Part shown: positions 1 through 64,000 of the stretch, in pieces
Layout of the letters: each line of letters opens with the position of its first letter
Numbering within the stretch: the stretch's first letter is position 1
NCBI GenBank assembly: GCA_026415655.1
Contig: JAOAGR010000002.1
Coordinates: 5 to 64,004 of the forward strand
Source of the DNA: Candidatus Dojkabacteria bacterium
Lineage (GTDB): Bacteria > Patescibacteriota > Dojkabacteria > JAOAGR01
Length of the DNA: 64,000 bases
Reading direction: 5' to 3'
The notes under the pieces: model-generated
What the model saw: the letters and a program-made list of their open reading frames with translations, nothing else
The model's database searches: none
Told to the model about the DNA's origin: nothing
Program-made: the position numbers and the translations under genes

Positions 1-18
1 GATGTGTATAAGAGACAG
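1..18. other. Nextera/Tn5 transposase mosaic-end adapter remnant (library artifact, not genomic)
   Basis: Positions 1-18 read GATGTGTATAAGAGACAG, i.e. the 19-nt Tn5 ME sequence AGATGTGTATAAGAGACAG minus its first A; genomic sequence resumes at 19. Confidence 0.85.
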
Positions 19-275
19 TTACAATACCATACGTTGAATCCTTTTTCTTTTAACTTTTTGACTATGATATCGCCAAGTTCCCTGAGATGTGCGTGACCAG
101 GAATATGATTTGTAAACGAATTGATAACAGTGATAAATGGTTTGTCCTTATCTTGAACACTATTGATGACACCAGCACCTATCATCAAAGACAGGGCTGG
201 CAGCATATGAAGACTTTGTGTAAGTATTTTACTTCCTTTTTGTTGTATCTGTTGAAATCCAGGATTCAGTGACAT
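19..275 (-). CDS. ilvD: dihydroxy-acid dehydratase, N-terminal fragment (5' part only; gene runs off contig end)
   Basis: Minus-strand translation from ATG (rc of CAT at 273-275): MSLNPGFQQIQQKGSKILTQSLHMLPALSLMIGAGVINSVQDKDKPFITVINSFTNHIPGHAHLRELGDIIVKKLKEKGFNVWYCN. The KPxIxVxNSFTxxxPGHxHLRxLG block is the conserved IlvD/Edd N-terminus. Absent from ORF track because no stop is reached before the contig end. Confidence 0.75.
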
Positions 276-284
276 TTTTATTTA

Positions 285-1337
285 TTATTCTTTTTGATTT
301 TCTGGTCTTAATTTTCTCACCTGTTCACCAGCTTGCCACATTTCAGAATTTCTCATTTTTGCTAACTCCGCATTTAGTTTTTCTCTGTAATTCTTTTGTT
401 TATTTTTTCTAATTACTCTCTGAGCTTCTTTTCCAGATGCTACTGATCTATAAAGTTCTTTAAACACTGGCATTACTGCCTTTTTAAATCTATCTTTCCA
501 GTCCAAAGCTCCTCTTTGTGCGGTTGTCGAACAATTAGCAAACATCCAATCCATTCCATTTTCAGCTATTAAAGGAATTAAACTTTGTGTTGCTTCTTCT
601 ACTGTCTCATTAAATGCTTCGGATGGTGAATGCCCCATTTTTCTAAATAGTTCGTACTGGGCCTCCATGATACCGGCCATTGCTCCCATCAAAACACCTC
701 TCTCACCGACAAGGTCAGAATATACTTCCTTTTCAAATGTAGTGGGGAAAAGATATCCTGCACCTATACCGATACCAATGCTTATAACTCTATTTCTGGC
801 TTTGCCTGTAGCGTCTTGATAGATAGCAAACGATGCATTGATACCTTTTCCCTCTAAGAAATGTCGTCTTACAGACCTTCCAGCTCCTTTTGGCGCTACT
901 AAAATTACATCTACATCTTTAGGAGGAATTATCTTTGTATATTTAGAAAATGTTATACCAAAGCCATGAGAAAAACACAATGCTTTTCCATCAGTAAGAT
1001 ACTTTTTCACTTTGGGCCATACCTCGATTTGTCCGGCATCAGATAAGAGGTAGCATATGATTGTACCTTTTTCTGCTGCTTCTTCTATTTCAAAAAGGGT
1101 TTTTCCTTCAACCCAACCATCAGCAACTGCCTTTTCCCAAGATGGAGTTCCTTTTCTTTGACCAATAATAACATTAAATCCATTATCTCTCAGATTAAGA
1201 GCTTGTGCTGGACCTTGTACTCCATAGCCTATTATGGCTATTACCTCATCTTTTAATGTTTCTTTTGCTTTTTCTAGTGGATATTCTTTCTTGGTGATGA
1301 CTTCTTCTACGACACCACCAAAATTTATTTGTGCCAT
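285..1337 (-). CDS. ilvC: ketol-acid reductoisomerase (class I KARI)
   Basis: 350 aa; N-terminal Rossmann GYGVQGPAQALNLRDNG and full-length KARI-like sequence. Confidence 0.93.
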   Translation of the reverse strand: MAQINFGGVVEEVITKKEYPLEKAKETLKDEVIAIIGYGVQGPAQALNLRDNGFNVIIGQRKGTPSWEKAVADGWVEGKTLFEIEEAAEKGTIICYLLSDAGQIEVWPKVKKYLTDGKALCFSHGFGITFSKYTKIIPPKDVDVILVAPKGAGRSVRRHFLEGKGINASFAIYQDATGKARNRVISIGIGIGAGYLFPTTFEKEVYSDLVGERGVLMGAMAGIMEAQYELFRKMGHSPSEAFNETVEEATQSLIPLIAENGMDWMFANCSTTAQRGALDWKDRFKKAVMPVFKELYRSVASGKEAQRVIRKNKQKNYREKLNAELAKMRNSEMWQAGEQVRKLRPENQKE

Positions 1338-1497
1338 AGCAACTAATTAATAGCATTTTTGTTTATATATATCAAGATACTCATATTATTTACTGTGTAC
1401 ATATTAATATATATCTAATCCACCTAACTTTGATCATTTGCTGATACAACAGTAAAGTTTGTATTAGACAAAATTTTGTTATAAAATACTTAAACGT

Positions 1498-1583
1498 GCC
1501 GGGGTGGCGGAATGGTAGACGCTACGGACTTAAAATCCGTTGCCTGCAAAGGCGTGAGGGTTCGAGTCCCTCCTCCGGCACCA
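1498..1583 (+). tRNA. tRNA-Leu (anticodon TAA), long variable arm, genomically encoded CCA
   Basis: gccgggg acceptor stem pairs with ctccggc; D-arm ggcggaatggtagacgc; anticodon loop cTTAAaa; long extra arm tgcctgcaaaggcgtgagg; T-arm gaggg-ttcgagt-ccctc; 3' ...acca. Confidence 0.85.
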
Positions 1584-1706
1584 CTTAATTTGATTTTATT
1601 TATCTGATTGATCTGAAATGAATTTCTGAAAGTGCAATTATCTTTTTATTGATTTGGTTTTTTAGTGATAAATATTTTGTATTACAATATTTTATCAATG
1701 TAAGTT

Positions 1707-2165
1707 ATGAGTTTTCTTAAAGCGATTTTCAAAACTAGATATGAACAATTTTTCACTTACATTCTGACAGGATTAATATCTTTTTTTGTAGATTTTGGGG
1801 CCTATAATGTTGTGTTTTTCGTTTTGATTAATTTTGGTTCGAACAGAGAAATGTCTAGTATCATTGGCAATTTCATCGGTATGATATTGGGACTGATTAC
1901 TTCATTTATCGGTAATCAAAAGTATGTTTTTAATAAATCGAAAGATACTATGATGAGTAATTTTTCTAAATATACTTTGCTATTTTTGTTTAATTACTTC
2001 GCTTCTTCGGGTTTGATTATTGTTTTATCTTATTTTTTAAGTTTTATTTTAGATATTTTCAATTTATCATCAACCGACTTAAACTATTCTCTATCTAAAT
2101 TTCTAGTGATGTTCATTCTAATTTTCTGGAATTTTTTTATGTACAAAAAAGTAATTTTTAAATAA
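1707..2165 (+). CDS. GtrA-like small polytopic membrane protein (glycolipid flippase family)
   Basis: 152 aa, 4 hydrophobic helices, GtrA-like size and composition; directly upstream of a GT2 polyprenol-phosphate glycosyltransferase. Confidence 0.65.
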   Translation: MSFLKAIFKTRYEQFFTYILTGLISFFVDFGAYNVVFFVLINFGSNREMSSIIGNFIGMILGLITSFIGNQKYVFNKSKDTMMSNFSKYTLLFLFNYFASSGLIIVLSYFLSFILDIFNLSSTDLNYSLSKFLVMFILIFWNFFMYKKVIFK

Positions 2166-2182
2166 AATCTAATTTAATTATT

Positions 2183-3100
2183 ATGAAAAAAGTCTCTATC
2201 ATAATACCAGCCTATAACGAATCAGGGCAGTTAGATATTACTATTGAAAATTTAGAAAAAGCTTTATCTGATGCTGAGTTTAAAAAAGAAATAGTTATTG
2301 TGGATGATGGATCCACTGATGATTCATGGGTGCGGATAAAGCAGCTGAAAGAAAAATATAAACATGTTGTGGGTATAAGATTTAGTAAAAACTATGGAAA
2401 AGATAATGCAATATTTGCAGGATTAAAGGCGGCTAGTGGAGATGCTGTTGTAGTTTATGATGCAGATATGCAGTTTCCTGCAAATATGATATTGGACATG
2501 TATAAATATTGGACTACTGGATATAAAATTGTCGAAGGAATCAAGGAAAATAATGATCCATCAAAAGATGAAATATACCAATTTTTTGCTAATTTATTTT
2601 ACGTTATTTTAAAGATTTTTACAGGTTTTGATCTAAAAAGAAATTCTGATTTCAAGTTTCTGGACAGGCAGGTAGTTGATGTAATATTGCAGCATGAAGA
2701 AAGTAACGTATTTTTTAGAGGAATTGTCGAGACTTTAGGTTTTCCTAAACTTTCTTTACCATTTAAGGTACAAAATCGCATAGTAGGATCTAGTAAATGG
2801 ACATTTAAAAACTATTTAAATATGGTATATAATTCCATAATTCCTTTTACCACGTTACCCCTTCAATTAAGTGTAATATTTACTGTAATTTTTTTTGTAT
2901 TTTTGATTTGTTTATCTGCTGAGACATTTTTGCGATGGCTAATTGGATTTTCTGTTGAAGGTTTTACCACTGTTATTTTACTTATAATCATATCAACTAT
3001 AGCTATATTACTTAATCTTAGTATTTTAGGTATTTATATAGCCAAGATCTATAATGAGATAAAACGTCGGCCCAAATATATTATTTTAGAAAAAGTATAA
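2183..3100 (+). CDS. family-2 glycosyltransferase, polyprenol-phosphate sugar synthase type (GtrB/CsbB/DPM1-like)
   Basis: 305 aa; N-terminal IIIPAYNE ... VDDGSTDDS ... DADMQ GT-A motifs and two C-terminal TM helices typical of GtrB-like enzymes. Confidence 0.85.
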   Translation: MKKVSIIIPAYNESGQLDITIENLEKALSDAEFKKEIVIVDDGSTDDSWVRIKQLKEKYKHVVGIRFSKNYGKDNAIFAGLKAASGDAVVVYDADMQFPANMILDMYKYWTTGYKIVEGIKENNDPSKDEIYQFFANLFYVILKIFTGFDLKRNSDFKFLDRQVVDVILQHEESNVFFRGIVETLGFPKLSLPFKVQNRIVGSSKWTFKNYLNMVYNSIIPFTTLPLQLSVIFTVIFFVFLICLSAETFLRWLIGFSVEGFTTVILLIIISTIAILLNLSILGIYIAKIYNEIKRRPKYIILEKV

Positions 3101-3104
3101 TTTT

Positions 3105-5357
3105 ATGTTGGCATTTATCCTAATTAGTATTTGGTTTTGGTTAGGTTATATTGTTGTAACAAAATTTTTAAAGATCGAACGTATTACTAAATGCTATTCA
3201 ATTTTGGATAAAAAAGTAAGTATAGACAAATGGTTTTTGTTATTTCCTGCAAGTTTTCTAATCGGAACTCTTATTTCCAATTGGATTGTTTATGCTTTGG
3301 CTTATCTGCTACAAGGTGCAAATAATAAAATCCTGATTTCTAATATTATTTTTATAGTCTTTTTGATAATTTTGTCTTTATTTGTATATAGAGATCAACT
3401 GATAAAATTTATAAAATATAAAAGATCGTTAAATTGCTTGCAAACAACTATTAAATTGATTCGATCCAATATCGTTGGGTATTTAAAAAAGAACTTGCAT
3501 GAAATATTAATGATTCTTTTTTTCTTTATTTTTGCTAGTTTTTTAATGTTTTATTCTTTCAGAATAGAGGATGACACAATTTTGATGGGACCGAGCGTCT
3601 ATTCGGACATGTCGGCTCATATAACAATGATTCGTTCTTTCTCCTTTGGGGATAACATACCGACAAGATATCCGTTTTTTTATCAAGATCAACCGACTAT
3701 TAGGTATCACTTTATGTTTCAATTTATGGTAGCAAATTTAGAGATCTTTGGTTTGCCTCTGGACTGGGCTGTAAACGTGCCGAGTATTCTTTCTCTGGTT
3801 TCATTCCTAATGCTTCTTTATGCATTATCAACTCTTTTGTTTGGTAAAAAATTAATTTCAACTCTTGTTATTTTATTTTTTATTTTTCGTACAGGGATGG
3901 GCGGGTTTTATTATGTAAACGAGCTTTATCAATATATTGATGGTGGAAATCTGACAAAAGGTTTAGAAATTAAAAATAAATTTACGAATCCACTGGTCAT
4001 GAATGATAAAGAAATTGATAGTGTACTAGAAGGTATTATAAATACAGACTTTTTCATGGGTAAAACACAGAATGAAATATGGGGGTTGTACAACATAAAT
4101 GTATATGCAAATCAGCGTCATCTTAGCTTTGGGATGAGTATAATGCTTTTGATATTGATATTTGTAATTAGAGATATGTTGATATTTTGGAGAAAGTTAA
4201 GGTATAAATTACAGAATACAATTTCTATTAATAAAATAAAAATCTTAATAAGAGATTTGTTTCTTACAAAATCTGCTTGGTTTCCAAAAGATTTATGGAT
4301 TTACTTTGTCTTGGGTATTATTTTAGGATTATCCGGTTTTTGGAACGGTGCAGTCTTAATCTCTACATTGTTGATTTTATCAGTGCTTACACTGTTTTCT
4401 AGATATAAACTCAGATTAGTCACATTGATAATTTTGACCTGTATATTATTCTTTTTACAAGTAAATTTTTTTATTGGTAGTAATGTAGAGACCAATACAG
4501 AAACTATCATTAAATTTGGTTATCTAGCGGATATACCATATGATATCCAATATAATCTACATCAACTAATCGTCAAGAAGGATTGGTTTGAGGCTTTTTT
4601 GTATCTTTCTAACATTATTCCATATGTGATTAAATTTATTTGGGATTTATTGGGAGTTTTTGCGTTAATTGTTGTTATTTTACTTATATTTAAGAATGCA
4701 ACCTACAGAATAATAATTATCTCATTTCTAATGCCATTTCTTTTTGCCTTTACAACCAATCTTGCTGTCGAAATAAATATCAACCATAAATATATATTGA
4801 TATCGGTCGTTTTATTAAATATATTTATCGTCTATTTCTTTTATAGGTTGTCCAGATCAAAATATATAACTAAATTTATTGTTGTCGTTCTAATCTTAGC
4901 CTATATATTTACGGGTATTTTAGATTTTATTGCCTTTGTAAATTTGAATAATAAAAAATATGCTATTAAGTTTGATTTGAACAATGAATTTTATAAGTGG
5001 ATAACAAAGAATACAGAGCGGGATGCTGTATTTGTAACCGGTTATGTGACGGTATATCCTGTGGGTTATGCGGGTAGATATTATTTTGCAGCATGGCCCT
5101 ATTTTGCATGGTCGGCAGGATACGATACTTATGGTAGAGAGAAAATTTTACAATCAATTTATTCGGCATCAGATATAAAAGAATTGAGAAAAATCTTAGA
5201 TGATAATGATATTGACTATGTCATTATAGATTCTGCAGTATTGAATAATGATTTATTTGAAGTCAATGAATCTATATTTAGAGCAAATTATAAACTGGTT
5301 TATACATCGGAAGATGCAGTCTATGGAAGAGTGAGGGTATATGACGTAAGAGATTAG
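3105..5357 (+). CDS. large polytopic membrane protein, probable GT-C fold glycosyltransferase (GtrC/YfhO/ArnT-like)
   Basis: 750 aa, at least 12 hydrophobic helices, acidic EDD motif in first extracytoplasmic loop (RIEDDTILMG), C-terminal soluble domain; starts 5 nt after the GT2 gene. Confidence 0.55.
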   Translation: MLAFILISIWFWLGYIVVTKFLKIERITKCYSILDKKVSIDKWFLLFPASFLIGTLISNWIVYALAYLLQGANNKILISNIIFIVFLIILSLFVYRDQLIKFIKYKRSLNCLQTTIKLIRSNIVGYLKKNLHEILMILFFFIFASFLMFYSFRIEDDTILMGPSVYSDMSAHITMIRSFSFGDNIPTRYPFFYQDQPTIRYHFMFQFMVANLEIFGLPLDWAVNVPSILSLVSFLMLLYALSTLLFGKKLISTLVILFFIFRTGMGGFYYVNELYQYIDGGNLTKGLEIKNKFTNPLVMNDKEIDSVLEGIINTDFFMGKTQNEIWGLYNINVYANQRHLSFGMSIMLLILIFVIRDMLIFWRKLRYKLQNTISINKIKILIRDLFLTKSAWFPKDLWIYFVLGIILGLSGFWNGAVLISTLLILSVLTLFSRYKLRLVTLIILTCILFFLQVNFFIGSNVETNTETIIKFGYLADIPYDIQYNLHQLIVKKDWFEAFLYLSNIIPYVIKFIWDLLGVFALIVVILLIFKNATYRIIIISFLMPFLFAFTTNLAVEININHKYILISVVLLNIFIVYFFYRLSRSKYITKFIVVVLILAYIFTGILDFIAFVNLNNKKYAIKFDLNNEFYKWITKNTERDAVFVTGYVTVYPVGYAGRYYFAAWPYFAWSAGYDTYGREKILQSIYSASDIKELRKILDDNDIDYVIIDSAVLNNDLFEVNESIFRANYKLVYTSEDAVYGRVRVYDVRD

Positions 5358-6364
5358 ATAATTATATTTACTTCATATTCCAATTCTATATCAAATTTAT
5401 TTTTGACATTTTTTTTGATTATATTGGCAAGCTCTAGGATATCTCTACCTGTTGCATTGTTTTTATTCACCAGAACTAGGGCGTGATTTTGATGTACTGC
5501 TGCTCCTTTGTGTACATAACCCTTTAGTCCACATTGTTCTATTAGCCATCCGGCAGGTATTTTGACAAGAGATTCTGTATTTGTTGGATAAGTGGGCATA
5601 TTGGGATATTCTTTTAATAGTTTATTCGCCAAGTTTTTTTCTATTTCTGGATTTTTGAAGAAACTCCCAGCATTGCCGATTTTATTTGGATTGGGCAATT
5701 TTTTGCGACGGATATATGTAATTATATTTGCTATTACTTCAGGTGATATCTTTTGTATTTTTCTTCGTTCTATTTCTTCTTTGATTCCTGCGTAGTCTAG
5801 TTTGTAATTATGTTTTTTTATCGTTAATTTTAGACCAATTTCTGTTATGAATACTTTATTTTTTAATTCTTTTTTGAATATGCTGTCTCGGTATCCAAAA
5901 TTACATTCATCCTTCGTTAAGACGAGAAATTTTCTGTTAATCAGATCAAAGCACTTTACGTATTCTACAGATTCTGCGATTTCTACACCATAGGCCCCGA
6001 TATTTTGTATAGGTGCTCCGCCGACTGTCCCTGGTATATAAGCAAGATTTTCTATGCCTCCCCAGTTATTTTTGGTAACAAATTTTACTAGTTTAGTCCA
6101 CGACTCGCCGGAATTTATTGATAGATAAATGTAATTATTGACTTCTTTAGTTACCTTGATACCATTTATTTTGTTATGAATAACCAATCCGTCAAAATCA
6201 TTGACAAATAGAATATTTGATCCACCGCCAAGAATAAAATATTTCCGATTTAGATCTAAGGTCGCTAAATCTTTAATATCATCAATTATCATGTATTCAC
6301 GTGCCCTCGTGTGTAAATGAAAAGTATTTATCTTACACAGATCCTTGTTTCTGTAGTGTTTCAT
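5354..6364 (-). CDS. murB: UDP-N-acetylenolpyruvoylglucosamine reductase
   Basis: 336 aa; FAD-binding ILGGGSNILF and catalytic-region GIENLAYIPGTVGGAPIQNIGAYGVEI blocks typical of MurB. Confidence 0.85.
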   Translation of the reverse strand: MKHYRNKDLCKINTFHLHTRAREYMIIDDIKDLATLDLNRKYFILGGGSNILFVNDFDGLVIHNKINGIKVTKEVNNYIYLSINSGESWTKLVKFVTKNNWGGIENLAYIPGTVGGAPIQNIGAYGVEIAESVEYVKCFDLINRKFLVLTKDECNFGYRDSIFKKELKNKVFITEIGLKLTIKKHNYKLDYAGIKEEIERRKIQKISPEVIANIITYIRRKKLPNPNKIGNAGSFFKNPEIEKNLANKLLKEYPNMPTYPTNTESLVKIPAGWLIEQCGLKGYVHKGAAVHQNHALVLVNKNNATGRDILELANIIKKNVKNKFDIELEYEVNIII

Positions 6365-6911
6365 TTTTATCTTGCTTCTCCCATTTTACGTCTTCTTTGC
6401 CATTTAATAAATTCAGATATCTAGCCAAAACAAAAAGATAATCTGATAATCTATTAAAAAAGATCAATATCTCTTTTCTGATTATCTCCCTTTTTACATT
6501 TATTTTTACTATTTTTCTTTCAACTCGACGACAGACAGCGCGACAGATATGTGTATGGCTAGCAGCCTCACAACCACCAGGTAAAATGAAGTTTGTGAGT
6601 TTTGGTAGCTGACCTTCTATTTTATCAATAGACTTTTCGATATGTATGATGTCATTGTTATCGATAGATGCTTGATCAAATCCTGCTACTTCAGCGCCTA
6701 TATCAAAAAGAATACTCTGAATCCAACGAATATTTGATATCACTTCGTGACCAGTTTTTTCTCTAGATAATAGATAGTTTAGATAACCAAGATGCGAATT
6801 AAACTCATCAATTTCTCCACATAGATCAATACGAGGATTATCCTTTTTTACTCTTTTTCCACTGGCAAGTGATGTAAAACCACTATCGCCTGTGCGGGTG
6901 TAGATGGACAT
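6333..6911 (-). CDS. PduO-type ATP:cob(I)alamin (corrinoid) adenosyltransferase
   Basis: 192 aa; N-terminus MSIYTRTGDSGFTSLASGKRVKKDNPRIDLCGEIDEFNSHLG matches the PduO/MMAB family signature. Confidence 0.8.
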   Translation of the reverse strand: MSIYTRTGDSGFTSLASGKRVKKDNPRIDLCGEIDEFNSHLGYLNYLLSREKTGHEVISNIRWIQSILFDIGAEVAGFDQASIDNNDIIHIEKSIDKIEGQLPKLTNFILPGGCEAASHTHICRAVCRRVERKIVKINVKREIIRKEILIFFNRLSDYLFVLARYLNLLNGKEDVKWEKQDKNETLQKQGSV

Positions 6912-7011
6912 GAATTCTATTTTAGCTTATTAAAATGTATATTTCTTGTTTTAGACATTTATTTGTCTAAATTTTATTATGTTGATATATGTGAATGAGT
7001 AGAATTTATTA

Positions 7012-7596
7012 TTACCTGCTAAATATAACTTTCTTTTCATCCTCCAAAACCCCTTTACTCGTCCCAAATCTTGGATATAAATTAAGATTCTTTATAAAAA
7101 TATGTCTATTTATTGCAGAAATTTCTTTAAATTCTACAGCTAGAGAAAAGGTGCCTGAGTTTATATTGTTCACTGGTAAATTATCTGAAAACCGTTCTGA
7201 TAAGAGCTTTAGGTAACTGTCGACCATTATCTCACTTAGTTTATATTTTTGAATCAATTTGTTTTTTATTTTTAATTCCTTCTTCTTAAATTTTTGTTTG
7301 GTTATTCTTATTTTTTCTTTTAATGTATGATTTTGATAATATGTTAATATTTGTCTGTAGGTAGGCTTGAAATACAATGCAAATTCTGTCAAGTTGGTAG
7401 CAATATGAATTAGCTCTGAGTCATGAATATCTTGATGAATGTAATTTATTTTTTCTATTACTGATCTAATTATTTCCTGTTTTATCGAGTTACGTATTTG
7501 TTTTTTTTGATGTGTGGTATTCGATGTTTTTCCGGAGTGATATATCATAAATATCAGAGAATAATCCGACCATGTTGATAAGCTCAAAAAGGACAT
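7012..7596 (-). CDS. hypothetical protein; probably the C-terminal part of the upstream ORF (7490..8491) separated by a frameshift
   Basis: 194-aa Lys-rich ORF overlapping the upstream ORF by 107 nt; the frames meet inside an A8 homopolymer (T8 at 7501-7508 on + strand). Confidence 0.4.
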   Translation of the reverse strand: MSFLSLSTWSDYSLIFMIYHSGKTSNTTHQKKQIRNSIKQEIIRSVIEKINYIHQDIHDSELIHIATNLTEFALYFKPTYRQILTYYQNHTLKEKIRITKQKFKKKELKIKNKLIQKYKLSEIMVDSYLKLLSERFSDNLPVNNINSGTFSLAVEFKEISAINRHIFIKNLNLYPRFGTSKGVLEDEKKVIFSR

Positions 7597-8491
7597 CCCT
7601 GATTGGGATAGGATCTGTATAATAAATTGAAATCTTATGTGTAAAACTCACTTGGTTCGGTTCACAAATAATATCTCGTATAAATTTGGCATTATGGCCT
7701 GTGGATTTACGTATTAGGTTTGTTATGATGTTATTGTTGTATATATAAAAAATCTCATTAAATATTCCTATATGTTTTAGTAGTTCATCAGGTGTTGGAA
7801 TTTTGTTAATTAGATTTTTTTGAATAGTAGCTTCATCAATATAAGTTACATGAAAATGTCCATCAGGAGCGCTTTGGCATCCGCGTGACAGGCCATATCT
7901 GTTTCTGGTGTAGTGATCAGCGTGACCTATCATTCCATAGATGTGCAAGTTCTGGTGGATAGAATCTTTATAATACTCATACATTATTTGTATGGCGTCA
8001 TAGATCTGATCCGCTATCATTTTTGTGCAGCTTCTTATCGATTCATTATCCTTTCTAGCTAAATCCAATATATTGCATCTTTGAGGACCTGAATCGGTAT
8101 TTTCAAACCACCAGATGATTAGTTGGGAGGGGATTAAATTTCCCTGATATTCCATCATATCAAGTGTATGAGGTGATGCAGCTAGTGTATTTATCCCGAC
8201 AAATTCTTGATTTCTGTACTGTTTTCCTACCTGCGTATTCAGTAAACTATCAAAAAAGTTTGCGTCCGTATTATCAGTTCTTGGAACAAAGGTAGGTATT
8301 TTGATAAATGGCAATCGATATTCGATTTTCTTTAATTTTTTATCAACCTTCTGAAATAGATTTATTAACCTGATTTGATTTTTCACTAAAATTATTATAA
8401 AAAATTTAAATCTTTTGTAGTAATTAATCGATATATATACAAATATATTGCAAACAAATAAATTTTGTGATAAAAAGGTATTTATCCTCAA
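7490..8491 (-). CDS. hypothetical protein with histidine HxH-type motifs (possible HIT/GalT-like nucleotidyltransferase), N-terminal part of a split gene; true start probably downstream of the annotated Met
   Basis: 333 aa; motifs HLHIYGMIGHADHYTRNRYG and GHFHVTY; first ~40 codons run through the AT-rich divergent ilvB promoter region. Confidence 0.45.
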   Translation of the reverse strand: MRINTFLSQNLFVCNIFVYISINYYKRFKFFIIILVKNQIRLINLFQKVDKKLKKIEYRLPFIKIPTFVPRTDNTDANFFDSLLNTQVGKQYRNQEFVGINTLAASPHTLDMMEYQGNLIPSQLIIWWFENTDSGPQRCNILDLARKDNESIRSCTKMIADQIYDAIQIMYEYYKDSIHQNLHIYGMIGHADHYTRNRYGLSRGCQSAPDGHFHVTYIDEATIQKNLINKIPTPDELLKHIGIFNEIFYIYNNNIITNLIRKSTGHNAKFIRDIICEPNQVSFTHKISIYYTDPIPIRDVLFELINMVGLFSDIYDISLRKNIEYHTSKKTNT

Positions 8492-8516
8492 AATTTGATC
8501 TATTTATTAAATTGCT

Positions 8517-10235
8517 ATGTCAAGTGGTACAAACAATACCAAAACTGGTGCAGAATTAGTAGCTCAGACAATCGTTGATCTTGGTATTGATATGATTTTT
8601 GGTTATCCCGGTGGAGCTATAATGCCTGTACATGATGCACTTTACATATATGAAACACAAGGAAAGATAAAGCATTATGTTCCGAGACATGAGCAGGGAG
8701 GTATTCATGCCTTGGAAGGTTATGCTAGGGCTAGTGGAAAAGTTGGCGTTATATTTGTAACATCTGGTCCTGGAGCCACAAATTTGGTTACCGGTATTGC
8801 TGACGCTCTGATGGATTCTGTCCCTGTCATATGTATCACAGGTCAGGTAGCAACGCATTTGATCGGCACTGAGGCTTTTCAGGAAACGGACATTATAAAT
8901 GTGACTAAGCCTATTACGAAATGGAATTATCAGATCAGAGATCCTAGAGAGATACCATGTGTTTTTGAAAAAGCTTATTATATAGCTACTAGTGGAAGAC
9001 CCGGTCCTGTACTTATAGATATACCCAAAGATATGCAAACAGCAAAGGTAAATTTGTCGGAAGTATTACATTTTGAGATTCCAAAAGAAAGTCATGTAAT
9101 TGATGATAATTTGATCAGAGAAGCCACAGAATTGATTAATACATCGCAAAGACCTTTGGTATTGGTAGGCCATGGAGCAATCATTTCTAATGCACACGAG
9201 GAAATAAAAGAATTATTAGAAAAAGGACACTTGCCATTTGCTTGCACGTTGCATGGTTTATCAGCACTTCCTAAAGCTCATCCAAACTATGTGGGTTTTT
9301 TGGGAATGCATGGCAATTATGCACCTAATAAACTTACAAATGAAGCCGATTTGCTTATAGCATTAGGTATGCGATTTGATGATAGAGTGACTGGTAATCT
9401 AAAAAAATATGCGCCAAATGCCAAGGTAATTCACATTGACATAGAAAAGTCCAAGATCAACCGTAACGTAACAGCAACAATTGGTATTAATGCAGATTTA
9501 AAAACTACATTGAAACAACTAAATAAATATATCAAATTTGAAGACAGAAAAACTTGGTTTGATAGATTTAGTGAATTGTATTCTATCGAAACAGAAAAAG
9601 TTATTAAAAATCAAACTAATCCCGCAGGTGATAATATTTTGATGGCAGAAGTTATTAAGTTGCTTTCAGATATTACAGATGGCCATGCTAATATTGTAGC
9701 CGATGTAGGGCAACATCAAATGATAACAGCAAGATATTACGAGTTTAATAGATTTAATAGCTTTTTTTCATCAGGTGGATTAGGTACTATGGGATTTGCC
9801 CTTCCAGCAGCAATTGGAGTGAAATTAGCAAGGCCTGATGAAGAAGTTATAGCCGTTATTGGTGACGGAGGATTTCAGATGACCATGCAAGAACTGGCGC
9901 TTATCGCCTATGAAAATATACCAGTGAAGATAATAATTTTGAACAATGGATTTTTAGGCATGGTTAGACAATGGCAAGAAATGTTTTTTGATAAACGATA
10001 TGCCTATACTAATATGTGTAATCCAGATTTTGTAAAACTAGCAGATGCCTATGGTATCAAAGGACGAAGAATTGATTCCAAATCTCAGTTAAAAGATGGG
10101 TTGATTGAATTAGTACAGTCTGATAAAGGTTATCTCCTAGAAATAATTGTTCAAAAAGAAGATATGGTGTTTCCTATGGTGCCTCCTGGAGCATCTGTAG
10201 AAGATGTTATTTTAGAATCGCCTAATTTGGAATAA
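8517..10235 (+). CDS. ilvB: acetolactate synthase large (catalytic) subunit, TPP-dependent
   Basis: 572 aa; TPP-enzyme N-terminal domain (GIDMIFGYPGGAIMPVHDAL), central and C-terminal GDGGFQM TPP-binding motif. Confidence 0.88.
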   Translation: MSSGTNNTKTGAELVAQTIVDLGIDMIFGYPGGAIMPVHDALYIYETQGKIKHYVPRHEQGGIHALEGYARASGKVGVIFVTSGPGATNLVTGIADALMDSVPVICITGQVATHLIGTEAFQETDIINVTKPITKWNYQIRDPREIPCVFEKAYYIATSGRPGPVLIDIPKDMQTAKVNLSEVLHFEIPKESHVIDDNLIREATELINTSQRPLVLVGHGAIISNAHEEIKELLEKGHLPFACTLHGLSALPKAHPNYVGFLGMHGNYAPNKLTNEADLLIALGMRFDDRVTGNLKKYAPNAKVIHIDIEKSKINRNVTATIGINADLKTTLKQLNKYIKFEDRKTWFDRFSELYSIETEKVIKNQTNPAGDNILMAEVIKLLSDITDGHANIVADVGQHQMITARYYEFNRFNSFFSSGGLGTMGFALPAAIGVKLARPDEEVIAVIGDGGFQMTMQELALIAYENIPVKIIILNNGFLGMVRQWQEMFFDKRYAYTNMCNPDFVKLADAYGIKGRRIDSKSQLKDGLIELVQSDKGYLLEIIVQKEDMVFPMVPPGASVEDVILESPNLE

Positions 10236-10727
10236 AACATTTAGTGGATTATCTTACTTTGCTTAATAGATAATTATTTCTGGTATTAAGTGATGCTATA
10301 CAGGATAGAATTATTATAAATTTTAATTATTTTTTAATTAAATTAGCATTAAATATATGAAAATATGAAAATTAAATATTACATTTTTTAATTATAAAGA
10401 TTTATTTAATAAAATTCACAAGCATGTTTAAAGTAAATACTAGTAACTAATATTGTACTGTATAAAACTTTTTATATTAAAGTAAATTGAATTCATCATA
10501 ATAACTCGCGAGTTCTTATTCCTATTGGTTATTCTTAATTTTGTATTAAATTAAAATTAATTTGTGAACTAGAATTCTTAAGTAATCATTTTTAAATTAT
10601 TTAGGATTGTCTTTAAATGGTATTTGTTATAACATAATTAACTAATTGTAAATCGACAGCACATAAGCACTAGACAAAATATAATTTATCTTGTATATTC
10701 ACGAGGATTAATATAAAATAAAAGGCT
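10236..10727. promoter_or_regulatory. unusually long (~490 bp) AT-rich non-coding leader upstream of tuf/ribosomal super-operon; presumed promoter region
   Basis: No ORF, no tRNA-like GC-rich segment; almost pure A/T with short internal repeats; all other intergenic spacers in the window are far shorter. Confidence 0.25.
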
Positions 10728-11912
10728 ATGGCAACATTTCAGAGAACAAAACCTCACGTTAATGTGGGTACAATAGGTCACGTAGACCATGGAAAAACTA
10801 CATTGACAGCAGCAATTCTTGCTGTTTTGGCAAGAGCAGGGTATGCAGCAGAGAATTTGGGAGTAGATCAAATCGATAAAGCTCCGGAAGAAAAAGCTAG
10901 AGGAATTACTATCAATGCTACTCATGTAGAATACGAAACAGCCAATAGACACTATGCACATGTTGATTGTCCGGGACATGCCGATTACATCAAGAATATG
11001 ATTACTGGTGCTGCTCAGATGGATGGTGCAATATTGGTTGTTGCTGCAACAGATGGTCCAATGCCTCAAACAAGAGAACATATACTTTTGGCAAGACAAG
11101 TTGGTGTTCCAAGAATCGTTGTATTCTTGAACAAGTGTGATATGGTAGATGATCCAGAGATGATTGATCTTGTACAAGAGGAAGTTGCAGAGTTACTTAA
11201 GAAATATGGTTATAATCCTGATGAAACTAGATTTGTTCGTGGTTCAGCTCTCAAAGCTCTTGAAGAAACAACGGTTGGAGAATGGTCACAAAAAATTCTT
11301 GAGCTCATGGAAGCAGTTGATACCGTAATTCCAACACCAGAAAGGGCAGTTGATCAACCATTCTTGATGCCAATTGAAGATGTATTCCAGATACAAGGTC
11401 GAGGTACGGTTGTTACGGGTCGTATTGAAAGAGGAGTGGTGAAGGTAGGAGATACAGTAGAACTTATCGGTCTTGGTAAGGACAATAAATCAGTCGTCAC
11501 TGGTGTGGAAATGTTTAGAAAACAGTTGGATGAGGGTGTTGCAGGTGATAATGTTGGAGTACTTTTGAGAGGTATTGAAAAGGATGATGTGATGCGAGGT
11601 ATGGTTCTTGCAAAACCAGGAAGTATTACACCTCACAAGAAATTTGTTGCCGAAGTTTATGTTTTAAAAAAGGAAGAAGGTGGAAGACATACAGCATTTG
11701 TAACTGGATATCGCCCACAATTTTATATCAGAACAACTGATGTTACAGGAGAAGTCAAATTAGTGAATTCTGAGATGGCAATGCCTGGTGATAATGTAAC
11801 CATGGAGATAACATTGATTGAGCCTGTAGCTATGGAAGAAGGGATGAGATTTGCTATAAGGGAGGGAGGAAAAACTGTTGGTGCTGGTATAGTAACCAAA
11901 ATTATTGAATAA
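10728..11912 (+). CDS. tuf: translation elongation factor Tu
   Basis: 394 aa; [23 protein letters not shown]-motifs. Confidence 0.97.
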
Positions 11913-11914
11913 TC

Positions 11915-12229
11915 ATGCAGATACTTCGTATAAAACTTAAGGCTTACGATCCCGGGTTAATTGAATCTGCTTGTAAGAAAATTGCTGAAACTGTAATACG
12001 AACAGGGGCAAAAGTAAGAGGACCCGTTCCTCTGCCCACTAGAATAAAGAAGTGGACGGTGATAAGATCGTCTTTTATTGATAAAAGATCACAAGAGACA
12101 TTTGAACAAAGAATTTCCAGCAGATTGATTGATATAATTGACTCTAATTCTAAGACAGTTTCGAGTTTACAAAGTCTTGTTTTGCCAACTGGAGTATCTG
12201 TGGATATAAAAGTGATAAATCCAAATTAA
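11915..12229 (+). CDS. rpsJ: 30S ribosomal protein S10
   Basis: 104 aa; IRIKLKAYD ... PLPTRIKKWTV conserved S10 sequence, operon position after tuf. Confidence 0.95.
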   Translation: MQILRIKLKAYDPGLIESACKKIAETVIRTGAKVRGPVPLPTRIKKWTVIRSSFIDKRSQETFEQRISSRLIDIIDSNSKTVSSLQSLVLPTGVSVDIKVINPN

Positions 12230-12239
12230 TTTAATTCTT

Positions 12240-12785
12240 ATGTATATCGGAATTAAAAAAGGAATGACTCAAGTTTTTGACGAAAAAGGTAATGTTGTAC
12301 CAGTGACGATTATTGATGTTTCTACAAAAATATACCAAGGACTAAAAAATTCTGGTACATTCTTGGGTATAGGAAGTAAAAAACACCCAAAGAAATCAGA
12401 AAAAGGTATATTTGGTGATGAAGTGCCTAAATATTATTTACCAATAAAAAGTGTAGAAGAAGTGGGGATTCCAGAGGTTGGTTCATCAGTAAAAATAACA
12501 GCAAGATCAAAAGGAAGAGGGTTTATAGGGGTTGTAAAATTATGGGGATTTGCTGGTGGCCCAAAAACTCATGGTCAAAGCAATAAACATAGATCACCTG
12601 GATCTATAGGTACGGGTACTACATTTGGTCGTGTGTTACCTGGTCTCAAAATGGCCAATAAAGCAGGTAATAAAGCTGTTACTATACGAAACCTTAAGGT
12701 GGTTGATTACGATGAAGACAATAAGCTTTTACTCATTAAAGGATCTATTCCGGGTTCGTACGGTACATTTGTAAAAATAATGTAA
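12240..12785 (+). CDS. rplC: 50S ribosomal protein L3
   Basis: 181 aa; GIKKGMTQVFDEKGNVVPVT N-terminus, operon order. Confidence 0.9.
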   Translation: MYIGIKKGMTQVFDEKGNVVPVTIIDVSTKIYQGLKNSGTFLGIGSKKHPKKSEKGIFGDEVPKYYLPIKSVEEVGIPEVGSSVKITARSKGRGFIGVVKLWGFAGGPKTHGQSNKHRSPGSIGTGTTFGRVLPGLKMANKAGNKAVTIRNLKVVDYDEDNKLLLIKGSIPGSYGTFVKIM

Positions 12786-12792
12786 AAATCTT

Positions 12793-13365
12793 ATGGAAAT
12801 ATCAATAAAGACAATTGATAATAGAATTTTTGATACTTTGAATATACAGCAGGATGATGTAAATATGAATTATCTGTTAGCAAAATATGTAAGGGTACAT
12901 TCTATTAACTCAGCACAAAATACTAAAAGTACTAAGGGAGTATCTGATGTAAAAGGTCATTCAAAAAAGCCGTATAGACAGAAAGGTACAGGCTATGCCA
13001 GGCAAGGATCCACTAAGGCGCCACATCATAGAGGAGGTGGGGTTGCTCATGGACCTAAGCCCATTCAGAGATCTGCAAGATTGAATAAAAAAGAAAGAGA
13101 AATCCTAAGAAAAAATTTATTGTACACTCTTCTATCTAATGATAGAGTATACATAAATGATAAGGATAATCTTGATAAGGATTTTGTATCAAAATTTAGA
13201 AGAATTGTTTATGTTGTGAATCAAGAACCTCCGGTTTCTTGTAGAAAATTCTCAAATATTATTTTTTCTGATACGGATTCTTTATCTCCTTTACTAATTA
13301 GTGCTTCGGATGTTATTATTGTCGACAAATCTAGCTTAGATGAATTCAAAAAAATGTTAAGTTGA
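12793..13365 (+). CDS. rplD: 50S ribosomal protein L4
   Basis: 190 aa; KKPYRQKGTGYARQGS...GGGVAHGPKP motif, operon order. Confidence 0.88.
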   Translation: MEISIKTIDNRIFDTLNIQQDDVNMNYLLAKYVRVHSINSAQNTKSTKGVSDVKGHSKKPYRQKGTGYARQGSTKAPHHRGGGVAHGPKPIQRSARLNKKEREILRKNLLYTLLSNDRVYINDKDNLDKDFVSKFRRIVYVVNQEPPVSCRKFSNIIFSDTDSLSPLLISASDVIIVDKSSLDEFKKMLS

Positions 13366-13670
13366 TTATGAAACAAGTAATTATAAAACCTTTAATCACG
13401 GAAAAAACATATAAGCTCTATAAAGATAATAGAATTGTAACATTTATCGTTGATAGAAGTTCAACAAAAAAAAATATAGCCTATCACTTCAACAAAATAT
13501 ATGGTATTAATCCTAAGAGTGTACGGGTTGTGTCGTCAAGAAAAGAAAATACTGGTCTTGTAACAAAAAATGGAAGATTATTGGGGAGGACACATAATAG
13601 AATTAAATACAAAAAAGCATATATAAATATAGGGGAAAATAAGTTAGAAATTTTTGAAAATATTGGATAG
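13362..13670 (+). CDS. rplW: 50S ribosomal protein L23
   Basis: 102 aa; IKPLITEKTYKL motif, operon order. Confidence 0.9.
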   Translation: MIMKQVIIKPLITEKTYKLYKDNRIVTFIVDRSSTKKNIAYHFNKIYGINPKSVRVVSSRKENTGLVTKNGRLLGRTHNRIKYKKAYINIGENKLEIFENIG

Positions 13671-13672
13671 TT

Positions 13673-14512
13673 ATGGCATTAAAAGTATTAAAACCTACAA
13701 CACCAGGACAACGAGGAACGGTTTTGGTAGATAGATCTGTTTTAACTGTAGATAAACCGCTCAAGTCTTTGACTGTAACAATAAAAGGATCTACCGGTAG
13801 AAGCGGTGGAAAGGTAACTACAAGGCACAAAGGAGGAAGATTAATACGTAAGTACAGAATTGTTGATTTTAAAAGATCGGTAAGAAATATATATGGGACA
13901 ATAACAACTATAGAGTATGATCCGTTTCGGAACGCTTTCATATCTTTAGTTGTTTATGATAATGGACAGAAACGCTATATAATAACTCCGCATAATGTAA
14001 ATATCGGTCATAGAATTATAACTGCAGAGAATGTGAGTCCTGATATAGGCAATTCTATGCCTTTAAAAAATATACCTGTAGGACAGCAAATTTTTAATAT
14101 TGAATTAACACCAAATAGTAAAGGTACTATAGTTCGTTCTGCTGGTACTAGTGCAGTACTTCTCGGTTTTGATGGAGATTATGCACAAGTTAGATTACCT
14201 TCAAAAGAAGTAAGACTTTTTAAAAAAGATTGCTATGCAACTATAGGAGTTGTTTCAAATCCGGATGCAAAAAATGAGGTTTTAGGTAAAGCTGGAAGAA
14301 ATAGGTGGCGTGGTGTAAGACCAACTGTAAGAGGTATGGTTATGCCTCCAAACGCGCATCCACACGGTGGTGGTGAAGCAAAAGGTGTTATTGGGCATAT
14401 ACCACGTGATCCTTGGGGAAATATCAGAGGGAAGCTCACAAGACGAAAACGAAATAGATTTTCTAAGTTTATTATAACTAATAGAAAAGGAAGAAAGCAT
14501 ATTAAGAAATAA
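13673..14512 (+). CDS. rplB: 50S ribosomal protein L2
   Basis: 279 aa; [30 protein letters not shown] motif. Confidence 0.96.
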
Positions 14513-14514
14513 TT

Positions 14515-14823
14515 ATGTCTAGATCGCTTAAAAAAGGACCATATGTAGATCAAAAATTACTTAAAAAGATTTTGATTGCAAAACAGAATAATGATAAAAA
14601 GCCTATCAAAACATGGGCTCGTAGAAGCGATATATCTCCAGATTTTGTTGGTATGACTATTGCTGTACATGATGGAAGAAAGCATGTGCCTATTTTTATT
14701 ACAGAAGATATGGTTGGTCATAAACTAGGAGAATTTGTTCCAACGCGTACATTTAGGGGACATGCATCCAAGGGTAAAGTAGCAAAAACACTTGGAAGTG
14801 TTGGTAGAGTAAATAAAGATTAA
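14515..14823 (+). CDS. rpsS: 30S ribosomal protein S19
   Basis: 102 aa; [12 protein letters not shown] ... GHKLGEF motif. Confidence 0.95.
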
Positions 14824-14825
14824 GT

Positions 14826-15149
14826 ATGAAAGCCTCCGTAAAAAAAATAAATTATACGCCGAGAAAACTTAGATTAGTAGTATCCTTAGTCAAAGGTATG
14901 AATGTTGATTATGCTATGCAATATTTGTCTAATGTAAATAAAAAAGGTGCTCCTATTATTTTAAAAGCACTTAAATCTGCTGTAGCAAATGCGAATATTG
15001 ATCCTAAAAATTTATTTATTGATAAAATTTATGTGAATGAATCATCTTTAAAATTAAAACGAATTTTGTATGCTGCTAGAGGTCGTGGTAAAATGCGAAT
15101 TAAAAGATACAGTGATTTACATATTGAATTAAAAACTAATAATGGCTAA
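14826..15149 (+). CDS. rplV: 50S ribosomal protein L22
   Basis: 107 aa; PRKLRLVVSLVKGM motif, operon order. Confidence 0.9.
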   Translation: MKASVKKINYTPRKLRLVVSLVKGMNVDYAMQYLSNVNKKGAPIILKALKSAVANANIDPKNLFIDKIYVNESSLKLKRILYAARGRGKMRIKRYSDLHIELKTNNG

Positions 15150-15765
15150 AAAAGTTATACCACAAATATATAGAATAGGTATAAATGAGAAGCATTTATC
15201 TTCTTGGTTTGCTACAAGAGCTAAATTTGCAAAATATTTGCATGATGATTTAAAAATTAGAAAAATAGTCAGTGAACATGCATATATAGCGGGCATTGAT
15301 AAAATTTTAATTTCTCGCAACGATAATAATGTTACTGTCGATTTGTATGTTGGTAGACCAGGTCTCGCTATTGGTAAGAATGGCGTTGGAATAGAGCAAA
15401 TGGAAAAGGAAATAAAATCAAAAGTAGGAGTGGACGCTAAAGTAAATGTTTACGAAGTTAAACAACCATATTTGTCTGCAAATATTGTTGCCCAAAATAT
15501 AGTAGATTCTTTGAAAAAGGGTGTTCCTGTAAAAGTTGCCATGAAGCAGCAATTAGATAGGATTGAAGCATCTGGAGCAAAAGGTGCTAGAATTATGGTA
15601 AAAGGGCTTGGTCCTATAAAACAGGCACGAGCTGAGATATTAGAAATCAAAGGAGGTAGATTGCCGTTAACGACATTGAGATCAAAAATTGATTATGCAT
15701 TTAAGGAAGTTTTAGTTGATAGAATGTATGGTGTAAAAGTTTGGATTTATAAAGGAGAAATATAA
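15142..15765 (+). CDS. rpsC: 30S ribosomal protein S3
   Basis: 207 aa; KH-domain GRPGLAIGKNGVGIE motif. Confidence 0.93.
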   Translation: MAKKVIPQIYRIGINEKHLSSWFATRAKFAKYLHDDLKIRKIVSEHAYIAGIDKILISRNDNNVTVDLYVGRPGLAIGKNGVGIEQMEKEIKSKVGVDAKVNVYEVKQPYLSANIVAQNIVDSLKKGVPVKVAMKQQLDRIEASGAKGARIMVKGLGPIKQARAEILEIKGGRLPLTTLRSKIDYAFKEVLVDRMYGVKVWIYKGEI

Positions 15766-15771
15766 ATTATT

Positions 15772-16179
15772 ATGATCGCACCAAGAAAAACAAAATATAG
15801 AGTTACTCATTTAAGAAAACTTAAAGGAAACTCTACATCAGGCGTAAATATAGAGTATGGCGATATGGCTTTGGTTGCTTTGGAAAATGAGTATGTTACT
15901 CCAAATCAGCTTGAAGCAGTAAGAAGAGTAATAGCAAATACTACAAAAAGGACTGCAAAAGTATGGATTAGAGTTTTTCCAGATCAGCCCATTACTGCCA
16001 AGGGAGCAGGTACTCGTATGGGTAGTGGAAAAGGTCCCGTAAAAGCATACGTAGCACCAGTAAAGGCCGGCAGAGTTCTTATTGAAATAGGAGGGGTAAA
16101 CAGTGAATTAGGCATAAAAGCTCTTACACTTGCTCAGTCTAAACTAGGCGTTAAGACGAAAATACTATTAAAGAAATAA
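15772..16179 (+). CDS. rplP: 50S ribosomal protein L16
   Basis: 135 aa; PRKTKYR ... RMGSGKG motif. Confidence 0.94.
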   Translation: MIAPRKTKYRVTHLRKLKGNSTSGVNIEYGDMALVALENEYVTPNQLEAVRRVIANTTKRTAKVWIRVFPDQPITAKGAGTRMGSGKGPVKAYVAPVKAGRVLIEIGGVNSELGIKALTLAQSKLGVKTKILLKK

Positions 16180-16182
16180 ATT

Positions 16183-16389
16183 ATGTATAAGATAAATGAG
16201 TTGCGAAAAATGCCAAGAGAAGAATTACTTTCTCTTTTGAGTTCTGAAAGAGCAGATCTTATGAAGTTGCGTATACAATTAAAATCCGGGGTTACTAATT
16301 CTGATAATATCAATAATTATAGAAACAAACGTAAATTGATTGCTAGAATAAAAACTATTTTAAAAGAATTAGAATTAATTAATAAGTAG
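16183..16389 (+). CDS. rpmC: 50S ribosomal protein L29
   Basis: 68 aa; ELRKMPREELLSLLSSERADLMKLR coiled coil, operon order. Confidence 0.85.
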   Translation: MYKINELRKMPREELLSLLSSERADLMKLRIQLKSGVTNSDNINNYRNKRKLIARIKTILKELELINK

Positions 16390-16391
16390 AC

Positions 16392-16637
16392 ATGACTAAT
16401 GAAAAAAAGAGAAAAAAATTCGAAGGCGTAGTAGTTTCAAATAAAATGACTAAGGCTGTTGTTGTAAGAGTAGAACGCAAAGTGCCTCATCCAAAGTATA
16501 AGAAGATAATTACCAAATACACAAAACTATACGCAGGAAATGAATTAGGTAGTATAAAAGAAGGTGATGTTGTTGTAGTAGAAGAATGTAGACCTTTGTC
16601 AAAATTAATTAGGTTTAAAGTAATAGAGAAAAAGTAA
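16392..16637 (+). CDS. rpsQ: 30S ribosomal protein S17
   Basis: 81 aa; KFEGVVVSNKMTKAVVVRVER motif. Confidence 0.92.
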   Translation: MTNEKKRKKFEGVVVSNKMTKAVVVRVERKVPHPKYKKIITKYTKLYAGNELGSIKEGDVVVVEECRPLSKLIRFKVIEKK

Positions 16638-16644
16638 AACGTCT

Positions 16645-17013
16645 ATGGTTCAATTAAATACAATATTAAAAGTTGCTGATAACTCTGGTGCAAAGTATTT
16701 TGAAGTAATAACAGTTTTAGGAGGATCGAATAAAAAATTTGGCAGAATTGGGGATAGAGTATCAGGTGTGGTTAAAGGAGCGAATCCTGATGGCAATGTG
16801 AAAGATCATCAAAAATGTCATGCAGTAATTGTCAGGACAAAAAAAGAATTTAGACGAAAAGATGGGACATACATAAAATTTGATGATAATGCAGTTGTGC
16901 TCATTAATAAAGCAGGTGAACCAATAGGTACAGCAGTTTTTGGGCCAATAGCTAGGGAAATAAAAGATAAAGGATATAACAAAATAGCTAGTTTAGCACC
17001 AGAATTATTGTAA
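16645..17013 (+). CDS. rplN: 50S ribosomal protein L14
   Basis: 122 aa; MVQLNTILKVADNSGAK N-terminus. Confidence 0.95.
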   Translation: MVQLNTILKVADNSGAKYFEVITVLGGSNKKFGRIGDRVSGVVKGANPDGNVKDHQKCHAVIVRTKKEFRRKDGTYIKFDDNAVVLINKAGEPIGTAVFGPIAREIKDKGYNKIASLAPELL

Positions 17014-17023
17014 AACCATAACT

Positions 17024-17314
17024 ATGGCGGCAAAAATTAAAAAAGGCGATACTGTAAAAGTCATGAGTGGCGCATACAAAGGTAAGATTGGTATAGTCAA
17101 TCGAATTGACCGAAAAAATAGTCTTGTATATATTGATGGAATAAATGTTAAAAAAAGAGCTGTTAAAAAAGGAGAACATTCTAATGAGAATTTTGTATAT
17201 GTAGTACATCCTATACATTATTCAAATGTAAAAAAAATTGAACCGTTATCTGATATGCGGGATTCGCAAAGTAGTTTGGGTGATAGTGATTCTGCGACTT
17301 CAGAGACTAAATAA
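17024..17314 (+). CDS. rplX: 50S ribosomal protein L24 (KOW domain) with short Ser/Asp-rich C-terminal tail
   Basis: 96 aa; KIKKGDTVKVMSGAYKGKIGIV KOW motif; tail DMRDSQSSLGDSDSATSETK. Confidence 0.9.
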   Translation: MAAKIKKGDTVKVMSGAYKGKIGIVNRIDRKNSLVYIDGINVKKRAVKKGEHSNENFVYVVHPIHYSNVKKIEPLSDMRDSQSSLGDSDSATSETK

Positions 17315-18114
17315 TGAAAATTTCTAATAACGGTATTTCTCTCTCGGAAATCAATTCTCTCATAGATTCAAACTGTGTAATCGTTGGTAATAATGCTATT
17401 CATGATAATCTTCCTGCATTTTTGAAGTATATACATTTTGTTGTTTCATCAGATAATATCAGATCATCTAAAATAAGAAGCGCGATTGACTTCTTGAAAA
17501 AAAATAACATATTTATAATTTATTCCTCAAAACTAATAAGATATCTAAATAAAAGATTGAATTTACATAGAAGAAATATTAATTTTTTCTTATTTATAGA
17601 TCCAAAACTAAGAAATATTGTTAGTTTAAATGATTTTATTCAGGATTCAATAAAATTAAGACATAGTACAATCGTCGCTTTTCCCAGTTTAGACTATGAA
17701 TATAATATTGGATCAATGATCAGAACGGCATATGCTTTTGGAGTTGATGCTATTTTAATACCTAAGAATTTCAAAAATTTTTATTCGCCAGCCGTAACAA
17801 AAATATCAACAGGATATAATTATCAAATAAAACTGATACAAGATAAATTCATTGATTCTTTACGTAGACTTAAAGAGATTGGATTTTCTTTATACTGCTT
17901 TGACTCTTTAGGTGGTGAAAATATATCAAAAGTAGTGTATAATCCAAAAGCTTGTTTTGTATTTGGGACTGAAGCCAAAGGAGTTGAAAAATATATAATG
18001 AGTGAATGTGATTGTACTATTGCCATACCGATGCAAAATGGTGTAGAATCACTCAGTGTATCGGTAAGCTTAGGGATAGCACTTTATGATAGAAAATATA
18101 AGGAAAATATATGA
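17314..18114 (+). CDS. SpoU/TrmH-family (SPOUT) RNA 2'-O-ribose methyltransferase embedded in the ribosomal operon
   Basis: 266 aa; C-terminal half IVAFPSLDYEYNIGSMIRTAYAFGVDAILIP ... FVFGTEAKGV ... IAIPMQNGVESLSVSVSLGIALYD matches the three SPOUT/TrmH motifs; TAATG overlap with rplX stop and ATGA overlap with rplE start. Confidence 0.8.
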   Translation: MKISNNGISLSEINSLIDSNCVIVGNNAIHDNLPAFLKYIHFVVSSDNIRSSKIRSAIDFLKKNNIFIIYSSKLIRYLNKRLNLHRRNINFFLFIDPKLRNIVSLNDFIQDSIKLRHSTIVAFPSLDYEYNIGSMIRTAYAFGVDAILIPKNFKNFYSPAVTKISTGYNYQIKLIQDKFIDSLRRLKEIGFSLYCFDSLGGENISKVVYNPKACFVFGTEAKGVEKYIMSECDCTIAIPMQNGVESLSVSVSLGIALYDRKYKENI

Positions 18115-18650
18115 ATTTAAAAGAAAAATATAGAAATCAAATAGTAAAAGAATTGATGGGGGAATTGGGCATATCCAATCCAATGCGTGTTCCAAAAATC
18201 GTTAAAATAACTATCAATTCTGGCATTGGAAAGGCGTTGGAAGATCCAAGACTAATAGACGTTATGGTCGAGGATATGTCTGCCTTTGCAGGGCAAAAAG
18301 CTCTGCCTACTTTTGCAAAAAAGGATATATCAGGTTTTGGAAGGCTTAAAAAAGGTGATAAAGTGGGTGTTTTTGTTACGTTAAGGGGTAATAAAATGTG
18401 GAATCTCTTAGAAAAGTTGGTAAATGTAGTTTTGCCAAACATTCGTAATTTTAAGGGTTTGTCTTCTAAATCTTTTGACGGAAGAGGTAACTATTCCTTT
18501 GGAATTAGGCAGCATGTTGTTTTCCCCGAATCAGATCAAAATAGGTTAGAAAAATCTATGGGATTACAAATAAATATTACCACCACAGCAGAATCCGATC
18601 AGGAGGCTTTGGTTTTGTTAAGAAAGATTGGTTTACCAATAGTAAATTAA
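18111..18650 (+). CDS. rplE: 50S ribosomal protein L5
   Basis: 179 aa; RVPKIVKITINSGIGKA motif. Confidence 0.95.
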   Translation: MNLKEKYRNQIVKELMGELGISNPMRVPKIVKITINSGIGKALEDPRLIDVMVEDMSAFAGQKALPTFAKKDISGFGRLKKGDKVGVFVTLRGNKMWNLLEKLVNVVLPNIRNFKGLSSKSFDGRGNYSFGIRQHVVFPESDQNRLEKSMGLQINITTTAESDQEALVLLRKIGLPIVN

Positions 18651-18656
18651 ATTTAT

Positions 18657-18851
18657 ATGGCAAGTAAGTCAAAGATAGTAAAATATTTAAAACAATTAAA
18701 AAAGACAAAGTACGCAGTACGTATAAAGAGACGATGCGCAGTATGTGGTCGACCTAGAGGGTATATGAGAGATTTTGATATGTGTAGAATTTGTTTTAGA
18801 ATACACGCAAGGAATGCGCTCATACCAGGAATTAAAAAATCAAGTTGGTAA
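18657..18851 (+). CDS. rpsN: 30S ribosomal protein S14, zinc-binding type Z
   Basis: 64 aa with CxxC...CxxC (CAVCGRPRG...CRIC). Confidence 0.93.
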
Positions 18852-19258
18852 TTATGAAAGATAATAAATACATAAAATCTACAAACGATATTGTATCTGA
18901 TACTCTAACAAGAATTCGAAATGCTATCAAATCGAAAAAAAATACGGTAATAGTGCCTTTGTCTAAATTAGTATTGGAGATATTAAAAGTAATGCATAAC
19001 TATAAATTTATTGGTGATTATCAGGTTATTGATAAAAATGCTATAGAAGTAAATTTGCTTGTTGATAGTCGGTACAAGATAAGTGAGTTGGTGAGGGTTT
19101 CAAAACCTGGCTTAAGAATTTATGTAAAATCGAAAGATATTAAACCAGTAAAATATGGTTATGGAATAGGAATATATTCTACATCGCAAGGCGTTGTATC
19201 ACATGTAAAAGCTAGAAAAATGGGTATTGGTGGAGAATATATATGTTATATTTGGTAA
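18845..19258 (+). CDS. rpsH: 30S ribosomal protein S8
   Basis: 137 aa; [10 protein letters not shown]-terminus typical of S8. Confidence 0.92.
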
Positions 19259-19273
19259 TGAATTAAATAAGTA

Positions 19274-19807
19274 TTGTTTATGGCAAAAAATTTTGAAAAA
19301 ACAATTCAAATTCCTTCACAAGTAAAAGTATCTTTAGACACGGGAACTCTTATTTTTGTTGGACCAAAAGGAACTAATAAGCTGGATGTGTTGAGAGAAG
19401 AAGTTGTTGTTGAGTTGTTAGGAGATACTATTAAAATACTGCAGACAAATCAAAAAAGGGATTATCTGAATTTATACTATAGATTAATCTTAAATTGTAT
19501 ACAGGGAGTAACAGAAGGATTTACTAAATCACTCGAATTAGTTGGTGTTGGTTACAAAGCTTCTATGAATGGACAAAATTTGGTTTTAAACGTTGGATAC
19601 TCACATCCTGTAGTTATAAATAAAATTGAAGGTATTGATTTTGCGGTAACTGACAATACGATTCACGTAAGTGGTATTGATAAAGTAAAAGTAGGCGATG
19701 TCGCTGCAAAAATAAGATCTGTAAGGCCGCCAGAACCGTATAAAGGCAAGGGTATTAGATATAAAGGAGAACAAGTATACAGAAAAGAATATAAATCATT
19801 GAAATAA
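19274..19807 (+). CDS. rplF: 50S ribosomal protein L6
   Basis: 177 aa; two-domain L6, GVGYKASMNGQNLVLNVGYSHPV. Confidence 0.92.
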   Translation: MFMAKNFEKTIQIPSQVKVSLDTGTLIFVGPKGTNKLDVLREEVVVELLGDTIKILQTNQKRDYLNLYYRLILNCIQGVTEGFTKSLELVGVGYKASMNGQNLVLNVGYSHPVVINKIEGIDFAVTDNTIHVSGIDKVKVGDVAAKIRSVRPPEPYKGKGIRYKGEQVYRKEYKSLK

Positions 19808-20170
19808 TTGCTTATGTCAAATTTAAGATTAGAAAAAAGAGTAAAACGACATTTAAGAGTGAGGAAAAAACTTTTTGGAACTCCTGAACGCCCTCGAGTT
19901 AGTGTCTATAAAAGCAATAAAAATTTCCAAGTTCAATTAGTTATAGATAGTAAAGTAGGTGCATCAAGAACTCTATTTGGTTTGACAACAAGCATATTAC
20001 GTGATAAATCAACCAAGAAAGAAAAAATTGATGAATTAGCTAAAATATTTGTTGAAAAAGCAAAGAAAAAAAATATAGAGAAGATTGTATTTGACAGAGG
20101 GGGTTATGCCTATAAAGGAAATGTCAAATTTTTGGCAGAGAAATTAAGGGAATATGGATTAAATTTTTAA
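19808..20170 (+). CDS. rplR: 50S ribosomal protein L18
   Basis: 120 aa; RPRVSVYKSNKNFQVQLVID motif. Confidence 0.9.
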   Translation: MLMSNLRLEKRVKRHLRVRKKLFGTPERPRVSVYKSNKNFQVQLVIDSKVGASRTLFGLTTSILRDKSTKKEKIDELAKIFVEKAKKKNIEKIVFDRGGYAYKGNVKFLAEKLREYGLNF

Positions 20171-20177
20171 AAAGTAT

Positions 20178-20636
20178 ATGGAAACAAACAATAAACAACA
20201 AAACAACACTGAATTTGAATCATATGTTTTGTACACAAGCAGAGTAACTAAAGTTGTAAAGGGTGGTAAAAGACTAAAGTTTCAGGCTTTGGTTGTAGTT
20301 GGTAACAGAAAGAATAAAGTAGGCTTAGGATTTGCAAAAGGGGTAGATCCAAAATCCGCAATAGAAAAAGCTACTAGAAAAGCTAAAAAAAATTTGAAGC
20401 ATGTTGTAGTACGTGGTACAACAGTTCCATATGATGTTATGAGCAAATTCAAATCGGCACGTATTTTCGTAAAACCTGCAAAACCAGGTACAGGTCTTAT
20501 TGCTAGCAAGTCTATTAGACCAGTATTAGAGTTGGGCGGTATACAAGATGTTTATTCAAAAGTTTATGGAACCAAAAATAAGATAGCCAATGCTTATTGT
20601 ATTTTTAATATTATTACAAATTTTAAATCTAAATAA
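20178..20636 (+). CDS. rpsE: 30S ribosomal protein S5
   Basis: 152 aa; RVTKVVKGGKRLKFQALVVVGN dsRBD motif. Confidence 0.94.
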   Translation: METNNKQQNNTEFESYVLYTSRVTKVVKGGKRLKFQALVVVGNRKNKVGLGFAKGVDPKSAIEKATRKAKKNLKHVVVRGTTVPYDVMSKFKSARIFVKPAKPGTGLIASKSIRPVLELGGIQDVYSKVYGTKNKIANAYCIFNIITNFKSK

Positions 20637-20646
20637 CTAGCAAGTT

Positions 20647-21075
20647 ATGTTAAATAGTTTAATAAAAATAAAAAATAAGTCAAAGAAGAGAATTGGTAGA
20701 GGAGGAGGTTCAGGAAAAGGATTTCATACTGCAACACGAGGGCAAAAAGGACAAAAATCAAGAGCAGGCTATTTTAGGCGAAAAGACTTCCAGGGTGGAC
20801 AAAAGCCATTGAGTAAAAAACTCCCAAGAATAAGGAAATCGTTTACTGTAATCAACAAGCAAAAGCCTAAGGCTATAAAAATTGATTTTTTTTATAATAT
20901 TGGTGTCACAAAAATCGATCCTGAGGTAGTTTCAAAATATTTTTCAACTCAAAACTATATAATTACAGGTTCTTCTAGCTCAGAAATAGAATATTCTAAG
21001 TTTATACTATCGGGTGTGAAATTAACAAATAAACTAAAAGAAAGAATAGTAGCATCTGGAGGTAAAGTAGAATAA
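20647..21075 (+). CDS. rplO: 50S ribosomal protein L15 (no L30 gene between S5 and L15)
   Basis: 142 aa; [27 protein letters not shown] motif. Confidence 0.92.
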
Positions 21076-21091
21076 GTGCTATATTACGTAT

Positions 21092-22729
21092 ATGAAATTT
21101 ATTGAGTTATTAAGATCTTTTTTATCAAATAAAGATATTTTAAAACGTTTATTTATTACTTTTGTAATTATCGTAATATACAGATTTTTATCTAAAATAC
21201 CAGTTCCAGGTATAGAAAGAGATGCTTTAGCTACTTTTTTTTCGAATCAGCAAGGTGAAATTATTGGACTTTTTAATATAGCAAATATTCTTTCAGGTGA
21301 TTCTTTATCGAATTTTTCTATTATTTCTTTTGGGGTGGTCGCATATGTAAGCGCATCTATCATAATGCAGCTACTTGGTGTAATTATCCCTAAAATAGAG
21401 GAAATTAGAAAGATGGGAGCTGTTGGTACTAAGATACTTGATCAGTGGACTCGTATTCTTACAGTACCATTGGTTTGTCTTCAAGGTGTAGGAATGTACT
21501 TGGCTCTTAATTCAAGTAATAATCCTTTGGGAAGACCAATATTAGATCCTATCGAGTTTAACACTTTACGCGTTATCAGTACGATAGCCGTTTTGGTAGC
21601 AGGTACTATGCTTTTGATGTGGTTGGCTGAAATTTTAACAGAGTCAGGGATTAGCGGTGCTAAGAGAGGAGGAGGATTTAGTGTTATTATTACTGCAGGC
21701 ATATTATCTTCTTTGCCAGCAGCAATAGTAAATGATTTCTCAAATATACAACTTAGCCGTTTTTTACAAAATATGTGGATTGCGTTTTTGATTGAATTTG
21801 TAATATTCTTAATCTTACTAGCTTTATTTGTTGGTTATGTTAAATTGGTAAAGTTCGTATTTGACTTGAAAACCAAGGCATATCGAGTTGCTGGAGGCAT
21901 GTTTTTGTCATTTGTTTTATTAGCAATACCGGTGATTATTACATTTATAGTCAGATCTCAAGATCCAACTTCCCTTTATATCAAAGATTTTATCCAATTA
22001 AATTTGGCGAGGTTGAATGATTTTGAAGTTAAGTTTGGATTTTTTATTGGTATATTGTTGCAGGTAATCGGTATAATAGTTTACTTTAATGAATCTGTTA
22101 GGAAAATACCTATTAGATTTGTATCACAGATTACATCAAGAGCAAATGATGTGGCAGAGAAAAGTTCTTTTATTCCTGTTAAGTTCTTCATTATAGGTAT
22201 TATTCCAACAATATTTTCAATGTCATTTTTGGCTATGCCAGAGTTTATTTACAGATTTTTTGGAAATGCCATAAATGACTGGAATCCAGCAGTGGGTGAA
22301 TTTGTAAGATATATGTCGCAAGGTTGGTTTAACCAATTTAACAGTGAGTATTATTACATAGTTTCTTTTATGTTAACAGTATTTTTCTCTCTATTTTATG
22401 TTAATGCGGTTATAAAGCCGGAAGACATTGCAGAAAACCTATCAAATATGAATGCTTTTATACCAGGCTTAAGGCCCGGGAAAGACTCTCTCGAATATAT
22501 ATCAAAAATTTTCAACTATATGGCATTTTGGGGAGGTATAATATTGGCATTTTCTACCGTTGCCCCATTCTTGTTAGGAGTATATTCTCAAACAACCATA
22601 TCTTCTGTTGAAAGACTTTTGGCTGGTGGCACAAGTCTTCTAATTTTGGTACCTACATTTCTGTCCATAAAAGATCAAGTCTTATCAATGATACTTACTA
22701 AAAACTACGATAAATATCGAGAGATATAA
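21092..22729 (+). CDS. secY: preprotein translocase subunit SecY (unusually long, ~545 aa)
   Basis: 10-TM SecY-like hydrophobicity pattern and operon position after rplO. Confidence 0.9.
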   Translation: MKFIELLRSFLSNKDILKRLFITFVIIVIYRFLSKIPVPGIERDALATFFSNQQGEIIGLFNIANILSGDSLSNFSIISFGVVAYVSASIIMQLLGVIIPKIEEIRKMGAVGTKILDQWTRILTVPLVCLQGVGMYLALNSSNNPLGRPILDPIEFNTLRVISTIAVLVAGTMLLMWLAEILTESGISGAKRGGGFSVIITAGILSSLPAAIVNDFSNIQLSRFLQNMWIAFLIEFVIFLILLALFVGYVKLVKFVFDLKTKAYRVAGGMFLSFVLLAIPVIITFIVRSQDPTSLYIKDFIQLNLARLNDFEVKFGFFIGILLQVIGIIVYFNESVRKIPIRFVSQITSRANDVAEKSSFIPVKFFIIGIIPTIFSMSFLAMPEFIYRFFGNAINDWNPAVGEFVRYMSQGWFNQFNSEYYYIVSFMLTVFFSLFYVNAVIKPEDIAENLSNMNAFIPGLRPGKDSLEYISKIFNYMAFWGGIILAFSTVAPFLLGVYSQTTISSVERLLAGGTSLLILVPTFLSIKDQVLSMILTKNYDKYREI

Positions 22730-23475
22730 TGCCAAAAACTGATTCAGAGATAAGTTATATACGAGAATCTTCTAAAATATTATCGTTGATTTTTACTGAA
22801 TTGGAAAGAATAGCTTCGGCTGGTATAAGTACTTTGGAGATAGACAAATATGCCAATTTCTTATGCAGAAAATATAAGGTAAAGCCTGCATTTAAAGGTT
22901 ATAAGGGATATAGGCATACTATATGTGCTAATGTTAACGATATTATTGTTCATGGAGTTCCAAATAATCGTAAGTTGAAAAATGGGGACATAATAGGGTT
23001 AGATATGGGAGTTATTTATCAAGGCTACTATTCTGATATGTCAAAAACTATTTATATCGGTGATGTAACTGAGGAGGTCAAGAGGTTTGTTGAAAAAACT
23101 TATCAATCCATGATGAATGGTATAACTATATTAAAGCCTGGAATCCGTGTGGGAGATATTAGTTACGCTATGCGTGACGGCCTCTACGATGATAAGTTCA
23201 TTCTTATGGAGGATTTTGTAGGGCACGGCATTGGTAAAAGTTTGCATGAAAGACCTAATATACCAGGTCATGGATTGAATAAAGGAATGGGTGATGAAAT
23301 AAAAGAAAACATGGTACTGGCTATAGAATCAATTTCTGTAATGGCCGATACAAACGAGTATTTTATAGAGAGTGATCAATGGACGGTTAGAACAAAAAGT
23401 GGGGCTTTATCTGCACTTTTCGAACATACAGTTTTGGTGACCAAAGATGGTTACGAAATTCTTACTTTATCTTGA
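22729..23475 (+). CDS. map: methionine aminopeptidase, type I
   Basis: 248 aa; pita-bread fold metal ligands (GLDMGV..., FVGHGIG, ESISV) in type I order; follows secY directly with no adk. Confidence 0.9.
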   Translation: MPKTDSEISYIRESSKILSLIFTELERIASAGISTLEIDKYANFLCRKYKVKPAFKGYKGYRHTICANVNDIIVHGVPNNRKLKNGDIIGLDMGVIYQGYYSDMSKTIYIGDVTEEVKRFVEKTYQSMMNGITILKPGIRVGDISYAMRDGLYDDKFILMEDFVGHGIGKSLHERPNIPGHGLNKGMGDEIKENMVLAIESISVMADTNEYFIESDQWTVRTKSGALSALFEHTVLVTKDGYEILTLS

Positions 23476-23537
23476 TATATATTGCATTTTAACCACTCTA
23501 TGATTATAATGCCCTAGATGTTTACAAAATTGAAGTT

Positions 23538-23765
23538 ATGAGTAATAATACAAAAGTTACTTTAGAAGGAAAAGTAATAGAATGCTTGAGGGGAACAGAG
23601 TTTTTAGTAAGAATAGATTTGGGAGATAATATGTATAAAGACATAGTAGGCTATATTTGTGGTAATTTGAGGAAAAAATATATAAAAGTAGATGTTGGAG
23701 ATAAAGTAATGATAGAAATAAGTAAATATGATTTAAATCGTGGTAGAATAACTAAAAAAATATGA
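23538..23765 (+). CDS. infA: translation initiation factor IF-1
   Basis: 75 aa S1-like OB fold; [21 protein letters not shown] ... [23 protein letters not shown]. Confidence 0.93.
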
Positions 23766-23923
23766 AAGTACAAACAAGTGTCAAAAAAAGGTGCTCAGAT
23801 TGTTATATAGTCAAAAGGGATGGAGTTTTACGAGTATATTGCAAAAAAAATCCTCGACATAAACAAAAACAGGGGAAGAAAAAAATGGGACAGCTTAAAA
23901 AAACTAGAAAATCTAAGAAATAA
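23762..23923 (+). CDS. rpmJ: 50S ribosomal protein L36 with Lys-rich C-terminal extension (53 aa; not in ORF track)
   Basis: Hand translation: [53 protein letters not shown]; zinc-ribbon C..C...C..H pattern of L36; ATGA overlap with infA stop, TAATG overlap with rpsM start. Confidence 0.85.
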
Positions 23924-24321
23924 TGGCTACGAACACTAAAATACTAGGAGTAAATTTAAATCCCAAAAAATATATACTTTATGCTTTGCAAGATATATAC
24001 GGGATTGGAATGTCACTTTCAAAGAAGATACTAAGTCTGGTTAATGTAAATCCATATGTAAAAGTGGCTGACATGTCTGATGAAGATTTAAACAGGGTGA
24101 GATTGGAAGTAGAATCAGGAAAATACTTATTAGAGGGTGATCTTAGACAAAAAGTTTTTAAAGATATTGCCAGGTTGAAAGCTATAAAGTGTTATAGAGG
24201 TATAAGGCATAAATTAGGTTTACCAGTACGTGGTCAAAATACAAGGCGTAATGCGCGTACAAGAAAAGGAAAAGTAAAAATGCCAGTTGGTGGTTTAAAG
24301 AAAGTATTACAGAAAAAATAG
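23923..24321 (+). CDS. rpsM: 30S ribosomal protein S13
   Basis: 132 aa; YGIGMSLSKKIL ... RGIRHKLGLPVRGQNTRRNARTRKG. Confidence 0.95.
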   Translation: MATNTKILGVNLNPKKYILYALQDIYGIGMSLSKKILSLVNVNPYVKVADMSDEDLNRVRLEVESGKYLLEGDLRQKVFKDIARLKAIKCYRGIRHKLGLPVRGQNTRRNARTRKGKVKMPVGGLKKVLQKK

Positions 24322-24339
24322 CGTATAATATCTTTATTT

Positions 24340-24732
24340 ATGGCTAAGAAGAAAGAAAAAAAATCCAAAACAAAAATACCAAGCGTAAAATCTGGTAGAA
24401 TATATATTTATAGTAATTATAATAATTGTTTGCTTACTTTTACTGATAATAATGGTAATGTAATTGCTTGGTCTTCGCCTGGTAGGGTTGGATTTAAAGG
24501 TGCTAGAAAGTCAACACCTTATGCGAGTCAAAAAGCAGCAGCAGAATTAAATTATATGCTAAAAAAGATTGGGGTCGAAGAAGTTGATGTCTATTTGAGA
24601 GGACCGGGTATTCCGAGTAAACAACTTGTTATTAGAGAATTGGCATCAGGAGGATACAGAATTAATGCATTTGTTGATAATAATCGATTTCCTCATGGAG
24701 GAGTAACACCAAGAAAAAAACCTAGAAAATAA
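24340..24732 (+). CDS. rpsK: 30S ribosomal protein S11
   Basis: 130 aa; NNGNVIAWSSPGRVGFKGARKSTPYASQ motif. Confidence 0.95.
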   Translation: MAKKKEKKSKTKIPSVKSGRIYIYSNYNNCLLTFTDNNGNVIAWSSPGRVGFKGARKSTPYASQKAAAELNYMLKKIGVEEVDVYLRGPGIPSKQLVIRELASGGYRINAFVDNNRFPHGGVTPRKKPRK

Positions 24733-24735
24733 ATT

Positions 24736-25353
24736 ATGTCGAGATATACAGGACCAAAAACAAAAATCTGTCGTAGAGAGAGAGCGGATGTTTATCCAAG
24801 GATTGGCGAATTAGTGCAAGTACCTAAAAGAATGAAAAAAAGGTCAGCACCGGGTGAACATCCAATTTACCCTAGGTTAAGCCAGTTTGGTTTGCAATTT
24901 AGAGAGAAACAAAAAGTGAAGAGAATGTATGGCATGACCGAGAAGCAATTTAAAAGATTTTTTGAAATTGCTATAAAAAAGGAAGGAAATACTGGATTAA
25001 TATTTCTTCAGTTGTTAGAGATGCGTTTAGATAACGTTGTTTTTAGAGCTGGTTTGGCAAAAACTAGAAATCAGGCCAGACAATTTGTGAATCATGGACA
25101 TGTCTTAGTTAATGGAAAGAAAGTGGATATACCATCTTATATTGTCAAGGTCGGTGATGAGATTGAATTGGAACCTAGCATCACAAGTTCGGATTGGTAT
25201 ACTGATTGGTATAACAGCATATCTAGCTATTTGCCGCCGTCATGGATTCAAAAAATAGATTCTCATAAAGTCAAAGTTTTGAGACTTCCTGAAAGACAGG
25301 ATATTGAATTAACAATAAATGAACAAAATATAGTCGAATATTATTCAAGATAA
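24736..25353 (+). CDS. rpsD: 30S ribosomal protein S4
   Basis: 205 aa; MSRYTGPKTKICRRE N-terminus and S4 RNA-binding domain. Confidence 0.95.
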   Translation: MSRYTGPKTKICRRERADVYPRIGELVQVPKRMKKRSAPGEHPIYPRLSQFGLQFREKQKVKRMYGMTEKQFKRFFEIAIKKEGNTGLIFLQLLEMRLDNVVFRAGLAKTRNQARQFVNHGHVLVNGKKVDIPSYIVKVGDEIELEPSITSSDWYTDWYNSISSYLPPSWIQKIDSHKVKVLRLPERQDIELTINEQNIVEYYSR

Positions 25354-25360
25354 AAACAAC

Positions 25361-26038
25361 ATGTCAAACTTAACAATACAAAAAAAAGAATTAGAAAAAA
25401 ATAGATATTCTTATATAATAGGGCCATTTCCAAAAACTTGGGGAAATACATTTGCGGCTCCTATTCGTCGTTCTCTTTTAAATAGTCTATCTGGATCTGC
25501 CATAACTAAGGTTCGTATTAAAGGTGTCGATCATGAATTTACTGGTTATGATGGGATGAAAGAGGATGTCCTGTATTTTGTTTTGAATTTACAACGTATA
25601 GTCATTAAAATGGATTCAAGCGACTCGGAAAAATTAAAACTAAAAGTAAAAGGACCAGGAGATATAAAAGCAGGTGATATTGATTGTCCATCGAATGTTG
25701 TGATAGTCAATCCAGAATTAGTTATTGCGACACTAACAGCTGATGTTGTATTGGAGGCGGAGATGACTGTTGAAAAAGGAGAGGGGTTTAGGATTGCAGA
25801 TGACGATATACGGAATGTAGAACCTGGTGTTATACCAGTTAGTGCAAATTTTAATCCCGTACTCAGAGTAGGAATTTCTGTAGAAGCGGATCGTGTAGGT
25901 CAGAGTACTGATTATGAAAAAGTTGTTTTAGAAGTCGAGACTAATGGATCCATTCATCCCGATGATGCTTTACGTGAAGCTTTGTCTAATCTTGATTCAA
26001 AACTTCAAGATATAATAAAGCAAGCAAATCAATTATAA
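25361..26038 (+). CDS. rpoA: DNA-directed RNA polymerase alpha subunit, N-terminal domain only (no alpha-CTD)
   Basis: 225 aa aligning to the dimerisation/assembly NTD of RpoA (…VTKVRIKGVDHEF… , …VETNGSIHPDDALREA…); ORF stops ~10 nt before rplQ, no room for the ~80-aa CTD. Confidence 0.85.
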   Translation: MSNLTIQKKELEKNRYSYIIGPFPKTWGNTFAAPIRRSLLNSLSGSAITKVRIKGVDHEFTGYDGMKEDVLYFVLNLQRIVIKMDSSDSEKLKLKVKGPGDIKAGDIDCPSNVVIVNPELVIATLTADVVLEAEMTVEKGEGFRIADDDIRNVEPGVIPVSANFNPVLRVGISVEADRVGQSTDYEKVVLEVETNGSIHPDDALREALSNLDSKLQDIIKQANQL

Positions 26039-26047
26039 GATCGCGTT

Positions 26048-26383
26048 ATGTATAAAAAAAAGAGTGTTGTAAAATTAGGCAGACCTACAAAGGAAAGAAA
26101 ATTGATGGTAAAGTCTCTTCTTAAAGATTTAATAACTCATGGTTATATTCGTACAACAAAGATGAGAGCTTGGGTTGTAGCTAAAGAATTTGATGCTATT
26201 ATGAATGACGTTGTGAATAATAATTTAAGGGCAGCCTATCTCAAATTGAATGATGAAAAAATGCTTGAAAAACTAAAGCAGATGAATATTAATGACAAAA
26301 AAACAGGATTTACAAGGATTATTAAAATTGGTAACCGTGTGGGAGATGGTGCTGAATTAGTTTTGTTAGAAATTATAAAGTAA
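26048..26383 (+). CDS. rplQ: 50S ribosomal protein L17
   Basis: 111 aa; LGRPTKERKLMVKSLLKDLITHGYIRTT motif. Confidence 0.92.
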   Translation: MYKKKSVVKLGRPTKERKLMVKSLLKDLITHGYIRTTKMRAWVVAKEFDAIMNDVVNNNLRAAYLKLNDEKMLEKLKQMNINDKKTGFTRIIKIGNRVGDGAELVLLEIIK

Positions 26384-26394
26384 TTAAATAAATT

Positions 26395-26829
26395 ATGAAA
26401 AAAACAACATCATTGAAAAAATCTGATGTAAAGAAAAGCTGGTTACTTATTGATGCCACCGATCAGATACTTGGCAGGCTTGCTTCTAGGATTTCTATTA
26501 TTTTGCAAGGTAAAAATAAGCCAAACTATGCACCAAATTTGGATTGTGGTGATTATGTGGTTGTGGTTAATGCAGAAAAAGTAAAAGTGACGGGTGATAA
26601 GCTAAAATCAAAAATATATCGAAAACATTCAGGATATATTGGGGGTTTAAAAGAAAAGACGTTAGAACAATTGATGGCAAAAAATCCTGCGGTAGTTTTA
26701 CGCAATGCTGTATACAGGATGTTGCCAAAGAATAGAATGCGAGATGTATATATTTCTAAATTGAAAATTTATGCTGGATCAGAACATCCGCATGTTGCAC
26801 AAAAACCAGAAATGATAGAGATAAAATAA
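26395..26829 (+). CDS. rplM: 50S ribosomal protein L13
   Basis: 144 aa; WLLIDATDQILGRLAS ... PNYAPNLDCGDYVVVVNAEK. Confidence 0.94.
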   Translation: MKKTTSLKKSDVKKSWLLIDATDQILGRLASRISIILQGKNKPNYAPNLDCGDYVVVVNAEKVKVTGDKLKSKIYRKHSGYIGGLKEKTLEQLMAKNPAVVLRNAVYRMLPKNRMRDVYISKLKIYAGSEHPHVAQKPEMIEIK

Positions 26830-26838
26830 AACATCGTT

Positions 26839-27255
26839 ATGAAAGCAACCGAAAATACTAATGAAAAAAAACACATTCAGTACACTGTAGGTAGGAGAAA
26901 AAGGGCTTCAGCGCGTGTAAGAATGTACGAAGGAGAAGGTAAAGTCACTGTAAACGGAAAAAGTTTGGAGAAATTGGGGGTATCAAAGATAAAAATAAGA
27001 GAGATTTTTGATATTTTGATGAACACCGAATTATTCAAAAATTATGATTTTTCTGTAAAAGTAGTAGGAGGTGGAGTATATGCTCAGTTAGAAGCAGCAA
27101 GGCATGGTATTGCAAGATGTATAGCTAAGCTTAGTGATGATGCTAAACAAACAATGAGAAAATTAGGTCTTTTGACAAGAGATCCCAGAGAAAAAGAAAG
27201 AAAAAAAGTTTATCTTGTACGTGCTCGCAAAGCGCCACAATATTCGAAACGTTAG
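26839..27255 (+). CDS. rpsI: 30S ribosomal protein S9
   Basis: 138 aa; C-terminal RKKVYLVRARKAPQYSKR. Confidence 0.94.
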   Translation: MKATENTNEKKHIQYTVGRRKRASARVRMYEGEGKVTVNGKSLEKLGVSKIKIREIFDILMNTELFKNYDFSVKVVGGGVYAQLEAARHGIARCIAKLSDDAKQTMRKLGLLTRDPREKERKKVYLVRARKAPQYSKR

Positions 27256-27283
27256 TATATTTGTGATAGAATTATTTACCAAT

Positions 27284-27359
27284 GTCGAGGTAGCTCAGTT
27301 GGTAGAGCGAGGGACTGAAAATCCCTGCGTCGCGGGTTCAAGTCCCGCCCTTGACACCA
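27284..27359 (+). tRNA. tRNA-Phe (anticodon GAA), encoded CCA
   Basis: gtcgagg acceptor / D-arm gctcagttggtagagc / anticodon stem aggga-ctGAAaa-tccct / T-arm gcggg-ttcaagt-cccgc / ccttgac-a-cca. Confidence 0.88.
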
Positions 27360-27372
27360 ATTTTATTTGTTT

Positions 27373-27449
27373 GAGTGCTTAGCTCAGCTGGCTAGAGCAT
27401 CTCGTTTACACCGAGAAGGTCGGGGGTTCAAGTCCCTCAGCACTCACCA
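27373..27449 (+). tRNA. tRNA-Val (anticodon TAC), encoded CCA
   Basis: gagtgct acceptor / D-arm agctcagctggctagagc / anticodon stem tctcg-ttTACac-cgaga / T-arm ggggg-ttcaagt-ccctc / agcactc-a-cca. Confidence 0.85.
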
Positions 27450-27820
27450 TTAGTATTAGAAATCTACATAAAATTGATTTGTTTCAGCTTATTAAGCCTA
27501 TACGCTTTATATATAGTTACTATATTCAGAAAAGAATATCTTTTATTATTTAGTTGATCAAGAATTTTTGCATAATCTCATTGCCACAAGTCATGAAATT
27601 CTTAATTGCCATTCGTAAAGAAAATTGATAATTTCTATTTAAACAATCTGTATTGTAAATGTAATTGATATGATGTCCTTCATCTACTGATTAATTGTAA
27701 AGTTGTACGTGTGAATTAAACGTCATTAACAAATTAGTAAGTGAATTTGAATTATACTGTTTCAAATTTCATTAATTTTATTCTTTTCACTATTTAGTCT
27801 AAAATCTAATTCAGTGCTGC

Positions 27821-30112
27821 ATGGCAAAAAAGAAGCAAATAACAATAAAAGATCCAGAAACTAGAGGAATATTTGGTATTATTTGTCTTGCTTTATCATT
27901 ACTTTTGGGTGCTAGTATATTTTTTGAGTCACCTATTATTGATTTTATAAAGAGATATTTTGGTGTTGGGGTTTTTGTAATGACTATTTTTTTGTTTTTG
28001 CTATCTTTACGTTTGCTTGGTGCCAAAAAAAAATATAATACGCCAAAAGTTTTGTTTTTCATATTGTTATTTTTGTTTAGTTTGCTTCCTTTAGTACATA
28101 TATTTGCTGATCCTTTGCGTAGTTTTGAGATAGCCGATTCGGGAGGTTTTGGAGGATTAATTGGTTATTATCTATTGCTACAATTCAAGGTTTTGGGTCT
28201 TGAAGCAACTTTTATTTTACTTGCGTTATCAACAGTCTTTTCGTTGTTGATGGCATTAAATCTTTCGTTTGAGCAGATAGGTAATTTCCTTTCTCTGTGT
28301 TTTGAACTATTTATTAAACTAATCAATTTTTTTGTTGAAATATCAATAAAAGTAATATTATTTATCCAAAAAGCCTTAGATAAGAAAAAAAGTCTTGAAG
28401 TTAATATTTCTCTTCAAAAAAATGAAAAAACTAAAAAAAGTGAGAATAAAGATATTGAAAAATCAGAATCGGATGAAGTTTCTATCAATTTATCTCCGAT
28501 AAAAATGGTTAGTGATATCTCAACGGCAGTTAAGTCTTTTACAGAATCTAAACCTGATGTTGAGATTAAAATTAAAGATGACAAATCAAACTCTGAGAAT
28601 CTAGTTAAAAAGACAAATGTACAACCTGTACCACTAGATTTATCATTGAGGCAGTATCCTGATTGGCAACTCCCACCACTTGATATATTAGATCCTATAA
28701 AACCAAAACAACAAGATTCTAAAGAAGTCATAGAAAGAAAAGCAAGGGCAATTATAGAGACCTTAAATAGTTTTAATATTAAAGCTGAAATTTTAGGTTA
28801 TTCTATAGGACCTACGGTTACACAATTTTTTATTGATCCGGCAGCTGGTATTAAATTCTCAAAAATAGCTAATCTGTCAAAGGATTTGGCATTAACTCTG
28901 GCATCTCCTTCGGATCTACGCATAGAACTTGTTCCGGGTAAGTCATATATTGGTATTGATGTACCGAATGACATACGGCAAACTACACAATTACGTGAAG
29001 CAATAAAACCAATTTATGACAATCCAAACAAATACACACTTGGCCTTGCTGTTGGTATAGATATACAGGGTAATCCTGTATGTCGAGATTTAGCATCAGC
29101 CCCTCATTTGTTGGTTGCTGGTGCTACAGGGCAGGGTAAATCTGTTTTAGTTAATGCATTCATTATCAGCTTATTGATGAGAAAAACTCCTGATGAATTA
29201 AAGTTTATATTGATCGATCCCAAAATGGTTGAGATGGCTCCATATGATGGAATTCCTCACCTACTTACTCCACCAATAACAGATATGTCAAAAGCTTCAT
29301 CGGCTCTTAAATGGGCTGTCAACGAAATGGAAGAACGTTATAAGATATTGAAAGAAGCTGGAGTTAGAAATATTGCTGATTACATAGCAATAACAGGTAA
29401 ATTGATGCCATATATAGTAATTATCGTTGACGAGTTCTCTGATTTGATGATGCAATATAGACAGGACGTTGAGACCTCGATTATTCGCCTTGCTCAGAAA
29501 TCCCGTGCAGTTGGCATACATTTGATTATCGCCACGCAGAGACCAACAGCAGATGTTATCACGGGGCTTATTAAATCAAATATACCAGCGCGTATTGCAC
29601 TTGCTGTTGCTTCTTCTATGGATTCCCGAGTAATCTTAGATTCTACTGGTGCTGAGACACTTCTCGGTAAAGGAGATCTTTTAGTGAAGACCGCAAATGA
29701 CCTCAAACCAAGTCGCGTTCAGGGGGTATTTATTGATGATAAAGGTGAAAATAGTGAATTTTATAGAATACTGAATTTTATAAAAAAACAGGCACCTGAT
29801 GTGGTGTATAACGATGAAAGCATACTCAAAGCGGGAGTTGAATCAGAAGGAATAAATGGAGAAGTAATGTCTGATGATCCATTATTTAGACAAGCGGCTG
29901 AGATTGTTGTGTCTGCTCAGAAAGGATCAGCTTCACTTTTGCAAACAAAAATGAAAATCGGATATGCGCGTGCAGCAAGACTTATCGATGAGCTAGAAAT
30001 GGCTGGTATTGTTGGACCGCAAGATGGACCTAGGCCGAGAGAAGTGTTGATATCCTCACTAGAAGCTTTAGACGCATTTTTTAATCAAAGAGAAGAAGTA
30101 GCAAATAATTGA
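27821..30112 (+). CDS. ftsK: DNA translocase FtsK/SpoIIIE
   Basis: 763 aa; N-terminal TM helices, acidic linker, motor domain with Walker A AGATGQGKS and FILIDPKMVE, C-terminal gamma wHTH. Confidence 0.92.
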   Translation: MAKKKQITIKDPETRGIFGIICLALSLLLGASIFFESPIIDFIKRYFGVGVFVMTIFLFLLSLRLLGAKKKYNTPKVLFFILLFLFSLLPLVHIFADPLRSFEIADSGGFGGLIGYYLLLQFKVLGLEATFILLALSTVFSLLMALNLSFEQIGNFLSLCFELFIKLINFFVEISIKVILFIQKALDKKKSLEVNISLQKNEKTKKSENKDIEKSESDEVSINLSPIKMVSDISTAVKSFTESKPDVEIKIKDDKSNSENLVKKTNVQPVPLDLSLRQYPDWQLPPLDILDPIKPKQQDSKEVIERKARAIIETLNSFNIKAEILGYSIGPTVTQFFIDPAAGIKFSKIANLSKDLALTLASPSDLRIELVPGKSYIGIDVPNDIRQTTQLREAIKPIYDNPNKYTLGLAVGIDIQGNPVCRDLASAPHLLVAGATGQGKSVLVNAFIISLLMRKTPDELKFILIDPKMVEMAPYDGIPHLLTPPITDMSKASSALKWAVNEMEERYKILKEAGVRNIADYIAITGKLMPYIVIIVDEFSDLMMQYRQDVETSIIRLAQKSRAVGIHLIIATQRPTADVITGLIKSNIPARIALAVASSMDSRVILDSTGAETLLGKGDLLVKTANDLKPSRVQGVFIDDKGENSEFYRILNFIKKQAPDVVYNDESILKAGVESEGINGEVMSDDPLFRQAAEIVVSAQKGSASLLQTKMKIGYARAARLIDELEMAGIVGPQDGPRPREVLISSLEALDAFFNQREEVANN

Positions 30113-30128
30113 CAAGCAAATTATAATT

Positions 30129-30737
30129 TTGGGTATGGCAGATGATAAAAGAAATCAAGCAAGAAAAGATAATCAAAAAGAAGAAGTAGAACAGAAATTA
30201 CATTCTGAACAAAATCAAGAGCAATTATTGGTAGAACAACAAGTTAATACACAGCAAAAAGATAAATTGGATGAAGATCAAAATATCGGAACTGAAGCTC
30301 AAGAACTGAGTGAAAGGCCTTTGGAAGATTATAAAGATAAATATATTCGACTACAGGCAGAATTTGCTAATTTTGCACGTCAAAAGGAACAAGAGGTTTT
30401 ATCTGCTACCAAGTTTGCCAAAAATAATATATTGTTGAGAGTCCTAGAAGTTATTGACGATATCGAGGCTTATTTGGCACAGGAAAATATAAATGAAGAG
30501 GTAAAAAATATTTTAAATATTTTGCTAGCCAAATTGAATCTCCTTATAACTCTTGAGGGGGTAACTGTAGTGGAAATTAACCCTGGCGATGATTTTGACT
30601 ATACAATAGCTGAAGTTGTAGATACCACCCCATCTCAAGATGACTCCCAGAAGGGTAAAGTAGCTTATGTGATCAAGAAATGCTATAAGATTTATGATAA
30701 AGTATTAAGAACAGCAAAAATAATTGTATTCAAATAA
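30129..30737 (+). CDS. grpE: nucleotide exchange factor GrpE
   Basis: 202 aa; coiled-coil N-terminal (YIRLQAEFANFARQ) and C-terminal beta domain of GrpE. Confidence 0.85.
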   Translation: MGMADDKRNQARKDNQKEEVEQKLHSEQNQEQLLVEQQVNTQQKDKLDEDQNIGTEAQELSERPLEDYKDKYIRLQAEFANFARQKEQEVLSATKFAKNNILLRVLEVIDDIEAYLAQENINEEVKNILNILLAKLNLLITLEGVTVVEINPGDDFDYTIAEVVDTTPSQDDSQKGKVAYVIKKCYKIYDKVLRTAKIIVFK

Positions 30738-31621
30738 TGAAGAAATATATTAGGAAGCGGATACTTCGTATCAAGTATACGGATCTTATTCAGCCACTAT
30801 TTACTCTAGTAATATTGGGATTTATTGGATTTTTGATTTTTAATATGTTTGGCGAAAGCCAAACACGAGAACAGAAAGTAATAAAGGAAATTTATAAAAT
30901 ATTTACTTTTGATGAAATGGTGCAAAACATGACCAGTGGAAAATTGCAGATACTTACTAATGGCGTCATATACTTTTATACTGATAATACAAGCTCGATT
31001 GACACTCCTAATGCAAGTCCGAGTACTTTATCGATAACAAATACAACTACAACAAATACCCCAACACCTACGAAAACAACAACGGTTGAACGCAAACTAG
31101 ACAATCATTATTTTTATACTGAAAAGGGTAATCTGATAAGAGTAGAGGATAGAAATTTTGGTGCTAATAATACAATTTTTGTTGATAAGGATGGTTCTGT
31201 GGTTGTAGCTTCTGGATTGACAGGTAAATATATTAGATACCCCGAACCAGCTGATGATGAAAGCGATGAAATAAAATCTATTTTTTTAGGCATGAGAAAT
31301 TTTATTACTAGTATATATCCAATAGGAGCATTAATTAATGATTATAAAAATGAAAAATTTTTTCCTGTGGAAAGAGCTAATAACATATTTAGTGGTAAAT
31401 GGAGACATCCACTTTTTACATCTGACAAAGTATTAGATGTTATCATAAGTGTAGATGGTGCTACAGGTTTTGTAGACACTATCAAGATTGCTACGGTGCC
31501 AGAGACATCTATTACTCTACAGGTACGAACACTTAATGAAAACTATGATTTTTATTTTTTACCACAGGGATATAAAGAACAAGAATTAGATTACAAATAT
31601 CGTACAAAAAATAATAAATGA
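30737..31621 (+). CDS. hypothetical N-terminally membrane-anchored protein with Thr/Pro-rich linker
   Basis: 294 aa; one N-terminal TM helix, low-complexity TNTTTTNTPTPTKTTT segment, ATGA overlap with grpE stop. Confidence 0.5.
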   Translation: MKKYIRKRILRIKYTDLIQPLFTLVILGFIGFLIFNMFGESQTREQKVIKEIYKIFTFDEMVQNMTSGKLQILTNGVIYFYTDNTSSIDTPNASPSTLSITNTTTTNTPTPTKTTTVERKLDNHYFYTEKGNLIRVEDRNFGANNTIFVDKDGSVVVASGLTGKYIRYPEPADDESDEIKSIFLGMRNFITSIYPIGALINDYKNEKFFPVERANNIFSGKWRHPLFTSDKVLDVIISVDGATGFVDTIKIATVPETSITLQVRTLNENYDFYFLPQGYKEQELDYKYRTKNNK

Positions 31622-31624
31622 AAG

Positions 31625-33562
31625 TCATTTTATCCATCTACAGTTAAGTTTTCTATTGTTTTCTAAATTGGCTATATTTGGGCATACCGATCTATGTATT
31701 TTTATACCACTAAATCTTGTAACAACAGCTATGATATCATCACCAAAAATGGGCTTACAGCACTTAGCAAACTGATATTCGCTATTTTCTAAACCGTCAA
31801 TAATTATAGTCTTGTTAGTTTTGCCTGTTATGTTGGTTGATCTATTATCCTGTTTTGACGATTTAAAAATGTTGTGATTATCCTGAGATATTGTTTCTTT
31901 TATTATAGATTCTAATGTTCGATTTTTGATTAATCCCTGTGCTATACGTACAAATAAAGTTTCTTCGCTATCCAAATTTAACTTTTGTATTATCTTTTCT
32001 TTATTTTGCGTAGTAATTTTTTTCCATGAGAGAGTAAAATGTTCATTTAATACAAAGTCAAGTTTGATTTTTCCTATATTGATTAGCTCTTCTTTTTGTA
32101 CAAATTTACGATATTCGGACCTAATTTTATCCTTTGTAGATTTCATCCTGGCTATTTCGAGCCATGATAATGAGGGCTTCTTATTGGTCTTCGAAGTTAT
32201 AATTTCTACAATATCCGCATTGTTCAAAACATAATTCATTTTTACATGTGAATTGTTGACCTTAGCGCCGATAAAGTTGTTACCAACGGCTGTATGGATA
32301 GCATATGCAAAATCTATGGGTGTTGAACCTTTTTCCAATTCAATTATTTTTCCTTTTGGTGTGATGACGAAAATTCTGTCATCAAACAGATTTATACTAT
32401 AGTCGATACCTTGAGACCATTTGTTTAGATCTTCTGTCCACTTATATTCGGTATTTGCGTGTACATGTTTACGATTTGCTAATTTATAGGCAATATGTGA
32501 GGCGGGGCCAAATTCGTTATAATGATGCATATCTTCTGTTTTGATCTGTATCTCTACAAAATGATGCCCATATTGAATTGTAGTCTGTAAAGATTTATAT
32601 CCATTTGGTTTTGGTTTGGCTATATAATCATCAAATTCTCCCGGTAAGTAATCTAGATTTTGATGAACTATTCCAAGTATTGTATAACAATCTTTAGGTT
32701 CTCCATTTATAACTACAGATATTGCTATAAGATCCTTTATTCTGTTAATTTTGTCAAGATCAAATTCTTTTATTTTGCCTTCACGAATGTATTTATGTAT
32801 TTTATTATAAATAGAATAAACTGATTTAATCCTACCAAATATTCGATAGGGAAATGATATATTATTGATTTTAATTAGTTCATCAACTTTTTGAATTATT
32901 TTGGCTAAAGTAGAAGGGTTAATTTTGATCTCTTCTTGTACTACACGTTTTATATTGTGATAAAGTAATGGGTCTTTTTTGAAAAATGCTATATCCTCAA
33001 GTTCTCTTTTCCAAGAGTGTATACCTATATATTCACAAAGTTGCACATAGACGTTGAGTGTTTCAATTGCATATCTTTGTTGTTTTTCTGGTTTTAGCGC
33101 ATCGATTGTGCGCATATTATCGAGTCTATCAGCAAGTTTTATAAGTAAAATTCTTATATCCTGTACTGATCTGATGATTAGCTTTCTCAGATTATCGAAT
33201 TCTGAATACCTTTCTAATGATCTATCAGCTATTGCATCTACTTTTGTTACACCATCAACAAGTGTTGCAATCTCCCATCCAAATTTTTCAGCAATATATT
33301 TTTTATCAACATTGCAATCTTCAATAGTGTCATGCAGTAGTGAGGCTGCAACAGCTTCTTCGCTAATACCAAGTTTTGCTATATCAATGGATACTCTCAT
33401 GGGATGGACTATATATGGGTCACCACTTTTGCGTAACTGTCCTTCATGTAATTTATATGCCTCGTTAAAGACTTTAATAATAAGATTAATATCGTATCCT
33501 TTCTCAGTACACACATTCAATAATTCTTGTTTGAGTGTTTGAATATCCGTGTTAACTTTCAT
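31625..33562 (-). CDS. bifunctional (p)ppGpp synthetase/hydrolase, long RSH (Rel/SpoT-like)
   Basis: 645 aa; HD hydrolase (HPMRV ... HDTIEDC), synthetase (GRIKSVYSIYNK), TGS domain, Cys-rich zinc-finger domain (CCKPIFGDDII...HRSVC); appears to lack terminal ACT/RRM. Confidence 0.88.
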   Translation of the reverse strand: MKVNTDIQTLKQELLNVCTEKGYDINLIIKVFNEAYKLHEGQLRKSGDPYIVHPMRVSIDIAKLGISEEAVAASLLHDTIEDCNVDKKYIAEKFGWEIATLVDGVTKVDAIADRSLERYSEFDNLRKLIIRSVQDIRILLIKLADRLDNMRTIDALKPEKQQRYAIETLNVYVQLCEYIGIHSWKRELEDIAFFKKDPLLYHNIKRVVQEEIKINPSTLAKIIQKVDELIKINNISFPYRIFGRIKSVYSIYNKIHKYIREGKIKEFDLDKINRIKDLIAISVVINGEPKDCYTILGIVHQNLDYLPGEFDDYIAKPKPNGYKSLQTTIQYGHHFVEIQIKTEDMHHYNEFGPASHIAYKLANRKHVHANTEYKWTEDLNKWSQGIDYSINLFDDRIFVITPKGKIIELEKGSTPIDFAYAIHTAVGNNFIGAKVNNSHVKMNYVLNNADIVEIITSKTNKKPSLSWLEIARMKSTKDKIRSEYRKFVQKEELINIGKIKLDFVLNEHFTLSWKKITTQNKEKIIQKLNLDSEETLFVRIAQGLIKNRTLESIIKETISQDNHNIFKSSKQDNRSTNITGKTNKTIIIDGLENSEYQFAKCCKPIFGDDIIAVVTRFSGIKIHRSVCPNIANLENNRKLNCRWIK

Positions 33563-34568
33563 AATTTATTGAATATTTTGTACTTTTACCGTTTCCCTCC
33601 GACTTTAATATACCCTTATCACATAAATATATTAAGTCTCTATATGCTGTCATCGGAGAGACTTTAAATAATTTGCAGTATTCATTACGATTAATATAAA
33701 CTTTTTTTCTTAAGATATTAATTAGATTAATTTGCCTTTCATTGAGATCTAAATTTTCTAATTTGTTTTCAAATGACGCAAATAAAGTTCTATTTCTTAA
33801 CTCAAGAATGTTGTAAAACTCTTTTGAAACAAGATTTATGAGCTCTGTTACAAAATTTTCTGAATTAATGTTTTTTCTAATAAAATTATCTAGATCAGGA
33901 ATTTGTAGTATAGATAATGCCGTTGGTATAGTACCGTGTAGATCGTATTGATAATAATGTAGCACTAGTTTAAATAATAGTATTCCAACAATAAAATTAA
34001 ATGCATAAAATGGTGCGGTACTAGTTATAATGGCAAATATTATTATAGATTTAATAACAGGGTGAATTTCTTTCTTTAAAGATGCGTAATTGATCGTTTC
34101 TATAGTGATATTATTTGTATTTTCAATTTTGGGATATTCTATAAAGTTTGGATCGTAAGCCTCTTTATTTTTTATTTTTTCATACGTATTACGTGTACGG
34201 CTAATATAAATTTCACTGATGAGATTTTTTTGTGTAAATCTTAGTATTTGTTGTAAATCATAAAAATCAATTTCGGTTGTAGTATTTTTATTTAATATAT
34301 ACTGATTCGCATCAAAATAATTTTTCGCTATCCATTCCTCTTTTGTCTTGGCAATGCCAGTGTTAATTATCTTTCTAACATCTCCTCTACTGATTTGTAG
34401 GTGTATAAGATTAAAAATATATAATATTTCCTCTTCTATGGATAAGTTTTGTAGTTCTTCTTTTTTTTTAATATTCTGATCTATCGTTTTATTAATATAG
34501 TATATAAGAGCCTCTATCTTTGATATATAAACAAGAGCTGGATCACTGATTTTATATAATATCTCCAT
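33552..34568 (-). CDS. hypothetical protein, possible degenerate Fic/Doc-like core with C-terminal winged-helix HTH
   Basis: 338 aa; IHPVIKS... where Fic proteins carry HPFx[DE]GNGR; C-terminal NERQINLINILRKK...TAYRDLIYLCDKGIL...GKSTKY wHTH common in Fic family. Confidence 0.3.
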   Translation of the reverse strand: MEILYKISDPALVYISKIEALIYYINKTIDQNIKKKEELQNLSIEEEILYIFNLIHLQISRGDVRKIINTGIAKTKEEWIAKNYFDANQYILNKNTTTEIDFYDLQQILRFTQKNLISEIYISRTRNTYEKIKNKEAYDPNFIEYPKIENTNNITIETINYASLKKEIHPVIKSIIIFAIITSTAPFYAFNFIVGILLFKLVLHYYQYDLHGTIPTALSILQIPDLDNFIRKNINSENFVTELINLVSKEFYNILELRNRTLFASFENKLENLDLNERQINLINILRKKVYINRNEYCKLFKVSPMTAYRDLIYLCDKGILKSEGNGKSTKYSINYES

Positions 34569-34622
34569 TAGGTAAAATTATACCATCATAAACAGACTAC
34601 TTGCTTTAGCTTATATTCAGTT

Positions 34623-36926
34623 TTAAGGATTGTTGACTTCGGTTTGGTTTTTTTCTTTCGAATTGTTCTCTTCACAGAATTTTATGTCATTATCTATATC
34701 CCAAATCATATATAAATCTCTGTTCGCAAGCTTATCTTTCGACTCTTTAAATAAATTATAGATTTTTAAAGCCTCTGTACATTGGTTAGTAAGTTTATAT
34801 AAATCAGCTAATCCTTCATTATATTCATCCAAAATAGGTAAATAGATTATTGCCTCTTGAATATAAGGTGATGCCTGATTTGGATTTGCAGTATCGAGAA
34901 AGATTCTTCCGATCCTGAAAAGTGTATCAGGATGACGATTGTAAAGAGTCAATACATTTTGGAAGTAGGTTAAAGCGGTATTATAAGCATCAAAGTTCAT
35001 ATTTTGTCCATCAGAGAAGGTATTTTGTAATCTTCCAATCTCATAATAATAGTACCCCATCAAATAGTGATTTTTATATTCATAAGGATTATTTGCGATT
35101 GCACGATTAAGAAGTGTTATATTGTTATTGATAGTACTATTAATAAAATTCTGGTCTTCTTCAGAAATTTGATAATTTGAATCCACTCTTTTGTTTACAA
35201 TCAGTTCGTTAACTTTGTTAGTTAATATATTTAATTGAGCTGTTGAAAATTCTCTTAAATAAATGTCATTATATGGCTGCCACGATATAGCGTTTAACAC
35301 ATTATTGGTATACTGAGAAAATAGCTTTTCATCATTTGAGCTTCTAGAATATTCAATCAAATATTTTTTTGCAGCATTAATATAATAGTTACCAATTCCT
35401 ATAGGCAATAGACTATAAATTGTAAAACTAATTACTATTAGTATTATTATTGGTACAACATAATTAAATCCGACTATTGGTTTGGAGAATCTACCTTTTG
35501 CAAAGAGTAAAATTTTTGATGCAGGATTTTCTATATTCATAAATGAAACAAGTAATATGTTAGTAAAGAATGCAAGCATCAATGCTGTAGTGTCTAGTCT
35601 ATAAAGAAGCATAAAGAAAAATATGAATGCATTTGTTGTACCTAAAAATACGGTAGTAAAATCATAATTGTAAATACCGTTTTGGATCATTCTAAATATT
35701 GGCCATAAAAATATTAATATTATCAGTAAGATCCCCATCACGCCTAAATCGTGAATTATTTGAAGTACAAATGTAGATGCATGTATGGCTCGTAGCTCAT
35801 AAACAGATGGTGCCTGTGCGTTTATGGTGAGAGGAGTCTGGATTTGCCCATTGATATTTGCTGGATTTTGTAACCCTGATGGTTTATATATATCAAAGGT
35901 ATACATATAAGATCCAAATCCATTACCAAGAAGAATTGAATTAATGTTAGATTGAGAATATTTAGATAATATAACTCGCCAAGATAAATCAATACTTTGA
36001 GTGCGTACAGAGGGTAAGAGTATACCTAGTTGAGCCAGAATTATGTAAGAAATAATACCAACTAACCATGGAATTATCACGATTAAATGAAAAATTATTG
36101 ATTTAAATTTAATTGATGTCCTTGCTGTTGAATACATAAATACAATAAACGCTACAATTAAACTGGTCTCAAAGATTGGTATAGGAAGTGAGATAATTTT
36201 TGTCACTAAAAAGAACGATAGTATATTAACAAGTGTTGCAAGTAAATCAATAATTAAAATAATCTGATTTTTTCTAATAGAGAGTTCAGAGTTTAATATA
36301 CGAATAATATTTATATATCCTAAACATATTGCAATAAAAAATACAAAAGCTGCAGATCTTAGATCTCCACTAGGATAGAAATTTACATTATTGACGAAAT
36401 TGCTTAATGATGGATTGGAGATAATAAATTCTGTGCTCAACCTTATAATTAAATACGATCCGGATAAGCTAATACCAATGTATATTGCTCTCAATAAAGG
36501 GAAAAAATTCGATCTATTTTCAATAATGTTCAAAGATAAAAACGCGAATATAATTAGATTTATGCATTCAATAAATGAATTATCTATAGTATAAAAATTA
36601 CCAAACATATTATTCAGATAGAAAGGTGAATAAAATATAGAAAATATACTCAAAAGCCCAAGAAGAATTATAAATATGTTGTGTGATGTAAAAATGAATC
36701 TTATTTCTTTTTCTTTGTATATCTTATAGAACCAGTACGCAAGCAAAGATAAATTGATAATAGATAATATTAGAACTTTAGAAAAGGTCAATGATCCAAA
36801 GTAGCTTAGCGAATCAAAATATATGTTTGGGTTAATATATGGATTAAAGAAAAAGAAAAATAAGGAAATCAAAATATAAAATACATACTTTGCATCTATT
36901 TTTTTTAACACAGAGTTTATATTCAT
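34623..36926 (-). CDS. large polytopic membrane protein, O-antigen-ligase/Wzy-like core with C-terminal TPR-like repeats
   Basis: 767 aa; ~12 hydrophobic helices, large extracytoplasmic loop, C-terminal ~250 aa helical-repeat region. Confidence 0.5.
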   Translation of the reverse strand: MNINSVLKKIDAKYVFYILISLFFFFFNPYINPNIYFDSLSYFGSLTFSKVLILSIINLSLLAYWFYKIYKEKEIRFIFTSHNIFIILLGLLSIFSIFYSPFYLNNMFGNFYTIDNSFIECINLIIFAFLSLNIIENRSNFFPLLRAIYIGISLSGSYLIIRLSTEFIISNPSLSNFVNNVNFYPSGDLRSAAFVFFIAICLGYINIIRILNSELSIRKNQIILIIDLLATLVNILSFFLVTKIISLPIPIFETSLIVAFIVFMYSTARTSIKFKSIIFHLIVIIPWLVGIISYIILAQLGILLPSVRTQSIDLSWRVILSKYSQSNINSILLGNGFGSYMYTFDIYKPSGLQNPANINGQIQTPLTINAQAPSVYELRAIHASTFVLQIIHDLGVMGILLIILIFLWPIFRMIQNGIYNYDFTTVFLGTTNAFIFFFMLLYRLDTTALMLAFFTNILLVSFMNIENPASKILLFAKGRFSKPIVGFNYVVPIIILIVISFTIYSLLPIGIGNYYINAAKKYLIEYSRSSNDEKLFSQYTNNVLNAISWQPYNDIYLREFSTAQLNILTNKVNELIVNKRVDSNYQISEEDQNFINSTINNNITLLNRAIANNPYEYKNHYLMGYYYYEIGRLQNTFSDGQNMNFDAYNTALTYFQNVLTLYNRHPDTLFRIGRIFLDTANPNQASPYIQEAIIYLPILDEYNEGLADLYKLTNQCTEALKIYNLFKESKDKLANRDLYMIWDIDNDIKFCEENNSKEKNQTEVNNP

Positions 36927-37015
36927 AGCGTATTATCTATTATTTAACATTTATGACCATACCTTGCAAGAATTAAAATTTGGTTGCTTAAAATGTTATA
37001 ATGTAGTAGATTTTT

Positions 37016-38470
37016 ATGTTAAATATAAAAAATTTGCTTTATAAACGTTTTGAAAAAATTGATCGTCGTTCAAATCTGATTAAACTAAGCCATATAAAAA
37101 AAAGATTAGAAAGTCAATCAAAAGAGATAAACATTGATGGGAAAAAAACAAATTTTAGAAAAGAGATAATCAAATTTTTATTAAAAACAATGGGATTTAT
37201 ATTGCTTTTTTTTATATCAACTTTTCAAAAATTAAATAAATTTAATCGACGTGTTTTTAATAAAGTAAGATTGTATTCTAATTATATTAATGGAGTATAT
37301 AAAAAATACTTATTATCTTTATCATTAATACTTCTTTTCGTTGTCAGTATTTTTTTTTATTTATTTACAGGTAATAATAAATTTGAGCTTTTTTCAAAAT
37401 ATTCCGACTATAACAACCAAGGAAGACTTTACGAGATAATGTCTAGTCGTTCGGTAGATATAGGTATGTTTTCAACTAGACAGTTACGAATTATTCAACA
37501 TATAGTCAAAGAAGGGGATACCTTAGAAAGTATTGCAAATAAATATAGTACAGAAGATAATAAAATAAGTGTTGATTCTATAATTTGGACTAATGGTCTC
37601 AAACCTAATCAGATCCTCAAGCCGGGAATGATGCTAGAAATACCACCGGTAAACGGAATTATACACACAGTAAAGAGTGGAGAAAATATTATTAGCATAG
37701 CCAAAAAATACAACCTACTGACTGACAACTCGTCTAACGAAGCAGTTTTGGGAATAACACAGCAAATAGTAGATATAAATCTACTTGATGTAATAACTAA
37801 GCTTGATGATAAAGGAGAAGAGTATAAAGAAATAATTATAGTTGAAGGGCAGAAACTCATTATACCAGGCGGATATATTAAGCCTACCCCTACACCTACC
37901 CCAAGACCGCGTCAGCCAGTATATGCGAACAATACTAACAATAACCAAAATAATAATGTAGCTGTTTCCGATGGGTATCTAAGGTGGATATTAACATCTG
38001 GACCAACAAATGGAACTTATGCACTTTGTAAAGAAGATCCACCAATATCAGGTGTAGAGGAGGATGGATGGATATGGCCTGTCTATGAAGGAATTGGAGT
38101 TATTACAAATTATTTTAATAGATATTATCATAAAGGATTAGACATCGCTTATGGATCTAGCAACTATGGTCCATACTTAGTTTCTATGGCCAATGGATAT
38201 ATATTTTCTATGAGATGGGAAAATGGGGGAGGGGCCTATGTTGCGCGTGTTATGACTGATTCTGGATATATTTTGGGGTATTCTCACATGGCATGTTTTA
38301 GGAAAGATTTGTACGAGGCTTTAATGCGTGGTGAAAAAGTTCGCATAAAAAAGGGAGAAATTATCGGAAGAATGGGTAATACAGGTAATAGTACGGGGCC
38401 ACACGTACATTTAGAAGTTATTCAGGGGGGAGTTTATTTAGATCCGTGTGTAGTTATTGATAGATGTTAA
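37016..38470 (+). CDS. LysM-domain M23 family (LytM-like) peptidoglycan endopeptidase
   Basis: 484 aa; N-terminal TM, two LysM-like segments (HIVKEGDTLESIANKY; HTVKSGENIISIAKKYN), Pro/Thr linker, C-terminal M23 motifs HKGLDIAYG ... GNTGNSTGPHVHLEV. Confidence 0.85.
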   Translation: MLNIKNLLYKRFEKIDRRSNLIKLSHIKKRLESQSKEINIDGKKTNFRKEIIKFLLKTMGFILLFFISTFQKLNKFNRRVFNKVRLYSNYINGVYKKYLLSLSLILLFVVSIFFYLFTGNNKFELFSKYSDYNNQGRLYEIMSSRSVDIGMFSTRQLRIIQHIVKEGDTLESIANKYSTEDNKISVDSIIWTNGLKPNQILKPGMMLEIPPVNGIIHTVKSGENIISIAKKYNLLTDNSSNEAVLGITQQIVDINLLDVITKLDDKGEEYKEIIIVEGQKLIIPGGYIKPTPTPTPRPRQPVYANNTNNNQNNNVAVSDGYLRWILTSGPTNGTYALCKEDPPISGVEEDGWIWPVYEGIGVITNYFNRYYHKGLDIAYGSSNYGPYLVSMANGYIFSMRWENGGGAYVARVMTDSGYILGYSHMACFRKDLYEALMRGEKVRIKKGEIIGRMGNTGNSTGPHVHLEVIQGGVYLDPCVVIDRC

Positions 38471-38491
38471 TCTAAATATTAAAATCAATTT

Positions 38492-40024
38492 GTGTATAGT
38501 AAAGTATATAGTGCTATTGCTTATGGTTTGTCTGCTCAGCTTGTTAGTATAGAAGTTGATATAATTTCTTCACAGCTGCCGGGTTTTTCTATTGTAGGTT
38601 TACCAGATAAATCTGTGCAAGAATCAAAAGACAGAGTTATATCTGCAATAAAGAATTCTGGATTTGATTTTCCAAGAAAGAAAATCGTTATAAATTTGGC
38701 TCCTGCTGATAAGCTAAAAGTTGGTGCCTTTTATGATTTGCCGATAGCGATTTCTATATTGAAAGCAACAAATCAAATAGATACATTGATTGATCTTGAT
38801 AAACTAATATTTTTGGGTGAACTTTCTTTGGATGGTACTTTACGTGCAACGGATGGGGTATTACCAATAAGTCTTCACTTAAGAGAATTAGGTGATTTTG
38901 ATGGTATAGTCTTGCCATATGATTCTGCGAACGAAGCAGCGATTGTTAAGACACATAATGTATATGGTTTTAAACATATAAAAGATCTGATAGAAGCAAT
39001 AAATAGTAACGAATTAAACAATTATAAGCATATATACAGAGAAGATGAGGAAGAACAGAATTACCAATATCTTTTTGAACATATTGTAGGACAAGAAGAA
39101 ATGAAGAGAGCTTGCCTTATAGGAGTTGCGGGAAATCATAATATGTTATTTGTTGGTAGTCCAGGAGCGGGTAAAACAATGGTTGCTAAGTGCATACCTT
39201 CGATCTTACCCGAGATGAGTGAAGATGAAATGATTGAAGTAACTAAAATTTATTCTTCTGCTGGACTTTTGGAAAATAAATCTTTGATTAAGAAAAGACC
39301 TTTTCGATCACCTCATCACACTTCTTCTGTTGTTTCTATTATTGGTGGTGGACGTATACCAAGGCCTGGTGAGTTGACACTTGCACACCGTGGTGTTTTG
39401 TTTTTTGACGAACTTACTGAGTTTCCTGTCTCAGCTATAGAAGCTTTACGACAACCATTAGAAGATAGATGTGTGACAATTTCTCGAGTTAATGCTACGT
39501 TTAAGTTTCCTGCTAACTTTATTTTTGTTGGAGCGATGAATCCTTGTAAATGCGGATGGTATGGGGATGCCGAAAGACAATGTACATGTTCGTCAGTTGA
39601 GATAGAAAGGCATAGAAAAAAAATATCCGGACCTATTATGGATAGAATTGACCTGCAGGTATGGGTACGTAGAGTACCCACACAGACTATAGCTTCATCC
39701 CAAAATAATATAAATACTAAATACACCTCTGCAAATATGCTTGATACTGTACGACGTGTTAGAAAAATGCAATTGGAAAGATATAATAAAGAAAACTTCA
39801 CAACAAATTCAGAGATACCAAGTAGTAAAGTAGACAAATACTGTAAAATGAATGATGATGCTAAAAGTATTTTGTTAAACTTTATGAATAAAAATAATTT
39901 GTCTATGCGTTCATATTTCAAAATTTTGAAAGTTGCTTTGACTATAAATATGATAGAAAATAGAGGAGAGGTTATAAATAAAGAATCTGTCCTAGAAGCT
40001 ATAAAATATAGAATAACTATATGA
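38492..40024 (+). CDS. YifB/ComM-family Mg-chelatase-like AAA+ ATPase
   Basis: 510 aa; N-terminal Lon-protease-like ribosomal-S5-domain-2-type fold, Walker A GSPGAGKT, C-terminal ChlI-like region. Confidence 0.88.
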   Translation: MYSKVYSAIAYGLSAQLVSIEVDIISSQLPGFSIVGLPDKSVQESKDRVISAIKNSGFDFPRKKIVINLAPADKLKVGAFYDLPIAISILKATNQIDTLIDLDKLIFLGELSLDGTLRATDGVLPISLHLRELGDFDGIVLPYDSANEAAIVKTHNVYGFKHIKDLIEAINSNELNNYKHIYREDEEEQNYQYLFEHIVGQEEMKRACLIGVAGNHNMLFVGSPGAGKTMVAKCIPSILPEMSEDEMIEVTKIYSSAGLLENKSLIKKRPFRSPHHTSSVVSIIGGGRIPRPGELTLAHRGVLFFDELTEFPVSAIEALRQPLEDRCVTISRVNATFKFPANFIFVGAMNPCKCGWYGDAERQCTCSSVEIERHRKKISGPIMDRIDLQVWVRRVPTQTIASSQNNINTKYTSANMLDTVRRVRKMQLERYNKENFTTNSEIPSSKVDKYCKMNDDAKSILLNFMNKNNLSMRSYFKILKVALTINMIENRGEVINKESVLEAIKYRITI

Positions 40025-42915
40025 AGCTTAAAAATAGAAAAACAAAACAGGATCATAATTTGATATCTAAATGGCTAGATTTAGTTTCCAAAAGAAATAA
40101 AGTTTTGAATAGAAATATTGGAAGAATAAGACTATCGAATACTAAAGATGCCAATAGAAAGATATTAAAAAGAAAAATATTAAATATATTGGGTAAATTT
40201 ATGATTTTTTTCACGGTATTTCTTCTATTAGGTTTACTTTTTGTTGTATTGGGTGTTTTGACTATAATCAGCGCATATTCTAGGGACTTGCCAGATGTTG
40301 ATCAGTATCTGGCTAATATAAATAAAACCCTAGGTAAAGAAACTATTATTGTTGATCGTAATGGTACAGAGGTTTATCGACTAAGAGGTGATATTGTTTC
40401 AGAAAGGTTTACTTTAGATGAAGCGCCACCGCTTTTACAGTGGGCTTTTAAAGCTGCCGAGGATAAATATTTTGATGATCATAATGGATTAGATGTTTTT
40501 GGATTATCCCGAGCTTTGCTGTGTATAGGAGAGAATTATTTAAATGGAAAAAGAAGTTATGACGGATGCCCTGGCGGTAGTACGATCACACAACAGTTAA
40601 TTAAAAATGTTACAGGTAACAATGCGACAACTGTTCAGCGCAAGGTGCAGGAAGCGGTACTTGCCATGAATCTAGAGAACGAATTCGGATCTGAAGGAAA
40701 AGATAAGATTTTAGAATACTATATGAATATTGTTTCTATGGGTGGTGTCTATACTGGTGCTAAAGTTGGTGCTAAAAATTTATTTGGCAAAGAGATGAAA
40801 GATTTAACTCTAGCGGAGATGTGTTTTATAGCAGGTATTCCTCAAAGGCCTAATGTTTTATCGCCGCGTGGTAGTGGATATAACATAGATGCATCAAAGA
40901 GTAGAGCAAAGTACGTTCTAAATAATTTATATGAAATTCGAGATAAAGTAAAAAAATATACAGGAGTGGAACTGACAGATGATTTATATAACCTGACATT
41001 GCAAGAGATAGAAAATATTCAGTTTCAACCGGATAAAAAAATTGACATCAAGGCACCTCACTATGTAAACACCGCTCTTGAAGATATAGAAGAGAAAAAG
41101 ATATTTGCTGATAGGTCTCCTAATGGTTCAAGTATCAATTTTTTGAAGAGTGCAGGTTATAAAATCGTTTTAGCCTTGGATTTACCCACACAAGATTTAT
41201 TGCAAAAATACATATATGAGGGAGTTTCAAATAAAGAATTCCAGGATGCAACATATGCCCAAAATGCAGCAGGTGTGATAATGGATCCAAATACTGGTGA
41301 GGTTTTAGCAATGGTTGGGTCCAAAGATTTTTTCGCTAAGAGTGATGACAAAAGATTTGCGCCCGAATTTAATGCAGCAACTGCTTATAGACAACCAGGA
41401 TCATCATTGAAGCCAATTTTATATGGAGCTATGTTTACAAAAGGATTTAATCCTAGTTCTGTATTGCCTGATATACCAATGAATCTCTCAGGAAATAGAA
41501 ATGCTTCAGGCATTTGGCCATACAACTATAATCGTAGATTCGGTTCATACACTGATACTGTAAATACTGGTAAGGCGGATTTTATTAGTGTCAGACATGC
41601 TCTCAAATTTTCTTTGAACATGCCTGCTGCCGCTGCTTATCATATTGCTGGTAGCGATACAATGGTCGATTTGTATACTAAACTTTCAGGAAACCCAGTT
41701 GCGGGAGCAAACTTTGGTAATCCTTCCTCGGTTATTGGCGCTGCCTCTGTACGTGTAATTGATCAGGCACAAGCGTATTCCACAATTGCTGCAGGTGGCA
41801 TTTATAGAGAGAAGAAATATATTTTAGAAATATATGATGATAAAGGTAATCTAGTTTATGATAATAAGGAAGTTGTTGATAAAAGAGTATTGGATGAAAG
41901 ATACGCGTTCTTAATCAATGATATATCAAAAGAGCCCATACATCTTTCAAGACCATTTTATGTACAGCTAAGAAATGAAGGTATAGACTTCAGATCTAAA
42001 ACTGGTACATCTGATGGAGAAAAAGGACCTCCAGATATTTATATTTATGGTTATACACCGGATCGCACTATCGTTTTGTGGGGTGGAAATAGTTGTTCTG
42101 GCTATGAATGTCCACTAAAGCCAACAGCTCTTTCTGATCATTTAAATAGATATATCCTTGAACCCTTTTTAGCTGCTTATAAGGATAAGCTTGGAAAAAG
42201 AAAATTTACACCACCAAGTGGAGTTACAAAAGTATCGTTATGTTCTTTGACCGGTAATAGTATGAGTGATGATTGTCTATTAGCCGGAGGAAAAGAGGTA
42301 CAAGATTTTGTTGTCGGTAAGGCACGGGATGAATATATGATAGATGTTGCTATGGTAGTGCCATGTCCTGTCGATTATAAATTAGCTCGTGAAGTGGATA
42401 TGAATCTAGGAATCGCAGAAAAGAAAGGTTATGTTAATTTCCATAAAATGTTTCCACAAAAATTCATTTCGGATCAAATTTTATCCTACTTACAATCTAA
42501 GGGTATGGTCAAACCAGATCAAGAATGTGATATAGAACGAACTATTAATCCAACACAGATAAATATTATCAGCCCGACTGCAAATTCTACATTTACAAAG
42601 GGAACTAGTATTAATGTGAATTACACTATTACTTCCGATATACCTCTGCAAAAAAAAGAATTATTTATAAATTCTGTTCTTTATCAGAATCTTGATAATC
42701 TTTCTGGAACTGTAGAAATATCTACAGCTGATTTGCCCCTTGGTAGTAATACGATCACTATTGTTGTTACCGAGAAGGATGGCAAGGAGGTGGAAAAATC
42801 AGTTAATATAGTCATACAATCTATGAGTACGCCAACACCTAGTCGCACACCTACTGCCGCTGCCATATATCAGTCTTCTCATACTTATTGGATATCTGGT
42901 ACTGTATTAGTATGA
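40021..42915 (+). CDS. class A penicillin-binding protein (GT51 transglycosylase + transpeptidase) with long C-terminal extension
   Basis: 964 aa; N-terminal TM, GT51 motifs (EDKYFDDHNGLDVFGLSRAL, GGSTITQQLIKN), transpeptidase region, extra ~180 aa C-terminal beta-rich domain and TPTPSRTPT linker. Confidence 0.88.
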   Translation: MKLKNRKTKQDHNLISKWLDLVSKRNKVLNRNIGRIRLSNTKDANRKILKRKILNILGKFMIFFTVFLLLGLLFVVLGVLTIISAYSRDLPDVDQYLANINKTLGKETIIVDRNGTEVYRLRGDIVSERFTLDEAPPLLQWAFKAAEDKYFDDHNGLDVFGLSRALLCIGENYLNGKRSYDGCPGGSTITQQLIKNVTGNNATTVQRKVQEAVLAMNLENEFGSEGKDKILEYYMNIVSMGGVYTGAKVGAKNLFGKEMKDLTLAEMCFIAGIPQRPNVLSPRGSGYNIDASKSRAKYVLNNLYEIRDKVKKYTGVELTDDLYNLTLQEIENIQFQPDKKIDIKAPHYVNTALEDIEEKKIFADRSPNGSSINFLKSAGYKIVLALDLPTQDLLQKYIYEGVSNKEFQDATYAQNAAGVIMDPNTGEVLAMVGSKDFFAKSDDKRFAPEFNAATAYRQPGSSLKPILYGAMFTKGFNPSSVLPDIPMNLSGNRNASGIWPYNYNRRFGSYTDTVNTGKADFISVRHALKFSLNMPAAAAYHIAGSDTMVDLYTKLSGNPVAGANFGNPSSVIGAASVRVIDQAQAYSTIAAGGIYREKKYILEIYDDKGNLVYDNKEVVDKRVLDERYAFLINDISKEPIHLSRPFYVQLRNEGIDFRSKTGTSDGEKGPPDIYIYGYTPDRTIVLWGGNSCSGYECPLKPTALSDHLNRYILEPFLAAYKDKLGKRKFTPPSGVTKVSLCSLTGNSMSDDCLLAGGKEVQDFVVGKARDEYMIDVAMVVPCPVDYKLAREVDMNLGIAEKKGYVNFHKMFPQKFISDQILSYLQSKGMVKPDQECDIERTINPTQINIISPTANSTFTKGTSINVNYTITSDIPLQKKELFINSVLYQNLDNLSGTVEISTADLPLGSNTITIVVTEKDGKEVEKSVNIVIQSMSTPTPSRTPTAAAIYQSSHTYWISGTVLV

Positions 42916-42936
42916 GTTTTTTAAATTACTTTTCAT

Positions 42937-43887
42937 ATGCTAAAAGAGATAGACATCGAAGAATATAAAAAAAAATCAAGTCCTAAAACCTTTTTGCAAG
43001 AATATTATTGGGCTCAATTAAAATCATTGTATGGTTATCAAGTTAGATTTTTTGAGTATATACCTGGTGATAAATATCAAAGTAATTTTTATTTTTTCTG
43101 TCTAATAAAATATAAATTTGGATTTAGTGTAGCTTATGTACCAAGAGTTGCTAATATATTTACAAATAAGGATCAAATTCAAAGATTTATAGATTGTATA
43201 AAGAATAAGTTTTTTGTTACACTAATAGAATTTGATAACTTGCCAGATGCTTGTATGAAATATCTTGATTTTTCTAAAAAAGATATACAGCCGTCAACAA
43301 CCTTTATTACTCCGATTGACAAAGACTTTGACATAAGTTCAATAAAAAACAAAGTCGCACGAAAAAATATTAGAAAATCAACTGAAAATGCGGAAAAGTT
43401 TGGATGGAGATTTGAAGTAAACAAAAAACTTAACGACAAAGATCTTAATATGTTTTATAAGCATTATCTTAATATGACAACTTTAAAAGGTTACAATAAG
43501 AGAGAAATAGAATATTTTCAAAGACTGCAGGAGATTATAGATGAGAGTATTTGGTATGTTTTATATGATCATGAAAATAAACTGATTATGGCAAATTATG
43601 CAATTCTTCATGAAAAAACAAAAACAAATTACTTGTTATACGTGGCAAGAGATATGAATCTTGATAAGTATGAAATATCCTATTTTCTTATGTATCAAAT
43701 TTTTTTATATCTAAGAGATATTGGTTATCAATATTGTGACCACTGGGGATATGATCTGAAAGATCCTCGAAAATATGGTTATAGCAAATTTAAGGAACAG
43801 TTTGGTGGAATAGTAAAAAACTATCCCAAACCAATAGTTGTTGGTAAAGTTGATATATTAAGTAAATTCTTATCTATCCTAACGTGA
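42937..43887 (+). CDS. FemAB-family peptidyltransferase (peptidoglycan interpeptide-bridge formation)
   Basis: 316 aa; N-terminal FLQEYYWAQLK motif resembling FemX/FemAB FLQSxEW, and double GNAT-like size. Confidence 0.55.
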   Translation: MLKEIDIEEYKKKSSPKTFLQEYYWAQLKSLYGYQVRFFEYIPGDKYQSNFYFFCLIKYKFGFSVAYVPRVANIFTNKDQIQRFIDCIKNKFFVTLIEFDNLPDACMKYLDFSKKDIQPSTTFITPIDKDFDISSIKNKVARKNIRKSTENAEKFGWRFEVNKKLNDKDLNMFYKHYLNMTTLKGYNKREIEYFQRLQEIIDESIWYVLYDHENKLIMANYAILHEKTKTNYLLYVARDMNLDKYEISYFLMYQIFLYLRDIGYQYCDHWGYDLKDPRKYGYSKFKEQFGGIVKNYPKPIVVGKVDILSKFLSILT

Positions 43888-43908
43888 ATATGATAAAATA
43901 TTTTAGTT

Positions 43909-44508
43909 GTGAAAAAATATAAAGATTACAAAGACGATTTAGATAAAAAATTTAGAAAAAATAGAGAAATTAAAGCTAATTATGTAAGATTAGTAGATGA
44001 ACAAGGTAATTTTGTTGGAGAGTTATCTATAAGTGAAGCCTTGAATAAGGCAGAGGAACTAGATCTGGACTTGGTAGAGGTTGCGCCAAACGCAAATCCA
44101 CCAGTTTGTAAAATTATTGATTGGAATAAGTTTAAATACGAATATAGCAAAAAACAGAAAAATATTCAGAAATCAGCCGGTGCAAAAGTGAAAGAGGTGA
44201 GATTTAAGTTGGGTACGGGTAAGGCCGAAATTGATATGAAAATTAAAAATATTAATAAATTTTTGCAAGAAAAAAATAGAGTAAAAATAGTTTTACAGTT
44301 ACGAGGAAAGCAACAGTATTTCCCGAGTAATATTGAAATTGCAAAGCAGAAAGTAAATGATATAATAAATCAGATTACAGTTAATCACCAATTAGAAAAT
44401 GAGATAAAAGTGGAAGGTAAAAATATTTGTGCTATAATAAGGCCATTACTAAAAAAAATAATTTATGGGAAAAATAAGAGTACACAAAGCAAGTGCGAAG
44501 CGTTTTAA
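43909..44508 (+). CDS. infC: translation initiation factor IF-3
   Basis: 199 aa; ANYVRLVDEQGNFVG ... DLDLVEVAPNANPPVCKIID N-domain and C-domain; probable GTG start. Confidence 0.9.
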   Translation: MKKYKDYKDDLDKKFRKNREIKANYVRLVDEQGNFVGELSISEALNKAEELDLDLVEVAPNANPPVCKIIDWNKFKYEYSKKQKNIQKSAGAKVKEVRFKLGTGKAEIDMKIKNINKFLQEKNRVKIVLQLRGKQQYFPSNIEIAKQKVNDIINQITVNHQLENEIKVEGKNICAIIRPLLKKIIYGKNKSTQSKCEAF

Positions 44509-44668
44509 GATCACTTCTAGTGGTAATTTAAAATACAAACCGTCCGGATGGGGACATTTGAAGGCTAAGAAAGATGCAAGGATAAAATATAGAAAAACTA
44601 AGCAAAGAATATTATCTAATGACTCAGAAAAAAGATTAAAAGAATTAATGCAAATTTCAACTAAATAA
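44465..44668 (+). CDS. rpmI: 50S ribosomal protein L35
   Basis: 67 aa; MGKIRVHKASAKRFKITSSG matches L35 N-terminus; 44-nt overlap with infC. Confidence 0.85.
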   Translation: MGKIRVHKASAKRFKITSSGNLKYKPSGWGHLKAKKDARIKYRKTKQRILSNDSEKRLKELMQISTK

Positions 44669-44679
44669 AAAGACTTATT

Positions 44680-45027
44680 ATGAGAGTTAAAGCGGGCACA
44701 AATACACGAAGAAGACATAAAAAAATATTGAAATCTGTAAAAGGGTATGTACGCGCTAGATCAAAATTGTATAAAGTAGCGAAAGAGAGTTATCTTCATG
44801 CCGGTCAATATTCTTTTGCAGGAAGAAAAAAGAGAAAATCAGATTTGCGTAGTTTATGGATTATGCGCCTCAACGCTGCATTGAGAAATCATGGTGTTTC
44901 TTATTCATCTTTTATGAATTTGCTTAAGAAAAATAGCATTGTTCTTAATAGAAAAAGTCTTTCTGAACTAGCTATAAACGAGCCTAACATTTTTTCTCAA
45001 CTAGTTTCCCAAGTAATCACTAAATAA
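44680..45027 (+). CDS. rplT: 50S ribosomal protein L20
   Basis: 115 aa; operon position infC-rpmI-rplT and basic helical L20 sequence. Confidence 0.92.
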   Translation: MRVKAGTNTRRRHKKILKSVKGYVRARSKLYKVAKESYLHAGQYSFAGRKKRKSDLRSLWIMRLNAALRNHGVSYSSFMNLLKKNSIVLNRKSLSELAINEPNIFSQLVSQVITK

Positions 45028-45042
45028 TATAAATAAATATTT

Positions 45043-45531
45043 ATGGATAATGCTGTTAACAATAATAGATATACATTTACGCAAGAAGGCTACGATAAGT
45101 TAAAAGCGGAATTAGAGTATCTAAAAACTGTAGTACGAGAGGAGATTTCAAGAAAGCTTAATGAGGCAGTATCATACGGTGATCTTTCTGAAAATGCTGC
45201 TTATGCTGTTGCTGTAGAGGCTAGAGATGTAAATGAGACAAGAATTGCTGAATTAGAAGAGATACTTGCTAATGCTGTTATTGTTAATTCTCTTTCTAAC
45301 TCTAAAAATGATGTAGATATTGGTTCTGTGGTGACTTTAGAGGATTTATCTAACGGTGAAATAATACAATTTACAGTTGTTGGAACTGGTGAAACAGACT
45401 TTACACAAAAAAGGTTTGGGATAGATAGTCCTATGGTATCCCAAATAATAGGAAAAAAGAAAGGTGATGAAGTACAAGTTAATACTCCAGCTGGTGTGAA
45501 AAAATTCTTGATTAAAAATGTAGAAAATTAA
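45043..45531 (+). CDS. greA: transcription elongation factor GreA
   Basis: 162 aa; coiled-coil N-terminus with acidic tip (YGDLSENAAY) and FKBP-like C-domain. Confidence 0.88.
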   Translation: MDNAVNNNRYTFTQEGYDKLKAELEYLKTVVREEISRKLNEAVSYGDLSENAAYAVAVEARDVNETRIAELEEILANAVIVNSLSNSKNDVDIGSVVTLEDLSNGEIIQFTVVGTGETDFTQKRFGIDSPMVSQIIGKKKGDEVQVNTPAGVKKFLIKNVEN

Positions 45532-45919
45532 TTCGCACTGTATTTGTTATTTAATTGGAATCATTCACCAAATTTGAATTCAAATTCTATATTTGTTTAG
45601 TCAATATTTTGTTAATAATGTAGATTTTTGTAAATTAGTTTTATTTTTTAAGTTTGGTAAGAGATTTATATACTATAAAAAATACATTTGTTTAGCTAAA
45701 TATAAAATTTTACTAAATCTTTAAAATTTATTTTTAGATTAGTTTTTTATAAGTCGTAGTCGTATTACAGATTATTTGTTTTATTTTGAAAAAATATGAT
45801 TAACTAGTCTATCTACTCGTATACTAAAAAAGCAACTAATATTGACTGTTTTGCTAATTTACGTGCATTTAATTATTGTTTAATAAGACATGTTGATAAG
45901 TGAGTAAAGAATAATCAAT

Positions 45920-47281
45920 TTATCTTTTTATAATATATTCTTTTCCCATGTATTTCACTAAAACCTTAGGTATTTTGATACTACCATCTTTTTGCTGATA
46001 ATTTTCTACAATAGCGATGATCATTCGACCAAATGCAATGCCTGTATCATTCGCAGTATAACAATATTCTTTTTCGCCATTAAGTTTTTTTCTATATTTT
46101 ATGTTTAATCTCCTTGCCTGATAGTCTGTAGTATTTGTATTTGTGCCTACCTCCATAAATGTTTGTTGACCTGGTAACCAAACTTCAACATCTGCTTGTT
46201 TTGCTGATGCATTATATCCCATGTCACCAGTACATTTTTCTATTATATGAAACGGCAGCTCCAAATGCTGTAATAACCATTTGTTAATCTCGAGTAACTC
46301 ATCATATATTTCTTCACTTTGTTCAGGTGTACATATAACATCCATTTCTAATTTATCAAATTGGTGCATTCTCTTTAGACCTCTTGTATCTCGTCCCCAA
46401 CTACCAACTTCGGTGCGAAAACAAGGTGTTGTAGCCACTAATTTTAAGGGTAGTTCATCTTCATCAAGTATTTTATCCATTGCATATGCAAAGTTTGGGG
46501 GTTCAGAGCTACCAACAAGAAATAATGATTCTTTTTCTTCTAAATAATCAGATTTAATTTCATAAGCTTGATCGCGTCCCTCGGGAAAGTGACTTGTACC
46601 AAAGAGTACGCGTTCTTTTACTAATAAAGGTGGATTAATTGGAGTAAATCCTCTTCTATACAACTCTTCAAGCATGAAGTTCTGTAATGCAAATTGAAGC
46701 TTTACTATATCACCTATAAGATAAGTAAATCTAGCACCAGATACTTTTGCTCCCTGTTTAAAGTCACATAATCTTAATTCTTCCAGAAGATCTAGATGAT
46801 GTTTTCCTTCAAACTCCGTTTCAGAGTGTGGTGGTGTTTTAGGCATGTATTTTGCCGAATCCATATAACCACCTATTTGATTTTTTTCCAATTCACCCAA
46901 ATTGGGAATCCAAGCATATATCTCTGTATTCTCACTATCATCTTTACCTATTTTTACCCCATCCAGTGGAATATTAGGAATCCATGAGAGTATTTCAAAC
47001 CATTCTTTTTCTATGCTTTCAAGAGCTTTCGAGAGTTCTTGTTCTCTCTTTTTTAGGATCTTTCCACGTTCTATGAGAGCTTCATCTTTTTTTGTGGATA
47101 ATATGTTTGCGATTTTATTTCTTTCTTGATTCACAGAGCTGATTTCTGATAATATCTCATTTCTTTGTTGATCTAATGATAATAAACGATCTACGTCTGC
47201 TTTTTGAGGATCTACTTTTCTTAATTTAATGACTTCTTTTACTTTTTGTGGATTATTTCGTATATAGTTTATATCTATCAT
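45920..47281 (-). CDS. serS: seryl-tRNA synthetase
   Basis: 453 aa; N-terminal coiled-coil arm and class II core motifs (FRTEVGS..GRDTRGL.R.HQFDK.E). Confidence 0.92.
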   Translation of the reverse strand: MIDINYIRNNPQKVKEVIKLRKVDPQKADVDRLLSLDQQRNEILSEISSVNQERNKIANILSTKKDEALIERGKILKKREQELSKALESIEKEWFEILSWIPNIPLDGVKIGKDDSENTEIYAWIPNLGELEKNQIGGYMDSAKYMPKTPPHSETEFEGKHHLDLLEELRLCDFKQGAKVSGARFTYLIGDIVKLQFALQNFMLEELYRRGFTPINPPLLVKERVLFGTSHFPEGRDQAYEIKSDYLEEKESLFLVGSSEPPNFAYAMDKILDEDELPLKLVATTPCFRTEVGSWGRDTRGLKRMHQFDKLEMDVICTPEQSEEIYDELLEINKWLLQHLELPFHIIEKCTGDMGYNASAKQADVEVWLPGQQTFMEVGTNTNTTDYQARRLNIKYRKKLNGEKEYCYTANDTGIAFGRMIIAIVENYQQKDGSIKIPKVLVKYMGKEYIIKR

Positions 47282-47290
47282 AATTTTTTT

Positions 47291-47893
47291 TTATTCTGAA
47301 GAATTTAATTCTTCGAGATATTTTTGATATTCTATATCTTTTGACATTATTGTTTCAAGTGCTTGTCGGGTTACATCAGCCTTACTTAAACCGTTTCTTT
47401 TAACGTTCCATTCTAGATATTGATCTATATGTGGGGGTAGGATTAACAAAAACTTTGTTTGCATGAGATTCCTAGCTTCTTCTAAAGCCTCTGATAATCT
47501 CATTTCCAGCGTGCTTGTTGTATATTTTTTTACCAAAAGATATCTTGATGGATTATTTTGTAATGTTTTAATCTGAGCATGAGGTTTAGAAATAGTGTCT
47601 GAATTGTATATGATGATAACTGGCTTTTTATTAGCTATGGAAATCGATGCTTCATACAAGATGTATGTGCTTTTATAAGTATATTCAATAATAACTAAAT
47701 CTGATTTTAATAGGTTTGATTCATTAGATTGAATAATTTTTTTGATTTCAAGTTTATTTATAGGTATTCTTTCTACGATACCAAAACGACGTATTTTTAA
47801 TATATCTCTAATTCTGACTATAGTATCTGATTTGAACTTATAGTTATAAGATAAATATACTTTCATTAGCAGAGTATATAATATAAAATCCAA
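47291..47893 (-). CDS. hypothetical protein (possible Rossmann-like N-domain plus small helical C-domain)
   Basis: 200 aa; no recognisable catalytic motif; lies between serS and asnS in same orientation. Confidence 0.4.
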   Translation of the reverse strand: MDFILYTLLMKVYLSYNYKFKSDTIVRIRDILKIRRFGIVERIPINKLEIKKIIQSNESNLLKSDLVIIEYTYKSTYILYEASISIANKKPVIIIYNSDTISKPHAQIKTLQNNPSRYLLVKKYTTSTLEMRLSEALEEARNLMQTKFLLILPPHIDQYLEWNVKRNGLSKADVTRQALETIMSKDIEYQKYLEELNSSE

Positions 47894-47933
47894 AAAATCC
47901 TCAAATTAGATTATATAGACGCTGATAAAAAAT

Positions 47934-49226
47934 TTATGGATGTAATCTGTTTATCATCCTTGGGAATGGAATTGTGGTTCTTACATGCTTGACGCCAGCA
48001 ATGTATTTTACAAGTCTTTCCAGTCCCAGTCCAAACCCACTATGTGGCACACTTCCATATCTTCTCAAGTCAAAATACCAATCAAATACTTTTGGATCTA
48101 ATCCATATTCTTTTATTCTTCTTTCTAGTAGATCCAAATCATGAATTCTTTGACTTCCACCAATTATCTCACCACAACCCTCTGGTGCTAAAAGATCATT
48201 GCAAAGTACTCTATTGTCTCCTTCCTCAAGGTCGGGTTGCATGTAGAATGCTTTGATCTCCGCAGGCATGTGATGCAATACTATAAATTCATCGTACATG
48301 TTTGTTAAGACAGCCTCCTCATCGGCGCCTATATCAGCTCGTTCATCTAGTGAATAACCGTGTTTATTTAACTCTTTTACTGCATCACGGTGATGCATCC
48401 ATATAAAAGGTTTTAGAGCATTCTCTAGCTTTTTAAGGTCTCTTTCTAGCATTTCAAGTTCGTAAGTACAGTTCTCTAAACAATATTTAACTACATATTT
48501 AATCATTCTTTCCTGTAGCGCGATATTATCTTTCCAGTCATAAAATGCAACCTCAGGTTCTAACATCCAAAATTCTGTAAGATGTCGTCGTGTTTTGGAT
48601 TTTTCTGCACGAAAGGTAGGACCAAATGTATATATTTTTCCAAATGCCATAGCGCCAGCTTCGCCGTGTAATTGGGCACTTTGAGTAAGATAAGCACTTC
48701 TGCCAAAATATTCAACTTCAAATAATGTAGAACCGCCTTCAACCTCATTTGCTGTAAACATTGGACCGTCAAACTTGACAAACCCCTCTTTGTGAAAAAA
48801 TTCATGTAAAGCCCAGATTATTTCTGACCTTATTCTCAATGTTGCAAACTGACTTTTGGACCTTAACCACAAATGCCTTCTATCAAGCAAAAATTTTACC
48901 CCATGTTTCTTTGGCGCTATTGGATAATTATGTGATTCGCTTATTACATTCAAATTACTTAAATTAAGTTCAACACCCATTGGAGAGCGTGCATCTTCTT
49001 TTACAATTCCCGTAACATCAGCAGATGTTTCTATACCAAGTCTATCTATTTCATCAAATTTATCCGTGCCAACTTTGTTTTTTTCTACAACCGCTTGGAC
49101 AAAGCCGGTACCATCTCTCAATATTAAAAATATTATTGATCCAGATGATCTTTTATTAGCTATCCAACCTTTTATTTTAACTTCTTGTCCTATTTGATTT
49201 TTTAATTTATTAATATTGGTTTCCAT
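47934..49226 (-). CDS. asnS: asparaginyl-tRNA synthetase
   Basis: 430 aa; N-terminal OB anticodon-binding domain, class IIb motif 2 FRAEKSKTRRHLTEFWMLEPEVAF very close to AsnRS consensus. Confidence 0.8.
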   Translation of the reverse strand: METNINKLKNQIGQEVKIKGWIANKRSSGSIIFLILRDGTGFVQAVVEKNKVGTDKFDEIDRLGIETSADVTGIVKEDARSPMGVELNLSNLNVISESHNYPIAPKKHGVKFLLDRRHLWLRSKSQFATLRIRSEIIWALHEFFHKEGFVKFDGPMFTANEVEGGSTLFEVEYFGRSAYLTQSAQLHGEAGAMAFGKIYTFGPTFRAEKSKTRRHLTEFWMLEPEVAFYDWKDNIALQERMIKYVVKYCLENCTYELEMLERDLKKLENALKPFIWMHHRDAVKELNKHGYSLDERADIGADEEAVLTNMYDEFIVLHHMPAEIKAFYMQPDLEEGDNRVLCNDLLAPEGCGEIIGGSQRIHDLDLLERRIKEYGLDPKVFDWYFDLRRYGSVPHSGFGLGLERLVKYIAGVKHVRTTIPFPRMINRLHP

Positions 49227-49241
49227 AGTTTTTATTTACTT

Positions 49242-49655
49242 TTAAAATGGCAAATCATCATCTTCTTCAATGTCATCGATGTTTGTTTCGTTTGAAGTTT
49301 CATTTGACTGTGAAGAAGATTCTTTTTTATCTAAAATAACTATGTTTTCAGCGCGAATTTTATACTTCGTTCTAGTCTTTCCAGTATCAGCGTCTGTCCA
49401 TGAATCTGTCCGTATGGTGCCTTCAACATATACTTTGGATCCTTTATTTAGATATTGGCCTACAATTTTGGCAAGACCACCCCATGCTTCCACATCAAGA
49501 TAAGTTACTATTTCTTGGGCAGTTCCATCTTGTTTTTTGTAGGATTCATTTATTGCTATAGAAAATCTTGCAACCTCTGTTGATGAATTGACAATTGTTA
49601 CCTCTGGATTTCTAACCAGATTTCCAATTAATATTACTTTATTTACACATCTCAT
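49242..49655 (-). CDS. ssb: single-stranded DNA-binding protein
   Basis: 137 aa OB fold and acidic C-terminal tail ending DDDLPF. Confidence 0.9.
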   Translation of the reverse strand: MRCVNKVILIGNLVRNPEVTIVNSSTEVARFSIAINESYKKQDGTAQEIVTYLDVEAWGGLAKIVGQYLNKGSKVYVEGTIRTDSWTDADTGKTRTKYKIRAENIVILDKKESSSQSNETSNETNIDDIEEDDDLPF

Positions 49656-49700
49656 AAATTATTTAGATTCTAGCATGTTTGTGTTTTTAAAAACAAATTT

Positions 49701-50987
49701 TTATTTGATTTCATAAATTTGAGCGCCCAAAGATACTAATTTTTGTATTAAATCAGGATATCTACGATATAATGGGTCAATGTTTTCAATTATTGTATCT
49801 CCTTTCGCTGTAAGAGCCGATATTAAGATAGAATGTGCACATTGAATTATGTTTGGTGATTGCACCTTTGTTCCTTTTAATTTACTAGGTCCAAAAGTAA
49901 TTACCATATGTGGGTGAGCAAGTATAAGCGAGGCACCTAGCTTTTGTAACTCTTCAACAAAATACAATTGGCTTTCATACATATTTGAGTATATTTTTAT
50001 ACTTCCTTCTGCCTGTATCGCTAAAGCTATTGCTTGGGGGATTAGATCTACAGGAAATCCAGGCCATGGTTGATCTTGGATTTTATCAATATCACCACGT
50101 ATATTTTTTTTACAAATCAAATTTTGGTTTGATGAAATCAATACATCATCTCCATCTATCTGATAATTAAGATTTAATTTAGAGAAATAATTCAATATCT
50201 GTGTTAGATTCTGTGGTTTTGTATCCTTAATTCGTAATTGTCCTCTAGTTATTGCTGCAGCAACAATCCATCCTCCTACGTCAATATGATCAGGTTCTAT
50301 AGTCCATTCTCCGCCCTTCAAACTATTTACACCAGTAATTATTAGTCTATTTGTGCCAATACCCTCTATCTTAGCACCAATGCTATTTAAAAAACGACAT
50401 AGCTCTTGTGTGTGTGGTTCGCAGGCGGCGTTATATATAATTGTCGTTCCTTTTGCCTTAACGGCAGTCAAAATCAGATTTTCGGTACCTGTTACAGATG
50501 CCTCAAGAAGCCATATTGGCTCTAATAAGGGCTTTAGCTCATTTGTTTCTAATCGATAGTAATTTTCTTTAGAAACTGTTACGTTCATATTTTGTAGACC
50601 CTGGAATAATGTATCAAGAGGTCTATTTCCTAATTTGCATCCTCCTGGATTATTTATCTCAGCTTTACCAAATCTCGAAAGTAGAGGGCCTAAAAAAACA
50701 AACGTAGCTCTTTCTTTCTCTGCCAATTTGTCATCAATTTTATAATTGTTGACACTTGATGAATCAAATCTATAAGAATTATCTTTGATTTTTTCAACCT
50801 TGCCTCCGAGCTGTTTGAAAACATCAATAAATATATTTACTGATGATGTGTCAGGAACGTTGTGCAAAACTACAGGTTCATCAGCTAAAATAATGGCGGG
50901 TATTATTTTTATTACGGAATTTTTGTTTGGAACTGGTGTTACTGTACCATTTAGTGTACAGCCACCTTTTACTAATATTGTTTTCAT
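49701..50987 (-). CDS. murA: UDP-N-acetylglucosamine 1-carboxyvinyltransferase
   Basis: 428 aa; EPT-fold repeats, N-terminal VKGGCTLNGTVTPVPNKNS, length typical of MurA. Confidence 0.9.
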   Translation of the reverse strand: MKTILVKGGCTLNGTVTPVPNKNSVIKIIPAIILADEPVVLHNVPDTSSVNIFIDVFKQLGGKVEKIKDNSYRFDSSSVNNYKIDDKLAEKERATFVFLGPLLSRFGKAEINNPGGCKLGNRPLDTLFQGLQNMNVTVSKENYYRLETNELKPLLEPIWLLEASVTGTENLILTAVKAKGTTIIYNAACEPHTQELCRFLNSIGAKIEGIGTNRLIITGVNSLKGGEWTIEPDHIDVGGWIVAAAITRGQLRIKDTKPQNLTQILNYFSKLNLNYQIDGDDVLISSNQNLICKKNIRGDIDKIQDQPWPGFPVDLIPQAIALAIQAEGSIKIYSNMYESQLYFVEELQKLGASLILAHPHMVITFGPSKLKGTKVQSPNIIQCAHSILISALTAKGDTIIENIDPLYRRYPDLIQKLVSLGAQIYEIK

Positions 50988-51592
50988 TATTTTTCAATAA
51001 AAGATAAAAATATGCGCATAGGTATAAGAATCAAAATTATTATTGCTAGAGTAAATGGTATAAATAACCAAGTTTCGTATACAAATGAAATTGTGCCTAC
51101 CATTAACATAACAATCCAAAATATATGGGCATTCTTCTGGAAAAATAAAAATAGAGAAACTGGTATATCTTGTTTATTATTTATTCTTCCTATACTTTCT
51201 GTCATAAATATAAAAAATAAGAACATTAGTACAAAGAAAACATAAAAATATAAATAATTGCCGTAGACAGTACCATTATAGTATAGACTTAATATTTTAC
51301 TAGTAATAAAAAATAAAATATAGCTGATAGTCAAAGATGTGGAAACCGCAATATGCGAATTTATAGAGATTTTTGGGGTTAATTTCCTTGTTACATTTGC
51401 GTAGAAGAAAACATTAATAATCACCAATAAAAGAATTGGGATGTACCAAGAATATTTGATTTCGTTTATTAAAAAAAAGTAGTTTGATTCAAAATACATT
51501 ACACTACCTATTAAAGAAATTAAAATAAACAAATAGGTAAAGAAAAATGATGTAGGTTTGTCTAATTTAATCTTTAAATTAATCTTTTTCAT
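50987..51592 (-). CDS. hypothetical polytopic membrane protein
   Basis: 201 aa, ~6 hydrophobic helices; ATGA-style overlap with murA start. Confidence 0.5.
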   Translation of the reverse strand: MKKINLKIKLDKPTSFFFTYLFILISLIGSVMYFESNYFFLINEIKYSWYIPILLLVIINVFFYANVTRKLTPKISINSHIAVSTSLTISYILFFITSKILSLYYNGTVYGNYLYFYVFFVLMFLFFIFMTESIGRINNKQDIPVSLFLFFQKNAHIFWIVMLMVGTISFVYETWLFIPFTLAIIILILIPMRIFLSFIEK

Positions 51593-52818
51593 GATCGTAA
51601 AGAATAATTTTGTATTTGATTATATAAATTTATTGCTAAGTATATTAGATAACTGATTATTACATTGGTAATGCCCGATATAATGCCAGTTTGAGTATAT
51701 ACAATAACAAATATAGATGTAATCAATGCAATACCTGTATAAATAAGATGTCTCTTGTCTATTTCAAATAGGTGGGAGATTCCTAAAAACACAATAATAA
51801 TAGCATCCATAATAGTGATGGGTAAGACAAATAATTTTGCTATTGCTAGTGTTAATACCACAATGGCTATTGACTCTATTATCTTTATAAACGAATTATT
51901 TCTATCTCGAATTAATTTATAGATTATTGCAATCAGAAAGATAATAAAAAGTGAGGATATTTTTTTGATTATTTCTGTTTGTGTGGTTTGATCATAAATC
52001 TTTCCACTAATTCTTTTATATTCACTACTTAGACTTGGAGTATTAAACAATGTTTTTATGCTTTCAGCTTCTAATGGATTATTAGTAGTAGTAATAACCA
52101 ACCTTTCGGGGACAAAATCAACTGCAAATTGATTTGAACTGGTAATTCGAGCATTAGAATATCCACGTGTACCGTGTTTTACTGTTAAGGTCTGATATTG
52201 TTGATTTTTTAGTATTTCTAATTTTTCTTTACTTATAAAAAGTGAAGGTTCCAAATATATGATGTATCCTTGGGAATTTTGATCTAATGTAACTTTTGCA
52301 GGGCCAAAATCCGATCTAGATAAATTTAGTGATTTTTCAATTGTCGTTTCTTTTTGTGTTTCTGCGTTCCCACTTTCTTCGGTATTACTTTGAGTTATCT
52401 CTTTTACTAATACATCAAAGTTATCTGTATCTTTTGTTACAATAATATCTTGCTCAATAGCTATAGGAGATTTAATATGAATTTGAATTTTATTGTCTTT
52501 TGTCTTGACTATATTTAGAAAATAAAAGTTACCGAGCAATTCATACATTCGTTGTGAAATTATATTCATGTCATTTGATGCGGCTTCGTTCCATGTGGCA
52601 GGAGCATCAAAATTATTGACACTTTCAAATACATAGACATATTGTTTGCTAAATGTAAATTCATCATATGCAAAATTAAAAAAATTAAAATCTGATACGG
52701 AAGGTAGGCCTTTGTAAGAAATTATTTTATTGTCAAACCTGAAGCTAAACTGTGGTAATAAATATATAACAGATACAAAAGCCAATATTACTAAAAATGT
52801 CTTTAAAACATGTTTCAT
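51589..52818 (-). CDS. hypothetical membrane protein: N-terminal signal anchor, ~270-aa extracytoplasmic domain, 4-5 C-terminal TM helices
   Basis: 409 aa; hydrophobicity pattern only; 4-nt overlap with downstream gene. Confidence 0.5.
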   Translation of the reverse strand: MKHVLKTFLVILAFVSVIYLLPQFSFRFDNKIISYKGLPSVSDFNFFNFAYDEFTFSKQYVYVFESVNNFDAPATWNEAASNDMNIISQRMYELLGNFYFLNIVKTKDNKIQIHIKSPIAIEQDIIVTKDTDNFDVLVKEITQSNTEESGNAETQKETTIEKSLNLSRSDFGPAKVTLDQNSQGYIIYLEPSLFISKEKLEILKNQQYQTLTVKHGTRGYSNARITSSNQFAVDFVPERLVITTTNNPLEAESIKTLFNTPSLSSEYKRISGKIYDQTTQTEIIKKISSLFIIFLIAIIYKLIRDRNNSFIKIIESIAIVVLTLAIAKLFVLPITIMDAIIIVFLGISHLFEIDKRHLIYTGIALITSIFVIVYTQTGIISGITNVIISYLIYLAINLYNQIQNYSLRS

Positions 52819-52860
52819 CGCTTTTAGATTATACTAATGTTAACTATTTTAGCAAATAAA

Positions 52861-53505
52861 TCAAAATTTAAGACTTTCTTTAGATATTCCAATAACTTGA
52901 CAGAGTATATTTTTGTAGTAATTCTTGATGAATTCTTGATCGACTATTACTTTTTCAAATTCAGGGGAGATATGTTTACTGTCTTTTATAATAATATTTC
53001 TTTTTGAATTAAAGAAGATTGTCGAATTTTTTCTGATTTTCTCTCCAGATATATGGCATCTGATTGATCGATCTTCGTTCAATAGGTCTAGCAATTTACG
53101 TAAAAAGTTCGTATAAAGTCCAATAAGCTTATCTTCTTCCTGAGATTCCCGAAGTAATTTGTATATTAAATTAAATACATCTTTGTCTTTATATTGCTTA
53201 CTTAGCATATAAGTTATTTTAATTACATCAAAGACAAATAATAGATATTTTTCACTGTAAGTTTGTATAGTAAGGATGGATCTTATAATTTGTGTTTCCG
53301 TGATATAAGAGAAGTTTCTTCCTTCCCGATAGACGATTTCTAAGATGTTTCCTAATGCATAGAAATTCGAACTGTTTTTGTTCTTAACTAAAAATCTACG
53401 TAAAGATCCATCATCGCATAGTGCCTCTAAGATAGAAGTGTTATCGCTGTATTTAAATTTATTAAGTATTATTATTTTTGATTTTTTGTCTAGAATTTTA
53501 GTCAT
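52861..53505 (-). CDS. possible DNA repair protein RecO-like
   Basis: 214 aa; N-terminal OB-like region (KSKIIILNKFKYSDNTSILEALCDDGSLRRFLVKNK) and helical C-region resemble RecO, but no C4 zinc motif. Confidence 0.35.
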   Translation of the reverse strand: MTKILDKKSKIIILNKFKYSDNTSILEALCDDGSLRRFLVKNKNSSNFYALGNILEIVYREGRNFSYITETQIIRSILTIQTYSEKYLLFVFDVIKITYMLSKQYKDKDVFNLIYKLLRESQEEDKLIGLYTNFLRKLLDLLNEDRSIRCHISGEKIRKNSTIFFNSKRNIIIKDSKHISPEFEKVIVDQEFIKNYYKNILCQVIGISKESLKF

Positions 53506-53539
53506 TTTCTTTTAGATAGTATAATCGTAAGTATTACTT

Positions 53540-56365
53540 ATGAAAAATTTTATCTTGATTAAAAAACTTAAAAGTAATCTTGTTAATGCCGAAATATTTT
53601 TATATCAGCATGTAGCTACAGGGGCATATATACTTTGGCTAAAAAATGATGAGAAAGAATATTCTTTTCATATTGGATTTCATACTCCGCCGTATTCTAA
53701 TAATGGTGTTGCTCATGTCTTAGAACACATGGTACTCGCGGGTAGTAAAAAATATCCGGATGATAAGATATTTGAAAAAGTTTCAAACAAAACTTTAGCG
53801 ACATCGTTAAATGCTTATACATCTGCTAACCACACTGTCTATCACTTCGCCACTGCAAACAAAAAAGATTATGAAAATCTGTTGGACTTCTATTTATCCT
53901 CAGTTTTTGAACCTTTACTGACATATGAAGTTTTTTTACGCGAGGGAATTAATTTACATTCTTATAGAGATGGAGAAATAGGAGGCATTGTTTTTAATGA
54001 GATGAAAGGTGCATATCTGGATCCGGATACATATGTATATAATCATTGTAAAACCTTTTTGCTAGAAGGTACGCCTTTATGTTTTCATTCTGGTGGATAT
54101 CCATTAGATATTCTAGATCTTGATTATAACGAAGTCATTGATTTTTATAACAAATATTATCATCCGTCAAACTCTTTCACGGTAATTTGTGGTGATTTGG
54201 AAATTGGAAAAGTTTTGAAAGTACTAGATCAATGTTATAGTAGGTTTCAGTCGATCAAATATGATGATAATTTAGCTTTTGACAATAGTTCCATTCATCA
54301 CCATCCAAAAGATAAATATTTAACTTTTGAAATGCCTAGTCAATCAGAGGATGAGCACGCAACCTTAGTTTATAATTTTGTTGATTTTAACTTAAGTATA
54401 GAAGAAAAAACTTTACAAAGTGCACTTTTTAATTATTTGTTAAACTATACTGCAAGTCCCTTAGTCACACAGATTCTCGATACTCAACTGTCAGCTAATA
54501 TCAATTCAAGTTTTATTAATTATGGTAAAATAAGTACCTATTCTTGGATATTTAGTAAGGTAGAAGAGAGCACATTTTCAGCTTTAGAAAATAAGTTTTT
54601 TAATATCATTCGTGACATACAAAATCTGCAATATGATCAGGTTAGTCCGTTTTTAGAGAATCAAGAATTTCAGCTAAAAGTTCAAAGTAATGCTTCATCT
54701 TATGCAGATATTATTCTACGAAATTATTTTTTAAAAAATATTTCGCTAGAAGAATGTATTAATCTGGATTTGAATTTAACTCTTTTTGAAAAGACACGCA
54801 TTGCCATAAAGACAAATAATGAACTTTTCAAGTTATTAAAAGCAAAATTTTCAAATCTAAATAATTTTAATTCAAAATTACTTTACTTGCCAAATAAAAA
54901 TTTTGCACAAAAGGTAGATACTGAAATAAATCAGAAGTTAGTCAATTTATCCAAATCGAATACAGAACCTAAAGGAGCAGAACATAAATATTCTGATAAT
55001 GTAGATTATCCTTTAATCAAGCGAAAGTATTTAAGATCGAATATTCAAGACATTGTTGATCAAAGAGAATATATTGATGGTCGTAAGTATATAACTACAA
55101 ATTCTGCTTTTATTGATGTTATAGAGATAAGGATATTCTTTGATACTGAGGATTTCACAATAGATGAGTTAAGGGCATTATCATTTTTATACGGTACATT
55201 AGTAAAAAGCCCGACAAAGAAATATTCAGCAGAAGAAGTTAGTGCTCTTTTGTATCAATATTTTGGGTATTTTAATATATACGAAGTTCTTAATAATAAC
55301 CATAAAACGGGTCAGGAGATAATCGGTCAAGTACTATATTTTTCCTGTTTAGAAAGAAATCTAGATGAGGTCTTAGATATACTGACGGAAGTACTTTTAA
55401 ATAGCCAGTTGGATTTTGAGAAATTTAGTTCTGTAATTAACTCGAATCTAGACTATTTTGAACAGGATGTTGTTTATTCAGGTACTAGGTATATGATTTT
55501 AGAAACAACATCTTCTATATCCAGTGCTTTAAGTATTCGTAATGATTTGCAGGGGATACCGATGTTGGTTTTCTTGCGCAAAACATACAAATCCGAACAA
55601 AAACTAGAATTATTTTTTGAAACATTGAAATCGGCTTATAAAAAGCTTTTTGATAGAAATCGTATTAAATTAGTGGGAATTGGCGCAAAATCAGATTATG
55701 AAATTATAAGGAAAAAAATTGAACTTTTTATCTCAAATTTGAGAAATTCTAATAATTTTGATTCGATAGACAAACAAGATCATCAAATAGAGAATGTTGT
55801 TTATGCAACAAACACTTCTGTATCATATACAAGTGCTCTGTATGAAACAAAATCACAAAATAGAGGAGAGCTTTTTTTTATATCCAATTTTTTAAATACA
55901 GATTATGCGACACAAAAAATTAGATTAGAAAATAACGCGTATGGGGGATATTGTTATGTCACATTCTTTCCACCTGATAGAGTATATATAATATCTGCTA
56001 GTTATAGGGATCCTGATCCACGGAGGACACTTGATATATTCAACGATTTACCGGGTTACTTGAAGAATTTAAGGTTCAAACGAAAGACTATTAATGATTA
56101 TCTTTTAGTAGCCATTAATTACGTAGATCCATATATTAGCTTGCGTGACAGACCATATATAGGATTCATGAATGAACTAAAAGAGTTTGATTATAATGAT
56201 ATTAATAGAATAAAAAACGAAGTATTAGAAGCAACCCAGAGTTCGATAAATGAACAAATAGAAATATTATCTAATATTCAAATGTGTAAATTTAGCATTT
56301 TGACCAATAAATCTGTTGCTGATGTATTAAAGAATAGAAATAATACGAAATTAGTGAAAATATGA
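53540..56365 (+). CDS. M16 family zinc metallopeptidase, PreP-like (inverted HxxEH motif)
   Basis: 941 aa; HVLEHMVLAGSKKYP (HxxEH) near N-terminus; four-domain length typical of presequence-protease-like M16C enzymes. Confidence 0.85.
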   Translation: MKNFILIKKLKSNLVNAEIFLYQHVATGAYILWLKNDEKEYSFHIGFHTPPYSNNGVAHVLEHMVLAGSKKYPDDKIFEKVSNKTLATSLNAYTSANHTVYHFATANKKDYENLLDFYLSSVFEPLLTYEVFLREGINLHSYRDGEIGGIVFNEMKGAYLDPDTYVYNHCKTFLLEGTPLCFHSGGYPLDILDLDYNEVIDFYNKYYHPSNSFTVICGDLEIGKVLKVLDQCYSRFQSIKYDDNLAFDNSSIHHHPKDKYLTFEMPSQSEDEHATLVYNFVDFNLSIEEKTLQSALFNYLLNYTASPLVTQILDTQLSANINSSFINYGKISTYSWIFSKVEESTFSALENKFFNIIRDIQNLQYDQVSPFLENQEFQLKVQSNASSYADIILRNYFLKNISLEECINLDLNLTLFEKTRIAIKTNNELFKLLKAKFSNLNNFNSKLLYLPNKNFAQKVDTEINQKLVNLSKSNTEPKGAEHKYSDNVDYPLIKRKYLRSNIQDIVDQREYIDGRKYITTNSAFIDVIEIRIFFDTEDFTIDELRALSFLYGTLVKSPTKKYSAEEVSALLYQYFGYFNIYEVLNNNHKTGQEIIGQVLYFSCLERNLDEVLDILTEVLLNSQLDFEKFSSVINSNLDYFEQDVVYSGTRYMILETTSSISSALSIRNDLQGIPMLVFLRKTYKSEQKLELFFETLKSAYKKLFDRNRIKLVGIGAKSDYEIIRKKIELFISNLRNSNNFDSIDKQDHQIENVVYATNTSVSYTSALYETKSQNRGELFFISNFLNTDYATQKIRLENNAYGGYCYVTFFPPDRVYIISASYRDPDPRRTLDIFNDLPGYLKNLRFKRKTINDYLLVAINYVDPYISLRDRPYIGFMNELKEFDYNDINRIKNEVLEATQSSINEQIEILSNIQMCKFSILTNKSVADVLKNRNNTKLVKI

Positions 56366-56922
56366 ATCAGAATTTAAAATCTCCGGTTATCCTGGCTTTT
56401 GATTATGGTACCAAAAGGATTGGAGTAGCTGTTACAAGTGATGATGGTAAATATGTTAAACCATTAGATGTTATAAAAAATAATTTTGACATTATTGATG
56501 TTGAAATAGAAAATTTGAAAAAGAATTCTAGCGAGCCAAAAGATAAACAAATAAAATTATTAAAAAAACAAAAAGAAAAAAAATTACACATCTTTTTGAA
56601 TAAGGTGTTTGAGTTGGTAAGCAGGTATTATCCAGATGTTATATTAATTGGTATGCCTTCTACAGTTGATAAAGTATATAAGAAAAAGATCCTTAAGTTT
56701 GCTAATGAGATAAAAAAATTTTTGAATAAGAAAAAAGTTCTATTAGATATACAAATAATAAATGAGGATCTAACATCACATGATGGATTAAAAGAATTAA
56801 ATATGCTTGGATTTACAAAGAAAAATATAGATGATCTGATTGATAGTTATTCGGCAATGTATATAATCAAAACATATAACGATAAATATGCGTATGATAT
56901 TAGTAAAGAGACAGATAAATAA
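56362..56922 (+). CDS. ruvX: YqgF/RuvX-like putative pre-16S rRNA nuclease / Holliday-junction-resolvase-like protein (with insertion)
   Basis: 186 aa; N-terminal VILAFDYGTKRIGVAVTSDDG RNase-H-like motif. Confidence 0.75.
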   Translation: MNQNLKSPVILAFDYGTKRIGVAVTSDDGKYVKPLDVIKNNFDIIDVEIENLKKNSSEPKDKQIKLLKKQKEKKLHIFLNKVFELVSRYYPDVILIGMPSTVDKVYKKKILKFANEIKKFLNKKKVLLDIQIINEDLTSHDGLKELNMLGFTKKNIDDLIDSYSAMYIIKTYNDKYAYDISKETDK

Positions 56923-57235
56923 ACCTATAGATAAAATTAAAGTTGATAAAATAATTGAAATTAAAGATTATGGCCTATATTATAGTCCTTCCAAAATAAG
57001 CTTTGTTATATTTAAATTTATACAATTAAATTTTGAACAATTTAAAAAAGATTTATTTGTAAACAGTGGAATGTCTTTACAAATCAAAATATCGTTAAAC
57101 TCAGTTACACCTAAAAAGACGGTTTTGGAAATAGAGCTAAATGCTAAAAATGCAATAGGTAAAATTTATCTACTTTTACTAAAGAGGTATTTTATAAAAA
57201 AGCTTAATTTGTTATCTGAAAGTATACTAACTTGA
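56888..57235 (+). CDS. questionable small ORF (115 aa) in ruvX-acs spacer
   Basis: Overlaps ruvX 3' end by 35 nt; Lys/Ile-rich, no recognisable domain; could be spurious in AT-rich spacer. Confidence 0.2.
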   Translation: MRMILVKRQINKPIDKIKVDKIIEIKDYGLYYSPSKISFVIFKFIQLNFEQFKKDLFVNSGMSLQIKISLNSVTPKKTVLEIELNAKNAIGKIYLLLLKRYFIKKLNLLSESILT

Positions 57236-57283
57236 TATTAAATTTATTGATTTTATTAAAAATTTTTCATATCTTAGATTATC

Positions 57284-59443
57284 ATGATCAGAGATCTAAA
57301 TAGTCTTTTTTATCCCAAAAAAATAGCGATATATGGCGTTTCTCGAGATGAAAATGCCTTAGGAAATAGTATTTTACGTAATATTATTGAATCGGGATAT
57401 AAGGGAAAAATTTATCCTATTCATAAAGAGTTGGAAACTATATATAGTCTTTCTGTTTATAAAAATATTAAAGATATAAATGATACACTAGATTTGGTTT
57501 TGATTTCTGTAAAAGCTGATTTTGTATTGGATATATTACAACAATGCGTGTCTTTCGGAGTAAAAAATTTTTGTATCTATAGCGCTGGTTTCGGTGAAAT
57601 GGGCGATAGTGGAGATGAAAGAGAGAAAATACTTCAAGAATTTGCAGATCGACATCAACTTAATATTCTTGGTCCTAATTGTTTGGGATTTGTAAATAAT
57701 GACATCAAGCTCAATGCGACTTTTGCTCTAGCCAATAATAGAACAGGAAATCTAAGATTTATTACACAATCTGGTGCTATAGCTTCGAGTTTTTTTGATT
57801 GGGCCACCCATAACAAAATCCATTTTTCACATTTTGTCACTTTAGGTAATAAGACAGTTTTAAATGAAGTAGATATACTACGTTATTTTGATTCAATAGA
57901 TCGAGATGAAGCCAACACTGATACTGAATTAGCATCTGTCTGTCCTATTGGACTTTATTTAGAATCAATAAATAATGGTGTGGATTTTGTAGATATAACA
58001 TCAAAAATTTCCTTAAAACATCCTATCTTTTTATTGAAGCCAGGAAGGAGTACAACAGCCCAAAAAGCTATTTCGTCTCATACTGGTTCTATGGCTAATG
58101 ATGATCGGGTTTTAGATACCGCAATTCGAGAGTCAGGCATTTTAAGATGCGATGGTATAGAAGACTTTTTTGATTTGGCAAAGGCATTTGCTTGGGAAGA
58201 TGCTCCTTTAGGGCCAAATGTCGTTGTGCTTACTAATGCAGGAGGTCCTGCTGTGGTACTATCTGATGCTATTGAACAAAATGGACTAAAGTTAGTTTAC
58301 ATTGACGATAAAAATAAGCATAGACTTCAAAGCATATTACCACCATCAGCTAGTATTAATAATCCCATTGATGTATTGGGTGATGCACCAGCACTTCGGT
58401 ATATAGAAGCTTTAGATATTGTTTTATCACAAAGCAATGTTCATGCCGCAATACTTGTTCTCACTCCCCAGATAATGACTGAAATTTCCAAAACTGCGGA
58501 AATGATAGCTAGAATAGCTTCTATTCACAGAAAGACGGTTATCTGTTCTTTCATGGGTAGTAGCCAAATTGTTAATGGAGAAGAAATTTTAAACATGCAT
58601 AAAATACCAAATTTTAGGTATCCAGAAAGAGCAGCAAAAGTACTTGGCATAATGTACAGATGGAGGCAGTATGTAATTGATGCATTGCATGAAATGAAAT
58701 CTCCTATTTTATTTACTGATGAATCTGTACCAAATGATGGCGTTTTGCTTTTGTTTGATAACCTAAAAAATAAATATACAACACATCACAACCGTCAAAT
58801 AAATTTATCAAACTACGAGGTTAATGAAATTTTTACTCTTCATAATATAAATGTGCCAGCAAGTAGAGTTGTTACTAGTTTTGATGAATGTTTGGATTTT
58901 GTTAATACAAACGGGTTTCCTGTAGTCATGAAGATAATTTCAAGAAATCTCGTACATAAATTTGACGTTGGGGGTGTTATAACAGGTATCAATACACAAA
59001 GAAAATTAAAGAAAAGCTTTGATAAGATGAATAATAATATAAAAAGTCTTAATCTGACTGAAGCTTCGATACAGATTCAAAAACAATGCCAAAAAGGTGT
59101 TGAGCTCATAGTAGGGTTAAAAAGGGATCGATCATTTGGTGATTTGATTTTGTTTGGGATGGGAGGCACGTATGCGGAATTAATATCTGATATAAATATG
59201 GCATTATTACCATTGGATTATCATAAAATTAAGAGTCTCGTGCATTCATCAAGAGTATTTAGATTACTAAGTGGCTATCGTAACGGCGAAGTTTATGACC
59301 TAGAACCTCTTTATGATTTTCTTTTTAGATTTTCACAGCTATTAGAATTATATCCTCAAATACAAGAAATCGAGGTTAATCCGTTGATTGTAAATACTAA
59401 TGGAATATGGGCAGTTGATGGAAAGGCAGTATTGAGTACTTAA
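57284..59443 (+). CDS. acetate--CoA ligase (ADP-forming), fused alpha+beta subunits (NDP-forming acyl-CoA synthetase family)
   Basis: 719 aa; N-terminal CoA-binding Rossmann (KIAIYGVSRDENALGNSILRNI), CoA-ligase domain, C-terminal ATP-grasp domain. Confidence 0.8.
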   Translation: MIRDLNSLFYPKKIAIYGVSRDENALGNSILRNIIESGYKGKIYPIHKELETIYSLSVYKNIKDINDTLDLVLISVKADFVLDILQQCVSFGVKNFCIYSAGFGEMGDSGDEREKILQEFADRHQLNILGPNCLGFVNNDIKLNATFALANNRTGNLRFITQSGAIASSFFDWATHNKIHFSHFVTLGNKTVLNEVDILRYFDSIDRDEANTDTELASVCPIGLYLESINNGVDFVDITSKISLKHPIFLLKPGRSTTAQKAISSHTGSMANDDRVLDTAIRESGILRCDGIEDFFDLAKAFAWEDAPLGPNVVVLTNAGGPAVVLSDAIEQNGLKLVYIDDKNKHRLQSILPPSASINNPIDVLGDAPALRYIEALDIVLSQSNVHAAILVLTPQIMTEISKTAEMIARIASIHRKTVICSFMGSSQIVNGEEILNMHKIPNFRYPERAAKVLGIMYRWRQYVIDALHEMKSPILFTDESVPNDGVLLLFDNLKNKYTTHHNRQINLSNYEVNEIFTLHNINVPASRVVTSFDECLDFVNTNGFPVVMKIISRNLVHKFDVGGVITGINTQRKLKKSFDKMNNNIKSLNLTEASIQIQKQCQKGVELIVGLKRDRSFGDLILFGMGGTYAELISDINMALLPLDYHKIKSLVHSSRVFRLLSGYRNGEVYDLEPLYDFLFRFSQLLELYPQIQEIEVNPLIVNTNGIWAVDGKAVLST

Positions 59444-59451
59444 GAGATTAT

Positions 59452-60153
59452 TTGCTAGAATCCTCTAGCATGACATTATATTTTTTAGAAAATATAGAAC
59501 TTGTAATATTATTATTACTTTTAACATCTCTTGTTACGACTGTATTTCGCAATATTATTGGAATAAAGACTTTGAATATTTATATAGTATTAATTTATGC
59601 TGTAATTTTTGTGTCTAATGCGTACTACATCTTTTTTGTAAATACAGAGTTTGATTATTGGATAATTCTATTTTCTTTGTTACATATTTTCTTAATATTT
59701 ATTTTGCATTACATTACTCTCATTTTTTATAAAAAAATAGTGTCTGGATTAAATATTCATTATTATGCAAAAGTTTCTCTGGCAACGACCTCTTTCCTAT
59801 TATTAGTATATGGTATCTCTATGATATTCAATTTGACAGATCTATATACGAATAGATCCAAATTAGCACTAGTATTAACTATTTTATTGCTTTCATTTAC
59901 TCTAGAACCATTATCATCTTTACTTATGCAGAAAGGATTAAAAACTTTTAATGAAATATACAAAAATACACTTTTTGGATGTTTAATCATATCGATAATC
60001 ATTATTTTATTTATTACATACCTACATAATATGTTGAATATTTGGTTATTTTTTATATTTGCATTATTAATAATTATCTATTTAGGAAAGTTTGCAGGAC
60101 TAAGATTAACCGAGATATATAGATTTAGAGAGATTATCAAAAAAAATGATTAA
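59452..60153 (+). CDS. small polytopic (6-7 TM) membrane protein, partner of the downstream ATP-grasp/protease fusion
   Basis: 233 aa almost entirely hydrophobic helices; stop 4 nt before next gene. Confidence 0.55.
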   Translation: MLESSSMTLYFLENIELVILLLLLTSLVTTVFRNIIGIKTLNIYIVLIYAVIFVSNAYYIFFVNTEFDYWIILFSLLHIFLIFILHYITLIFYKKIVSGLNIHYYAKVSLATTSFLLLVYGISMIFNLTDLYTNRSKLALVLTILLLSFTLEPLSSLLMQKGLKTFNEIYKNTLFGCLIISIIIILFITYLHNMLNIWLFFIFALLIIIYLGKFAGLRLTEIYRFREIIKKND

Positions 60154-60156
60154 ATT

Positions 60157-61578
60157 ATGTTTTTTTTATCAAGACTCAAAACAATTCTTGGTATTAATGA
60201 GAGAAATTTGAAATATATTAGGCCATATAATCCTGTCAAATATAGAAAATATGCTGATAACAAATTATTAACAAAAAAAATTTTATTAAAAAATAATATT
60301 CCTACTCCAAAATTGATTGCTATTATAAAAGACTATGAGCGACTTGAAAAATTTAATTTTAATAAATTGCCAGATAGTATTGTTGTAAAACCACAAAAAG
60401 GATTTGGTGGAGAGGGAATATTAATCTTTTTTTCAAACGATAAGTATGGAAATTGGCTCAAAGCTGATAAAACAAGATATTCTATTGAAGATTTAAAAAA
60501 ACATATAAGAAACATATTAGATGGTAACTTTTCTCTTAAAAATGAACCCGATATTGCATTTTTCGAAGAAAGAGTAATGCTACATCCTGATCTTAAAAAA
60601 TATGCATCCAGAGGAATGCCTGATATACGTGTTATTGTTTTTAATCAGGTACCTATTATGGCACAGCTGCGATTGCCTACTTTTGAATGTGATGGAAAAG
60701 CCAATTTGCATGCTGGTGGAGTCGGGGTTGGCATAGATCTCACAAGCGGTGTTACTACAACTGCTGTGCATAAAGACAGAGTCATTGAATATCATCCTGA
60801 TAATAATTTACCTTTGCGAGGAATAGCTATTCCTTATTGGAATAAAATTTTAGAATTGGCAGTGAAGGCTCAGACCGTTTCTAAATTAGGTTTTGTTGGA
60901 GTTGATATCGTATTAGATCGTTTAAAGGGGCCTATGGTTTTAGAAATCAATGCACGACCGGGATTAGCGATCCAGATAGCAAATCAAGATGGAGTGAAAG
61001 ATAGACTGGAACGTATTGTGGGATTAAAAATTAAGAATCCGAGTCATGGTATAAAAGTAGGAAAAAATCTTTTTGGTGGAGAAATAGAAGAGGAGATTGA
61101 ACAATTTTCAGGAAAGAAAATTATCGGTTATGTTGAATATATTTATCTTTATGGAAGAAACGAAGAAAAAATAAAAATAAAATGTAAAAATGACACAGGT
61201 GCTTTTTATTCATCGATAGATGAAGATCTCGCTTCTATTCTTGGTTACAAAGAGGCAATTGTAGAATTTAAACAATTTATTAAAGATCACAACTTAACTG
61301 ATCTCAAAACTGCAAAAAAAATCAAAATCATTTGTGCTAAATTTTTTGAAGAGCATCCTGAAATACAGGATATTGCGTTGATCAAGCAGAGTAATGGCTT
61401 TGAAATACGCCCGATTATACGTTTGAAATTTGAATTAAATGATGTTGTCAAAGTCACAGATTTTACAGTAACGTCTAGAAAAAAGACTTCATTAATATAT
61501 AAAGCAATTCTTGGTCGTAAAGCGTTAAGAAAAAACTTTATCATAATACCAGCCGGAAAATTTAAATCTATCAAATAA
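60157..61578 (+). CDS. fusion protein: RimK-like (alpha-L-glutamate-ligase-related) ATP-grasp amidoligase + C-terminal retropepsin-like aspartyl protease domain
   Basis: 473 aa; N-terminal ~300 aa ATP-grasp (IVVKPQKGFGGEGI ... LEINARPG); C-terminal KIIGYVEYIYLYGRNEEKIKIKCKNDTGAFYSSIDEDLA (DTGA) ... LIYKAILGRKAL resembles the retropepsin-like domain annotated 'putative ATP-dependent zinc protease' found next to RimK-like ligases. Confidence 0.65.
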   Translation: MFFLSRLKTILGINERNLKYIRPYNPVKYRKYADNKLLTKKILLKNNIPTPKLIAIIKDYERLEKFNFNKLPDSIVVKPQKGFGGEGILIFFSNDKYGNWLKADKTRYSIEDLKKHIRNILDGNFSLKNEPDIAFFEERVMLHPDLKKYASRGMPDIRVIVFNQVPIMAQLRLPTFECDGKANLHAGGVGVGIDLTSGVTTTAVHKDRVIEYHPDNNLPLRGIAIPYWNKILELAVKAQTVSKLGFVGVDIVLDRLKGPMVLEINARPGLAIQIANQDGVKDRLERIVGLKIKNPSHGIKVGKNLFGGEIEEEIEQFSGKKIIGYVEYIYLYGRNEEKIKIKCKNDTGAFYSSIDEDLASILGYKEAIVEFKQFIKDHNLTDLKTAKKIKIICAKFFEEHPEIQDIALIKQSNGFEIRPIIRLKFELNDVVKVTDFTVTSRKKTSLIYKAILGRKALRKNFIIIPAGKFKSIK

Positions 61579-61620
61579 ACGCTTGAAAAATATTAATTTA
61601 ATCTGTAAATTATAATTAAG

Positions 61621-62628
61621 ATGAGATATTTGATGAGGAAATTTCATTTTTTTTTATTTTTAATTTTTATCTTCGTATTAATTAATGTTTTACTTAATCA
61701 GTTAAATAATGACGCCATTGCGTTATCAATATCAGGATCTAATATAAATACCCAAAATATACCAGTAAATACAAACACTTCACTAAGTGTTGTAATAAAT
61801 CCAAATCAAAATATAACATCGACAGATAATATTAAATTGACTCTTGGAGGATTAATAAATAATGTTGTTTTTGATTCATCAAATGTGCAGATATTAGGAT
61901 GTTCGGGTACTCCCTTAATCATTTCCTCGCCTATTAATACAATGCAACCCAATCTGATAGTTAGTGGAATCAATTGTCCCATAAATGGAAGTATTACTAC
62001 CAATTTAAGTAATAACTCATTAAATTCTGTAAGCATTCCTGGAGTATATTTGATTCAGGTATTTATAAATGGTGCTCTATACGATACATATACAATATCT
62101 GTTGGAGGTGATAATTCTGTGGTCATCTCTGGACAAATTAATTATAGATTAAGATTTCGTGTTTATCCAGAAAAAAGGACACCATCGTTTGGAAATTTCT
62201 CGAATGTTTATTTACTTCAGATCATAAATCCAATTACTAATACAATTGTCTATCAGAAATCTGGTATAGTAGCTGATAATAACGGTGAATTTGAAGAATT
62301 TATACCATCCCAATACCTACCACATGGAATATACAAAGTACGTATAAAAGGTATTTCACATCTATCAAAAGATTTTAATAATGTACAAATTAAAAATAAT
62401 ACTAACTTTTATAATTTTACGTCTGGAGGAAATTTTCTATTAGCGGGTGATACTTCTGTTATAGAAGATGATTTGATTAATTCTTTAGACATTAGTAGGT
62501 TGGAGAAAACACTGTTTACAAATATATTGAGAAGTGACCTTAATAAGGATGGGTACGTAAATTCGCTTGACATGTCAATACAGGCTTATAATATCAATAA
62601 ATATAATATTTATGGCGAATCCTTGTAA
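61621..62628 (+). CDS. secreted protein with C-terminal dockerin-like (Ca-binding, EF-hand-like) module
   Basis: 335 aa; N-terminal signal peptide; beta-rich Asn/Ser/Thr-rich body; C-terminal ...GDTSVIEDDLINSLDISRLEKTLFTNILRSDLNKDGYVNSLDMSIQAYNI with DLNKDGYVNSLD matching the dockerin Ca-binding loop. Confidence 0.55.
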   Translation: MRYLMRKFHFFLFLIFIFVLINVLLNQLNNDAIALSISGSNINTQNIPVNTNTSLSVVINPNQNITSTDNIKLTLGGLINNVVFDSSNVQILGCSGTPLIISSPINTMQPNLIVSGINCPINGSITTNLSNNSLNSVSIPGVYLIQVFINGALYDTYTISVGGDNSVVISGQINYRLRFRVYPEKRTPSFGNFSNVYLLQIINPITNTIVYQKSGIVADNNGEFEEFIPSQYLPHGIYKVRIKGISHLSKDFNNVQIKNNTNFYNFTSGGNFLLAGDTSVIEDDLINSLDISRLEKTLFTNILRSDLNKDGYVNSLDMSIQAYNINKYNIYGESL

Positions 62629-64000
62629 TAAAAATTTAAGTATTATTTTACTTTTTAGTATCTTTATTATTTTTGTACTTTTTTTGAGTTTAAATTTCAG
62701 GATTTATGCTCTTACGAAAAATGGACAGTTTTATTTTGAAAATGATGTGTATGAAGTACCTCAAAATTGTGAGTATCCTCTTAAGCTGATAGTGGATCCG
62801 GGATCAAATCTAAGCAATGCTGCAGATGTTATATTAAAGTACAATCCAAATGATATTGAGATTATAGATAGTATTCAAAATGTTCCAGGAAAACAGATAC
62901 AGCCGGGAAATGCATATGAATATTATCCTTCAACAGGTAATATTGTGGACGAAACCAGTGGTACAATAAGACTTGTTGGTGTTTCTTATGACAAAATCCT
63001 TGACAAAAAAGGAGTTTTCACCATTATCAAAATCAAATTGAAGTCTAATACTGCAAATATAAATATTGTATTTGATGGGATTGATAAGACGACAGATAGT
63101 AATATTGCCGAATATAATTCGAGTATAGATATTCTTTCACAAGTAAAAAGCGTACAATTGAAAAAATCTAATAGCGCATCTTGTCCGCAAGAAGACGTTG
63201 TTCCACCAAATATATTGGTAAATTCTAGTTATGTACAGATGAAAAATGGTGGTAAGTTGGTATTTATTGTCTCTGATAATCTGTCTGGTATAAATCTAAA
63301 TTCATTAAAAGTTGTTGTAGGAGATAAAGTTTATGATTATGGATCGAACAGTATTGGTATTATTCCAGTAAGTAATGGATACCAGATAGAGTTGGTACTT
63401 GATGATATATCTTTTGATAGTGACTTTATATCATTTAGTATTATAGTTTCTGATAAAGCCGGAAATGTAAACAGTGTTAATACTAATTTAACAGAGGCAA
63501 AACAGAACATGACAGAATGTAACTGTCCTAGTATACAAAACAACGCAGACAACGATTTAGACGAGGATAAAAGTGACCTCTATATCGCGCAAAATCAATA
63601 TCGCAACTTAAATGAACAAATTTTTGGATTTTTACCACAAAATTTATCATTTGTATCAGATGCCGGATTTATTGCCCCATTTACTCTTGCCATAACCTTA
63701 CCGCTTCTATATTTTATTTCGGCGTTAGTTTCTTCATTTTTGAGCGGCGGATTTTTGGTTCCATTTTTATTGAGCCTTTTTCGTAGGAAAGGAAATATTA
63801 AAGTACTGGATTCTATTTCTAAAGAAGGTATCCCTTTTGTTAAAGTAAAAGTTTATCAGAGAGGTTATGATAAAGTTATAAAACAATATGTTACATCACC
63901 TTTTGGTTCATTTGATTTTGACCTTTATGATGGATTTTATACATTAGAATTGGAAAAACGTGGATACCAGAATCTTAGATACGAACTTAATCATACTGAT
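62612..64000 (+). CDS. membrane-anchored protein with N-terminal cohesin-like domain (partial, runs off contig end; not in ORF track)
   Basis: Hand translation from ATG 62612, open to 64000 (463 codons, in frame with ATG 63509): MANPCNKNLSIILLFSIFIIFVLFLSLNFRIYA (signal/anchor) ... ADVILKYNPNDIEIIDSIQNVPGKQIQPG ... SGTIRLVGVSYDKILDKKGVFTIIKIKLKSNTANINIVF resembling cohesin motifs; later a double TM segment and a beta-sandwich-like YQRGYDKVIKQY region. Confidence 0.5.
   Translation, partial: MANPCNKNLSIILLFSIFIIFVLFLSLNFRIYALTKNGQFYFENDVYEVPQNCEYPLKLIVDPGSNLSNAADVILKYNPNDIEIIDSIQNVPGKQIQPGNAYEYYPSTGNIVDETSGTIRLVGVSYDKILDKKGVFTIIKIKLKSNTANINIVFDGIDKTTDSNIAEYNSSIDILSQVKSVQLKKSNSASCPQEDVVPPNILVNSSYVQMKNGGKLVFIVSDNLSGINLNSLKVVVGDKVYDYGSNSIGIIPVSNGYQIELVLDDISFDSDFISFSIIVSDKAGNVNSVNTNLTEAKQNMTECNCPSIQNNADNDLDEDKSDLYIAQNQYRNLNEQIFGFLPQNLSFVSDAGFIAPFTLAITLPLLYFISALVSSFLSGGFLVPFLLSLFRRKGNIKVLDSISKEGIPFVKVKVYQRGYDKVIKQYVTSPFGSFDFDLYDGFYTLELEKRGYQNLRYELNHTD

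Follow-up and report, generated by a model that had tools for sequence, protein, structure and literature searches.

A likely compact, two-gene variant of the RloABC-type system, with a fused ATP-grasp ligase and retropepsin-like protease, in CPR bacteria

Within the 64,000-nucleotide stretch of a Candidatus Dojkabacteria genome that was analysed here (the window), a gene for a small membrane protein (mini-RloB) is followed directly by a gene whose 473-aa product joins an RloC-type ATP-grasp ligase to a retropepsin-like aspartic protease. On balance, we favour the view that this pair is a compact two-gene variant of the RloABC-type system, newly recognised in the CPR (Patescibacteria). The function that we infer as the most likely one is that of a membrane-docked ligase for an acidic (poly-Glu-like) peptide, with a trimming protease built in. 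Judged from the alignments, the catalytic residues of the ligase and protease domains alike are intact.

RloABC of Pseudomonas is an operon that was characterised genetically and structurally (mBio 2025; PMC12239564); RloA is a secreted retropepsin-like protease, RloB combines a 7TM domain with an inactive transglutaminase domain, and RloC is an ATP-grasp protein (PMC12239564). In Pseudomonas, loss of all three proteases is lethal, but no longer so when rloB or rloC is deleted as well (PMC12239564), which shows that the ligase and the 7TM protein make there what the protease removes. In P. aeruginosa, Rlo influences survival under hypo-osmotic conditions, the shape of the cells, their sensitivity to beta-lactams and the formation of biofilm; RloB was described in the mBio paper as 96% proteobacterial (PMC12239564). 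Poly-Glu is cleaved by both RloA and RimB, and RimK is stimulated by RimB. An earlier, sequence-only reading of the window had treated the ligase, protease and membrane protein as a comparative-genomics prediction; it named the right families, but these were already characterised as RloABC in Pseudomonas (PMC12239564).

Results

The features of the module are collected in Table 1. The first ORF (59452-60153, plus strand) is open for 233 aa from a TTG. Its real start is probably the ATG at 59470, because the identical database protein (P0121) has 227 aa. The two ORFs, both on the plus strand, are separated by a gap of 3 nt, and the motifs quoted in the sequence-only reading are all present in the sequence, with GINERN at residues 12-17, VVKPQKG at 76-82 and EINARPG at 263-269 of the 473-aa protein. 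A protein identical to the latter is named in NCBI 'RimK/LysX family protein [Candidatus Dojkabacteria bacterium]'. An AlphaFold2 model of the fusion as a monomer has a mean pLDDT of 88.3; since a fold search with the whole 473-aa protein returned ATP-grasp matches only, the protease domain was modelled on its own, likewise as a monomer (pLDDT 90.9). A scan for promoters and terminators between 56.8 and 62.8 kb yielded fewer sites than shuffled sequence, and is thus uninformative on operon structure; Rfam and tRNA scans gave no matches within or near the module.

Table 1. Coordinates of the module and its parts in the window
Feature	Coordinates	Strand	Remarks
mini-RloB, ~7-TM membrane protein, 227 aa	59470..60153	+	ORF also open from TTG at 59452
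473-aa RloC-type ATP-grasp ligase::retropepsin-like aspartic protease	60157..61578	+	ATG start
ATP-grasp ligase domain, PF14397/TIGR02291 (RloC) type, residues ~1-290	60157..61026	+	
Acidic amphipathic linker helix LFGGEIEEEIEQFSG, residues 305-319	61069..61113	+	translation, conservation
Retropepsin-like aspartic protease domain, residues ~323-473, PF05618/RimB-like	61123..61575	+	
Catalytic motif D346-T-G-A, residues 346-349	61192..61203	+	translation
L-G-R-K-A-L, residues 452-457, retropepsin-type 'I-I-G-R' helix motif	61510..61527	+	

The ligase domain is matched by PF14397 over residues 16-287 (E=1.4e-71; 241.4 bits, gathering cutoff 31.4). By far its best NCBIfam match is TIGR02291 (E=1.9e-79, 267 bits, below the equivalog cutoff of 314.2), as against 61.3 bits (E 9e-17; cutoff 143.4) for the RimK family TIGR00768 and 22.6 bits (cutoff 331) for the S6-glutamate ligase PRK10446. 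This agrees with its earlier placement in the alpha-L-glutamate-ligase-related branch of RimK-like ATP-grasp enzymes. It is 40% identical over 283 aa (E=1e-70) to its counterpart in a canonical Legionella operon. K78, D250, E263, N265 and R267 are invariant, and neither the catalytic nor the ATP/Mg residues vary among 120 homologues. The top Foldseek matches are ArgX/LysX, cyanophycin synthetase and RimK. From HMM coordinates against Ddl and MptN models, the usual N-terminal pre-ATP-grasp domain of about 95 residues appears to be absent; canonical ATP-grasp models are already at position ~95-100 where this protein is at residue ~30, and in place of that domain it has a short helical stretch in which N14 and R16 are invariant.

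The protease domain begins after residue ~322, at the C-terminus of the ATP-dependent ligase, and scores 29.5 bits with PF05618 (gathering cutoff 27). Profile searches matched it to RloA (9g58) and RloA2 (9g59) at E~1e-6 and also to 2pma; Foldseek placed the DUF785 structure 2pma, RloA2 9g59 and RloA 9g58 at the top, followed by the foamy-virus and HIV-1 proteases and Ddi1. In the alignments, D346-T-G-A falls on the DTGA motifs of RloA, of RloA2 and of the protease from Legionella, and L-G-R-K-A-L on LIGSEAL of RloA and LLGRQAI of the Legionella protease (E=2e-6 in the direct comparison with the last, with the DTGA and GR motifs in register). In 120 homologues, down to ~48% identity, D346, G348 and A349 are invariant and the intervening residue is T or S; G453 is likewise invariant in the 120, and R454 is R or K. 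Four RloA residues are reported to coordinate poly-Glu, K46, R114 and R137 among them (PMC11957051). By the alignment with 9g58, these three correspond to K344 (K or R in the family), R418 and R441 (both invariant), and the region of the fourth contact, R92, is replaced by a helical insert. The domain carries a two-helix insert at about residues 356-396. It has no signal peptide and no conserved cysteines (in 67 of 84 homologues the domain is Cys-free), and thus seems to act in the cytoplasm and not in the periplasm. The RloA3 equivalog model gave 34.9 bits (cutoff 210) and the RimB equivalog NF052261 25.6 bits (cutoff 200); like that of TIGR02291, these scores lie below the NCBIfam cutoffs and do not establish functional equivalence.

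Between the two domains, shortly before a protease that has poly-Glu-cleaving relatives, lies a Glu-rich helix. Its FGG[ED] motif was found in 116 of 120 fused CPR proteins, in none of 49 unfused ligases and in none of 71 7TM-fused RloC-type ligases. In the sequences compared, the acidic helix is thus conserved in, and exclusive to, the ligase::protease fused form.

The membrane protein, in which the sequence-only reading had counted six to seven helices, has about seven TM segments on checking, with an N-out/C-in topology predicted from hydropathy and charge distribution. The copy in the window scores 17.9 bits with PF14402, below the gathering cutoff of 25, and all seven syntenic 7TM homologues match this profile (best E=2e-28). 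By hhalign, the profile of the 7TM family aligns with residues 309-507 of the 508-aa RloB-type protein of Legionella (probability 98%, E=2.8e-13), and with Pfam profiles the inactive transglutaminase domain PF14400 was not found on the 227-aa protein or its syntenic homologues. On these profile comparisons, mini-RloB is homologous only to the C-terminal 7TM domain of the RloB-type 'inactive transglutaminase' proteins. Its conserved features are an FRxxxGIK motif in loop 1, a Glu in TM5 that is invariant, and a cytosolic tail rich in basic residues (GKxxGLRLTExxRFR). Exhaustive phmmer with the 7TM protein found 30 relatives, the 26 of which that aligned over most of the length have 200-258 aa, and a word-index search found only two proteins; a single query sequence does not suffice for so divergent a family, and synteny and profile methods were needed.

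Relatives of the fusion were found at no fewer than 560 species-representative loci (at least 560), and the best 80 of these cover both the ligase and the protease domain. Since the fused frame recurs in independent assemblies and in hundreds of species, it is not the product of two genes merged by sequencing error. The fusion is characteristic of many CPR lineages and is not peculiar to the Dojkabacteria genome of the window. In 83 of 84 loci, the fusion gene is preceded by the 7TM gene in the same orientation. Conservation of a three-gene block, which the sequence-only reading had proposed to check, holds for the 7TM/fusion pair (83/84) but not for the upstream ADP-forming acetyl-CoA synthetase, which was rejected as a member; it occurs in the flanks of only 4/84 loci, all Dojkabacteria-like, and at one locus (L005) has the reverse orientation. 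A dockerin-like secreted protein encoded downstream, which adjoins the pair in no sampled locus, was also rejected, and an anti-phage defence system was dropped as a reading, as PADLOC models gave no match to the module.

In Parcubacteria-type loci, PBP1a comes after the pair in 52 of 84, and extra RimK-like ligases do so in 40 of 84; at one locus (L003), a gap of 1 nt after the pair is followed by MurL, MurD and more Mur ligases. The neighbours in Dojkabacteria-type loci are other than PBP1a, which in the window is 17 kb from the module. The rpsF gene is absent from the window.

In short, the main structural claims of the sequence-only reading held, at scores and levels of conservation well above what chance would give. 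Its retropepsin-like C-terminal domain is confirmed by the top structural matches (2pma, 9g59 and 9g58) and by a PF05618 score above the cutoff, and the Asp of DTGA, which it took to be catalytic, is in register with the catalytic DTG of the solved RloA structures. The union of ligase and protease in one polypeptide is repeated across independent assemblies, and the expected lack of a transglutaminase domain fits the match to residues 309-507 of the 508-aa RloB-type protein. None of the outcomes which that reading had named as contrary to it was found on testing.

Discussion

As the canonical RloABC comparator, a plasmid locus of Legionella adelaidensis (L086) was used, in which the genes encode PF05618, PF14400+PF14402 and PF14397 proteins, with PF14400 at residues 25-178 of the RloB-type protein. 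The CPR module shares with RloABC a PF05618 protease with a DTG(A) motif, a PF14402 7TM protein, a PF14397/TIGR02291 ligase and adjacent, co-directional genes, and it has kept the active-site motifs of the protease and three poly-Glu-contacting basic residues. However, ligase and protease form one polypeptide in the CPR and separate proteins in RloABC; the extracytoplasmic transglutaminase-like domain of RloB (PF14400, ~300 aa) is missing; and the acidic linker helix and the two-helix insert in the protease are additions of the CPR form. The protease of Pseudomonas, of a type with an N-terminal signal peptide and a conserved disulfide, is secreted and periplasmic, whereas that of the CPR is cytoplasmic, which implies a logic unlike that of Pseudomonas, where the protease works in the periplasm.

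Two further systems join parts of this machinery differently. In the RimBK hybrid of Desulfotalea psychrophila (DP2392; J Biol Chem 2025; PMC11957791), as in RimB/RimK, a PF05618 protease is coupled covalently or physically to a ligase of the RimK superfamily, both are cytoplasmic, and the protease trims poly-Glu tails and modulates the ligase; RimB-RimK hybrids are proteolytically active (PMC11957791). The protease of RimBK is N-terminal to a canonical RimK and has no 7TM partner, whereas that of the CPR is C-terminal to an RloC-type ligase without a pre-ATP-grasp domain, in a fusion paired with a 7TM protein. RimBK is found mainly in Flavobacteriales and Rhodobacterales. Because domain order, ligase family and hosts all differ, the CPR fusion represents an independent event. 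Haloarchaea have a recurrent fusion of a 7TM domain to an RloC-type ligase (71 clusters; for example, plasmid locus L088 of Halobacterium sp. DL1, and others in Haloarcula, Natronorubrum and elsewhere). It consists of PF14402 and PF14397 parts as in the CPR, but here the membrane domain is the fusion partner, and the polypeptide has neither a protease domain nor the acidic linker. This arrangement shows that the 7TM domain and the ligase operate physically as one, and that the C-terminus of the 7TM domain faces the side of the membrane where ATP is.

With HIV-1 PR, foamy virus PR and Ddi1 of clan AA, the CPR protease domain shares the fold, the D-T/S-G-A and G-R helix motifs and, by expectation, an obligate homodimer with one Asp per chain. 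It differs in its low identity (~12-15%), in its extra helical hairpin, in a substrate channel that is basic by homology with RloA where the retroviral-type channel is hydrophobic, and in its location at the C-terminus of a metabolic ligase instead of inside a viral polyprotein.

The most likely mechanism can be outlined as follows. The basic C-terminal tail of the N-out/C-in 7TM protein would dock the ligase to the membrane from the cytoplasm. There, at the expense of ATP, the ligase would make or lengthen an acidic peptide, which could be free or attached to an acceptor and is most likely an alpha-linked oligo- or poly-glutamate; that poly-Glu is the product is suggested by the relatives of the protease and its three conserved basic residues only. 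As the ligase has no acceptor-binding N-domain of its own, the 7TM partner may present the acceptor or be the route by which it is presented. The protease domains of two paired fusion chains would form the obligatory retropepsin dimer, which would cut the acidic chains on the cytoplasmic side and thereby limit or release the product; the protease may also stimulate the ligase, as in RimB/RimK. The fusion-specific acidic helix probably contacts the positively charged channel of the protease or the 7TM tail. In haloarchaea, the counterpart of the basic 7TM tail is covalently joined to the N-terminus of the ligase. The physiological role is probably in envelope or osmotic homeostasis, as for Pseudomonas Rlo.

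The Glu-rich helix (FGG-E-I-E-E-E-I-E) might also be a built-in pro-segment or self-cleavage site, in an enzyme resembling a miniature retroviral polyprotein, although we consider this unlikely. If it were so, the acidic linker would tether the protease or keep it inactive for as long as the enzyme had not dimerised at the membrane. Thereafter, the protease would excise itself, or the growing poly-acidic product would compete away the inhibition, and the chain length of an exported envelope peptide would be set by a self-timed ruler.

The reading nearest to a membrane-docked acidic-peptide ligase is a cell-wall or envelope-polymer amidoligase, which would add one or more amino acids to a peptidoglycan precursor, a lipid-linked intermediate or a surface glycopolymer handled by the 7TM protein, with the protease trimming or recycling the added peptide and poly-Glu not being the product. 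The Pfam title of PF14397 ('sugar-transfer associated ATP-grasp'), the missing acceptor-binding N-domain, the cell-shape and beta-lactam phenotypes of Rlo mutants and the overproduction of membrane vesicles by an RloB-type mutant are all in keeping with it. So is the presence of PBP1a, extra RimK-like ligases and (L003) Mur ligases beside the pair; however, the PBP1a synteny is largely that of one broad lineage with a fixed YebC-RuvC-...-PBP1a order and may reflect descent, and in the window, PBP1a is 17 kb off, while Dojkabacteria-type neighbours differ. The protease also retains the basic residues that bind poly-Glu in RloA. We hold this reading to be rather unlikely; it shares its physiology with the acidic-peptide ligase and differs on the acceptor alone.

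A cytoplasmic, RimBK-like cycle of polyglutamylation and deglutamylation of S6 (RpsF), in which the 7TM protein would be merely a regulator, accords with the RimB-like location of the protease, with the existence of proteolytically active RimB-RimK hybrids and with the presence of RimK among the best structural matches of the N-domain. It is nevertheless very unlikely, because the ligase scores 267 bits with TIGR02291 and only 61.3 and 22.6 with the RimK family and PRK10446 (both below their cutoffs), lacks the RimK N-terminal domain and is fused in the order opposite to that of RimBK, and because the PF14402 partner present in 83/84 loci is a feature of Rlo and not of Rim. The combination of a ligase, a protease and a membrane protein is also the typical gene set of a RiPP or graspetide-like cassette, in which an ATP-grasp macrocyclase, a leader protease and a membrane exporter act on a ribosomal precursor peptide, and PsnB and the RiPP-associated ATP-grasp ligase 7mgv were among the lower Foldseek matches (E~3e-8). 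Yet the intergenic gaps are of 3-42 nt and all small ORFs are nested in large genes, which leaves a precursor gene no space; in the loci sampled, the pair is accompanied by no conserved small ORF; by sequence and by fold, the best matches are ligases that extend amino acids or peptides and not macrocyclases; and the module stands among housekeeping genes in tiny genomes. We thus regard such a cassette as extremely improbable.

Conclusions

The three Rlo components reach well beyond the Proteobacteria; they occur in fused, minimal form in hundreds of CPR species with genomes of ~1 Mb, and haloarchaea carry the same components fused in another way. The database names 'RimK/LysX family protein', 'ATP-dependent zinc protease' and 'sugar-transfer associated ATP-grasp' are corrected accordingly. 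With two proteins, one of which unites ligase and protease, the CPR system should also be easier to reconstitute than the operon of Pseudomonas, where three proteases are redundant. That all three parts act as one membrane-associated machine is supported by 'Rosetta-stone' evidence from two fusions of independent origin (7TM::ligase and ligase::protease), and the location of the protease in the CPR cytoplasm constrains models of how the product is synthesised and where it is cleaved. Its retention in genomes reduced to this extent speaks for a role of the module in core physiology.

Ligase and protease domains in a single protein

Both ORFs claimed by the sequence-only reading were found in the AT-rich window (GC ~30%), one for a 7TM protein and one for a fusion of ligase and protease (see the table). 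The 7TM ORF probably starts at the ATG at 59470, because the identical database protein has 227 aa. The NCBI entry identical to the 473-aa protein belongs to a Candidatus Dojkabacteria MAG and is annotated as 'RimK/LysX family protein'. All of the motifs quoted in that reading are present in the fusion (residues 12-17, 76-82, 263-269, 346-349 and 452-457). Its observation is thus confirmed and its interpretation supported; all outcomes that it had named as counting against it were looked for, and none was found.

Features of the window and of a haloarchaeal plasmid locus
Feature	Position	Strand	Remarks
tRNA-Leu(taa)	1498-1583
tRNA-Phe(gaa)	27284-27359
tRNA-Val(tac)	27373-27449
PBP1a-type bifunctional peptidoglycan synthase	40021-42915		phmmer E=5e-70 to CPR PBP1a
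316-aa protein after PBP1a	42937-43884		weak FemAB-family match (PF02388, 26.3 bits; gathering cutoff 24)
M16 PreP-like peptidase, 941 aa	53540-56365		upstream of the module
RuvX	56362-56922		4-nt overlap with the peptidase gene
ADP-forming acetyl-CoA synthetase-type protein, 719 aa	57284-59443		ends 8-26 nt before the 7TM gene
7TM ORF	59452-60153	+	233 aa counted from TTG
Fusion ORF	60157-61578	+	473 aa from ATG; begins 3 nt past the 7TM ORF stop
Conserved Glu-rich amphipathic helix	61069-61113		between ligase and protease domains
DTGA of the fusion	61192-61203
335-aa protein	61621-62628		downstream of the module; N-terminal hydrophobic segment; sub-threshold dockerin-like C-terminus (PF00404, E=3e-4)
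>477-aa protein	62567-64000		no Pfam match; continues past the window end
7TM::ligase, Halobacterium sp. DL1	L088:3179-4930		plasmid CP007061.1; PF14402 at residues 51-243, PF14397 at 286-557

The N-terminal half was established as an ATP-grasp ligase, as had been proposed: Pfam PF14397 (ATPgrasp_ST) matches residues 16-287 (E=1.4e-71), and the nearest PDB folds to the AlphaFold2 model of the whole fusion (mean pLDDT 88.3) are the amino-acid/peptide ligases ArgX/LysX, cyanophycin synthetase and RimK. Of the NCBIfam models, TIGR02291 ('alpha-L-glutamate ligase-like protein') fits best, with E=1.9e-79 and 267 bits, which is under the equivalog cutoff of 314; RimK-family models score far below it. 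The catalytic residues are intact. K78, D250, E263, N265 and R267 of the ligase and D346, G348, A349, R418, R441 and G453 of the protease are invariant in 120 homologues (identity down to ~48%). Canonical ATP-grasp enzymes have an N-terminal pre-ATP-grasp domain that aids acceptor binding. Such a domain is probably absent from the RloC-type ligases, since residue ~30 of the fusion falls at position ~95-100 of Ddl, MptN and cyanophycin-synthetase-type models (HMM coordinates).

The C-terminal half is retropepsin-like. PF05618 (named 'Zn_protease', and RimB-like in newer Pfam) matches residues 323-461 with 29.5 bits (gathering score 27), and the new RloA3 and RimB models of NCBIfam match weakly. 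Among solved structures, the fusion family profile matched 9g58 (P. fluorescens RloA) and 9g59 (P. aeruginosa RloA2), both with E~1e-6, and 2pma (DUF785; 2e-4); a model of the domain made alone (pLDDT 90.9) ranked 2pma, RloA2 and RloA first, followed by foamy-virus protease, HIV-1 protease and Ddi1. The profile segments 'AKiDtGA' and 'iiGrkdLkkF' aligned on 'AKLDTGA' and 'LIGSEALKRF', so that the DTGA coincides with that of both RloA structures, as expected if its invariant Asp, D346, is catalytic. Of the four RloA residues reported to coordinate poly-Glu, three (K46, R114 and R137) map to K344 (K or R) and the invariant R418 and R441 when counted along the 9g58 alignment, where all four offsets fall on K or R; at the place of the fourth, the CPR domain has a two-helix insert. 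Periplasmic RloA has conserved cysteines that are missing here, and the protease domain has no Cys in 67 of 84 homologues. Because these cysteines are absent and an ATP-dependent ligase precedes it in the same chain, the protease must, by its sequence, be located in the cytoplasm.

The helix joining the halves (consensus FGG-E-[IV]-E-E-E-[ILV]-E-[ED]) was recognized in 116 of 120 fused proteins and in none of 120 relatives without protease fusion (0/49 unfused and 0/71 7TM-fused RloC-type ligases). It is thus restricted to proteins in which the protease is fused.

The membrane protein

Hydropathy and the positive-inside rule predict about seven transmembrane segments with N-out/C-in topology. 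The window copy is sub-threshold for PF14402 (17.9 bits against 25), and seven of seven syntenic homologues match it (best E=2e-28). The homologue profile aligned (98% probability) to a Legionella 'inactive transglutaminase family protein' of 508 aa, over its residues 309-507; in this protein PF14400, the transglutaminase-like part, occupies residues 25-178 and PF14402 residues 258-503. The window protein is therefore only the 7TM half of an RloB-type protein, in agreement with the earlier description of a minimal 7TM protein lacking the transglutaminase domain. Three features are conserved: FRxxxGIK in loop 1, a Glu in TM5 that is invariant and, at the C-terminus, the basic tail GKxxGLRLTExxRFR, which is also seen in the Legionella protein. 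An exhaustive phmmer search detected 30 relatives, and the 26 matching over most of the query are of 200-258 aa.

In a Candidatus Falkowbacteria locus (L022:2464-4017), the 7TM protein has 517 aa, a signal peptide and an N-terminal extracytoplasmic extension of ~290 aa with a segment that is PKD-like as judged by eye. This extension is consistent with N-out topology and shows that some CPR lineages retain an extracytoplasmic domain, one without relation to the transglutaminase-like part.

In haloarchaea, the 7TM domain is joined directly to the N-terminus of the same RloC-type ligase in a single polypeptide, an architecture found in 71 database clusters of 526-823 aa (proteins P0152-P0224). 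It speaks for the C-in orientation predicted above and for the 7TM protein and the ligase forming one physical unit. The PLSDB table lists no gene at the Halobacterium locus.

Conservation and gene neighbourhood

The fusion has matches to more than 7,800 database proteins. The first 120 of these are all ~450-530 aa long with DTGA invariant, and most have both precomputed Pfam domains. At least 560 loci in GTDB species representatives carry a relative, and the best 80 all cover both domains, so the two halves indeed form one gene. These 80 are labelled mostly Dojkabacteria, Moranbacteria, Paceibacteria, Falkowbacteria and Parcubacteria. Many loci that have the CPR fusion in its typical neighbourhood (L014, L015, L019, L020, L055, L081 and others) bear the MAG record titles 'uncultured Bdellovibrionales', 'Micavibrio', 'Bathyarchaeia archaeon' or 'Fimivivens', which look like mis-assigned taxonomy of Patescibacteria bins.

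Neighbours were counted by HMM search of the ORFs in 85 fetched loci, 84 of which have the fusion ORF at full length. In 83 of these 84, the 7TM gene is found upstream in the same orientation, as the proposed linkage to a membrane protein gene implied, and the exception is truncated by a contig end. The ADP-forming acetyl-CoA synthetase was found in only four, so the conserved unit is the two-gene pair: of the three-gene block considered earlier, the 7TM and fusion genes stand and the synthetase was rejected, the window arrangement being Dojkabacteria-specific synteny. The flanks contain RuvC in 65 loci, YebC in 51 and PBP1a in 52; in 49, PBP1a is downstream and has the same orientation. Extra RimK-like ligases are present in 40 loci (immediately downstream in 19) and Mur genes in two.

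The Parcubacteria-type gene order is YebC-RuvC-7TM-fusion, then none to two extra RimK-like ATP-grasp ligases and PBP1a (L001, L004, L013-L015 and many others; for example, L004:6430-7329 and L001:7509-10109); no extra RimK-like ligase was found within the 64-kb window. In one lineage (L003:6429-11428), the fusion gene is followed after 1 nt by MurL (glutamate-epimerase-type) and three Mur ligases, the first of them MurD-like, a second, different tie to peptidoglycan synthesis. The FemAB-like protein 17 kb upstream of the window module may be a peptidoglycan cross-bridge transferase. Neither of the two proteins downstream of the module is next to it in other genomes. The tRNAs are ordinary housekeeping content, as is an apparent EF-Tu/ribosomal-protein gene cluster on the + strand at ~10.7-26 kb, recognized by eye from the N-termini of its proteins; both are consistent with a small CPR chromosome.

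Comparison with the Rlo and Rim systems

The three families in the module are those of the Pseudomonas rloABC operon. RloA, which is secreted, is a retropepsin-like protease that forms a disulfide-stapled dimer and cuts runs of ≥8 Glu; RloB combines a 7TM part with an inactive transglutaminase domain in the periplasm, and RloC is a cytoplasmic ATP-grasp protein. Loss of all three proteases is lethal under hypo-osmotic conditions, and this lethality is suppressed when rloB or rloC is deleted (PMC11957051 / PMC12239564). According to the mBio paper, 96% of RloB matches are proteobacterial (PMC12239564). In the canonical operon on a Legionella adelaidensis plasmid (L086), the ligase is 40% identical to that of the window (E=1e-70), and the protease matches the window domain with E=2e-6 and aligned motifs; the membrane protein of this operon is the 508-aa one described above. 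This stand-alone PF05618 protease (L086:2005-2463) is annotated 'RimK/LysX family protein', with a start at the protease fold and without a signal peptide; names for the family are inconsistent among databases (RimK/LysX, ATP-dependent zinc protease, sugar-transfer associated ATP-grasp).

A protease-ligase hybrid, RimBK of Desulfotalea psychrophila, has been published, in which RimB is N-terminal to a canonical RimK; it has no membrane partner and occurs mainly in Flavobacteriales and Rhodobacterales (PMC11957791). Since the domain order is reversed and the ligase belongs to another family, the window fusion represents an independent fusion event. Our literature search yielded no paper on such a module in CPR bacteria, where it is widespread and apparently undescribed. 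Within the known Rlo type of system, it is a variant that is new in both architecture and topology.

Possible function

We propose that the 7TM protein would use its basic tail to dock the ligase on the cytoplasmic side of the membrane, where the ligase would make an acidic peptide, probably of alpha-Glu, either free or on an acceptor offered by the 7TM protein. Two fusion chains would pair into a retropepsin dimer, which would trim or release the product in the cytoplasm and may stimulate the ligase, as RimB does. The main rival keeps the same architecture and takes a cell-wall or envelope precursor as the acceptor. The Rlo phenotypes favour it, and so does the repeated presence of PBP1a, Mur and extra-ligase genes nearby; it is weakened by the restriction of this synteny to certain lineages. 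Readings of the module as a ribosomal S6 system, as a RiPP cassette or as a defence system are disfavoured.

The components of the module would not surprise a specialist. Rlo chemistry becomes easier to test directly through four findings taken together: how widely the module is conserved in minimal genomes, the cytoplasmic location of its protease, the complementary fusion in haloarchaea and the acidic helix specific to the protease-fused form.

Follow-up and report, generated by a model that had tools for sequence, protein, structure and literature searches.

A conserved two-gene X-dockerin and cohesin cassette proposed to form a non-cellulosomal surface complex in Patescibacteria

Two overlapping genes, here called A and B, lie at the end of the window (the whole 64-kb stretch of DNA that was analysed) and encode a predicted exported X-module–dockerin protein and a protein carrying a single cohesin and a hydrophobic membrane region. 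We propose that they are probably a translationally coupled cassette building a 1:1 non-cellulosomal cohesin–dockerin surface complex. Cohesin–dockerin is one of the strongest protein–protein clips known and is widely used in biotechnology; here it is reduced to one cohesin and one X-dockerin, enzyme-free and joined as a two-gene cassette, and the proposed membrane attachment of the gene B product has no parallel in cellulosomes. The surface biology of Patescibacteria, host attachment included, is largely unexplored, and the cassette offers it a concrete, testable two-protein complex; it is also relevant to how the type II anchoring of cellulosomes arose, and its family is a source of new orthogonal cohesin–dockerin pairs. 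A full-text literature search found no published description of such a cassette, and its members are named 'hypothetical', 'Ig-like domain-containing' or 'carboxypeptidase regulatory-like domain-containing' in public records, so that the cassette has gone unnoticed.

The X module and dockerin of gene A

Gene A (61621..62628, + strand) is an ORF of 335 aa with 16 homologues, its product being identical to P0006. The initial annotation had described a 335-aa frame ending in two short segments, and both were located within the dockerin (aa 272–332; 62434..62616, +), which was identified by Pfam Dockerin_1 and a PDB profile search: segment 1, GDTSVIEDDLINSLDISRLEKTLF, at aa 276–299 (62446–62517, +), and segment 2, SDLNKDGYVNSLDMSIQAYNI, at aa 305–325 (62533–62595, +). 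The second segment had been read as a dockerin Ca loop plus helix, and indeed it carries a canonical loop, DLNKDGYVNSLD (aa 306–317; 62536–62571, +), followed by a helix at aa 315–328 that AlphaFold2 (AF2) predicts with low confidence; residues D306, L307, N308, D310, N314, L316 and D317 of this segment are invariant in the gene A family. Six-frame translation of the window yields 466 ORFs of 40 aa or more, and the canonical loop pattern D.[ND].[DN]G.[IVL][NDST]..D occurs in them only once. The loop of segment 1, GDTSVIEDDLINSLD (62446–62490, +), is non-canonical, with S and I at positions 1 and 3 where the canonical Asp/Asn are missing; its positions 5, 8, 9 and 12 are kept as D283, I286, N287 and D290, all invariant, and a near-invariant G-D-T stands upstream. 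The sequence suggests an extended loop like that of the Acetivibrio cellulolyticus ScaA X-module–dockerin (XDoc), with the same 'AGD...D..IN..D' pattern. The N-S-L-D-x-S recognition register is preserved in each of the two segments.

Profile searches bore out the dockerin assignment at the family level. Against Pfam PF00404 (Dockerin_1) all 16 of 16 gene A family members matched at E≤0.01 (best 1.8e-7), P0008–P0010 carrying a precomputed PF00404 annotation, and gene A itself gave E=3.3e-4 and 21.2 bits, 1.7 bits short of the gathering cut-off of 22.9; NCBIfam gave no match to gene A. When a dockerin-only profile was searched against the PDB, 24 of 24 matches were dockerins (best E=7.3e-6). With the X module included, the best match was the type II XDoc of A. 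cellulolyticus ScaA (4wi0_B, E=0.001), in which both modules were aligned, followed by the CipA XDocs 2b59_B (E=0.018), 5g5d_B and 3kcp_A, and gene A was aligned to the XDoc chain 4u3s_B over both the X module and the dockerin with E=0.004. The X-like Ig module itself (aa 176–271; 62146..62433, +), delimited by invariant columns and by alignment to the X modules of type II XDocs, carries the invariant motifs YPEKRxP...N and SHLxK, and it occurs together with the dockerin in 16/16 gene A homologues and at all loci. On these sequence comparisons, the gene A dockerin is of the X-module–dockerin, type-II-like kind.

The N-terminus of gene A is a hydrophobic helix (aa 1–34, ending AIA↓LS; 61621..61722, +), placed at aa 3–30 by hydropathy and at aa 2–29 by AF2, which may serve as a signal peptide or a signal anchor; the AxA motif points to cleavage by signal peptidase. 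Many short-form homologues have no obvious signal-peptidase site and look N-terminally membrane-anchored instead of freely secreted, so that protein A may itself be membrane-anchored. Such anchoring would complicate a simple 'display' picture.

Between the helix and the X module lies a β-sandwich (aa ~35–170; 61723..62130, +) with AF2 strands at pLDDT 57–86. It is confined to 'long-form' homologues, being common to P0007–P0010 only, and a PDB sequence search gave no relevant match to it; it is an orphan domain. Its reading as a second cohesin, prompted by the top Foldseek match 2w1n (a cohesin+FN3 construct), was rejected on the hhalign comparison with the gene B cohesin profile (probability 0.2%), on the absence of a cohesin HMM match to gene A and on the PDB sequence search. 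The full-length gene A model (mean pLDDT 67) matched generic tandem Ig-like pilins and adhesins at TM ~0.2 in Foldseek, and these matches were not used for function.

The cohesin and membrane region of gene B

Gene B (62612..64000, +) had been described as open from 62612 to the contig end, and the recomputed frame runs from its ATG through 463 codons without a stop to base 64000. These are the first 463 of 534 aa, the remainder being cut by the window end; the complete cohesin protein was obtained by extension through a near-identical contig (P0001, 534 aa, one substitution, I248F), which would place the gene end ~216 nt past the window. A signal peptide is indicated by hydropathy at aa 1–33 (...RIYA↓LT; 62612..62710, +), and because AxA-type sites stand directly before the cohesin across the gene B family, its cleavage is expected.

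The cohesin module (aa 35–195; 62714..63196, +) was defined by AF2, by Foldseek and by transitive matching to PF00963, and the cohesin-like stretch quoted in the initial annotation falls within it, at aa 68–86. The AF2 model reached pLDDT 92 and pTM 0.88. In Foldseek against the PDB, ranks 1–40 were all cohesins of type I, II or III (E 3.6e-8 to 1.7e-4; TM 0.46–0.67 query-normalised and up to 0.76 target-normalised), and the first non-cohesin fold, a CLIPPER adhesin domain, appeared at rank 41. The module is thus predicted to have the nine-stranded β-sandwich (jelly-roll) fold of cohesins. The conserved motifs SNAADV, GN.V, G.IRL and F.G...T.DSNIA lie on or beside strands of the model that, counted in order, would correspond to 3, 5, 6 and 8, those of the 8-3-6-5 sheet by which cohesins bind dockerins; the only helix of the model (residues 72–75) precedes strand 5, and a loop at residues 119–129 interrupts the possible strand 8. 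The hallmarks of type II cohesins, an α-helix between strands 6 and 7 and β-flaps in strands 4 and 8, are not clearly visible in the model, whose scores against type I and type II cohesins are similar.

Sequence profiles reached the same family through relatives. Direct comparison of gene B with Pfam PF00963 gave no match, nor did NCBIfam or a direct phmmer search of the PDB; the gene B family profile A3 retrieved P0022 (1.8e-29), P0023 (2.4e-12), P0024, P0026 and P0028, all five of which lie above the Pfam Cohesin cut-off (24.1 bits), and 18 of the 69 sampled family representatives match PF00963. Searched against the PDB, the cohesin profile found cohesins only, yet weakly (E 0.04–0.7). The reading in the initial annotation was supported at the level of domains, the cohesin HMM match being transitive, through relatives and not from the gene B sequence itself; structure prediction of the two modules supported the cohesin and gave a low-confidence dockerin (pLDDT 33–51 over aa 275–335).

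Downstream of the cohesin lies an Ig-like domain of Big_5 type (aa ~196–298; 63197..63505, +), recognised by homology to a region of P0005 that matches PF13205 with E=9.5e-7; Big_5 is matched by 38/69 family members. A linker with an invariant ECNCP cysteine motif (63515..63529, +; C303 and C305 invariant) follows, and then a hydrophobic membrane region found by hydropathy (aa 352–390, followed by RRKG; 63665..63781, +), whose median length in the family is 32 aa and around which the family net charge is +1.4 after vs −0.4 before. Next to it begins a CarboxypepD_reg-like β-sandwich (aa ~391–480; 63782..64000, +, cut by the window end), matched weakly by Pfam in gene B itself and P0004 and by 39/69 family members, at best with 3.8e-19; in P0001 it is succeeded by a C-terminal membrane hairpin of two TM helices. 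Neither SLH repeats nor LPXTG were found in the gene B family proteins scanned. The domain order given in the initial annotation is thus retained, including the further β-sandwich-like domain behind the membrane segment, with two amendments: the ~100-aa Big_5 domain that separates the cohesin from the hydrophobic stretch had been missed, and the 'double TM' segment is seen as one 39-aa stretch of ambiguous helix count.

Conservation and spread of the gene pair

Genes A and B overlap by the 17 nt initially reported, the ATG of gene B lying at 62612 and the TAA of gene A at 62626–62628. HMMs of the two families match only these two genes within the 64-kb window, one dockerin and one cohesin, and in the family alignments these two modules are the best-conserved parts of their respective proteins. 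With the gene A family as the sole bait, 25 metagenome loci were recovered. Of these, 23 were informative, having 200 nt or more of sequence after the gene A homologue, and 21 of the 23 show a cohesin ORF whose start lies between −50 and +33 nt; at one further locus, L015, the cohesin begins before a chimeric junction, which brings the pairing total to 22/23. XDoc followed by cohesin, again overlapping or narrowly spaced, is also the arrangement in Dojkabacteria L001 (38% identity), L003, L004 and L006. At L032 the XDoc sits on a 777-aa protein with no adjoining cohesin, which shows that the two modules need not be neighbours. At a Daviesbacteria locus two dockerin-bearing proteins are accompanied by a pair of small cohesin genes, and some gene B family members (P0029–31, P0049 and P0058) have two cohesin-like stretches.

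The gene B cohesin family comprises ~1,000 clusters at 50% identity, of which the few named by source are from Dojkabacteria, plus one labelled 'bacterium'; a scan of genome contigs with the cohesin profile gave 3 loci only, the derived patterns being too specific. By these sequence comparisons genes A and B are a conserved and widespread two-gene cassette, not a one-off; it recurs in many ultra-small CPR/Patescibacteria, and its product is probably a cell-surface complex. The near-invariant adjacency or overlap in distant relatives supports the pairing of A with B. A conserved third gene downstream of the pair encodes a membrane protein.

The proposed complex, its alternatives and known systems

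In the complex that we propose, protein B would be exported via a cleavable signal peptide and kept in the membrane by its C-terminal hydrophobic segments, holding a single cohesin at the mature N-terminus on an Ig-like stalk. Protein A, also exported, would end in the type-II-like X-module–dockerin dyad, and its dockerin, stabilised by Ca2+ and the X module, would plug into the protein B cohesin, thereby tethering protein A, with its Ig-like 'cargo' domain and X module, to the cell of this CPR (Patescibacteria) relative of Dojkabacteria. As no catalytic module is present, the complex would be structural or adhesive, not degradative, and would presumably serve the envelope or attachment, possibly to a host.

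Other explanations of the two genes were weighed against this proposal. Both modules could be genuine without being mutual partners, each binding cohesin or dockerin proteins encoded elsewhere in the genome within a wider scaffold network, and the adjacency reflecting co-regulation only; we regard this as unlikely. It would accommodate the XDoc on a larger protein at L032, the paired cohesin-like stretches of some gene B relatives, the Daviesbacteria locus and a view of the genome confined to 64 kb. Yet across deep divergence the two genes remain adjoining or overlapping at 22 of the 23 informative loci, the window holds a single copy of each module, and one cohesin could well serve additional dockerin proteins. 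A more sceptical view, in which the likeness is at fold level only and no docking takes place, would make the tail of A a generic EF-hand-like Ca2+ tail, for instance stabilising an Ig-like domain or binding glycans, and B a generic adhesin β-sandwich. The non-canonical first dockerin loop, the position of the window proteins below or outside Pfam thresholds and the promiscuity of β-sandwiches in fold searches, as with the CLIPPER domain at rank 41, all speak for it, as does the frequent presence, in genomes without cellulosomes, of dockerins that have no cohesin partner. It is nevertheless improbable, given that 40 consecutive cohesin matches precede any other fold, that every PDB sequence match of the dockerin profile is a dockerin, that the recognition register is kept in both segments, and that the strict co-occurrence of exactly two such modules is hard to explain without interaction.

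A minimal cellulosome-like system for polysaccharide degradation is the least probable of these, and we find it very hard to credit. Such a role has been put forward for Dojkabacteria in digesters, and a survey with counts of cohesin and dockerin genes flagged Dojkabacteria MAGs as potential degraders of carbohydrates (PMC7038595). Against this stand the absence of any glycoside hydrolase, CBM or other catalytic domain in A, B or the relatives scanned, the presence of one cohesin per protein and the lack of a further dockerin protein in the window; with neither a catalytic nor a CBM module, and a single cohesin and single dockerin in 64 kb, cellulosome identity was rejected. An extension of the proposed complex, to which we assign a low probability, would make the cassette a lineage-wide envelope organ of Dojkabacteria-group Patescibacteria, in which a polytopic protein B with a cytoplasmic CarboxypepD_reg-like domain couples outside engagement of the X-dockerin 'tip', possibly by host-cell contact, to the interior, and in which protein B may act with the membrane protein of the downstream third gene; if true, a cohesin–dockerin joint would here underlie an attachment or signalling device of a new kind.

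Among known systems compared with the pair is one protein from Patescibacteria. SEML1_0315 of the Saccharibacterium Southlakia epibionticum is an essential dockerin-domain envelope protein (Wang et al. 2023, PMC10633639); compared with gene A by its published description, it too belongs to the cell envelope of a member of Patescibacteria and combines Ig-like domains with a dockerin, and it was proposed to act in host interaction, whereas unlike gene A it is a 927-aa stand-alone gene beside a tRNA with no adjoining cohesin gene listed (PMC10633639). Among cellulosomal systems, the A/B pair was compared with the type II anchoring pairs (PDB 2b59, 4u3s, 4wi0 and 5k39) formed by the Clostridium thermocellum CipA XDoc with SdbA, OlpB or Orf2p and by the A. 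cellulolyticus ScaA XDoc with ScaB. Gene A shares with them the C-terminal X-module–dockerin dyad, and gene B an N-terminal cohesin on a partner whose job, as proposed here, is cell attachment; type II cohesins are also among the top fold matches of gene B. By analogy, protein B could function like the single-cohesin anchoring scaffoldin SdbA, with a membrane anchor replacing the SLH repeats. Unlike in the type II pairs, the proposed gene B anchor is an integral-membrane region with a CarboxypepD_reg-like domain, not SLH repeats or a sortase signal, protein A is free of cohesins, CBM and enzymes, the pair comes from a CPR bacterium, and type II hallmarks are not clear in the cohesin model, to which type I matches are equally good.

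Archaeoglobus fulgidus is an example of non-cellulosomal use of cohesin and dockerin, and a survey by Peer and co-workers in 2009 reportedly found such modules outside cellulosomes. Like the non-cellulosomal modules of the C. perfringens GH84C cohesin and the toxin-complex dockerins (PDB 2w1n and 2ozn), genes A and B would employ cohesin–dockerin as a general protein–protein clip outside plant cell-wall degradation; unlike in those systems, the modules of A and B reside on adjoining genes that overlap, a cassette whose arrangement is constant throughout a large lineage.

An overlapping pair of X-dockerin and cohesin genes

Gene A (61621-62628, + strand) is an ORF of 335 aa. Its last 17 nt, up to and including the TAA stop, overlap the start of gene B (62612 to the last window base, + strand), which begins with ATG; comparison of the two positions confirmed the 17-nt overlap reported in the initial annotation. 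On recomputing, the gene B frame stayed open from 62612 without interruption, as had been claimed, and ran for 463 codons to the window end. The full product, read from a near-identical contig with one substitution, I248F (P0001), has 534 aa, and the window thus ends 71 residues short of its C-terminus. Among all six-frame ORFs of the window the canonical dockerin loop regex occurred once, and the dockerin, X+dockerin and cohesin family HMMs matched only the gene A and gene B ORFs there.

The two short C-terminal segments previously noticed in protein A were located at aa 276-299 and aa 305-325, and the second, proposed to be a dockerin Ca-binding loop, proved to be a textbook one, DLNKDGYVNSLD. 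Segment 1 keeps D283, I286, N287 and D290, without Asp/Asn at loop positions 1 and 3, and N-S-L-D-x-S is common to both segments, an internal symmetry typical of dockerins. Segment 1 also carries a near-invariant G-D-T two residues upstream, and the alignment with the XDoc (X-module plus dockerin) dyad of the cellulosomal protein ScaA has the same extended pattern. In the Pfam Dockerin_1 search all 16 gene A homologues matched (best 1.8e-7), whereas the window protein itself narrowly missed the cut-off (21.2 against 22.9 bits, E=3.3e-4). A profile of the last ~60 residues found 24 PDB sequences, dockerins without exception (best 1daq, 7.3e-6), and both segments aligned only with the type II X-dockerins 5k39_B, 5g5d_B, 2b59_B and 3kcp_A. 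With a profile of the conserved C-terminal ~150 residues, the top PDB match was the A. cellulolyticus ScaA XDoc 4wi0_B (E=0.001), X module and dockerin both being aligned, and 4u3s_B was already found by a single-sequence PDB search with gene A. Confidence in the AF2 model of the full-length protein was only moderate overall (pLDDT 67) and low in the dockerin part, and the dockerin assignment therefore rests on sequence evidence.

Upstream of the dockerin lies an Ig-like X module, for which the Pfam scan gave no family. Its invariant motifs Y-P-E-K-R-x-P...N (62161-62196, aa 181-192) and S-H-L-x-K (62356-62370, aa 246-250) are kept in all homologues, a conservation that exceeds the needs of a simple spacer domain; the motifs may serve as a contact site for a ligand or a cohesin, or as the site of an intramolecular cross-link. 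Pilin and adhesin folds gave generic matches only. A further N-terminal beta-sandwich (aa ~35-170) is present in the window protein and four relatives and absent from most homologues; it was considered as a cohesin and rejected on HMM and sequence comparison. Many of the short-form homologues, which lack this domain, have a long hydrophobic N-terminus without a clear cleavage site, suggesting that protein A may itself be membrane-tethered, the cohesin-dockerin joint then linking two membrane proteins.

The cohesin and the predicted membrane anchor of protein B

The N-terminal domain of protein B, initially annotated as a cohesin-like region following a helix, had no direct match in Pfam, NCBIfam or PDB sequences. 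A profile built from gene B aa 35-195 and four homologues (A3) retrieved seven further proteins (E 1.8e-29 to 4e-5), five of which, scanned directly, passed the Pfam Cohesin gathering threshold, so that HMM support came through relatives and not from the window protein. The PDB sequences touched by A3 or a broader profile were cohesins only, with weak scores (E 0.04-0.7). The AlphaFold2 model of the domain, based on a 12-sequence alignment, reached pLDDT 92 and pTM 0.88, and in the Foldseek search against the PDB ranks 1-40 were all cohesins (types I, II and III; E 3.6e-8 to 1.7e-4), ahead of any other fold. The cohesin fold is thus established from the predicted structure.

Downstream of the cohesin, protein B continues with an Ig-like domain (homologous to Big_5 in the related protein P0005), the invariant motif ECNCP, a hydrophobic region of 39 aa followed by RRKG, a CarboxypepD_reg-like beta-sandwich and a C-terminal TM helix pair. 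Among 69 B representatives, 38 matched Big_5, 39 CarboxypepD_reg and 18 Cohesin, indicating that this architecture holds across the family. AxA-type signal-peptidase sites occur in the family immediately ahead of the cohesin, and the charge flanking the first hydrophobic region is net -0.4 before and net +1.4 after it. The CarboxypepD_reg-like domain would be cytoplasmic if that region, which varies from 22 to 42 aa, forms a single helix. Four cysteines are invariant: C53 (62768-62770) and C191 (63182-63184), which bracket the cohesin domain, and C303 (63518-63520) and C305 (63524-63526), the two of the ECNCP motif. Disulfides may link these residues, in keeping with an extracytoplasmic location. 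In one related locus (L004:5624-7948), the Ig-like domain is separated from the membrane region by a stalk of ~300 aa, an Asp-rich array of D-x-D-G-D-G-[IV]-[PV]-N repeats similar to the Ca2+-binding thrombospondin type 3 repeats, which suggests a variable, Ca2+-dependent stalk length.

Conservation and proposed role of the cassette

Searched exhaustively with HMMER, the cohesin profile matched 1,036 representative proteins (clusters at 50% identity) at E<=1e-3, of which 300 reached E<=1e-10. Nearly all of the 1,036 are 450-800 aa long and have the domain at residues ~25-190. The same order, a small X-dockerin gene and then a cohesin membrane protein, overlapping or a few nt apart, was found in a Dojkabacteria MAG (L001, 38% identity), the nearest NCBI genome (L006), L003 and L004. 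As an independent test, metagenome contigs were fished by the gene A family alone, and the cohesin HMM was run on the six-frame ORFs of the resulting 25 loci, 23 of which were informative (>=200 nt downstream). A same-strand cohesin ORF started -50 to +33 nt from the XDoc stop in 21 of the 23; in L015 a cohesin begins and is interrupted by a chimeric high-GC junction. L032 was the only one of the 23 without a cohesin, its X-dockerin dyad ending a 777-aa protein of repeated cadherin/VCBS-like modules (L032:304-2637), which indicates that XDoc is also a portable tag on large adhesin-like cargo; the next gene there is a convergent RluA-like pseudouridine synthase. Named source organisms were Candidatus Dojkabacteria, 'Patescibacteria group' and one MAG labelled Saccharibacteria, with Daviesbacteria as a more distant variant, and the products are recorded as 'hypothetical', 'Ig-like domain-containing' or 'carboxypeptidase regulatory-like domain-containing', with no mention of a cohesin or a dockerin. 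The Candidatus Daviesbacteria locus (MFDN01000009.1, L008:2-5600) has dockerins on two ORFs, one of 469 aa that is truncated by the locus start and one of 915 aa, followed by two consecutive small same-strand cohesin ORFs (220 and 245 aa). Five representatives of 1,250-1,520 aa (P0029-P0031, P0049 and P0058) have two cohesin-like stretches each, the best-scoring one at residues ~490-640 and not at the N-terminus in four of them, and may be multi-cohesin scaffoldin-like relatives.

Protein B would be exported and its signal peptide cleaved, leaving the cohesin as the mature N-terminus, held by the Ig-like stalk of varying length and the membrane segments. Protein A, likewise exported, would dock its C-terminal X-dockerin into this cohesin, probably in a Ca2+-dependent manner, and translational coupling would favour a 1:1 A:B stoichiometry. 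Functionally, the pair would resemble the type II 'anchoring' half of a cellulosome, pared down to the joint itself. No catalytic or carbohydrate-binding module turned up in the Pfam and NCBIfam scans of the family proteins, which excludes a degradative cellulosome. Protein A carries one or two Ig-like domains as its sole cargo, with larger adhesin-like repeats in L025, L032 and L033, and the simplest interpretation of the pair is that its role at the surface is structural or adhesive.

Cohesin and dockerin modules are known outside cellulosomes, for example in the C. perfringens GH84C system, whose structures were among the PDB matches to gene A. Such modules were reportedly treated by Peer and colleagues in 2009. 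Protein B would be alike in function to SdbA, a single-cohesin anchoring scaffoldin, with a membrane anchor where SdbA has SLH repeats. A cultivated Saccharibacterium has an essential envelope protein with a dockerin (PMC10633639), encoded by a stand-alone gene (927 aa), unlike the paired cassette. Full-text literature searches turned up no account of a cohesin/X-dockerin cassette in CPR bacteria. Neither the modules nor the presumed docking principle is new; the novelty lies in the architecture, in which the single-cohesin anchor is an integral membrane protein with a CarboxypepD_reg-like domain, and in the fixed operon and the lineage.

Neighbouring genes

Beyond the window end, a third gene directly follows the cohesin gene (L034:7612-8775, + strand, in the window's strain; L001:10069-11250; L006:6488-7651; L009:6972-8153), starting 6 nt past its stop in the window's strain. 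Its product is a polytopic membrane protein of 387-396 aa whose N-terminal domain is extracytoplasmic, and it had no Pfam match. The gene is shared by four distinct genomes (29% identity, E=1e-54, between the window's strain and the Dojkabacteria MAG) and missing from more distant loci, and in the clade carrying it the cassette may comprise three genes. Directly upstream of gene A, three same-strand genes (57284-61578, +) encode a 719-aa ADP-forming acetyl-CoA synthetase-like protein, a 233-aa membrane protein with a weak 7TM_transglut match and a 473-aa fusion of an ATP-grasp_ST (alpha-L-glutamate-ligase-like) domain to a RimB/retropepsin-like peptidase domain; they do not adjoin the cassette in the Dojkabacteria MAG and are thus probably unrelated to it. 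In both the window's strain (L034:8877-9749, -) and the Dojkabacteria MAG (L001:13700-14566, -), a XerC/D-type tyrosine recombinase gene (Phage_int_SAM_1 and Phage_integrase) lies on the opposite strand a short distance past the cassette, a location that probably reflects ordinary conserved synteny.
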